64,000 nt of DNA from Raillietiella orientalis (Eukaryota): assembly GCA_036172245.1 (NCBI GenBank), contig JAYWIR010000002.1:2666001-2730000 (forward strand), read 5' to 3'. Numbering within the stretch: position 1 is the first letter of the stretch; the number at the start of each line of letters is the position of its first letter. Positions 1 through 64,000 of the stretch are shown here, piece after piece. The translations under genes and the position numbers were made by a program. The notes under the pieces were generated by a model. The model searched no databases. It saw only the letters and a program-made list of their open reading frames with translations, and was not told the origin of the DNA.

Positions 1-1300
1 TTTCCGTCTTTTTTTATTTATGTATTATCCTTTCCCTCAGGTCCCTACTTTTTGGAAGCCGGCCTGCGTGCCGGTGGTCATCCCGGATGAACCTTGGGAA
101 TTTCTCGTTTTCCAGAGGTTCTTCTCCCCTCTTTCTCGTAGTTTGTTTTTCCAAATAGATGTCTCGGTGTCACCAAGTAAAAACCGAACCTAGGAAACCA
201 CGTTCATCAGCTTCTAAGCAGACGTGGCATCGCTGGAAGTCTTTGATCACAATCTGCTGCTTACTCATCAGGACACTGAATTCGGTGACCCTGCAAGGTG
301 ATACTGCAAAGATGCTTCCGCACAAGTTATAAGGCAGTTGCCTTATAACTTGCACATTGATTCGCGAAACAAGATCGATGGTCTCCTGAAGCCATGGTCC
401 CCTGTCTGCAAGAGAAGCGAGTTAAAACTGCAAAGTCTCCACGGTCGGGTTTGGATGCAGCTTCGATCACGAGTGATTTTCGTAAGAATGGATCTCTTCT
501 TGCAGATACGTCACGGAACCTCGACATTTGAATACACATCGAATTAATACATGTAATACATTTGAATACCTACTGGATGTATCTGATTACTGCTGTCCTT
601 CTACAATTTTTCCTGCATTCGCTCGTTGCACGTTCTTTCAGCTTCCAAGAAGTCGCTTGTTCTTGGATCCCCTTGCCTCTAACTTTGCGTCGAAATTCTC
701 TGATCTAATAACCGGAGATGCTAATTCCGAAGACATCTCGTTCTTCAGGAAGTTCTCACTCATAACTCTCAGCGAAAGCGATTACTGATCTTCCCTGACT
801 CTTCTTATCAGTTTCCCCGATGCCACAAGGCTTTTTTTTTTTTTTTTTTTCCTCGGATCAATTCACCACGGATTTCTTTGGGAAGAATCCTTTATTTTCA
901 ACTTTTAGAGAGAGCACATTCCAAGGATCGAAGCCCTTGCTCGGGACTCGTTTTTTTGCGTCTCGCATCCTCCGACGTTAAAGAACGCATGTAGCCTGCA
1001 TCCTAATCTGTACTTCCGATTAGTTTTATTATCGCGAAAATTGCTTTCGGTTTCGCATAAAACTTCATCCCTGTCGTTAGATGTTTCCATTTCTCAACAG
1101 GAATCCCCTCTTCCCAGAGACACGAACCGGGAAATGCAATACATTTGCAGCAATTCGGATCCTCATTTGAGAATCGCACTCTTCCTTCCGGGAGAATATA
1201 AAGAAAATTTTCATGCACCAGAAACAAAATAAAGAAAAATAAAAAAAAATCTTGCTCATAGGATTTCTCTTCCTCATCTCCGTTCCCCGTAGGCTGACAC
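1..1300 (-). mobile_element. Decayed 3' part of an L1/Tx1-like LINE (RT thumb, C-terminal Cys/His knuckle, 3' UTR with stem-loop and A-rich tail)
   Basis: Frameshifted remnants (EEGIPVEKWKHL..GMKFY; C.HPNPTVETLQ..FSCR..W.ETI), then the CCGGC-ACGCAG-GCCGG hairpin (59-74) and an A-rich end near position 10. Confidence 0.45.
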
Positions 1301-4300
1301 CTGACCGTCATATCATTCAGTAGGGGGTCCAGGTTTCGGACCCTTATTCCCGCACAAATTCGTTTTAGAGATAAACCTTTTTTTTAGAAAGAAAAAAGAT
1401 GCATCCAGATTCTCTCGAAGCTTCTCAGCACACTGGATCAAGCTCTTCAAGAAGCATGCGGGGCGGAATTCCTCCAAGTCCCAGTTTATTATTTTCGTGG
1501 CTGATGGTTTTCCACGATACGACTGTGGCGTGTCTTAGAATACATTTGGTATGGAATTACATAATGCATGTGAAGAAGGAAAAAATCTTCTGCCTACAGA
1601 AAAGACGTCCGGGATGCGATATGGTTTTATCAGCACAACCGACCAATCATCACAATGGCATCGACGTTGCTCACTAATGAAATCCCCACGTGATTTCCAA
1701 CGCAAGTTTGCAAGGAGACCATACCAAGGCTTTCGCGTTTTGTTTATCCCCTCCTGCTTCATGGCCATTGGATTTATTGTTCGACAGATTTTTCCTGCGC
1801 CGACGTCCAAAAGACTGTTTCCCGGAATTGCAACCGAAGAGACGTAGGAATCAAGAATTTCATTCCTCCTTCAAATCTTCAAGGCTTACCGATGAGTAGG
1901 TGTGTAGAGGACGGAGATGAAAAGTGCTGGTGCTAGGGTGCATGTTTGTGTTATTCTGGAAGAGAGCAAACAAAATTGGGCTCACATCATGGGAAGGGAT
2001 CTTTTTTTTTTCTTTTTTCATGCATACTATCAGTCCCTGCTGGCGGGAGCTGAGATCCCATGCGTGAGAACGAGCGTTGGATGAAAAAGTAGGGAGTAGA
2101 CAGAGACGGTTAAAAAAATACAAAAATAACAGAGTCGCGTCCATTGGATGTAAGCCAAAGATTCCTCTACGACGTTCCCTATATCTCTGAGTAAAGTAAA
2201 GGGATGAAAACGGTAGGGGCGAGGCCAGAGATTTCTGCATCCAGCAAATCTCGGATCGGGATCTCTTCGAAGAATGCTGGAACGGCGCCCTGCTTGCTTC
2301 GCAGGTGCTTCTTGTGCAGATTCGAAGTCTAGAAGAGCAGCAGATAGAAGTGCGAGCTTCGAGCGCCTCGCGCGTGAACATCGCGGAAGAACATTGCCTG
2401 GACCCGTGCTCTCACTTCGCGGCCTCAGCCTGCAACCGGTGCGGGCGCTTACGGCTCTCAACCGAAGAAGATCTACTACTCGTTGTAGGTCTTCCGGTTT
2501 AGAGCGTGCGTCGTCCTCAGTCCCGCCATGCCGCTCGTCTTCTGCTGCTGCTCTTGCCCGATCCCGTCCTCGGGCAGACGAAATCTGCAACGTTTGCAGT
2601 CTGCGGATCGTCTTGCAGCTGCTGCTTCCCTGGTGGTTTTGCGAAAGTTGCCTGCCCTTCGTCCTTTGTTTTCCTGTTTCCTCTCCTTGTCGAGGCTCTT
2701 TCTTCCCTGCACCCCGACTTTGGCTGAATGAGAAGCGCAAACACAAGTTCGGCAGCGGAAAACCGGAGACACCGGCAAACACAAGCGACGGACTCGAATT
2801 AACGAGCTCGGAGGTTGTGACGATGATCAGAATTTTCTCTATCTCCCTCTCAAACCCTCTGTCTCTTTGCGATTTCTCCCCTCTCCTTTTTTTTCTTTTC
2901 TGGCAGAGTTCCATCGAGTGACCGAAAGATGGCAGCAATTTGGGATCGTTGGAGCATGGACGGCGTTCTTGGGATCAAAGGAACGTGGAGAACCACAAAA
3001 AAGAAAACTCTCTGCTGGAAGCGACGGCAAGCGTTGCATCGAAATGAAAAAAGAAAAAAAAAAAAAAACCGGATGCTTTTCTAAAGTGTCACCTCGTTCA
3101 AGCTCAGGCGTGGATAATCGCACCCAAACCAATGAACTTTTCGATCCTCTTGAGCTGGAGGAAAACGAACGTGCGTTGCAGCAAACTCAGCTAAATTTTC
3201 AATGCTGGGATTTGCATACTTTTAACTCGAGGGCGACTCTGTGATTTGGAGACTTCCAGTTTCCGTTGCTCTTGCTCCGTCACACGCATGGTGGTCGTCG
3301 CTGTGCGTGGTGGGCTTTTCATGAATCCTTCCCTGAGTTTGCGTCTCGGGCATCGCTGAAGCAGCAGCATCCTCGATCCCAAGCAGCTCGGCGGGTGACA
3401 CCGCCTTAATGTCTACACTTTGACCGAGTCTGCGCGTTGCGTTCCATGCATCCCTCTGAAGACATCAAGCATGTGAAGACCGTGACTTGCAGCAGCGCGT
3501 TTCCTGCTTGCTGCACACGCAGAAGAATGCATTTTCAGCGGGGAGACGTTTGGTGGGAATGCAGCGCCTGCCATCTCTACGGAAAGGGTTTAACGAAACG
3601 GAGCTGCATAAGGGACCCGCCTCACTGCAGAGCACGCGGTTCCCCGCTTTCGTCGATCGCAGATCTCTTTGGACCAGTTTCAATTGCCTTGGACTAAATA
3701 ACTTGCTTCCCCTTAGTTTGATTCACTCGGATTTCATCCTTCAGGGCTTTCCCGCCGTTCACCTGATCTTTTGTTTCGAACGCTCGGTTTCGTTTCAGCT
3801 GATGTTCCATTTTTGAATGAAGCATCGCTGCAGAGTTCTATTAGAGACTAGAAGGTTTTCGTGGGTAAAGATGTGCCAGCGGGAAACTCCGGACACTTTA
3901 GAATCCATTCCAACGGTTCCGTATCGAAGGCGCCATTTTACTTGATTTTTGCTTTTCAGCAGTTGTTGTTTATTTTGTTTTTATTAAGAGCAAGCTTGTT
4001 CTTCTTTTCTCTCTTTCTTTTTTTTTTTTTAAAAAAAAAAAAGACGATTGAGTATGGGGTCCTATGGCCACGCTCAATGAAAAAGTGGTGGTGATGCGCG
4101 ATTCCCAAAGGCAAAAATCATGGCTGAACTCTTTGCTAAATGTTTACGTGCTCATTGAATCATCTGGATTACTGATTCAACTGGGCTGCATGCATTCTGC
4201 TTCTCGCGAGCATCGGAAACTGCTCAACTGTGATAACAAGCACAGTTGCTAATGAGCGAGAACACTGAAATATGAAATTGGTGTTCAGCACAGTTACTAA

Positions 4301-4379
4301 TGATTGCGGATGTTCTCAACTATTAGCAGTTAGCAACATACCTTAAGCACGTCCACGAGTGGTTGGGTGAGCGATTTCG

Positions 4380-6100
4380 TGAATTATTTAATCGAACGAA
4401 CAACCTTCCTCGGTATTCGATTTCCCTCTCCATCCAAGTAAATGACTGATGGGCCAAGGAATGTCCATAAGAACTTCTGTTCCCTGGATTTCCACAAATA
4501 CGAAAACTCCGTTAATGCATGAAGAAGTCCGTTTTGATCCAATGCAGAGACACCACCATGCAATCGTTAATGGCTCGCTTGCGTGATCGTAAGAGTTACA
4601 TAGCAGCGCTGTTGATCTCGGGGACCTCAAAAGACCTCTCTTGCATTGTGCGGGCAGTTTATAAATTCAACCATCTCCCTGAAGTAACATCCACTTGGAC
4701 TTTTTTTTCCCCCCCCCTTTTTTCAAAATTCGAAATTAGCTAATTCTCAGAAATTGAATGCAAATGGAAGCTCATTTTCTGGCAGAGAGCAGTCACATCT
4801 TAGCTCTTGTAGCATCTGGAACTACACGTACTCTCTGCAACTCTCTACCAAGTTTTTCCAGCCGATGAAAAAAAAAACACCTTCTGTCCATTTAGATCTA
4901 TCAGTCTCTGATGCTGATCAGTTCATAAACTTCTTTGCATCCCACTTTCGTTTATGATCTATGCTTCCCATCCTCAATGCCATTTGTGTTTCCAGAAATG
5001 TATTGAATCTGCCTAAGAAGTTTGGACAATACTGGAATACGAATTTCCTCCTTTTCTCGCTGACTCTTTCATGGCTGGCATTTATGAGTCGTCTTTAATG
5101 CAATCAGTCGAAAATCCTTTCTGATGGCGAGTCACATGTTCCTCTTCCCAAGGATTAGCATAGCTAGTTATTGCAAATTCTAGCCATTGTATCGATCCGG
5201 TCTTTCCAAGCTCGGGTTTCTGAAGCACTGTGGAGTCCTTCTCTCCCTCTCTTTTTTTTTTTTCGGATCCTCTTTCCCAGATAGTTTGTTGATGTATGAA
5301 GAAAACACAAGGTGGATTTTTTCGTCTAGCCAGAACAGAACAACTGGTTCTGGAGATCACCACTGAGTACGTTTCATAATCTTCTTCCAAGGTTCACTCT
5401 CAATTCTAAGACATAAGAGTCAACAGCCCACCAAAGCACGTCTCCAGTTATCTCGTGCTGCTCCATATATCAGCACGAGGCACTTTGTGATAATTCCTGT
5501 GTTTTAGATGCAGCAATCCAGCATTTTAGCATATGAATGAGATGAGACGTGCTAATCTGCTAGGACCGAGATAAAAACTTCTGACTGGCAGTTTGAAAAG
5601 ACTTCAGTAGAATAGCATCGATGAGGTGATGATTCCGACCCCGCGAATTTCCATAAAGATGAAAATCCGGACCACTGGAAAACCAACTACCTCAGGAACA
5701 AGGGAAGCGCTGTAGAACGCAAGCGGGAGTTGCATTGAAAATGAACGTAACACTTCTGCCTACAGTTATTGGGTTCAGATAAGAATGGGAAGATCAAGAT
5801 TCTTCAATTATACTTTGAAATTGGTGTTCAGACGAAGCACCCAGAAACTTCCTGTCTCTGTTCCAAATACAAAGAGCACTCGAGATTTTCTTGGGAAGCA
5901 ACAGAGAGGAAGAAAAGAGACGAACTCGAAGATTTCGATAACATCATGCGAGTATCGAGCTTTAGTTTCAGGAACCAACAAACAGGGAGAACATGAAGTT
6001 TCTGGTCTCATGACTTTCCTGATCATTTCATCGAGGATATCTGATAACTTTGACGTTTCTCTTGCCCACACTTTCAAAACCAATAAAAATTTAAATAATC
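4380..6100 (-). mobile_element. Highly decayed APE-type LINE remnant (CR1/L2/Jockey-like: ORF1 end, APE, RT start)
   Basis: Weak motif echoes in the expected order: ORF1-like 5808..6083, ITGDV, PELGKTGSIQWLEFAI (~PLG.SDH..L.F), KWDAKKF, RSTALL..D, VVSLHWIKTD (~LD..KAFD), GIQG. Confidence 0.4.
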
Positions 6101-8162
6101 CTTTCCTGAGGTCTATACCTACTTTTGTGGTGGATGGACCAGAAAGAATGAGCTGAAGATGTCATAATGGCAACCGGTTCCCTACTCGAAATTCTCGAAT
6201 CCTGAAAATTTAACCATCCTGAAAATGGGTTGGAGGAGCTAGATGTGGAATAAAGCATTGTTTGGCTCATCGTCCAAGGAAAGAAGAGAAGAGACCGATG
6301 AGAAAAGGTCACCTGCATGGGTTGTACGCCTGATCAGTTACGAGAGTAAATAAAGATTTGACTCTGCTGGACATGACCATTCGACACGCACATCTCATCA
6401 TCAATGAGTGTGCGGCCACAAAAAAAAAAAAAAGTCTACATGGCTGATGCTGATTCTTTGAATTATGAACCCATCTCGAACGGAAGAGATAGATATATAC
6501 AGAGCAAAGCAAGGCACAGGCTGGAGCACGGACTGACCAAAGCAAACACGGAGAACGGGATAGTCCATAGATCTGGTTATCCTTTCGTTGTTCGGATAGG
6601 TGCTGAAAGTCTCCGTTTGGATAACTCTCGTCCGACATGGCACGATAATTCTCTTACGGCAGGAGATGGTACTGAGTGTGACACCCCAGTCTCAATGTAC
6701 GTCTTGGAGGAAATTGGGAACAGAGTCCGTTTCTCGTTTTCAGGACACGCGTCACCCCAGCAAGATTTTTGAAAATGATGCGACTTGGATGTCACACAGT
6801 GCGCACACCCAATTGAGGAACAGATAAAATAACGTGTGAGCGGTGGTTTTCTCAAAACTGTTTCGCGTGGTCGTGCCAGACGGCAGATGAAAAAACAGAA
6901 GGAAAGGAAAAAAGCAGTCACATGTGCCGGAGCACCACATGTGGTTGTTTCAGACTAATCCTAGCTTCTTTTTATGTCATTATTCCAACACAACTGAGAG
7001 GGAGCAATCATTAATGCGTCTGGTGAGCTAGAGGATCGAGCTCATTTCCTATTCAGCAAGACTCCTTGGCTTCTAATCTGATGAAAAGTCCAGCCCTTTG
7101 GGCACTGGCTAAAGCGAAAGCCAGAGCTTTCGTTTCTACTTATTACTGAGGTCCATTATTCCTTCTTGCATTTCTTCCATTCCTGCCTATGCATCCTCCT
7201 CAGCTATTTCTTTTGATTATCTCGGATAAAGACGCGAATCGATCAAAAAATGAAATCCCAAACTCGGAGTGCGCCACTGACCAGGGTCTGTCTAGCGTAG
7301 CCTCAGGGTCTGTTTACTGGCGAAAGAAGCCTACAGAGGAAAGGGATGCCCGAGCACCTACTTAAATCACACGCAACTGGGAGCTGTGGCGCGCCCTTTT
7401 TTTCCAGCATCCAGGCCAGCTAGATTTCCCAACAAGATCGGTCATGCAACCCGACAGCACTGCTCCGGCGCAGTTTTCCCTCAAGCGATCGAAGTTGCCT
7501 TTTTTTCTTTCTCTCTCTTCCCGCTCAGGCACATCGAGAGCTGCCTGTTCGGTGCGCACGCACTGTCGTTCCGCCGAGGGGCTTGCAACACACTCATCTC
7601 TATATATCAACATAAGTGATCACACAGATGAAGGGTGCGTGACAGTAAACCGGAAGGAGCTCCCAGGGCTATGCCCTGCCGCCGCGGGAAAATGAAACAT
7701 TTTATCCTTTCCTTCCGCCTAGGTTGCTCAACTTGAACATCGAGATGCGTTTTTTTTTCCTGCTTTTGCTTGTTTGTTTGGAGGAGAACCTCTATTTTAC
7801 TCACTCATCCATCCATTCTAAAGGATTCATTCATTCCCCATCAATCATGCGATTTTTTAAAATAGATCGCTGGAAGCACCAGTGGGAAAGTCGCCTGCCG
7901 GAATTTCCGGAAAATTCCGTCGGCTGCCCACTGCTTGAAACCTCCAAAACGCTCCGGCGCTTCCCTTGGAGGAGGTTCTTTTCCCCCCGCTACTTTGCTG
8001 TTTCCGATTTGGACTTTGGTTTCCTGCAGGAAGTACTGCTGCCTTCTCATCCATTCCTGCTTCTCAACCCCGTGCCTGAGGCTGACGTTGCATTAACCCG
8101 GCATCGAAGATGCTCTAGGAGAGCTCCAAGGGTACTGTGACCACACGAGCAGATTGCAAAGA

Positions 8163-8700
8163 GGCAGATTGCAAGCAGTTCCCTGGAGGCATTGTTCAGG
8201 AAGCGCCCTCAGACGGCATCTCTTGTTGCCCAGGGCCGCACGATCGACGGCCCGCGTCGGCGGCTGTGCGCCTGCGGTCCCGCGCATATCACCATGCGTT
8301 GCGGGTTCGAACCCCACCAAGGGAAGGATCCAAATCGAGAACGGGGAGTGCGTCGTGAGTTTCGATTCCTCTCCTCGAGACGGCGCTGGTTGGCCTTGTA
8401 GACTTCGGGTGCGGCGGCACTGCTGGAGGCAGCCGGAATCCCCAGATGCCCCAATGACTGGCCTGGATTGGAAATTGATCCTCCGAGGTCCTTCAAGGAC
8501 ATCAAGGAGCCCTTCGGGGTTCGCCTCTGGTTTCGAAATGGAGCTTCCCTCCCCTCGGAAAGCGAACCTCCGTGGCTGGTATCATGGAGCTGGCTGATAC
8601 CTCTCCAGAGTGCCAAAAAGAGCGCCACTCCCTTTGGGGAGAGTCCTCCAGAGGAATTGGGAAGCGTCCCTTCGGGGTTCTCTTTAGAAAAGTAACAAGA
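8163..8700 (+). repeat. Module B copy 1: dispersed structured non-coding repeat (B-box-like GGTTCGAACCC, cUUCGg hairpins)
   Basis: Aligns by eye to the reverse complements of 14733-15487 and 26236-26993 (e.g. GGCAGATTGCAAGCAGTTCCCTGGAG; TTTCGATTCCTCT..GCTGGTTG..CTTGTAG.CTTCGGGTGC; GAGCTGG.TGAT.CCTCTCCAGA). Confidence 0.85.
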
Positions 8701-8799
8701 AACAGTCCTCTTGCGGGGAGATCCCTATAATGAAAGAGGGACAACCCGAAGACCAGTCCACTATCAACTAAACAGCAGCTCATCGATCATATGGGAAAA

Positions 8800-10129
8800 G
8801 CTGGAAGAGCAGGCAGAGCCAGCGAGAATGATTCTGCAGATGTAAAAAAAATTAATTCAATGAACAAAAAGATAGGCCGCCATTGAGTGACTTTTGTTAT
8901 GTCGCCTCCTTATTAGCAGCAGCTTCATCCTTCCCTCTTGGAACGATGTAGGAAGTTTTCCTTCATGGATGTTAGCGTCAACTCATGGGACAAGAGTAGG
9001 TAGGCGTGCAGATAGCTCTGGTAGGGCGTGATTGGAACGCTATCAGGACCTGCCGCTACATCCTTGCGCAGCCCCATGAACGCATTTCTCACTTCAATAG
9101 AAATGGCTTCTTGAAATTTTCCTTGATGTTGGCTTTTAACCCTTCGGTGTAGATGCTGCAAGATATTTGTTTGTGCCGTTGGGCACGAATCCTGTCGTCG
9201 AAAGTGCGAAGCATAATGGTGGTAAAAGGATTCTGCAATTCCTTCCGACGTGTGCCGAACTTGACCTTCGTACTGGATGCAGAAGACATCAATGGCGATG
9301 TTCTTCTCCAGCACACCAACTTCTCCTTTGGTATTTTTGAAGACGTATCTGCTCTCGTACTGTTGCCAGTATTTCGAGAGCGAGAGATCTTGGATGTTGG
9401 GCTCCTAATACGCCTCCATTCTCCTCTTCCTGTCGTCAAACTGCAGGTTGCTGACAGATATATACTATGCTTCAACGCGTTCCAGCCTGCCACTCTGTGG
9501 ATGGTAGTGTCCCGCAGTATCGTCTCAATAAGTTCCTGGTGACAGGGATGTGTCTCGGACCAGGCGGGCATGCAGATGAGTGCCGCCCTCGCTTCTGCCT
9601 TCCTCCGAGGGTTTTCAGTTTTCAACGTGAATCGAAGCAAGGGGTGGTCCGCGAGCACGAATGGGATGTCTCGGCAGCCTTGCTCACGATTTACGATATC
9701 CCGGCTGTAGAGGCCATGATCTATCGACTTGTGGCTCGCCGTGAGCCACTGCACTCCGAACAGCGATGTTTGCCTCGATGTGGTCCGTAGAAGTTCACCA
9801 AAAACAGCTGGATGTTTGCGGACCAGGACATGCGCACTCCGACAATTCGGCCGAGTCACGGAGAGATTTCCAGGACGGTGTGTGCGATTTCGTTTTTCAC
9901 GAGAATTGCCGCACCTTTGGTCTTCTTTTGTCCCGCGCTTAGGGATAGCTGGACGTTGTTCAAACTCTAGGATGGCCTAGTGCCCGTGGTCGTGAGTTTC
10001 CTTCAGACAGACGATGTGGTCGCGCTCGATCATTCGCGTAACCAGTTTTCGTTTTCCCTGGTTCCATAACCCGTTTGCATTCCAGGAAGCAATTCTAATG
10101 CTCCTGGCAGACGACAGGAAAGAGGCCAT
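8800..10129 (-). pseudogene. L1/Tx1 ORF2 fragment (AP endonuclease plus start of reverse transcriptase)
   Basis: MASFLSSARSIRIASWNANGLWNQGKRK..IVCLKETH; ORF fragments 9089..9859 and 8925..9314; QWRPI motif. Confidence 0.8.
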
Positions 10130-10135
10130 CGGACT

Positions 10136-11609
10136 CTATGTTCCTTTTCTGTTCTTTCTCTTTTGTCTCGGGGTGCTGACTATTTTCCTTTCGGATGATA
10201 GTCTTTCCCTTACTTCACTTTCTGATTCTCTAATTTCTGGATTTTCCTCTTCCTGCAGTTGGTATGCCGCTCTTGCCATTTTCCTTGCTGGCATTGTTCC
10301 TTGTTCGCAAATTTTCAGCTTTGCTTCACCTGGTTTTTCCTCAATTTCGTAACTTGATTTTTCATCAACGAGAGTTTTCTGGATCTCATCCTGCAGCTCG
10401 GCCAGGCGAAGTGCATATTTTGCACGTTCCACCTCCGTATTGCTGGGACAGATCTTCTCCGTGAGCATTGCCACTTCCTGCAAATACTCTTCGGCTTTCT
10501 GCTTTTCAGTTTCGGCAGCACGGCTTTCCTGTTCCTCCCCTACAGTCGGAATAGCAAGTTCTCCTGCTGTTACTTGTTGCTTCCTTCGTTGTTGAGTTTT
10601 CTTTTCTTGTTGCTTTTGCGGAAGTTCTTCTTCTGCTATGACGCTGGTTGGAACCTTCTCTTGCTGTTCTACTTTCTTCCTTTTCCTTTCCTCTACTTCC
10701 GGTAAAGGTGGTAGTCCTCTGGCCACAAACCAGCCTGAATACTTCTCTCATTCCCTTTTTCGGTGACCTTCCAGCTTGCAATGGTAGCATTGCGGAGGTC
10801 TATTGCATTCCTTTATTAAGTGACCACTTTATTACTCTGTCCGCATCTGAAACATTTTGCCTTGGGGCAGGCACCCATTCGGTGTCCAAACTCCTTGCAA
10901 CCTGCACAGAAAGTAGGTTGCAGTCTATACCGTGTTGTGACATCCTACGAGTCCTGGTCAATTGCTATGATGCCTGGAATTTTGGCATCGGCAAACAACT
11001 TAACTTTTACTCTTGCTTCTCCCGAAAAAAAATTCTTCCATATGGTTGCGGAACGCAACCTCTTGGACCTCCCCATATTGTTTTCTTCGTTGTATGACAA
11101 TGTATTTCGATGAGATAGACCGCTGTGTTGGTCAGCTCTCTGGGACCTTGCAACTTCCTACCGTTTATGGTGATTCCTTGCTCGATCAGGAATTCTCTTA
11201 ACTTCTCGTCGGGAGTACACACCGTAAACTCCGTTGCCGAGGAGACGATTGCCTTTATCTTGCTAAAATTAACGTTGAGTTTGTGAAACGCTACATACAC
11301 GTCTCGAATATTCCCGAGACGCAGCATTCCTGTTTTCAAGGTGGCCTGCTTTACGTCCTGGTCAATCTTCCAGACTGGCTCTTCTTCTTTCCCCACTTTA
11401 AACACCGCCGGCCTTATTATGTCTTTTTCGACCGCCGGAGCTGCTGCTGCCACCACCTCATAGGACAGTGGCTGCTCCGGGTCCTCCCTTGGCCCCACCA
11501 AGGCTCCCTCCTTGGAGGGGCCTGGTTTCCCCAAATCCATGGGTCTGGACGTGGATGGTCGTTCCTTCGGATAGTCCACCTGCAACGTTGACGCCTTCGA
11601 TGAACACAA
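10136..11609 (-). pseudogene. L1/Tx1 ORF1 (ZCCHC3-like nucleic-acid-binding protein with 3x CCHC zinc knuckles), frameshifted
   Basis: RYRLQPTFCAGCKEFGHRMGACPKAKCFRCGQS/GHLIKECNRPPQCYHCKLEGHRKRE* (10750-10935), followed by a Glu/Lys-rich coiled tail (ORF 10136..10726). Confidence 0.8.
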
Positions 11610-11727
11610 AGCGGGACGTAGAATAAGTAGATGGTGACGGCAATTGCTATTAAAGCACTACACCTGCTGCTTCTCAAAAATATCTTCCCGGTTCGTGAGA
11701 GCAATTAAGCACCTCGAAGCCAGGACT

Positions 11728-11975
11728 CATACTCGGGTGGAACTTGCCGGTATCCTGAAAAGGATGCAGAGGACTCCCTCCAGCTCCCGGTGATCCTTTC
11801 CCTAACCTTCCCAATTTTTTTGTATATATTTTTTTGTTTTATTTTTATTTCTGTTTGTCCCTTCCCCCTCCGCTGCCGAGGAGAACCTTGCCGGCCTGCG
11901 TGCCGGTTACTCGACAGGTTCTGAACATTTTCGGACAATGTAGGGCCGATGGCCCTATACGTGTTTATTTTCTTA
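11728..11975 (-). repeat. Module A copy 1: retroelement 3'-end-like repeat (stem-loop, A-rich tail, downstream structured segment)
   Basis: Direct repeat of 22709-22960; the core 11821-11950 vs 22801-22930 is nearly identical. Confidence 0.9.
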
Positions 11976-12021
11976 TAATGAACATCTTGACCTGGCAGGT
12001 TGATAAACCGATAATCTGAAA

Positions 12022-14734
12022 AGTTACGCGCGCCCTCGGGTGGCGTGGGCGGTGTTGAAGAGCTTCGTGAGGTCCCCATAAGGAGGTTCTTTCCGATCCA
12101 GAGCACTTTTGCGAAGAGGGGCGGGAAACGAGAATCGACTCCTTGATGAACACGTCTTCCCGGTCGAGATGAGATGAGGGTCGAATGACTTGTCAGTTGG
12201 ATCTTCCCCCCTCGGAACTCGGAAATCCAAGCAACAAGCGCGCATGGCAGGTGTGATCACTCCGGTCCAGCAGTTTCTTCTACGATGACCAGGAAGCTCA
12301 GTCTCTGTGGTATCCAACGGAGAAACCGGAGAGTTTATCCGGCGCCTTCTGCTGCACCAATTTCCGGGTTGGGGTGCCGGAGGGAACCTGACTCGTCGAC
12401 GCCACCGTGGGGGACGCCGCCGTCTGGGACGGAGCGCTCGCTGCCGAAACCTCCTCGAGGGTCGCGCGGGGCTTCTGCTGCCTCCTCAACCTTCTCCGCA
12501 GGTGCCGTGCTCCATCCCGTTTGCATCTTTTGGGAGCAGGTGCACTCTCGTTCTTTCCATGCCCGGAAGGAGAACGATATCGTTCCAACTCCTGCAGGGC
12601 CAGCTCGATGTCCTTCCAGCGCCCGGCTTCTGCTCTCTGCCGTCGGCCCGACCTTCGCTGGCCGCCTCCTGCTCCCGAGAGACTGCCGTGCGCGGATCGG
12701 TTACCCGCTCCAAGGCTGGTGACTCGCCGAGGATCCATTCCCCGTTTGCGGATGCTGCTGGTGATGAGAAACCGGAGAGCATCCTCGGTACGGAAGGGCG
12801 GCGCTCCACGAATCTTGGCGCGCCGCTTTAGATTCTGATGCTCATTGGCAGGAAGAGCATATTGTGGGAACGACCTTCCCTTGACTCGTTTCGAATGCCA
12901 ACTCGACAGAGATTGGGAGGGAAGGGGAAAAAGGGGATTTCTAATGCCATCCTTGTTCCTCTCCTTTTGCCTTCATTTCGTAACCTCGGCACAGGAGTGT
13001 CCCTTGTGCCGCGGGCAATGAACTTACTCCGTGATGACCTCCTGAAACATCCTCTCATTTCTGCAAGTACCCATACATCTTCTTTCCGACTGCTGCTTCC
13101 ACGTGTTCTGAGCTTCTCCCCAGAACCTCCTTCCATGTGGTACTCGTTTTCCTCTTCTCTTCGCGAAAGTGACTTGGATTCCTGATCACGTCGCGTTCCC
13201 ATGGAATCTCTGAAGGAGTACTTCCGCTTCATCTTTCCGATAGGCAGCCGCCACTCTCTGGTTACCTCGTCAGCTCTGCAAGCCAATCAGCAGAACCAGA
13301 CCATCCAAGCATTCCTTCCCTATACCTGACTAGGCTGGAAGTGTCTGTTAAGAGGCATCTGCAAGAATGGAGGGTGCGTTGCTATGCCCGCTCCGCTTCT
13401 GGAATTTAAATTAGCGGGAAACTTGATGTTGGAATGGCGGTGAGTTGGGTGAACGGCAGATGGCTGTGGAGGTGGAAAAATTCGATGCGATTCCACAGTA
13501 TTCAATTTATACATAAAATCAAATAGATATTTAATTCAATTAAAGAGATTACCTGCCTACGTTATCCATCGTAGTATAAAGAATTGATGGCTTTCTATTC
13601 GATTAAGCATGCTTTATGACACCAGGCATTTTATACAATATTATGGCCGCCAATAGGATTATTAACCTCAACCCAGTCAGTCCTATGAGGATTGGATTGG
13701 GGTCAGTTCAGCGGTTTCACGCACGTTTAGTCGCATCACATCATCGTCCACTGATAAAAAAACACAAAAGGGCAGATGACCCTCGAAAAACGAAATGTTT
13801 ACGAATTGGCAAGAAATGCAGGAATGCTGGTTCGAGTTCCACATCCCGCGGTTTGTGTTAAAGAAGTGGAAGGTTCGAGGCAGCATTTGATTGAGCAATG
13901 TTCCAACAAAGTGGGAATGAAAATTCTGGCTGAAACTCCAAAACTTCCATGCGTGAGCAGTCCTGTAACAACCAGAGATGTGTGCGGAATGATGCCCGAG
14001 TGTTATACCACTCGTGCAATCTCTTTGTTCTGGAGGGAGCGATCACACTGTCTACGATGGTCAGCTCGCTAGGAAATGGACACCATAGAGGTGAGATGAG
14101 ATGATGGACGGATCTGCTCCAATTCGACATTTGCAAGAGATGAGTCAATACGTTTGGTACGAAGGAGTCAGGAGAAGACCAGGTAATTCACCTCTTGGAA
14201 ATCTCACTGAGATGTTTCTTGTGGGGAGTGACTTGTCGTCCCAGTGACGGCATGCGCGATAGGCGCTGGTGAGTACGAGGTGAGGGGAAGGGAGGGAGAG
14301 GTAGACTTCCATCTTAAGAGATTACGTTTGGGTGAGGTGGATCGCTTGCCATCTCACTCCACGTAGGAGGTTCCCGGCTGACGTTAAGAAACTGCCGATT
14401 CCGTGCTAGCACGGGTTTCTTCATCTCGCTACGATCCATCTGAAGAACGGAAAACAAAATCATCATGCCAAGGTCGGGAGAGATGGCTAGTGTAATCCAC
14501 CGAATCCTGTACCACTTATCTGGAGAATATGACTGGCCACAATCACAGCTGACTTCCATTTATCCGTCCTTCTGCGACCCATCAAAGTCCTCGTTCCATC
14601 CGGTGCCCCGTTCGAAGTCCCGGCTGGAACCACTGCACAGTTCCTCAAGGAGTACTGGGTAGCCGTTCGCCTCCTTTCAGAGGGCTCACGAAGCTCTTCG
14701 GCACCGTCCGCGCCACCCGAGGTCGCGTGTAACT
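12022..14734. repeat. Segment bounded by imperfect inverted repeats (arms 12022-12071 and 14685-14734, weaker homology extending ~200 bp inward)
   Basis: AGTTACGCGCGCCCTCGGGTGGCGTGGGCGGTGTTGAAGAGCTTCGTGAG is the near reverse complement of CTCACGAAGCTCTTCGGCACCGTCCGCGCCACCCGAGGTCGCGTGTAACT. Confidence 0.8.
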
Positions 14735-15487
14735 CTTCAAGTTATGGGGGTGACCCCACAGGGATCACCGGAGGGAAAAGTCCATTTCTCTTACTCTGGT
14801 CAGAGAACTCCGGAGAAAATCCTCGCAACGGTTGTCTCTGAAGGGAACCCTCGATAGGAAACTCCTCATTCTCTTCGGAGTGATTCCCTGTACGCTCCTC
14901 ATTTCTTCTCCGAAGGGAACCCGGAAAGAATCTGTTCCTGGAATTTCTTATCCGGAGGGCATCCTCAAAGGGACACCCCTTGTTAATCTCCTAAAGAGAA
15001 CACCGAAGGGATGCTTCCCAATTCCTCTGGAGGGCGCTTCCCGAAGGGAGCAGCGCTCTTCTTGCACATTCTGGAGAGGTATCAGCCAGCTCCATGGTAC
15101 TAGCGACGTAGGAATTCTTTAGTAAAAGGCGAAAGAATTATGCGTTAGAATGGGGGAGAGTCGCTTTCCGAGAGGAGGAAAAATCCATTCTCGAAACCGG
15201 AGAGGAACCCTGAAGGGAACCGGTGCTCCCTGATGTCCTGGAAGGATCTCGGAGGATCACTCACTCCCGGCCAGTCAGCGGGAGCATCCGGTTTCCAGTT
15301 GTTTCCACCAGTCCCGCTGCACCCGAAGCCTACAAGACCAACCAGCACCATCCTGAGGAGAGGAATCGAAATTCACGACCCACGCTCCGTTTTCGACTTT
15401 CATCCCTTCCCGTATGGGATTCGAACACGTAACGCTTCGTACCACGCGCGGGAACCGTAGTTACGAGGCCGCCAACGAGGGTCGACT
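14733..15487 (-). repeat. Module B copy 2
   Basis: Same conserved blocks as copies 1 and 3; B-box-like GTGTTCGAATCCC at 15428-15416. Confidence 0.85.
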
Positions 15488-16906
15488 CTCAGACCCTCCT
15501 CAAGTCTTCCACAACAGCTAAAGGCACTTTCTTTGGTAAGGAAAAGAGATGACGAAAAAGAGAAAACGTGCCGAGGGAAGGTTTCAAAGCCATCTCCGGT
15601 CATGATGAAGAGTTAGGTCGAAAGAATGCCGTTGCAATCAACCGAGGAGGTTGCAATCGCTTTCGACCGAGGAGTTCAAACGGCTCCTCCTCAGTTCCCG
15701 GCCCAGGTTGGGGTGAGAGCAGTACACAACTGGGAAGGGAAGTGATTCGTTGGATGGATGCTCTCCTGGAGTATTATCATTTCCAGGCAGGGAAGTCTCA
15801 CAAACACAGCATCGCGAGAGAGCATCCCTGAGGAAAGTCAGCCGCAAAACCAGGATGAAGCAGGCAAAACTCCACTGAAGTACCAAAAACAAGAGGTCTG
15901 GATCCTTGTACTGATCCTCGGTCCAATACACCACAACTATATTTAGGATGAGGCAAGACACGCTCGTTCGCTTTCGTCCTTCTGGAATCCACGCAACTTG
16001 CGCAATCCTCCGCTCGCGCAAAGCTTATGCAAACCAGTGCATACTTACATCCAGCACTGTTTGCTCTGAATGCTGCTATCGCAATCAGCACAGGATGCGA
16101 TTCATGAGATCTTGGGGAAAATTCACGCTTGGTGATCAAACATCATTGTATCAAACGGAACAGGGGAATCACCTAAGCGATTAAAAATTTTACGGACTCA
16201 GTGGTGATCCTCTACAGATGACCTTCTCCCAGATCATGCTGAAAGTGCTGATGACTTCGAAACATGTTGAAGTGAAGAAACCCATGCAAGTACGGAATCT
16301 GCAGCCAGGAGCACCAGCTGGAAACCTCCTACGTCAGATGAAACCTCTCCCTCACTTCCCCGCATCTCGTGCTCACCAACGCCTATCGTACACGCTGTCT
16401 CAGGGACAGCAAGTCATGCCCCACAAGAAGCATCTAATAGAGATTGCTGCGAGGTTTTTCTGACTCACTCGTGCCAGTCCGATGTTTACTAAGCATCACT
16501 GCTGCAGCTGGTGCCGAACACGCACCGGGACCAGTCCGGAGGGATGTCCTTTTTCCAATCGCCGGACTCGGACTACTGATCTTGCGGGCGTGCCTCGGGC
16601 GTGGCTGCATTCACCCTCGTTAGGCACCATCCTTGCCCCATGAGAAAGTCCATAAAATTTGCCGAGTGGTCTCGGTCGCAGTCCCAAGGCATCGATGATC
16701 GTGACACCTACGCTTTCGAGGAGAGAAAGCAACGAGCCCAGCATGCGCAGATTCGGAGATCTGCCTCGAGGGGCGCCGCGGGAAGACTCCCTCCGCTAAG
16801 GGAGCATTGTAAGAAGGCGGGAGAAAGCCTTCGCGATTCAGATGAATGCGCATCCTGTTGTCACGGAAGCGACGTCTTCCTTGGCCGCTGAGAGGCGCGA
16901 CGGGAG

Positions 16907-19900
16907 TTTTTTTTATTGCTTACATTTACAATTTATTATCGCGTTACAGGAGGGGCTCTTCACATTCTTCCGGGATTCCTCATCTGCCCATCTGGGATGC
17001 TTGTCGCCCTTCAATCTGTTCAGCATCTCTTCTTCAGCATCTTGTTCTCCGTTTCGTGAGAGCTGACCGCTGGAGTTTTCCGGCTGTATTTGAGTTTCGA
17101 TCTCTCGTGTGGTTGACGTGAGCTGCGTAGATGTCTCTGAAGTACCGTAAACACAAAGCCACCATCCAGTGCCTCATCCTCTCCTAGTGCTTTTTAGGAA
17201 CTCCAAGATCATGCAGCACTTCCTCGTTATCTGGGTCCCAGGCTCCTAGTGAGCCAACGACGAGAGCATGCACTTGCATTGCTTCCCTTCCCTGCTTAGC
17301 TGTAGGGCTGCTTCCTGATACTTTTCCAGCTTGCTCCTCCTAGTCGTGCCGGATGCCTCTTTCCCACCCTCGAACGGGCAGCAGATGTTTAGCACTATTG
17401 GTCGATTTCCTTCTTCAGTACTAGGTCTGGTCGCAGGAGGTATTCCGTTCCTAGAGCTCTCTGATTGGTGAAACTGGAAACCACTTTACTTCATCCACCG
17501 CGGCCATCCTAGTCATTTCCTGGATCGCGCGTTATGGTCGCGCAGTGTACAGTTGAAAGTGCCTTCTGCATCGGCTCAGGGTATAAGGCAAAGTTTCGTC
17601 TTCCGTCTGACAGCGCCGGCATGAGCACCCTTCTGGTTTCGCCCTGGTCCCGGTCCCGATTTAGAACGGTTTAGCCGGGCTGCCTGGATGATTCCGTACT
17701 TCTCAAGTCTCAGGCACTCTCCGTTCGTGAGGAAGAAACTTGAGACGTGGTGCATGCCTACACTTGAGATACCCTGCCATGAGCGAGTTTCCCGTGACAT
17801 CGCTCAAGGCTCTGGAGACGAGGTGATGTTGCTGCGCTTCCCATGGCATCCGCCTCAGGAGCTGGAACGCATGGTTTATTCCTTCCCTCCACCTGCTTTG
17901 GCTGCCATCTAAAACCTCTCGCGAAGGGTGAGGCAAGTTGCAGAACCTCTTTCCTCCTTTCCTTTTTTCTATCTCACGGGTCGCTGAACTGTTGCACCCC
18001 TTGTCTTGACACAAATGGCTCGTGGTCACGCAGGTTCCTCCTTGCAACACTCTTTGGGACACGTTTCCAGGACCGCGAGCTGGATATCATTCGAGTTCAT
18101 CGGGCCTTCATGGATGGGAAGGAGGTGGCTTTTCGAAGGGAAGGATGTTGTGTCCACGAACTGGTATTTGCAGGTGGGGCAGAAGAGGTCCGGGCGGATA
18201 CCGAAAGCATCCATCCATGCTGCATTCGGTCGCTCGAACCATCCCGTGGCGATGCCGTTGGGCATAGGAGTCACGGAGTCGCGAAAGCCCACCGAAGATG
18301 ACATCGCTCCGAGATTCTAGACTCTCTGAACTGGCTGATGCTGAGACTCAGCTGGAACGACCACAGGAATCGCCGTCCTTCGTTTCTCCGCTTCTCGCTC
18401 CCCAGGATCGACACTCTCCCCTCCACGGAAAGAAAGGTCTGCCTGCAACCGAGCACACATCCTATCCAGTGGATCAGGCCAGTATCCAGTGCCTCCAAGA
18501 AATGAGGGGATTCTAAGGGGTTCAGAAGTGCAGTTCCGGATTCTAAAGCGCTTCCATGTCATCCTGCGATTTGGAGAGTATTCTTTCAGGGAAAAGAGTC
18601 TTAAAGACACACGAGAGAAAAAAAAAAAAAAAAAAAGCACGCGGCAAATAATATGACCTCCGATATTCCCGCTTCTCTAGCCAAGAAATCATCTTACTCG
18701 GATCTCTTTGAGGATGCTGAGGAAGGGAATGGATCTCTCCCGCAAGATTACTCATGGGAGGAGAAATGGGTTCTTCTCTCGGGAACACGCTGTTTCCCTC
18801 CTGTCAGACCACAAGCAATAAATCCTTGTCTTGCCTTCTTCCCTGGAGAGTGGGCCAGCCTCCCCTCCGTTCCGCGACATCCATGTGTTCTTTTGTCCAG
18901 CCGATTGCCCGGATCCAGAAAGGAGGGCGCTCTCCGTTAAGGCACCCCGCTAGGGACGACGGAACCTCTCCTTGGCCGCATCCCTCTCGAGAGCCGTCAG
19001 ATTTTGCCCGCTGCCGAGCGCCCTCTCTTGCTGAATCCTCCAGACTCCGTCCGGGAGGCCTGGAGTGTTGCTTCTCCTCCCACTTGTCGATGCTCAGTCG
19101 ATGTTCCACGGGCGCAGCTTCCTCAGAAGAGCGCCAGAGTCAGGCAAGCCACGCTCGTAACTCACGCAGCCTCCGGGACGAAGGACGTTCTAGGGAAGCA
19201 GCGCTCCAAGAGCCACCTGGGCATCCCGCGGGAAAAGAACTCTTCGGGTCAACATCGAAGCTCCTCCCCAGGCTACATCGCAAGTAACCTTCGTGCAGAT
19301 GCGATTCCTGAGGACCGAATCGCTTTTGGGAATTTTAGTGATCGAAATGCAATGCGCCCTCATTTCTCATCTTCAGGAGGACGAAGGCAAACGCCCTGGA
19401 AACGATCCCCTCCCTCTGCTCTTCCTTCCGACCTGTTCACTTAGATGTCTTCCCTGGAGGAAAAGACTCCAATAGGGAACTCTTAAAGTCCCTGGGCATC
19501 TCTCTGGGTATTTTGAGCTTTCAGCGTCAAGAGTTGCTCTCTGAAGCAACTCTTGACGCTGATCGCTCCCGAAAGAGGCCACGACACCTCGCCACAGGCC
19601 AACCCGAGCTTCATCCCTCGTGGTCCTTGGAACCTGCAGTCTTCTACCCTCTCGTGACACTACTGAACAGAGAACACGTAGGGAGATTCTTCGTTATCAG
19701 TGGGGGACCTCGAGCACAACAGAAGTTTGCACTTCGGAAACGAGGAGATGTTTCCAAACCAAAAGCCAACATCCCATTCGTGAAACAGCCCAGTCCCCGT
19801 TGTGACACCTCGCACATTCCCGATTGCGCGCCCGACAACGAAGGGGTTTCGTGTGTGGATTGCCTCCGGTCCGAAATCTCTTAGTGGCGGAGAGACATTC

Positions 19901-20170
19901 TGCAGGTGGTCCACAGATGCAGATACCATATTCCTGGATTCCAAGAAAGAGTTGCCGATCGCTGATTTCTAGGCGAAGATGTGTATCAGCAGCCAATAAA
20001 GTCCATTTAAGCACAAGCAAGAGCATACGTTTCGCCAGCAGTGGGACTTCCGTACAAACGAGCAGGCTAGCAACACCTGAGTTGCCATCCCGAGGAGTTG
20101 ACACGCTACCTGAACAGCTGTTTGAAGCATTCCATGATTCAGCTGGTCCTTGCGTGACTTCACTCAAGCG
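16907..20170 (-). mobile_element. Decayed NeSL/Utopia-type (R2 supergroup) non-LTR retrotransposon with restriction-like endonuclease
   Basis: Minus-strand frames give FLTNGECLRLEKYGIIQAARLN, CRRCQTEDETLPYTLSRCRRH..RHNA (CCHC knuckle, ~17520-17625), LRPDLVL..NICCPFE..RRSKLEKY..VHALVVGSLGAWDPDNEEVLHDLGV..MRHWMV..RDIYAAH (17110-17440; RLE PD-D/E-K domain). Degenerate RT at ~18000-19100. 3' AATAAAAAAAA tail ends at 16907. 5' boundary uncertain. Confidence 0.85.
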
Positions 20171-21259
20171 TTAAGAGCTGTCGAGAATGACCTTCACCTA
20201 CTCACGTGCAGAGCCTACTGGTACCCTGCCTTCTCATTTCCACTGGCTAGGTGAAGTGATGGACATGGTGTCCATTGCTTCATCGTTGCGATCGGTAAGA
20301 AGGGGATGCTCCTGCAGCGTGAGAGGCGACCTTCCGCATCTCCGGGGTCTCCAAGCTCAATAATCAGTGGAATCGCCACGCAAGCGACGCCCCTCCCAAA
20401 ATTTCTAGATCAAAGGTGGATGGAATCTCTGGTGAATTTACGGGAGAACTTCGGGATCCCGTACTTTCTGGTCTTCGGTACTAGCAGACGCCATCTTGTT
20501 GATGCACTGGACATTCCCCGGAAGTGATGAATCCCACCACGCCATCAGCGGGTGAGGGCGCCCGAGGAACGCCTCCTCCCCAATGCGAGACAGTGGAAAC
20601 ACTCCCGCACGTGCCGCTGGAATGCGAGAGACTGCGTCAGGGATGGACGCGCATCACTGAAGCACCTCCGCTCCGTGCCGCCACTCCTGAAGACTTGCCT
20701 AGGTGGAGGTTCACATCTCCGGACTTGCTGCTCGTTTCGCCGCTCGCGATTCCCTGCCACATGCGAGCAGAGGTGACCACCGAGATGGAGGAAGGGTGTG
20801 ACCTTCGTGCCGGAGAGTCATCGTCGTCGTCATTTGCCATCGCCTACGTGCGGAGGGCGATGAGGCTGACCCAACCTGGGAAGTGGAGCACGAGGGAACC
20901 TTCGATCACTGGCGGGCAGACTGACTGACCCGGTATCGATGAACGCACCCCTCCGCCCCTTCCCTGTCCAACGGGTCATCAGGAAGCAATCGGAATACAG
21001 TCAGGATGGTCCATCGCATCCGCTATTTATTTTCTCGTTGTCCTCCTTCCACTCCCCCTAGTTCTGTCTTCCGCGAGGGTGGGGACACCCTGGGTTCGGG
21101 TCTCCGCCTACTGGTCTCTATCTGTTCTATTGTTATTTATTTATTTATTTGAAATAAAAGTCCTGCCTATTCGGGACGGAAAGGTTGCAAACGTTTTAAC
21201 TCGATGACGCCGGGATATTTATTTATTTGAAAATGAATAAAATTAAAAGTCCTTGGGTT

Positions 21260-21385
21260 CCCAGACAACAGGAACAACACCGACATCAACAAAAGAAAGC
21301 TCACAGGGAGTGACCACTGGCACGCAGGCCGGCTATTAAAGAAGTCTGAAATGGAAGGGAGGAAACAGAAGGTTCTTAAAAAAGG
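21260..21385 (+). mobile_element. Short retroelement 3'-end fragment carrying the shared stem-loop
   Basis: TGACCACTGGCACGCAGGCCGGCT matches the reverse complement of 57-80; followed by GGAAGGGAGGAAACAGAA, similar to module A. Confidence 0.55.
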
Positions 21386-22708
21386 GGGTGGAGCGTAGTA
21401 GCAGGATATTCTGATAAAGTGTCAGCCTCTCCTTTCGTCCTAGAGCTGGAGTTGCACGCTAGTAGTCTCTCTAAAGACTTCTTGAAAGTGAGGCCACCTT
21501 GTAGCCATCTTCATCGAGACAGCGTTTGGCCCCCTTCGCTTCTCTCGAAGCTCCAGAAACTGGCGGGATGTGACGATGACGCAGATGCAGCATCGCGACG
21601 CAATCGCGACGCCTGCCGCAAGCTCTCCTTGCGTGAATAAACGCAGCATCAAGTGCACCGCCTATGTCTCCCCCGCCAGGGCTGCTCGAAGCACCGCATT
21701 TAATCGAGAGCTGCGGGAACGATACCATCATTACTCATATTGAGCAGCTTGGGGATGCAACTCTCCTGGAAACCAGGTGTCTGCACTGGAATTCCGAGTG
21801 CAGAAACAGTGGGACGTCTCGTTTCCATTGCGACGGGAGCACCGTAGAGTCTATGCACATGGAAGGCATCACGAGTTCTTCGGGGGACACACCAAGCTCC
21901 GCCAGGAATAACAACTGGATCTTCTGCCGTCCTGAGAACGGTAGTGTCGGGCAACCTGTTCGCAAGTGGGCCCAGGAGAACGAAGGAGCCTGGAGATGCT
22001 GCAGCAACTGCTGCACTCCTTCTACAGCAGCCGCTCGCTGCAGGACGTCATTGTGCAGTCCACTACGTGAGCGTGGGCGCAAAGAACCTCCCTAGCCGCG
22101 GCACTGCCCTCCCTCAGGGAGCACCTGGACAGTACTGAGCCGGCCAAATGGGAGGTCAGTTGCGAAATCAGTCAGAAGACGAGGGAACCAGATGGTTGGA
22201 CGCGTCACAGACTCTGCGACTCCAAGTGCCCCACCAAAGGGACTATTGAGCTGAGGTGAGCTGCTGGGAATCACACAGGAGGACCTCGAGTGGACCTCAG
22301 CGCTGAAGAACAGCCGGGCCCTCCCCCTGAAGTGGCAGGGGTCGGCACTTCTGCTGTTGTACTGGGGTCTTCCTTGCAACTCCTGCCAGTCTCATTTGAC
22401 CTGGGGGGATGTGGACCCCAACTTCTGAGGGTGCAAGGAACGGAAATCTTTCCCGTACCTGCTTTTAGACTGTTTCGCTCCGACTCCTGTGGCTGCGTTA
22501 CGCAATGACCCTTGGTTCACCGACGGGACAATCCTGGGACGCCTCTTCGTGCGCGATGCTCTTTCATCTGATGCATCACTAGCAGTTCTTTGCTGCTGCC
22601 CATGCGGAATTGTGGCTGTCTGGGGCTACGCGAGAGGAGGACGACACGACAGAGATGCTATCCGCTTCGCCCTGAGCTTCCTGCGGACGGCAGTTAGATG
22701 ACCCCATC

Positions 22709-22960
22709 CATACTCGGGTGGAGCTTACCGGCATCCTGGAAAGGATGCAGAGGATGCCCTCCAGCTCCCGATGATCCCTTCGTTAATCTTCCCATTTTAT
22801 TGTATATATTTTTTTGTTTTATTTTTATTTCTGTTTGTCCCTTCCCCCTCCGCTGCCGAGGAGAACCTTGCCGGCCTGCTTGCCGGTTACTCGACAGGTT
22901 CTGAGAATTTTCGGACAGTGTAGGGCCGATGGTGCTACACATGTGCGTTTATTTTTTTAT
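22709..22960 (-). repeat. Module A copy 2
   Basis: Direct repeat of 11728-11975. Confidence 0.9.
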
Positions 22961-25900
22961 AATAAACGTCGCGGCGTGACCGAGTAATAAACCGAGCAGC
23001 TCTCTTCACAGAGGAAATCCCTTTGCAAGGGAACGAGTGACAGTGTTTACCAGCGCACTTGTCCTCCAGCCGTCAAGGAGTCTCTCGACTCCTGTAGTGA
23101 TGCAGGAGAGTTCCCATTCCGCCGGTTGGCTGCTGTCATTCTTTGGCCTTGGGTAAGACGGTGCTGCGGATAGGGGTGTGACGGTTATCTGGGACCACTG
23201 GATTCAGTCCTGCAGGATATATCTCATGGGTTCGCAGAGGAGCTTCCGCAGGGGACTGGTTTCTCTCGGGAGCACTTCGAAGGCCGCAACCCACTAGTGA
23301 AGGAAGTTTTCGGGGTCGTTTCCAAGCAGAAAGGGAAATCTTTCCATGAGAAGCAGCGAACCAGAGAGCGACCTCCGAAGGAAATAGCGCGAGGGCACGC
23401 ACCCTCAGAAGAGCTCTTGGAAACCTTGAGCATCGGGGATGGAGTTCTGCGTTTGCTCACTATCCTCGCTGCAGTCACTCAAAGGTAACCTTTCCTGCAC
23501 GCTATGCCATCGTCACTTGAGGTTGGTGGACTCTGCGGTGCCTGGAGGACTGGGAGAATCAGTGACGGCATAGTTGGCCTCTCTTGCTTTTCTGGTCCTA
23601 GCTGGCAGTTCCTCTACTTGGGTCGCTACCGTAAGGTCTCCCGGACAGCACCTCTCGATACGAATGCTGCAGCAAGTTGACTCTGATCAGGACCACCCGT
23701 TCGTTTCCTCGAAGGGTGGCCGCTGCTGACGTATCAAGTCCAGAGCTTCTGGGGAGTGGGCGCCTTTCTCGTAGAAGAAACGCCACTGCCAACCAAGGTC
23801 CCAGAGGATACAGACGGATTTTATTCCCTGTTTCCCACGAGAGATGGCAGTGGGATGACACGTTATGTAGAGAAGGATTTCCCTATCGGTGCAGCAGCTA
23901 GAAGCGCTGAGTCATGTGGTGTAGGGGTCGCACGATGCGATCAACCTCTGATTGCCTCTTCGAGAAGGACCGTTCGCAACGGACCCTGAGAGCGCCGCCG
24001 GGCAGGCAGAACCGGCAAAAACGAAAAGGTTGGCTTTACATTTTCGACAGGGGGATCCCCAGCCTGGACGCGCAACATTACGAAAGCGGGAATGAGGCTC
24101 GAGTATGCCAAGCCCCAGAGCCATTACACCTGTCGTCAGCTTCCCACACCGCGGCAACCTCAGCGTGGCAATCCAGCCCGGAGCTTCTTAGGTTGTTGAT
24201 GTGGCTGACTTCAGAGCATTCGTGCAAGTCTCCGGATCAGGAAGAAACCCGAGGTCATGGGGGAAAAACGGCCTCTGCTCCGCCCTTTTTCTTCCCTGGC
24301 GGCCGAGGAGTGCTGGAAAATTTATCCGCGTCCCTATCGTTCGGGAACGACAAGGATGCATCAGGAGAGGGGAGAGAGGTAGGTAGCAATGTGTTCAGGT
24401 GCCACGCGAACCCCCCCCCCCTCACACTCGCTCTTTGAGAATCCGGCAGAAGAGATGAGGGTCTCTTCTATGCGCAGGATGAAAGTTCGTCCCACCCCAC
24501 CCTTTCTCTCCCCTCCCTTCCTCTCTCCCCCAAAGCTCGCTCTGCCTCCAGAAAGGCCGCGAGTCGCTTCGACTTCGGCCGAAGCGGGCAACGGTGCCAC
24601 CTCGGTGGCGCTCACATTAAGGAGAGATGAGGAACGTCCTGCTTGCGAGGCGCCACTCACTCGACTTTCCCCTCCTCGGGGTCACTCGGCACGCACGCAC
24701 GCCCGAGGGAGAGCGCACTCGCTGCCGGGTTCCTTCCACGCGTTGGTGTCCCGAGAAGCTCCGGTAGAAGCGTCAGACTCCTGAGGAAAGACGAGCGGAA
24801 GTCTCCTTCCTCTCCTGCGAAAATCGATTGTAGGTCTAATAGGTCAACGCAGGCGCCTGGCTAGCCTAATCGGGCCCGTTGGCATCGCGGAGGGGAGTGG
24901 CCATCTCTGGAGTTTTTTTCTTGATGGTTCCCTTCCCTCTGTTGTTCTTTTCCCCCCGAACCGTGTCCCAGAGGCACTAATGATCGTTCTGGGGGAGGCA
25001 TGGGGTGGGATGAGAACTTCCCTACCCCGCCCCGCCCCGCCATGCCTCCCTTTTTTCCGCTCCCGCCCCTTCCAGCCGTCTGCCAGCGACGCGTTCGAAG
25101 AGCACACGCGCGTGAGGAAGGGGGGGGAAGTGGGAAAGGGAGGAGGAGGAAGAGGAGGAACGGAAGGAGCATTCCCCTTCCGTTTCTTCTCTGCGCGCAA
25201 GCTCGGGGCAGTCTGAAATCTCGCGCTTCCGGGGGGACAGAAAGAGGGGAAGGAAGGGAGAGCGTCAGTCAGACGGCCCTAAGAGTCACGGGAGTAGCCC
25301 ACGCCCGCATCGGGACGCGAGGAGCCACAGCTTCCTCCTTGGAACCTCCGTCCATTCCGCGGAAGATAGGGAGAAAAACAGGGGAAAGAAAGGCAGCTGG
25401 GCGCCCTTCGAGCTGGCTCTGCCGCTGCAGAAAGGCTCCTGTTCCCACCCGCGTTCATTCCCTCCCTCTTTCTTCCCCCTCCATCTCGCGAACGGAGCGT
25501 AAGTTCCTGTGCAGACCGGTAACAACCGAGGAAAAGGGACATCTTTGGAGAAGGCGGCCATGGCGATCCACCACGCTGGGAGGGGGCTCTCCTCCAGGGT
25601 AGTGGATCCGTGGCGCGAACGCCCCCTTGCCCGCTCCGAGGGGAAGCCCCTGCTCTCGCTTCTCGGACCCCTCCCGAGAAGCGGGAGCTCTCCCAGGAAG
25701 ACTCCCCTCTCTTCACCCCTACGACCCTCCTCCGTCGTGATGGCGCAGAGTTCCCTCCACCGGCTGCCAGTCGAGTCGGCACGCGGAGCCGGAATCTCGA
25801 ATTTTCGGGAAAAACAGAGAGGTCTCTTCCGCGCGGGGGGAACGTCGCTCCCCCCCCCGCTCCTTTATCCCCTCCTCAGTGGGGTGGCAGCCTCGTAGTC

Positions 25901-26235
25901 CATTCACTCCGAGAAGGCCCGCTGCTTTCACGGAGACCATCCCGCACCACCAGGCGTCTGCGTAAAGGCTTCGAGAGAGGACCATCCAGGCGCGCGGTTT
26001 CCCTCCTGCATCTTGTCCTACCGACAGCTTCCACGGGTCTTCCCTCCTGATTTCGCCGAGGCTCGGAAAGAGGAACCGGCCTGTCGTGCCTCCCCCGCTG
26101 ACGGTTGCATCCTCGGCTCCTCACCCTCAGCGCGGTCCGAAACAGCGGCCGAAGAGACAACCGTTCTCTGCCTGCCTCCTTCCTCGGTGGCCGTCTCAAG
26201 CCGTCCGAACCTCCCTCTGCACTGTAGCTGGCTGC

Positions 26236-26993
26236 CTCTTCAAGATATGGGGTGCCCCGGGAGGAGGCCACCCTATTAATCCAGGAAGGTTCCGGGGGAA
26301 AGAGTCCTTACCTCTCACGCTTGGTAGGGAACTCCGGAGGGAATCTTCGCCCTGATTACCTGTGGAGGGAACGCTCGATGGGAACCTCTTCCTCATTCTC
26401 TCCGGAGGGATTTCCTGGACGTTCCTGATTTCTTCTCCGAAGGAAACCCTCAAAGGGACCGCTCATCCTTGAAGAATTCCCAGAGGGACGCTTCCCAATT
26501 TCTTTGGAAGGTGCTCCTTAAAGGAAGCAGCACGCTTCTTGCACACTCTGGAGAGGCATCAACCAGCTCCACGGAACGCAATGGAGGGTCTTCCCCCAAG
26601 GAAGGAGGTCGGCTACATCTTCACAACCGGGAGGGGAACCCCGAAGGGCTCCCTGATGTCCTGGAAATACCCCGGAGAGTCAAGTTCTAATCCCGGACAG
26701 TCAATGGGGATATCCGGGGTTTCGGCCTTCCACCAGTGTCGCCGCACCCGAAGCCTACAAGGTCAACCAGCGCCGTCCCGCGCAGAGGAATCGAAACCCA
26801 CGACACACCTCCCGTTCTCCGCCCGTTCTCTCCCCATCTAGGATTCCAACCTGCAACTCCTAGTGTCACATGCAGAGACCACAGGCGCACGGCCGCCGAT
26901 GCGGGTCGTCGATCGTGCGTCCATGGGCAGCATGAGATGCCGTCTGAGAGCGCTTCCTGAACAATGTCTCCAGGGAACTGCTTGCAATCTGCC
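26236..26993 (-). repeat. Module B copy 3
   Basis: Same conserved blocks; degenerate B-box GGTTGGAATCC at 26851-26841. Confidence 0.85.
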
Positions 26994-29900
26994 CGCGCTG
27001 TCAGGTTAGAAGCAGATGCTTGATGCTTCCACTGCGGATGTTTCCACTCATCCAGAAGAAAAAATCAGCGTTTCTGGATGCTGATGGCGGCAATCCAAAG
27101 CTCTCAGCAACGACGCCAACTCCGCTTCCGTCCTCGACGAAGGGTGCTGCGCATGCGCGAGGCAGTCCGAAAGCAAGGCAGAACGATGGACACGGGACAT
27201 CCGGCTTTCGGGGCAATCCATCCATCCGGGAACAGTTTTTCCCACCTTGAGCAGAAAAGATCTGCCGATCAGGGAAGCGAGGATTTCCAGGGGAGGAACG
27301 TGAAGCTGCCGATGCCGCTGCCCACGCGACCACTTTTGCCATGATAATCCGACAGAAATGACAGAAGAAGCATTGGGCAGCAGCCTTTCTGCCTCCGGAG
27401 TCCGGAAAGACTCAGTTTCTCACGAGCGCCTTAGAAGTTCATTTCGATCCAGTCGAATCCAATCCTCCTTGGGGTACAGCTCAGCGAGGGAACACATCAA
27501 GGGGGATGCTCATCCTGTGACCCCAGGCAGCAAAGACGGGCAGACGATGAACGGATCGAAAACGTCGGTGGAGTCGGAGGAAGGCAACTGATGACGATGT
27601 GGAGCAGGTCGTTCCTCCTTCCCAGAGAACGAGGACCAAGTCGGCCCTACGAAGAGAGTGCCGAGTGACGACGCGAAGAGCCGGACGCTCCTATACGTTT
27701 TCGCTCTGCAGAGGGGAGCAGCATTCGGTCGCCTCTCGTTCTCCTCGACTCCCCAACCGCGCATTGCCTGGGTCAAGTCAATGCGTTCCAGGATTTCGTT
27801 TGAGCACTCGTCCAGGTGAAGGGCGGAGCGATGGAACAACGCGGCGGTGTCTCATGGTGCAGGCGACCTGCAAGACGGAAGTCTGAACGGGCCTCGTGAA
27901 AAGGGATCCAGAAGAGCTCACCTCGGTACTTCCGGAGACAATCGCGTTCAGGACGGCAGCAGATGAACCCCACTCCCGACGGAGGGAGTCCGAAAGCAGT
28001 TCGGTAGTGCTCGGTGCTTTCGTTTTTTCCCCTCTTTTTCTTCGGTGGGTCGCCGGCTTCCCATCTCCCGCGCGCATTTGGAGAGAAGGGACCCACAGAA
28101 GAAGGGTATACATTGAAATTCCTCAACAACGAGCGAGGTGAGCACTCCGCAGGGCAGCAACAGATTCTGTTTCGGAAGACTTACGCGGCTTACGCAACCC
28201 CCCTGATGAAGACATCCTCTTCTGTTACGATGGCTCCCTCCCCTGCGTTGACGGCAACGCGTGTAGATGAAGCTCGGAAGGAAAGCATCCAGAATTTACT
28301 GTCACCTATCCACTGTCAGAAGAATCCCTGACACGGACAGCTTCAGAAACTGAAAATTACTCTGATTCAGGAGTGAGGCTGTTTCCAGACCGGGTATCAG
28401 AAAAGCGTATTCGAGACGACAAACCGAGGGAGTCGCTTTTCTGCAGAAATGTAAACTAGACGACGGGGGCTGAAGGCAGGAGTGGAAGCTGCGGCAATCA
28501 AAACACAGATTTCATTTTTGTGTGTGTGTTTTTCCAAGCTGCCAGTAAGCTCGGACGAGGGGTGGGCGCATTTGGAGAAACCCCCGCGAGGCAAAGTGGT
28601 ACGAACGCGTGCTTTTTTTTTTTTTTTCCTTCGCCTTCTGCACTGGCAGTAGTTCTGCAGCGCGATGGGTGCAGTGACGTCACTTCCATCAAGTTCTTTC
28701 TCGTCGATAGCGTTTCACATTGCATGCCTGATGCATCTTTGCTAACTGCATGCAACAGTTACCAATAAAACTGAGGATGTCAGTAAAAAAAAAAAAGAAA
28801 AAGAAAAAACTCCATCTGCTATGACTTGAAGCCAGTCGATGAAGCCGTTGAGGCTTTGAATGTTTAATGCATGCGACAACGACACCCTAAAACGGGAATC
28901 CTTACGTGAGCAAATTGATCTGTGGTCGCTCATTCTTTCCTGATAGCAGTTGTAGAATGGCTAGAGGTCTTCCTTGATATCACTGTTTTGTTTTGTTTTT
29001 TTGTCCCACGGTAAGAAATAACACCAGGTCAAGCTTTGCTGCCTTCTCAGCCTTGCGAAAGAAGCAACGGATGCTCATTTCACAAAGAGAAATTTCAATG
29101 GAACAGAATATCTTCCAGCTGTTCCCTGATGAATAAGGGGTGCCAGAAGCTCGACTGATGAGCGGCAAACCTGGGCTGAATTCTCATCTTAACAGTAGTG
29201 AGGCAGGCAGCAAACGAAAACCGGAGCAGCTGGGCATCATTCTTGCTGGCTGGACTTCTCTCGAGGTGGCTCATTCCTCTCTTCCCCACCTCCAAATCTG
29301 TCGCGGGCGTGATGAGTATCGTCTAAGATGGGATGCAATCTGGATCCGAACTTTCTGACGCAAGATGCGATGATCCCCGACTGCTGAAGCGTCACTTTAA
29401 ACTGAGCCATCTGCAAACAGGATTGGAAAGTTTCAGCTGTCTTTTAAGTTTCAGTCCTGCTTGGATGCAGGATGAAACTTGACCCCAGAAGGGTAACGTG
29501 ACGATTTCGTGCATAAACGGTTACGTGGTGTCATATAGGAACACCAATTAAAACCATATAAATTTGATAATTTTTCATAAAAACTTTATTTTAATGAACT
29601 TAAATTATCTTTACAAATTATTTTATAAGTTATTTGCGCATTCGCTACATAAATACCTTTGGTGTTGGGCTCATATGACCTTTTTACAACATATGACCTA
29701 TTTGTACCTCTTCCCTTCCTTTCCAGTTGGCAGAACGTGGGCACATTTCGCAGCGCTTATGGAACGGTTTAAGAGGTTCATGTGCAACATCCTGGAACCT
29801 CAGATGTTCTTTAGTCCGTACAGATGAAATCGAATTTCGCAAAGAACGAGGCAAATTTGTGCACTATAACCGGCGTTCCACATGAGGTGTTACAAGCTGG

Positions 29901-32900
29901 TATCGCTCTCTGCTTCCGCATTCCCGTCGTCTAAATCTTGGTCTTCATTAGATGAAAACCCTTCCCAGTTAGTTTCTCCTCTTTCATAGAGTCCGACCAA
30001 CCCTTCCAGTGCATTTTGTGTGAAGGATTTCATTATGAGAGGCCATGGGTGCAAACTTTCATATGTAACGTAAGGAGTGACGTGGTGTCGTATACGGCAC
30101 AACCGGACGCAAAATGAAACACAACCAACCAATTTGCACGCAGTTGGGACTGCAGGCATACTGAAGACTTGGCAAGAGGCAGCTGGAACGGCGCGCTCGC
30201 AACCCTGACCATGGCAGACAGTCCGCACATTTTCGTTCCTGTGTGTCGTATGTGACGCCACGTTGCCCTTCTAGGGTTAAAAACAAGCTACAGACAGAAA
30301 ATCAGAACGTGGTGTTCCGATTGCCGTCTCGAAAGACCATTTGAAAGCATCCTTCGTGACTAGGTTCAGTCTGTTCCAGATCTTGCTAGGCACCATCACA
30401 GGAATACCATTGAAAACGTGTGTGCATACCTCACTCACTCCCCACTTCCCATAGGCATGGGGCATGATGAGTTGATTGACGTTTATTTTAATCATCGAGG
30501 TGATCCGAGACGATGGGAAAAACTGTTTAAAATGGGTCATTAAATGTTTATCTTTTATGCAGTGCTAGTATTGTGAGCTTACAGTTCACATAACAGGCCC
30601 TCCTAAGTCAATTACAAAATGGAAGAGATGTAGGAAATAAGAGAAGAAAAAAAAAAATACAAAGAAAGCAACTAGGAACCCGTTAAAAATGCCACTTTGA
30701 GGAATGTTTGTAGAAATGAAAAGGAATAAAATAAAATAAAAAACACAGTGTGCTGCAGAAATGCTAGCGTAAAGGAAATGCCTTTTGTTTTTTCGTGACC
30801 TTCTTGGAGTCTAGTGGAATGGGACCAGCTCCACCTTTTTTCCTTCTTCTAGAAAGATCCGTACACGTATCGATCGCCAACTTCAACAGCTCTTCTCTTG
30901 TCCTCTGAACAACTACTAACTTTCCTGAAAGAAGCAGCTGAAACGAATGCAACGACCTGTTTTTCCCCGATATTTGTTCGATAAGGTTCTCTTTTTTTTT
31001 TTGTGTTTTTTCCGGCCACAATCTCTCGTTCCTGCCCATCTAAGAGAAGTTCTTACTGTCTCTTGAAATACTTATAAACGTATATCCCATTCCGTACGTT
31101 AACTCCCAATTCCGTGCGTTTACGGAACTGACCATCACACGATTTCTGGGAGCAGTGTTCATCGTTCAAGCGTTCACCCATTCATTCGAAATGAAATGCC
31201 ACGCCCGTCGACAGACGAACGGGACCCAAGATGGGGGAAGCTGCACAACCTTGCAGGATTTATTCCTCACGGTTTCCCGGATGAATGAGTACGAAACGTG
31301 CAAGTCATGGCTCTCATCACATATACCCAGATTGCATGCACAACTTATTTTAAACTGAAATCATGCAGTGGCTCACATGCAAATCGGCTTTACCATGAAA
31401 AAGGGCCATTTCTGGAACAGGAATGGGAATTCGTCTTTTCTTTTTTTCCAGAGAGTCAGGCTGTGCAAAAAAGAAAAAAAAGAAAAAAAAACAAATGATG
31501 GAAACGGTAAATCTGAGTGAAGTTTGTTGACCTTTCTTGAAACCAGCTCTTGGGCAGCTCTTTGCACTGGGCTTCTCTCCTGGCAAATATATACTCCCTG
31601 CATGCCTCCGAAACGGCAATTCCATTTCGAAAGGGAGCAGCAGCATTTTGAACTTTATGAACTACTTCTCCTGGACAGTTAATGATGACGCCAATAGGAT
31701 GAGAAAACCTCACAAACTCTTGTAATATTTTTTCCTTCTGCTCCGTCACGTCGTCGGTACTGATTTGATATTTGCGCGGATGAAACCAACCCGTTCCACT
31801 CTTCGGAAGGCGCTACCTTTCCATGTGGAAAAGCTGATGCTGGCCTAGCTTTGGAGAAAGGGAGGAAGGGGGAGAATCAAGAAGGAAAAGAGAGGTACTT
31901 TAACGATGCTGAAGGTTGGCAAGGAGTTTATGGTGAAATTTAGAATTCTGTTCCGCTTTGACGTTTGAACTCGTACTCAAAATGGGATCATGAGATACGT
32001 CTGCACCGCGCGCTGGGCACGCGTCATTCCAAAAGAATCGAATGATGGGTGCACGAGAACCGACTTCCCAGCCGACACGAAAACGCCGGATTGCCAGAAA
32101 AAAAAAAAAAATCTGCACTTACTCCTGCTAGCTCACGCTTACCTAGCAGCTGTGAGCAAACGTTCCCCTGCCTCCAGTTTGCATTAGAGCAGCTCTACTG
32201 GATGTTGAAGGAGGCATGAAAGTAACTTTCCCCGAGCCGAATCCTCCACGTCGACGTTTCACCTTGGTGCGCGTGCAATTCGAAGGATCAATCGGACATT
32301 CCTGCCAGGTCTCTCGTTTCTGAAGCCGAATGCTGTTCACATGTGAAAGGAAGGATCCAGTCCATCGAGTCTCCTACGTCAGCCATCTCTTTCCACTTCG
32401 AACCCACCAGATTCGTATTCTGGCACACCTAAGGTGTTGAGAATGTATCTTTTTTCCAAAGGCACATTCCACTTTTTGTTCTTGCACCATTCGTGGATTT
32501 CTAGGGATCTTCCGCTCTCTGAAACGGCCCTGGGCAGTAGTCTGCTTCGAATCGTTTTTATCTATGACTATTCCGGAGTCCCCCGACAACTTACTACTTC
32601 ATTGAACCAAATTCGTAGTCTTGAGGAATGCACTTCTGTTCGCATTCTACTGATGGATTTCATATGCAGTTTTGTGGATATTGCGCAACTCATTTCAAAC
32701 CATTTTTGGTGTTTTACAAAGACCGATGCGATCTTTTTTTGTATTTATTTATTTATAAGAGTTGGGTAAACAAGTCATAATCGCCAGCTCTCGTTTAGCT
32801 AATTTCAAAAACATTCCAAAGTCTTAATGACAGCCTAATTATTTTATGTGATCGATGATTAAGACTAGGGTGATTCTGACAGTCTATGCAGGTCAATTCG

Positions 32901-33671
32901 TTGCAGAGGTCACTTGAGGAAACTGTGAACCGACTCTTGCGATAATCCCAGATTCGTAGTATTCAAGAATAACCACCCTTGAAAGCTTCCCGCGAGATCA
33001 AAAAATCACCACACGGCGTTACTGCCTTCGGTTACTGTGTGGTCCAGAAAGCAAGCTGTGCACACATACACATAGACACATAATGCGGCTGTGCTGCATT
33101 TGGTGCTTGAAAAGCTTTGCGGTGTTTTAGAACGGTAACTTTCACAAGCAAAGTCGACCCCCCTTGGTCGACTACTTCACATCCAAAAAAAGAGATGAAT
33201 TAATATCTCCTTTTTGGGCATTACGTCTTCCCTTCCCTGCTCGAGTTCTTCCGTCCAGAAAACTTTTCAGTGTGGCTCTGAAATTCGTATTGTAATTTCC
33301 GATTGTAAAAGTAATCTGAAAATTTGCAACCTGAAAATTTATCCCATGATGTACGATAGAAGTTAAACACACGGAACAAACACGAGATGCAGTCTTAATT
33401 GCAATAACGCGTAAAAAAAAAAAAAAAAAAAACCCTATATTATGAATCTAATTACATTGCCTTCGTCCATATTACCATAAAGGACGGAGAAAATTAGTAG
33501 TCTCGTCTTCATTTGGGAAATCCTATGTGCACTTTTCGATTCGGTAATTGCACTGCTGATGTGGCAATGCACACCCAACTCTTCACCGTAAAATGCAAGA
33601 AGTGACTGTCCTCCGATGAGGCAAGAAATGTGCAGCCACGCAGTCAAGAATAAAGGCAAAAATAGGGCACA

Positions 33672-33696
33672 TTTATTCCATTCTTTTTATTTTATT
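33672..33696 (-). terminator. Candidate polyadenylation signals (two AATAAA) of JNK
   Basis: TTTATT on the + strand at 33672-33677 and 33691-33696, ~390-410 nt past the JNK stop in AT-rich 3' UTR-like sequence. Confidence 0.5.
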
Positions 33697-34080
33697 ACAT
33701 TATAAAAATAACTGAACACAATCTGAATCGAATTGTGATAAACGTTTTATCGCTAACATTCAACATACAATAAATATGTAGGTAAATTTCCCAAAAAACA
33801 AGATTTAAACAGTGTTCCTCCTAAAAACCCAAGAAAACCAAAATCATCATTACCAGCAATGGGGAAGAAACATTGCGTATGACGAAAAGCGTATCACTTT
33901 AAATAAATATAAAAGGATGTATCATGAGACAAAACGTCTTCGATTCGTAAGTACCGATCTTTCATAGTTCGATCCACATTATTCAAGAATCACAAAACAC
34001 GACTAGATCATTCGATGATCACAGGTGGCGGAGAAATGGGTAATTCTTGTAATTCGATGGGTAATTCTTGTTAACGTAAT

Positions 34081-43940
<9,860 letters not shown>

Positions 43941-46336
43941 CTATTTGCAATTGTCACCCATAGCGGCTGCAAAGAAAATACATTATGCACTGCAGAGGGA
44001 ATACATTGCACGGCTATGACCCCCCAGAAAAAAAGGAAAAATGAAGAACAGTTATTTCCAGAGACAAAGTATTACTTAGGGACATCACTGACAATATTCA
44101 TTGGAATAAATGAATAAATAAATAAGCAAACCATTACGAACATAACGCCTAAAATGTATTCATCAATCCACAACACTGATGGCCATAAGAAGTGTATTAA
44201 GCAGTAAGTTCATCATTAGTTGCATTTACTTAAGAGTGCATTCCATGAAGTCTTCTTAAGTCTACGATAACGGTGCGACTAAGAACATACACTGTACTGC
44301 CTTACCAAAAATATTGTATATTTAAAAAAAACTTATAAAAGACATGCAGCAACCTTGGAACACATGAAAAAAAAAAAAAAAAACACCGTGAAAGCTTCTT
44401 TGGTCGCTCATTGCACACACACGCTGCACGTACATTTTATTCTGCTATAGGCATTCCGCGTTCAGAATTCGCCAATTACACAAACACACATGTACACAAA
44501 TTTCCCATTTGTACGGGTCAATACGTGGGGAAACAAAACAGTGCAAGGAGAGCATCCTTCAGAAGCAAGGAACGTATCTGCACCCCTCTCTCACAGCACA
44601 AAGTATACGGAACACAACACTCACAGAAGAGGCTTAAGAGACCATCGATAAGCAGACATCGAAAACACGGAGAGTCCAAGAGGTTCAGCGACTTTCGTCA
44701 ATACCAAAAAGACAATACAGCTGCGTTGGCACGAAAACTTGCGGAAGGCAAAGGTGCCTTCCATCAAACACGCAAGAATTCTTATTTACATTTTTTAACT
44801 GATAATCCCATGAACCGGAAATAAAAACAGAGGAAACCCAAGATACACAATACATCGAAACTTCAATGAATTCCAGGGATGCAGTGAAATCCAGGAATGA
44901 ACACCTGCATGTGCGAAAGCCATGAAAACACATGCACACATGAAAACCGCATCAACAACTGCTGTGACCACAGCTTCAAGAAACTCTGGCGATTTCAAAC
45001 GGGAGCGCAAATAGGATCGACCACGCTCGATTCACATCGAGAAAGGAAGCCATTCCCTTTAGCTAACTCTAATGATAAAAGTTTGCTCCCGGGATGCTCG
45101 ACAAGAGCCCATACACACTGCATACAGGTGATGAAAAAAACGGGAACCGCACACAAGAAGCAATTTACTTTGCAAGCAATAATCCGATCACAATGTGATT
45201 CCACAATTTCTGATCCAATGCTCTTTCTTCACTTCTTTTCTTACTACAAACTGACGAACGTCAAACTCGAATCACTGATTTGCACGGTTTTCGAAATGCA
45301 AGAAATGCGTTCCGAAGACACAGGGGAAAACAATTCCGCCTTCGGAGGAAACAGCACGACAATCTGCGCCACGGAAAATCCGGGGTAACCACGAGGAAAA
45401 AAGAATTTGGGGGGGCAAAAAGTTGCAACGAAATTCGAAAAGGCGTTCCCCTTCAAACCTGACACTATCGTCTACAGAGAAACCGAAGACATCAATTTTG
45501 CTCCACTCTGTGATTTCCGAAAACGAACTCCTCCTGACCGAAGAAGGGTTGCAACCGCAGACAGGCTCCAGGTCCGACATGCATCGCTGTTCCCGAAGGC
45601 AGACCAATCCCGATTCCTCCTCACTGCATGGAACGGGAATTGCGACTTCAAACTTTGTAGGCGAATGGTATACTTTTGCGCTTCCCCACGGTTGCTGATC
45701 AACTCTCAAATCACAGGCTTTAATCGATCAAAACCTTTGGTTTTTCTTTCCCTTGATGGGGGGAGGGGAAGGGAGGGGCAATGTCCATTAAAAAAATTAA
45801 CAGAAGAGCACTTTTTTTTCTTCCTTGAGAACAGGCAATCTATCCTAAAACAGCTTCAACAGATAAGCAGCAGGGATGAGTCTTCATCAATAAGGAAACG
45901 AAAATGAGCTGAGAGAGAAACACCTCGATGCTTCCAGATGAAAAACGAATGATTTCAGGCTAATATGATTAAAAAAAAAAAAAAAAACAAGAGCTACAGA
46001 GTCGAACAACGTTCAAAAATTCATATTATATAAAACATACGGAATTCTGAAAATCTTTCAAACTGCTAATTGTGTGTCCACACCTTTCTTACAAATCCGC
46101 GAAATCTCTCTGGAAGAAAGTCGCAATCTCGTGGAAAGAAAAAACCTTAATCCAGTTCCAATGTGCTCATTAAGGAATTTTTCACGTACACGACAGAAAG
46201 GAGGTGCAAACTTGAAACGGAGCCATAAAAGGCTTACTTTAAATGATACCTTGACCACATGGTCACATGCTACATTGATAGTCAGTCCAAGCCCTAAGGA
46301 CACACATTACTTCTCGTGCTTGGGCAAATGACTTAC

Positions 46337-46458
46337 CCGCAATATGCTAAACGGACTTTTGCAGTACAAAGTGAGACAATGAAGGCATCATAAATCGTGT
46401 GACACTTTCCTGTTTTCTGCAAATACCATTTAAGATCTGATATATTAAAGAAGCCCAT
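46337..46458 (-). CDS. JNK: Candidate upstream JNK coding exon (41-aa N-terminal extension MGFFNISDLKWYLQKTGKCHTIYDAFIVSLCTAKVRLAYCG)
   Basis: Open frame ends TGC GG|GTAAGT (consensus donor, phase 2). This joins in frame to the phase-2 acceptor |C ATG of exon 43863. No transcript evidence. Confidence 0.45.
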
Positions 46459-49400
46459 CAAATTTTTCAGCCTCCACCAACCTGCAATCTGCAAACCAAA
46501 GTTGGGAGATGCAATAGGCACGATGCCACGTATGAGTATTAACAACGAAGGGTCGCTGACCATCCTGATGCGACTGTCTTGGTGAAAGACAATTAACGTA
46601 CGTCAAAAATTCGATTTGGAAAACTGAATGGTGATGGGAATGGGGGGGAGGGGAATTGTGCAACAGGTAATCAGTTAGTGCAAAATGAGCCTACATTGAG
46701 CGTCTCGCCCAAGTCCACACGGAATGACACCGACGAGGAACTCCGAAATGCATTTACATAGCAAATAAGTGGCAATGTTCCTTTCGGTGGTTCTTCCTTA
46801 ATGGTAAGGAACTCACCAGGCTACTAACTCGGTGACCGTAGGCGGACTCTGAAGAACAACTTGACCGATCGAAATGGTTACACAATTTGGTCCAGGGGAG
46901 TGTGTGATAATGGGAACGTGTTCGAAGATTTGGTCGGCAACACGAGAGTGCTGGAGGGGCAGTAGTAATATTTCCAACGTTGATAAAGCAGAACTTGAAA
47001 AAAACTTCTTAAAGAATCTAAAATTCAGAAACGAAAAACCTGTTTGTGAAAAACTCCCAGATTCCTGTATTACACTTCGTTGGATAACACGAATTTAACG
47101 GGAAAAAAAGAAAAAAGAGAATTAATGCTGTCATGAGAAAAGAAAAAAAAAATGAATATGCAAGAAACACGAGGTTTATGGGATTTGAAAAAATACGGCT
47201 TCAGTAAAACCGGAGCCAACCAACCAATTTGACTGATTGTATCTAGCGCTGGTCATGACACTGACGATGGCTTGACGATGGCTTTCGGTGCTGAATCATT
47301 GGAATCGCGAGGCACAAACGCCCTCACAAATTCGCCTACTGACTCAGGAATCTGGTTGGAGAACATAAAACTTCTTTTTCAGACAACAGATACGTTAGTC
47401 CAGCCAGCGGATTAGGTAATCTTCAGAATCTCTAGAGTCCTTTTTCCAGCTGATACTACTAAGGATGACTGGACACATCGAAAAGAATACAGGAAAATTG
47501 GCAAAATCAGCGTGCTCCACGAAATTCAAAAGTACTAAAGCAAAGAACAATCAAAGAAAAAAAAAAAATAACCGGAGACGCTTCTGCTATGCTGATTTCA
47601 AATCAGCAAAACCTGAACTGCATCTTCTGTTGGCGATGATGACGATATCTGTATTCGGAACAAAGAACGACAATTTGAGCATTTGATTTAAGTGCCTATG
47701 CAAACACAGACGGCGACGACGTTGGCCACAAAGTGCTCACCGAACGCGATGCTGTGAACTGGGGAACAAAAAAAATACCGAAGCACAGATAGAGGGAAGG
47801 AAGTGATAGCACCAGGAAATATCCATTACAGCACAAGTGGCACCTCACAAAATAGATTATGGAACATATCTATGAAATAGCTAGGTTCTATAATCAAGCA
47901 AGCAAGTGCACCCTATGGCAGTGACACCAGCTTGCATGTCGAAGACGGAGCTTGCATATCGAGAAGAAGGCGAAGGGCATCAAAAAACTCTGCTTACATG
48001 CTTCTGGATACTTTCGTGTTTAGCACTACCATTTCACTATGCAATACTACTGCACGCAGCTTTCAATTCGAATTTCGAATCTGTTATATTAACCATAAAA
48101 TTATGTTTCTTTGGAAACTGCACCATAAAGGCTACCTCGATTTGAACGCTTTCTAGACACACAAATCTTGCTGTCTCGTAAGGGAGCAATCACCGCTTTT
48201 AAATGTATACTTGTGCAGGATATATTCACTGTAGAATGTATTCAATGAATGAATGTTTCCATAATCAGCAGTGTTTTATGATCCCCTAAATTTCAAACAA
48301 GTCGAGCTCACTAAGCGCAGCATTAATTTCTAATGACTGCATTACAATCAGCGAAAGCCACACTCTTATGGATTTGGAAGTTTCGCGGTCCACGCTGAAA
48401 AACAAGAATATCAAGAAATACCTGAAACGAACTAAAGTCGGCATCAATCTTATGAGATATCATCAACAAGAACTGTTACTGCGTGGCCACATGACTTATG
48501 AAAGTGCAACCGGGCACAAGTCTGAAACATGGTGCTAAGCCCAGATGTTCTTAGAGCTGTAACAACCACGCCTCGCCTAGCTAGCAGAGACGCAATGGCA
48601 AGCATCGAGAAATACAAATGGCTTATCAAACAAGGCATCGCTGGAGCAGAAGAAACAGAACACCAATTCGTGGGTATCGTTTGTACTTTTTTTTTCTTCT
48701 TCTTCTAAAGAGGGAATGTTTGCTTGTGACACGGTGAAAATGAGCGAATCGGAAAATTTACTGAACATCTGAAGTGCGAAAAATGAAAAATATCCTCAAA
48801 GCTTATTAGCGGCTCCCTACCGAATGACTGAAAAACGAAAGCCGTCAGTCAGCCACCTTTAAAATAGCTGCTACCAGATTCAAATGGAATTCGTAGCGAT
48901 CTGAATGGTCCAGGTGGTCGAATGCGAAGATTCCACCACCGAGGGTCGAACAGGGCATGGAAAGCCTGGCATCTTCCTCCAGCCGAGCGCTGGATGTGCT
49001 CAAGAAATGTGTACTCAATGTTTGCAAAGTGCCCTGGGGCAATTTGCAAACATTCGTGCTCGTTAACGCCAAACTGGAAAACTGCTCCAAAGTGCACTAC
49101 ACGGACTAATCAAATTAAAGAGCAAGACACTCTTGCAGCACCTCTCTGAAATGCTTGCCAAATGAACCATCACGTGAAACCCACAATTTGCTATTTGGTA
49201 AACCGAGTCCAAATAAGGATTATTGGTGACTATGATACCTATGAAAATGCCAGTTAAGCAACCTTATTTGATGCACATCACATGAAGGCATGCAAAAGCA
49301 ATTGAAGCATCCCATGAATCTTTCCTATCTTCAGGTCATGAAATCTCTCCATTTCATGAATTTAATAACAATTTATGGAAAGCTTGATTGTCCCGCTCGC

Positions 49401-52400
49401 CTGGCTAATGTATCGGCATACGCCATTGCATTCGGATGGCAGTGCAAATAACACATAAATCAGGACAAAACAGTCTCTGCCATGCATGAAAATTTTTCTG
49501 CACAAAACATCGCAGTCCCTCCAGAAAATCTGTTGCAATGAGATTCTAACGAATGTCTGTGAATGCCAGAAGGCGTTTCTGTATTACTACCGTTCTTAAT
49601 GCAAACACATTTGCGCCCCGAATCGGTACACACGGAAATACGGTCTCAGCTTCCTTTCCTCAGCATCCTATTTACTCGTGTTCTTATGAATTCGTCGCAC
49701 GACATATTTGGGGTATAGAATGCTTATAGCCCAGTTTTTCCCCACCACGAATTACAAACGAAATCCTGCACAAAGAAAATTAGTGCACTTTGCACCAAAG
49801 AACCCCGCGCACTGTTTTCAAGAGAATTAAATCAATCAGGACATGAATGAACGCAGTGTCCTCCCTTGCAGACGTACCAGAAACGCCAGACGTAACTTTG
49901 TTAGGCTAATGGCATGTGTTGAAATCTACTCCAAGTTCACGTAGTCTGAATGAAATGCAAAGACTGAGTGCATTATTCACTTTTCATAAATCTTCGGATG
50001 GCCGAATTTTCCTCTCAACGTGCTCTCAACGTATCCGAGCAAAGTACGTTTTCGAACGATGGGTGGAAATTCCCGAATGTAATAAAACGGGTTCATAAAA
50101 AGTTCATATCATGCCTCGAACGAATACTGGATTCTGGGAACCATGCGAAACGACGGGAAACCCCTGAAAATACGTGGCCCTACTAAAAAAAAAAAAAAAA
50201 ACGAAACCGAAACTGCGAGATGAATTTTTGAAATCACTAAATTGAACGAATGGGAAACATGAAAGCATGATCGCACCAAAGACTGTTTCAGGAATTTTTT
50301 TCAAATGAAAACGAAACGTGCGGCAAGCCTGAGTCCAACAGAAGAAGGAAATTGGGCATTAGATTAAAATATATACATATACATACACAAGGTCGAACTT
50401 CAAAGAATTGTGGTAACGTTTTTTTTTTTTCTTTTTAAAAAAAAAAGAAAAGCACGCACTCTTTTTATTCTAGCATTAATTCTTTGAAAGATTTTCGGGA
50501 TATGATGATTTGTTTACGGTTTACCTACTTATGTAAGCGAGCCAAAGCACTGCATTGCCTGAATGGACGGAGCGAACACGACGACCACCATCCAGGCTGA
50601 AAGACCTAAAGACCAGACTTGCAGCAAACTCCACGGGAAGGCACGTTCATCTTCGAAAATATGATTTTCTAATTATGGACCCCTGGCAGAACACGGAAAA
50701 TAAATGAGTGATGCTCGCTCACATACGCGGAAGGACAAGATAAATAAAGATTCGTGCTCCATAATAACATGAAGAACATTCTGCGCCACAAAAAACAAAA
50801 AAACAAAAAACAGACTATCGTTTAATTTCTAAATGCTCCTCAGTGCACATACACATGCTCTCGGTTGGAGAATTAGGAAGCCATTTTGCTTTCACGAATA
50901 ACAAGTACTCAGAAGCAGACGATACTGATGTTATTTTCTTCCACTCAAATATGGTTTTTTTTTTTTTTTCTTTCGAAAAAAAAAAACAAAAACAAATGGA
51001 AGCTCAAGAACAGATTGAATTATGCCTAGAGTTGCACTGGCCGCAAAGCTTCGGCGGACTGGGTCAGCAAACTGGGTTCGGCCATGCGTCTGTACAGTGC
51101 TGCACAGTACGGTCTGTACGCCTGTTCAGCGAATCGAAGACCTACCACTAAAATTTAGCTTACGGCAGTCTCTTTTCCCTTTCTGGCATGGACAGACCTC
51201 AAATAAGAATCAAAGCGAATGGACTTCGTACAAATGCTGCTGCTCTTTCCCGCTCTTGTGTAGTTCTAAATCCCGCATTTCCTGGGAACCACAGCGTAAA
51301 AATTTTAGATTCTGCCGTCACAATTCAGGCAAACAATTTTTCCTGATTCCACAATGGTGATTTTCCATCTTGCAATTCGAAACCAAGGCCGCCACCATCC
51401 TCCTCCACAAAGCAGCACGTGCCCACACAACCACCTCCACGATTTTCAGTTGCTAAGTATGTTGGATCTTCTCTTGCTGCTTGGGGACGGAACGAGAGTA
51501 GGGGGAATTATGAAATGAGAATAGGGGAGGAGGGGGGGGGGACTCTAATGATATGACAGTAACAGATTATATTTGTGTCATCCGTTCTGCCATTCCGTTT
51601 GCTAACGTGTTGAAGATACGTGAATACAAAGTATTCACATGTCTTCAGCCTATTGAACTCGCGTTTTGAGGGAAACGGACATTTATTTTCCGTCGGTGCT
51701 AGCGAAAGCAAAAGAAACAGCTCCTTGAACGAAACACTGGTGTCATACCGTAAAGAACACTGCACGACCAAAAGTACACTTACTTCTGACAAACATTTCT
51801 TATGCATACACACACACACAAAAAAAAAATCCCTTAGCTGCACTTTGAGTTGGTTAGGATGGTCTACGAATCCCTGAGAAGCGTGGAAACTGATTTCAAA
51901 GGGGAAAAGTCAACTGTGTTATGGCAGATCAATAAGCAATAACTCTTTGCACGGTTTCTGATAAAAATTGTCGACCCCTGACCCCTTGAACTCGAAGCCT
52001 TGAACACCCACGGTGTTCAAGGCCCCAGAATCGGATTCAATCCGAACTCTTACTGTGTTGCAGCACTCAAACCAACTGAAGAACGCTGCTGTTCTTCGTT
52101 CATCATTGGAGTAATGAGTGTACTTCTTCTTGGCAAACATTCCTTGGTGTGCTCATGACACACACTGAATGTGCACTGCTATTTTCCTGAACTGAAATGG
52201 GATTTCGAAAATTCAACGCAGATCCAGAAACCACCGTTTGCTTTTCAGCTTGGTGGAAATGAGGGCATGCTTATTGAAAACAACATATGAAATGACCACA
52301 CAGCACATTTATGGAAAAGGAAGAAAACAAAATTGGCAAATGGGAACTTCGGTTTTCCCTTGATTCAAAAGAGGAAAAATTCAGGATCCCGATTCCCAAG

Positions 52401-53808
52401 CATCGAGAGAGACTGGACTCCAATCACGCGACGAAACGAGGATCACAACTGCGTAACGGGAAACAGATATATACCTCCGATGTGTGCGTTCGCGTACACA
52501 GGTTGCCCTGCGTGTGTACTGTACGGTGCGACCGGAAATTCAAATTCCTATCTTCGCGCGGAATCGCAACGGACACGCGAATGGGAACTTTCGGAGGTGT
52601 CACCGAATCACAGCATCCGATCAATCCCCGAGGGGAAGGGGAAAAAAATTTTCTTCTTCGCAACCACGCGGTGGAAAATGGAAGAAACGAAATGAAAAAG
52701 GCGATGGAACAACGCAAAGAAATCGGAATCGAACTCGGTGCACCCACAGGCGTGATCTCTACGTGTTCCCGACATGGGAAACAACAAAAACACACACGCA
52801 CGCACACACAAAATTCACAGAAACCTGGGCAAACCATCCACGCTGGAATGTGACATGTTTTGGCACGAACCATTTTCGGATGCTCTCAAAATGCAGGAAA
52901 AAAAAAAAAAAACAAACAAATTTCACAAGGAACCAGGACCTGTTATCGACCAACCTTTGAGGTTTATGGAACCGGGGAGCACGTTGGAACCGTACGGAAG
53001 GAATACGGCAACCCCGCAACTGCGACCAAAATGCTGAGTTTCTGAGAGGTGGCACGACTCAGCTTGGTCGGAAAGTCCGGCAGACAAACAAAATTACCAA
53101 ATGTCGATCATCACGCGAGCACCCAACTGTTCTTATGGAACTGCTTCAACTGTCACACATAACACACATCACCAGCAACCATGATGGCATACAGCGCTCA
53201 AGGGAAGGCTTCATGGTGATCGTCACTCGGCTGCGTGAAGCTCGATAAAAGTACATGCGCAATGCGTTTCCATTGTAACATAATCTTCAGTGCAATGCGC
53301 TCAATGATTTTTTTTTTTTTTTTTTTTTTTTTCTTCCTAGGAACAGGTAGATGCTGCAATTTACACAGAAAATGATTAAAGCCAAATCCAGCCCTCTCAA
53401 AAAAAACAGAAAATTTTTTTTTTTTGAAACAGTAAATCATTTCTGCCGTGCCGTTTGGACTGGCTGCCTTGTCAGCTATTAGTCATGCTGAAACACCGGG
53501 ACCAAAGATACCACACACGAATCTCGATGCATTCCCCTGGAAACCGAATTCACTCATCCTTTCCCTCATACACTCACGTAGTATGCAGAAAATGCGAAGG
53601 GACAGCTTTAATAACTGCATCTTATTGACCACGTAAGACGGAAACTAATTGCTTTACATTTCCCGCAAAGTATCTTTTTTACCGTTAATGAAATGAATGA
53701 TGGGTTTACATAAATCACTAAATGTTTGGGAAGAAAATCACGCACAATGCTTTGCGTTCAAAACGATTCATAGGCAGAATAAACAACACTGCATCAGGTT
53801 TTACAAAT

Positions 53809-53814
53809 TTTATT
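53809..53814 (-). terminator. Candidate AATAAA polyadenylation signal of STAMBP
   Basis: TTTATT on the + strand ~60 nt past the stop codon. Confidence 0.6.
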
Positions 53815-53873
53815 TGCCTTGTTCTGGAAATGCTTGATGATGATATTTGAAAATTCCGATTCTCGATTGAAAA

Positions 53874-53939
53874 TCACGTTTTACGAAAATCTGCTATAGT
53901 CAAGGACAGTGACTCCCTTACAGCAATATGTGATGGTTC
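53874..53939 (-). CDS. STAMBP: STAMBP exon 9 ([21 protein letters not shown])
   Basis: ttgcag| acceptor; TGA at 53876-53874. Confidence 0.92.
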   Translation of the reverse strand, partial: EPSHIAVRESLSLTIADFRKT

Positions 53940-55519
53940 CTGCAAGCAAGGCAGATTTTGCTTTTGAGTTAAAAACATACTTACTTCATAGAGAAGACCA
54001 TGGGAGTCCTCATGTTGGTGAAAACCAGATTTGGTACAAGCACCAATAACAGCCATTCCTAGATCTTTGGTTAAACTATAATATCCTGTCCTGTGTATCC
54101 AACAAATCAGGCAACACAAATCCAAAAACATAGAAAACTCACTGGTTTGCAGCAGGGGCACAAACAACAGCAACAGCCTCAGGTAACATAAGCTGATAGC
54201 TCCACTGAGTATGCAGATCTACACTGGACATGAAGGCTGTTTGCGTGGGATGAGTCTACAAAAGATTATGCATATCTGAGGAAATCCAACTAACATGAAT
54301 CCATCCCAAAGTAAGGAGACTATATCTATCCTGGTATGTAAAGAGCTGCTCTTCATTCTCTGTAACACAAGAATCAGCTGTGCCTGACTGTTGGGGTACC
54401 AAGAGATGTGTTACCATCAATTCATCACAGCTCTAAAACAAATCATATCAAATCTTTCACTTGTTTTTCTCACCATGCTTCCTGCTAGCACACCACAAGT
54501 TTCTATGTCTCTAGCAGTATTTCTCTCTGCCAGATCCAAGAAACACGGGACTAATTCTCCAGGTAAGACCAAGATTCTTAGCTCATTCAAAGCTGATGGT
54601 GCACCAAGCAGAAATGGAGGTTTTGTATGCCTATCAAATGAAGGTTGACGAGAATTCTAATCACATATCCTCAAGTTAGAAATTAAATTAACTAAACAAA
54701 GTAAGCATAAAGCTTACAACTGTGCTGACTGGTGGCTTCAAGGAACGTAAAGGGATGCTAGGTTTAGGAAGTGCTTCAAAACTAGATAGATCAGATAGCT
54801 TCTCACTACAGAAAAGATCAGCATGGGGATAAACAATATCATCAATATCTGGTCCGGGAACACAAGATGCCTTTGGTTGACTATTTTCCAAAATCTGAGG
54901 TACCCAAGATCTTTCTTCCAAATAGTCGGCTACATTTTCCGCTATTTTTGCATCAGTTTTCACATCTGATTCCTCTGGCTTGAGAGCACTGTTTTGATGA
55001 TCATGCTGATGCTGCAACTTGGGTATGTTTTTTTTCAATAGCATAAACTAACAACCTGTGCATCTAGGGCATCTTGATATTCTTTTTCATAGCACTTCAG
55101 AAGATTTTGTTTTAAATCATCTGCTTTTTTCAAAATGGGTCTGAACTCTGGTTTTAATTTTTGGTATAACTCATCAGTTACTAAGTAATCAGGATGTGTT
55201 TGAATTTTTTCTAAAAATAAGCTGATTTTTCTTTTTTTTATAAGGCATCAAAAATAAAAGTTCACTTACATGAGGAATCGTAAGTATAAAACATAAGTTT
55301 TTTCTAAGCTTCCTTCAGCTTCATAAATTTTTGCCTGCCTCAGCATCTCATTACCAGATCTATAGTACCTGAAAAACTTTATATCTACCATGTTTACTAA
55401 AAAGAACAAATATCTTAAATTGGAAGCAAAACCAACCTCTTCACTGGAACATTGAAATCAACTTGCACTTCAGCTTCCGAACACAACTTCTTCATTCTCT
55501 CTTTTGGATGTAACACCAT
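53874..55519 (-). CDS. STAMBP: STAM-binding protein / AMSH, K63-specific JAMM/MPN+ deubiquitinase, spliced gene, ~415 aa
   Basis: Exons 55519-55437, 55368-55270, 55221-55056, 55011-54718, 54656-54474, 54432-54295, 54255-54143, 54090-53985, 53939-53874 total 1248 nt, all GT-AG and phase-consistent. N-terminal MIT/USP8-dimer-like region ([52 protein letters not shown]), SH3-binding [27 protein letters not shown] motif [20 protein letters not shown], second Zn site C..SGFHQH, C-terminal TIADFR. Confidence 0.96.
53985..54090 (-). CDS. STAMBP: STAMBP exon 8 ([35 protein letters not shown])
   Basis: acacag| ... |gtaagt. Confidence 0.94.
54143..54255 (-). CDS. STAMBP: STAMBP exon 7 ([37 protein letters not shown])
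   Basis: tttgtag| ... |gtgagt; JAMM Zn ligands. Confidence 0.95.
54295..54432 (-). CDS. STAMBP: STAMBP exon 6 ([46 protein letters not shown])
   Basis: ttttag| ... |gttagt. Confidence 0.94.
54474..54656 (-). CDS. STAMBP: STAMBP exon 5 ([13 protein letters not shown]...[20 protein letters not shown])
   Basis: attag| ... |gtgaga; start of the MPN domain including the catalytic Glu (ETCG). Confidence 0.93.
54718..55011 (-). CDS. STAMBP: STAMBP exon 4 (linker, [12 protein letters not shown]...[15 protein letters not shown])
   Basis: ORF-track 54688..55044 frame; ttgcag| acceptor (in-frame alternatives at +/-6 nt); |gtaagc donor. Confidence 0.85.
55056..55221 (-). CDS. STAMBP: STAMBP exon 3 ([12 protein letters not shown]...[24 protein letters not shown])
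   Basis: aatcag| acceptor; the donor could alternatively lie 3 nt further (exon end 55053, gttagt). Confidence 0.9.
55270..55368 (-). CDS. STAMBP: STAMBP exon 2 ([32 protein letters not shown])
   Basis: tttttcag| ... |gtaagt. Confidence 0.93.
55437..55519 (-). CDS. STAMBP: STAMBP exon 1 ([27 protein letters not shown])
   Basis: ATG at 55519; donor AG|gttggt. Confidence 0.88.
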
Positions 55520-58498
55520 GCTCAATTTAAACTTTGTAACAGCACAAGAATTAACATAAATGCATGAAGGCTAAAAAAGTACAAGATCCAATTAATTTCA
55601 CAATCACACAAAAAGTTTAATTTTCAAATCCAAATCCAGACTATTTAAGCTAGTTCTGGGAGCCTACCACAGTAAGATAAGAAAACGTTAATAATAATGT
55701 TACATTTTACTAAAAAGCAATCTATAAGTACTTTGTTGATGGTTTTTTAAACCAACAAAATGGCTAAAGGCTAATGTCGACCGAGAATTTTATTTATAAA
55801 CATCCAATTCTGAATTGAACAAACATCTCACTGCAACCACTTGCGAAGATACACTACGAACAATACGTTACATAGAAAGGCATGTACAATAAAAACGTTG
55901 CTTTATGATTATCACTAACATGGCACAGGTATTTCTTGAGCTCATTGATACGCATAAGCACAACAACACACGTGACTTCTTTGATGTTTCACGATTTAAT
56001 TTCACTTTTTTTCTTTTTTACACCTGTTCCATATTTTGAAACAAAAGTACAGATATAATGCATCAAATATTTTAATTCCATTCATTTCATGCAATCAATA
56101 GTTGGCAAACATCATTAAATGCATAAATTCTCCTACCAGACTTTTAAGTTAATGAAAAAGTGCTGAATTTTCGACCTAATTTTAAGTGCACCTACTTTAA
56201 CGATAAAAGATTTGAGGAGAAATCTTCAGTAAATCTCAAAAATGATCATCCATGGGGGTTTCGGTTGAAACAACTTATTTCGGCAAGAATCAAAGTTGAG
56301 TTCGACAGAACCCAATTGAGAATAGGTTAACACATGTACACCAGGTAACTCGGTACTTACAATAAGGGGAAAATGAACTTCTTAAGAATCATGTCGGGGT
56401 ACATGTAGAGCACATTTGAAAATCATGCTGTCACAATTACTCCATGAATGACAAGGTTGATTTATGCATTTTCCATCATGTTTACTACCTCGATGGTTTC
56501 GCAAACAAACGCGCTACATAAACGCTACTCTGTCTGTTGGGATTACTCGTGTCCCCTACTAACTTCAATACTAACGCAGGCTGATAAATCTCAAGGGCTG
56601 CTTCAATGTAAACAAGGCTATTACAGCATTACTTCTTATTTTGCAACTCATTTGGAACACTCCCCAGAGCATAAAACGAACGAATCTCAGGTGCTCCAGG
56701 ATCGCTCTTTCTAAACAGATACCAGAACACACACACAATCTACACATTTAGCATGCAAGAAATTTGCTGATAATTTTGACATCAGAATTAGAGCAATCAT
56801 AAAGGCAATAGGGGAGCAAAAGAGTTCCGGAAATCGTTCACGGATTCTCCGAATACAAACGTGGATCCTAATTACTTCCCGATTGCTTTAAGATTCAATT
56901 GAGTTCATCTTGGGTTTGCTGAGTATTCACCATAGGGAAAGTGTGAATTTAGTTTACTTGCGTAGATATGCCTGTGTTCTACATTAAAAAAAAAAAATCT
57001 ATTCTATAGGGGGTTTAATATCTAGGTAACAAGTACATACAAGAATTGCGATGCAATAGTTTAAAAAATATGCAGTAGTTCAAATGGATAATATATCCTG
57101 TCAAATAAAATACAGGTAAAATACAATAGTTTCAGGATTTGTTCCGAGCAAACTTTCGTGGTGCAATGGGCTATACGGTATAAACCTGTCCTCAAGCAAA
57201 ATTTATAAAATGAGCCACTTAACTCCAATTAATGTACTACACTAGAAAAATAGTCACATGCCGGCCGGTAAATAAAAATAAGAATGTATCAGAAAGCCAT
57301 TAAGTTTTTACCCAAAACATTTATTCTAGGTTTTTGCAAAACTGCTGGTGACCACGACAGTTGAGAAGTTGGAAATCTTGCTCTTATCAGCTTTCAATGT
57401 GACGCAAATTCATCTAAGCATGCAAGTGACCTGAAATTTTTAGATGGTTTTAAAGCTTCATTACGTTTCCTTTTCGTAATAAAGCAACAAAATCTTATGA
57501 ACTGTTTCGGTAAAACGGGATGTCTTTGAATAAAAAATTGAACGTGTGACCACCAGGAATTTGAATAATTTGTTCTATATTTCCGATATTAGCCTTTTTA
57601 ATGTGCAATGAGATTAGTTATCCGTTGAACCCCAAGATAAAGGCACACATATGTTATCAAGGATTTACAATTGCCCACCAAAGAAAAAAAAACAGTAGGA
57701 TCAGATAACTGCTGCTGATAAAAATATTCCTAATTCCTAATTACCAGTTGTGACACGTGCAAGGGAATACAGCATATAGACTGCTCATAGATAACTCTGT
57801 TGTAGTGAGCACTCTATGATGAAAGTGATGTGCCTAATGAAAGACAAGTTTGCAGTCATCCTATAAAATATGCTTGAAATGCATTTTTTTTTTTGAAAAA
57901 CCCAAAAGTTTGATACGTGTTAAGATACTCTGCTCAACCGAAGCGGGCAATCAACTTGGATATATGCTTTCCCAGATTGTGTGCAGATTGTTTCCTCTGA
58001 TCTTCGGTCCATCTGTACAAATCCAAGGGAATTCTTGCCCTGTACGTTGCTTTCTGAGCAGTACATTGGTTTTTACGAAACACGTTTGGAATACGTGATG
58101 GAATTTCGAGCCACTTTTCTATCTTGATTCAGTTATTGCTCGGTTCATGTCCTTTTTTGATTCACGGGAAATTGCAGGAATTTGTGGTAAAACCACCAGT
58201 CACCAAATGCTCCACAAAGCCTCTGTTGATGAATGAAAAAACATGGAACTGAAACTTATCATTAATAGCAACTGAAAAAATCTTTCGATGAAACCATTAC
58301 GGGAAAAGTCATATGCTTAAAGGAAAAGAGAAGTAGGATTTCAATTTGTTGGAATTCGCTTTTGAAGATACATTTGAGGGCAAAAGGGATTCTCAGCAGA
58401 AAGCATTCAAACCAATCAATCAGACTGATTATCGAAATAGCTTCAGCATTATGTCACAGCTGTCTTATCACTCCGAATGATCTCGGGATCATGATGGC

Positions 58499-58798
58499 GG
58501 CATTCAACAATCTCGCAGTCATCCTCCAACACTGAACCCGACGGAAGCAGGAATGAGGTCTACCGTCCCAACCATGTTCTTCTGACGTGCAACGCTACTG
58601 AAGAACCAACATACGCCTTGAAAAGGCACTTCGACATTTTCAATCAGCAGCACTCAACAGTCTCTCTGCCATCCGCTAACACTTAGCTCGACAGAAGAAG
58701 GAATGAGGTCTACCGTCCCAACCATCTTCTCCCGATGTGCAACGCCACTGAAGCACCAACATACGACTTTGAAAGGCAATTCGAAGCTTTCCATCGGC
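58499..58798 (+). repeat. Tandem duplication, two copies of a 150-bp unit
   Basis: GGAATGAGGTCTACCGTCCCAACCAT at 58550 and 58700; the units align without gaps. Confidence 0.9.
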
Positions 58799-59149
58799 GG
58801 GTGAATTCCAAGCATGCCGCCAAGTTTACTTGATTGGTGTTATCTTGGGACTTGAGCAGCTATTAGTATATAATATACTCTTCTGTCATCGGGTAAAATA
58901 GCGCAATTGCTAGGTGTCACTGCGAACGCGTGCGTGCTTGCGTACGTTTGGAGTAAATTTAATGTGTGTTGGAGGGTTGGCACGAGTTTTCCCGAAACTA
59001 TTTGCAGAATGCCTTGACTGCAAACCAACATGAGACATGTGTTCTTATATCACAGAAAAGTATGCACTTGCCAAGAATTAAGATGAATCATCATGATTAT
59101 TTGCATTGAAATTTTTCCATTCTTAGATGTTGCTCCGAAATAAAAAATG

Positions 59150-61000
59150 CTTTCAAGAAAGTATGGAGATTTTAAGCAGAGTGTACGATGCACGCTTGAA
59201 TGCATCGTACATGTTGCTTTCTGTTTTGTCGAATATTAAGAATTGATAGCCGGCGGCATCTCGTATGAAGTTATTAACAAAAACGGCCGACAGATCCCTA
59301 CATACAGAGTTGCACTTTAGTGACCGTAATACGAGGCATATGTTTTGCGAGCATGGATTTTTTCTCTAAGAACCTAAATGGTACATCAAGGGCTTGATTC
59401 TAAGCACCATAGCTGTATAATTTGCTGTCGTCCTACAACGGCTGCAAACTCCGCTTTGGCGGCCGTGTGGCCACGGCGCCCTCGTGCAGCTCCAGGCGTG
59501 GCGAGTTCGAAGACCCACAAAGGATCGACAACGAGTTGGATACGTCATGGGTTTCGAATCTCCATACGATGGCACTGATGACGACCCAGGCTTCAGATGT
59601 CAACTGCAAGGACACTGCGTCAGCAGGAGGATGCCCCGTTGACAAGCCGGGAATCGGGAATGTACCTTCGGACTCCATCCCAGGAATCACGGAGCCTTCC
59701 GATCTTCCCTCCCTTTTACGAACACCTCGGTTGTGTGACAGCGGTAGAGCCTTGTGAGCTTCCACGTGGTGACGTTGTCAAACCTCTGCGATGCCCCTAT
59801 AGGACGAGGCAACAGCTCTCGAGTGCATGGCAAATCAAAAGAAGGAAAAACCGAAATAAAACAAAACAAAACCTGGAAGGACGTGGGAAAGCAGAAAATT
59901 AATCAGGATTCCCATCACCCTACACAACGCTGCAAACGCCGACGCCTCTATATCTGCACAAGGTTAATGACTAAATGCTCATCAAACCATTGTCAACTAC
60001 GGGGAGGCTTCCGTACCTCTGGACTTCTTTTTCCACCCATCTTTTTGAGCAAAAGTAATTTTCTCCATTTCCTCTGTGGATGATGAACCTCGTGCGTTGG
60101 CGTTCGCAGCTCGTGTAGGGTGATGAGTCTGATGAGCATCTCTCCACCAAGCCATTATGAGAGTTGTACGGCGGCTGCAGTCTTCAAGCGCAGTCTGATG
60201 TAACCCACGCGACGTGCAGCGCCGGGCTTGGCCCCTCGACTCCTCATCTTTCGATTTTCTTCAAAGATCACCTTACTGGCGTTCACCCGCCGGAAGGCTC
60301 CGTGATCTCCATGCTTTTCTGTGGAAAATGTTTGCGAAGATGACATTCACTCGAATACCGTCCGAAATCACAAAGATACATTGAAAGGAAAGCATGCAGA
60401 GTTCTTTTACTTCCAAGACGGAGGAAATAAATCGTCCATCATCGAAGACGTATACACACACCTTAAAAGTAAAACAAAAAAAAAATACACTACTTGTACT
60501 TAAAAGGTATTATCGGTGTTCCCCACAAAAAGCAGATAACATTTTTTCCATGTAGCCATCAACCGTTTCAGTGCAGCTGCTATCTCTCTCCATCAACTCC
60601 TGCACTCGTGGAAAGAACCAGCTTTGGTCATGCGAAATAATAAAAAAAACAAAAACATGGCGCTACCCTTCTCGCTGCTTCTCGATCTGGAAAACGTTTT
60701 CCTCATTGGCCTCCCTTCTCCGTTGAGGAAGGAAAGCGGTCGCACAGTGACAGATCAGGAGTATGCAGTGAACGCTGCAACATCTCGAACTTTAATTCTT
60801 CCGGCGCGTGTTGAAGCGGAAAAGTGGTGCAGCCCCAGAGAGGTGGATCGACCCGCCGACCTCCTCCGTCTGGTACCCGCAACGCCTCGCGCACCGGACG
60901 CATATGCTGGCGCCGAGCTTCTGACGAGAGGGAGTCTGCTCGGGTCCCACGCCGACACGTCAGAAGGAGGTGGAAATGAGTGGATTAGCACTCGTCGGGG
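59150..61000 (+). mobile_element. Highly decayed APE/RT LINE remnant
   Basis: Motif echoes in order: IICCRPT (~YRPP), HHPTQR, EDDIHSNTV..EFFYF, FSLLLDLENVF (~LD.EKAFD). Very degenerate; bounds approximate. Confidence 0.35.
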
Positions 61001-61949
61001 TCTCGAAGGTGAGAACCTCAGCGACCACGGATCGGCACAACTATTTCGCCACCTGCCTTCCGACTCGAGGTCCCAAATCCACGTCTCCTTGGTGAGGATC
61101 ATCTTCAGGAATATCTACCCATCCTTCGCAACTACGTCCGTTCCAATGCAGTAGCATCGAGGCACCTTTGCGCTTCATCTCGTGGACCCTCGGGTGCTTG
61201 CTTCTGCCACCCTTCTCTTGTGCATTGCATCTCCTCGAAGATCGTCGGGAAAACCCGAATGTGGTGATCCTGAGTGGTTTTAACAAGGGTTCTGAAGCCA
61301 AGCCTGTAGCTCACAACCGTGGCTGCAACGCTCCTAGCATTGATTCTATTCTTAACGTTCGAGACTCCTTCAGAATCAGTTTGAACCTCCATTCGTGAAG
61401 CAGAGTACTGGTCTTTGCGCGATAAGAACTGCCCCCATGTCGTGTCATCGCAGCCCCATGAATCTCCAGCGAGGTCATTTTTTCAGCAGCAAAATCACGT
61501 TGCCTGTCTCCATTCATCCTCGATGCATATATTCAGAGAAAGGATCATCTTTCAAGTGTGCACACGCCGTGGAACACTGTGCAGCACTACACCTGCACAT
61601 GACGAGCATTTAAGAAATCCTCGTGCCTTCATGCCTTCCTTGCATTCGTCAGAACAAGAAATCCTCGTGTCTCACATAGAAGAAAAGGAACCCATTCTCC
61701 CTCTGTTCCGCAGATGATGCGGAGAAGCACCTAGTTCGGAAGGGGGGGTGCCTTGCCAAAGTGCAGGCAAAGATCCAAAGTTGAGTGGATCAGAGTAAGA
61801 ATGCCAGGTGCGAAGAAACTCGAGCTCCCCTTCAGAATTCCAAGGCAGGCATTCGAAAAAAAAACACACATACATACGCACAATCCGGCATCTTCTGTAA
61901 GCAAAATAGCTGAAGAGTGTGTGATCGGAAGTCAACTCCTGGCTGCACC

Positions 61950-63900
61950 TCTTGGGAAAAAAGAAAAATCTTCCTGAAGAACTTTTAGAGGAGGGCGAAG
62001 GTTCAGTCGACAGTTCCACTCTATCGAAACTTCTCTGTGGCTTGTCGAAAAAAGAGAGAAGTTGTGAAAGTGAGCAGCCCACAAGTGGTCTTCGTTATTT
62101 TCTAAGGAAGGGCGTTCGATCTGCTGGCTGCCGTGGGGTGTGGTCGTTTCCTGCAGGCAAAGCGCGCACACTGGATCCGCCACTTGCCTCGTGACCCACC
62201 TCCTTCCCTTCAAATTCCCCTGTCTCTTCGGGCTCCGAGAAGATCTTCTGGGGAGAAGATGGCAACCGTTCACGAAACGCTGACCATTCTTCAAGTCATT
62301 TATCTCCGTGCTCAGGAGTCGAGCTGCAGTTCCAGGAACAAAAAAACAGTACTGCAACTCTTCGGAGGAATCAGTTCTTCGCCTTGTTTGTCAGTACGGG
62401 CGAGAAAAAATTAGGAGAACCTATAGAACCAGAGCGGTCACATTTGTCCTCGCTTTTTTCCTCAAGAAAAAAAAAAAACATTGCTTGTTTCTCTATGAGA
62501 TTGATCAGCTGATCGAATGCCATTTTCAATATCGATTTTTGTCCCCCTCCCTCTTCTCCCCCTCATTGTCCACCAAGTGCTTGGAGAAGGAGGATTTGAG
62601 TCGGCGGAAATGCACAGAGAAAGAGAAGAACATTTGGCATTGTCATATGTACTCTTCTCGGGAAAAGACATCTTCTCCACCTGCGCTCATTTGCGTGGAA
62701 ATGACTCTTTTTGTGTGTTTGTTGTCGGGTCATTCTGCAAGTGTTGCATGTATACATCTGTGATGATGCCTGGAATCGAGTGAGAGATTTGTTTGCATGG
62801 AAATCACATTTTCCTTATTACAAATGCAGAGATGTGGTCCAGCTCACGTCAAATCAAGAAAGCGGAGCAGATTCTGCAGTCGGACATTACACCGTTGCCC
62901 ATGCAATCTAATTATTAATTCCACGATGTTGGGCAAAGAATTCCTGTTTTCACCTCTTCGGAGCCATGTTTTCTCAAAACTTCGCAAACAGAATGACGGA
63001 GAAGTGCGTGGTGAAAGTTGGCAATGGAGCAAAAGCTCCCCCCTTTGCTTTCAGCACTGTTCTCACTCTCCTGCGGTGAAGGGGAGGGACAAGAGTGACC
63101 CCCAGATATCTTTTCCTCCAAAGTACAAATCTCTTCTCCATATCTCCATCGCTAATCCAAGACGAGACTTTTCCTCATGCACATCAAGAGGATTGCAAAG
63201 GGTCTCTCGCTTTTTGGATGCAACACACTATCGGAAAAGCCGAAATCAAGTGGCTTTCACGGAAATGCTGATTAAGTTGGTGTTGTCGAGAAGCTGTCTC
63301 TGGAACCATTCTGGAGCACGAAATCGCGTTTTTGGATTTCGGTAGAGGTCGTCCTGAGCTTAAGAAAAGTGCCTCCTGACCGGCAGACCTGATGACTGGA
63401 GGAGCAATGGCTCTCGTTTCTTCGTGTTTCGACAAATATGAGGTCCATCTATCCTGCTTCCTATGGGGAAATCGTATCGTCACGGCTCTGAAGAGCGAAT
63501 GCGAGCTCGAGAGCATGAGAAGAATGTTCATCGATGTTCAAACGCCTATGAGAAGGCAGGTCAGGTGACTGGTACAAGTCAGCATCTGTCGTCACTTTGA
63601 AATCCTGGATTCTCCTCCTCTTATGCTCTTGTTGTCACGTCATCCCTCCTTTCTCGAGGAAAGGAAAAGCGGTTCTCCAGGGAATGGTTCAGCAAAAAAT
63701 CCAATTGTTTATTTTGTGGTCCACTTTCGTCCGTGGCTGTGTGTCTTGCATGGCTACGGCTGACGAGTGAGGACTCCCTTAAATTAGTTGGTCCACTCGA
63801 ATGCGCAGCGATTGCATATTTTAGTGCCTGATTTCGAAACAAGCAAAAGACACTGCCTCTTTGGTCGAACCCAAAAGCCCTACTCTCAGAAGCCATCAGT
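61950..63900 (-). mobile_element. Decayed L1/Tx1-like ORF2 remnant
   Basis: Echoes of RT (TC..G..SMNILL; QDRWTSYL; DLYRN) and a C-terminal knuckle ADPVCALCLQETTTPH (~62140-62190). Confidence 0.4.
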
Positions 63901-64000
63901 GCACAGATGGCGCGTGGTCAACTAAGCTCCCTGATCGCCTTCACTTCGCATGACTCGAAAATCCTATTTTTTTGTGCCAGCGTTCATGTTTGTGCCTTTC

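Follow-up and report, generated by a model that had tools for sequence, protein, structure and literature searches.

What is the repeat at positions 26236 to 26993 of the 64,000-nucleotide stretch of the Raillietiella orientalis genome analyzed here (contig JAYWIR010000002.1; hereafter, the window), and why does it carry a cluster of CTTCGG motifs? The first-pass annotation had described it as one of three copies of a structured retro-RNA, either a long SINE or a retrotransposon UTR under structural selection. We find that the repeat is an old, unusually long tRNA-headed SINE, a non-autonomous retroposon. The account developed below, in which a long tRNA-headed SINE has decayed neutrally and serves as a landing site for L1/Tx1-type LINE subfamilies, is as a whole one that we hold with good confidence.

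Comparison of the window with itself bore out the three diverged copies: 8163-8671 aligned to 26993-26484 at 78% identity, 8248-8699 to 15484-14979 at 72%, and 14768-15394 to 26292-26819 at 64%. As first described, they have no intact ORF in common. All ten CTTCGG positions given for the B-box strand were correct (3, 4, and 3 in copies 1, 2, and 3, versus 0.29 to 0.47 per copy expected from dinucleotide content), with 0 to 1 per copy on the opposite strand, and the stem GGGAGCCC-TTCG-GGGTTCCC of copy 3 is present at 26653-26634 (26634 to 26653, minus strand). The extents needed revision. The flagged interval does contain a SINE copy, but the element starts near 26905 rather than at 26993; placing the start from sequence, copy 3 occupies 26173 to 26905 on the minus strand (profile positions 2 to 740, head and body without the tail; nhmmer, 600 bits). 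Copy 1 is a 5′ part at 8249 to 8737 (plus strand; profile 2 to 486; self-comparison and profile search) and copy 2 lies at 14647 to 15484 (minus strand; profile 2 to 761; profile search). Profile searching also recovered two pieces that the list of three copies had missed: a fourth, older fragment at 59451 to 59717 (plus strand; profile 2 to 279; 89 bits) and a 3′ piece matched at 12008-12086 and annotated here as 12008 to 12090 (plus strand; profile 651 to 739), which is probably the remainder of copy 1, with no clean target site duplication (TSD).

The remainder of the flagged interval, 26906 to 26993 (minus strand), is an 87-nt flank outside the SINE that copies 1 and 3 have in common. This upstream flank (8163-8249 and 26906-26993) is 93% identical between its two occurrences, the only two matches in the genome, versus ~78% between the SINE parts, a difference that points to local duplication in inverted orientation, to gene conversion at a later time, or to constraint on the flank. 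Other repeats in the window include a 103-nt inverted match (82%) at 14200-14302 and 16343-16445, some distance either side of copy 2; an ~150-nt tandem duplication (82%) at 58497-58798; and, at 45272-45727, a short repeat spaced by ~55 nt, with minus-strand CTTCGG near 45488-45598.

Across the 210-Mb genome, a first look yielded 3429 candidate copies, and all 40 of the 40 scored matched at 68 to 78% (the query itself aside). Copies selected in three ways (by body, by tail, and by neighboring LINE) define a family unit of ~830 nt, or 890 nt with an extended tail, for which the earlier figure of ~550 to 750 nt was too short; uninterrupted copies measure 670 to 950 nt and are spread over many contigs. 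The fetched loci gave 190 profile matches, some copies yielding two pieces, and 77 of the 190 pieces begin within the first 20 profile positions. Seven SINE pieces make up 1.1% of 92 kb surrounding tRNA genes, a rough guide to the genome share. Among 29 near-full copies, mean pairwise identity was 0.705 and identity to the majority sequence was 0.817; given this low pairwise identity, which in no pair exceeded 0.78, we take the family to be old and its divergence star-like. The conserved blocks, initially called strong, are real yet modest, with the best 10-nt windows at 90 to 92% versus 82% overall. CpG transition rates in the family alignment (0.127 and 0.136) equaled non-CpG rates (0.130 and 0.115), so CpG decay is of no use for dating the family or for explaining the CTTCGG motifs. 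The absence of CpG hypermutability from the alignment of so old a SINE family suggests that the host may have little germline methylation of transposons.

The 5′ end of the element resembles a tRNA. When the first ~77 nt of the majority sequence was compared with 51 distinct genomic tRNAs (62 genes), the best score was 54.8, versus a maximum of 46.1 in 510 shuffles. The best-scoring tRNA was tRNA-Arg(CCT) (43/73 = 59%), and the head was 61% identical over 74 to 76 nt to tRNAs Asn, Asp, and Arg(TCT), values that are borderline against the SINEBase 60% rule and leave the isotype uncertain. This likeness is restricted to the B-box strand and to the 5′ part of the element; within the 64-kb window, ARAGORN identified no tRNA. 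The B box is the best conserved 10-mer of the family (92% versus 82% overall, rank 1 of 822 windows) and ranked 3, 9, and 4 of 822 in three independently selected groups of copies, a pattern that would fit promoter selection among source copies. The motif GGTTCGAAYCC, given in the first-pass annotation for the repeat as a whole, is exact in copy 1 alone (at 8304), with one mismatch each in copies 2 and 3; in copy 3 it reads GGTTGGAATCC (26841 to 26851, minus strand). Upstream in copy 3 lies a decayed A-box-like motif (26885 to 26895, minus strand; located by sequence and alignment), for which the family form is TGGCCGTGTGG or CGGCCGTGTGG. A second B-box-like motif ~55 nt downstream of the first (26787 to 26799 in copy 3, minus strand; placed by profile score and alignment) had a local profile score of 29.6 versus a null maximum of 20.3 and, in global alignment, 39.3 versus 39.2, and is suggestive only of a second, putative tRNA-derived unit downstream of the first B box. 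Runs of four or more T residues averaged 1.3 per copy on the B-box strand versus 4.3 on the other strand, partly from the A-rich tail. The long-SINE option, Pol III B box included, is supported by the tRNA-like head (59 to 61% over 73 to 76 nt), by the conservation of that box, and by TSDs on poly(A)-tailed copies. Source copies would have been transcribed by Pol III from the A and B boxes of the head, and a LINE reverse transcriptase (RT) would have copied the SINE RNA into the genome.

The cluster of CTTCGG motifs traces to an internal repeat of the body. Positions 230 to 620 of the profile have an internal period of 38 to 40 nt, composed of 12+28 sub-units around a palindromic CCCTTCGGG core, and the motifs are clustered because this palindromic unit of ~40 nt is repeated in tandem; the stem of copy 3 noted above is one such unit. 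The CTTCGG hairpins are by-products of this repetition. A structured retro-RNA under structural selection found no support: there was no covariation, paired columns were not better conserved, and CTTCGG decayed at the background rate. A lack of significant covariation among many copies is the outcome that the first-pass annotation had named as refuting its reading, and permutation tests across the 190 aligned pieces found nothing significant. The global fold of the majority sequence gave 14852 canonical cells versus 14830 ± 20 in permutations and 328 compensatory cells versus 308 ± 14 (P = 0.075; 190 pieces); a local fold gave 337 compensatory cells versus 329 ± 15 (P = 0.27; 190 pieces), and P values for the local fold and the opposite strand ranged from 0.27 to 0.9. 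Identity of paired versus unpaired columns was 0.817 versus 0.803 in the global fold and 0.812 versus 0.813 in the local fold, and 16 of the top 60 covarying column pairs were compatible with pairing, versus a background of 24%. CTTCGG remained intact in 27/74, 21/77, 26/82, and 20/73 copies at four sites (22 to 24 expected, hence near neutral), in 33/77 and 26/59 at two sites (above neutral), and in 2/63 at one (far below).

A functional hairpin array in the source RNA, in which selection acted on the UUCG-capped stems of master copies, favoring stable RNA or the assembly of an RNP, while inserted copies decayed neutrally, is an alternative that we consider unlikely. Majority segment 240-400 folded better than shuffles (z = −3.5), but so did the opposite strand (z = −2.8), and the other four segments were not significant. 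Hairpin 379 had more canonical pairs than permutations (P = 0.01, uncorrected, 1 of 7 hairpins), hairpin 256 kept its pairing in 91 of 191 changed cells versus 75 expected (P = 0.013, uncorrected, 1 of 4 tested), and by eye the stems at both of these profile positions differ in both arms while pairing in both; the weak signals nonetheless disagree between tests. Because the two hairpin signals are uncorrected and mutually unconfirmed, we take inserted copies not to be under pairing selection, and a star-like set of dead copies is compatible with selection on source copies long gone. The 3′ terminal stem is 93% canonical and retained pairing in 20 of 36 changed cells versus 16.3 expected (P = 0.14). 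The strand bias of CTTCGG would also suit a hairpin array, against which stands the near-neutral decay of the motif at most sites. Rfam gave no match at the gathering score in the window and chance-level matches only over copy 3 (E = 2.7 to 4.7). A viroid- or ribozyme-like reading was likewise discarded, there being no Rfam ribozyme and no covariation. Neutral decay of a SINE with a repetitive body is the reading that we carry forward: its copies have diverged in a star-like manner without selection on coding or base pairing.

SINE copies were seen to be split by LINE 3′ ends at recurring places, and targeting was tested with queries consisting of LINE 3′ UTRs only. For each search, the loci were the best 30 of 40 scored matches, from 656, 1252, and 1696 candidates, less the query loci (L137, L167, and L197) and near-duplicates (L158, L163, L168, L173, L188, and L213); this selection favored loci similar to a single filled copy, so the shares given below may be higher than those of each family as a whole. 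For subfamily C2, an antisense SINE follows the LINE in 18 of 26 loci (best 30 matches, deduplicated), 16 of them exactly at profile position 175. Fourteen loci retain both halves of the SINE; in 11 of them the half on the other side of the LINE resumes at 158-167, equivalent to a duplication of ~9 to 18 nt, and the insert measures 398 to 1625 nt across the 14. For C1, a sense SINE follows in 18 of 27 loci (best 30 matches, deduplicated), mostly cut inside a CTTCGG motif; 15 of 27 match one of two paralogous 14-mer sites, CTTC^GGAGACAACC or CTTC^GGAGAAGAAAT, and inserts measure 677 to 1612 nt (13 loci with both SINE halves). No C1 copy at the C2 site, or C2 copy at the C1 site, occurred among the loci examined. 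The background is 3 SINE pieces over position 180 in 92 kb, on the order of 1e-5 for each base and strand. An LTR/TRIM or split-repeat reading had also been considered for loci with two SINE pieces, which turned out to be LINE insertions.

Copy 3 itself retains both kinds of site in the empty state. The C2 target, TCC^ACCAG, lies at 26729 to 26753 (plus strand) with the cut between 26731 and 26732, as defined by 16 of 26 C2 loci and the window sequence, and is adjoined by the CTTCGG at 26748-26753 (minus strand); a further CTTCGG unit at 26425 to 26445 (minus strand) doubles as the second C1 target, CTTC^GGAGAAGAAAT, likewise empty; 5 of 27 C1 loci end at this unit. Targeting by C3 is weaker, with insertions in the SINE in 4 of 28 loci, three of them at 653-656. 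To these may be added L054 and a copy in the window (11728 to 12007, plus strand; sequence comparison), the 3′ end of which abuts the SINE at profile position ~651; another, 5′-truncated C3 copy in the window (21883 to 22995, plus strand; sequence comparison) lies outside this SINE. About seven other C3 ends (L198, L202, L211, L214, L216, L217, and L223) are followed by one other repeat that by eye resembles the SINE internal unit and may serve as an additional target. A fourth site, located in the tail at ATCATCCTAG, was seen at five loci (L237, L252, L257, L039, and L041) in the SINE-side search only.

C1 and C2 thus insert site-specifically in the SINE, with C3 and the tail sites weaker. 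Identity among LINE parts exceeded that among adjoining SINE parts (0.85 versus 0.75 and 0.79 versus 0.73), which places the arrival of the LINEs later, and the variable insert lengths (398 to 1625 nt), together with the target duplications, indicate independent insertions. The SINE spread first; related L1/Tx1-type LINE subfamilies then came to land preferentially in this family, each with its own site and strand. In each subfamily, the last bases of the LINE resemble those of the target at its nick. Four off-SINE C2 copies (L175, L177, L178, and L191) are flanked by TSDs of their own, again at TCY^ACCR, which points to recognition of a short motif plus context. We propose that the endonuclease of each subfamily reads a short motif, aided by base pairing between the nicked strand and the 3′ end of the LINE, and that the SINE would offer that short motif in thousands of dispensable copies.

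Filled copies might instead descend from one or a few ancestral SINE-LINE composites amplified together, with the LINEs as hitchhikers. Similarity to a filled copy was indeed the basis on which loci were chosen, a long SINE duplication surrounds the LINE in L024, and some C1 loci have long overlaps. Yet 5′ truncation points differ widely, TSD lengths vary, the LINE parts are younger, and off-SINE insertions share the same motif; given the variable 5′ junctions, we regard hitchhiking as largely refuted and very improbable, and retain targeted insertion.

The targeting LINEs are probably of L1/Tx1 type, as judged from domain make-up and the closest solved structure. Less broken relatives encode a CCHC ORF1 and an APE-RT ORF2 that is closest to L1 ORF2p among solved structures. 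The full-domain evidence comes from a related copy in L134, to which the 5′-truncated C1 and C2 copies are tied via ORF2 C-terminal matches (first ORF2 residue matched, 151 to 588 for C2 and 323 to 490 for C1); the best database relatives of these LINEs are 24 to 32% identical. The dominant young L1/Tx1-type LINE of the genome, family A (L121-L136), has many intact ORF2s and forms head-to-tail arrays with 5.4- to 5.7-kb spacing and a conserved GC-rich hairpin-like terminus, and its insertions seem to fall close to the 5′ ends of existing family A copies. A broken member lies directly after copy 1 in the window (8862 to 11657, minus strand; tblastn, and blastn to intact copies), with an endonuclease, the start of an RT, and a putative ORF1 named for its likeness to ORF1 of L123 and L130. 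Elsewhere, a 5′-truncated family A LINE (L125:4340-7005) lies antisense in a SINE, with an ~19-nt TSD at profile 621-642, and the start of the L131 array adjoins SINE position ~627. Young C-type LINEs in L126 (3170-3600) and L132 (3180-3600) end at the same site, antisense in another coding repeat, and constitute a further subfamily with a different target.

The tail of the SINE takes two forms, a (CAT)n-like end and a hairpin followed by poly(A). In about 20 of the 29 copies selected by tail, the SINE ends at CATCATCC and gives way to unique DNA, without poly(A) and with no LINE behind; a clear TSD at this end was found in only 2 of 32 full-length copies. The minority form (26 matches) runs ~50 nt further, via a 7-bp stem-loop, to poly(A). 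Among 13 poly(A) copies with an intact head, the TSD score reached 10 or more in 2, both with TSDs of 13 bp, versus 0 of 156 mismatched pairs, and 7 or more in 3, versus 5% of controls; one poly(A)-tailed copy, L238, has a perfect 13-bp TSD. The TSDs of poly(A)-tailed copies begin in A-rich sequence, as is expected for L1-type priming, and for this form an L1-type enzyme would prime on A-rich nicks. L236, L238, L241, L243, and L245 form a poly(A)-tailed subfamily with common diagnostic changes in the terminal stem-loop, in which pairing is mostly kept via G-U.

A partner LINE with this tail as a native part was found neither among 30 RT loci (from 150 scored of 3358 candidates) nor among 16 long stretches; a single LINE family dominated both sets, so that other clades may have been missed; a search for Exo_endo_phos_2 gave 4 weak matches in the same kind of LINE array. 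The possibility that all short-ended copies had been cut by a LINE at CATCATCC was rejected, as a LINE match lay within 45 nt in only 3 of 29 tail loci (L038, L041, and L056); in L039 the LINE match starts 68 nt from that end. The CATCATCC end of most copies (e.g., L031-L060) is also the motif at which one LINE subfamily inserts in poly(A)-tailed copies. The CATCATCC ends may represent either an older tail type or internal priming by the machinery of that LINE subfamily.

With most copies ending sharply at CATCATCC and no TSD detected there, one could imagine that the short-ended majority moved without retroposition, as a DNA-transposon- or Helitron-like element with a tRNA-like promoter; the absence of terminal inverted repeats, of a consistent CTRR end, and of a consistent target dinucleotide, and the presence of the same head and body in poly(A)-tailed members with TSDs, make this scarcely credible. 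Just as remote is descent from an autonomous retrotransposon, whether from its coding sequence, since decayed, or from its UTR, the latter being the other option of the first-pass annotation; neither is supported: frames of 120 to 170 codons do occur on the opposite strand of single copies, but period 3 is absent in 12 windows (P = 0.12 to 0.92; 29 near-full copies), indel lengths show no preference for multiples of three (counts of 120, 273, and 135 for lengths of 0, 1, and 2 modulo 3), the 170-amino-acid frame of copy 1 has no Pfam match, and the SINE is not a regular part of the 30 RT loci or 16 long LINE stretches, where it is present only as a disrupted target.

The finding of a structured RNA therefore falls away, and the element is a long but otherwise ordinary SINE; what sets it apart is its use by LINEs. 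The endonucleases may recognize the palindromic CTTCGG units themselves: the C1 nick falls within the motif, and the duplication made by C2 has its end in or next to one. We further offer, tentatively and as a reading that may well prove wrong, the idea that one dead SINE family has acted as a genome-wide safe harbor driving a radiation of L1/Tx1-type LINEs, with at least four sister subfamilies, each having its own site and a 3′ end retuned to pair. If true, this would provide a natural series for target-specificity switching in LINEs and the first set of SINE-targeting LINEs in the open-access literature searched, where no SINE-targeting LINE was found. With closely related LINEs aimed at separate sites of a single SINE, comparing and exchanging endonuclease domains and 3′ ends among the subfamilies would ask what fixes the site, recognition by the protein or pairing between RNA and target, a question that bears on LINE evolution and on engineered tools for site-specific insertion.

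Sequence-specific LINEs mostly hit conserved host RNA genes or microsatellites, and few hit DNA transposons or LTR elements. The system described here has parallels among known SINEs as well as among known LINEs.

On the SINE side, the accessible text of SINEBase (PMC3531059) defines SINEs as shorter than 1 kb (elsewhere also <700 bp), with 175 families spanning 75 to 662 nt, and asks for at least 60% identity to tRNA, 5S, or 7SL RNA over at least 60 nt. The family is below 1 kb and above 700 bp, interspersed rather than tandem, non-coding, and non-autonomous, with a high copy number supported by the 190 profile matches and 3429 candidates; the optional 3′ region in common with a partner LINE was not found in the LINE loci examined. 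Like the tRNA-derived SINEs described there, it has an A/B-box head, a non-coding body, a simple-repeat or A-rich tail that varies within the family, and dispersed copies in high number, and like the CHRS family it contains an internally repeated degenerate motif. Unlike the families of that description, it extends to ~830 to 890 nt, past the 75- to 662-nt range, and has palindromic body units of ~40 nt and no partner LINE tail that we could find (PMC3531059).

On the LINE side, the targets of the Tx1 clade that PMC4494074 describes, in the portion available, are piggyBac, Mariner, Harbinger, and LTR elements, U2 snRNA, and microsatellites: Tx1L inserts in Tx1D (piggyBac), Tx1-Mar in Mariner-N4_AMi, Tx1-9_AMi in Harbinger, and Tx1-8_Crp and Tx1-4_AMi in LTR elements. 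The same source takes more than 20% of flanks being one sequence type as the mark of specificity, a share well exceeded by C1 (18/27) and C2 (18/26), with C3 (4/28) below it. As in those LINEs, an APE-RT element of the L1 group occupies a fixed position of a high-copy repeat in independent, 5′-truncated copies. The available text of PMC8869645 does not mention SINEs as targets. Keno (U2 snRNA) and Kibi and Koshi (microsatellites) of the Tx1 clade likewise insert sequence-specifically in a multicopy target (PMC4494074). The LINEs reported here differ from Keno, Kibi, and Koshi in that their target is a dead selfish element rather than a host RNA gene or microsatellite, entered in its body and tail and not in its tRNA-like head, and from the Tx1 LINEs as described in that source (PMC4494074) in that the target is a SINE, absent from the targets given there, in which at least two, and probably four, sister subfamilies occupy different sites and strands of one and the same element.
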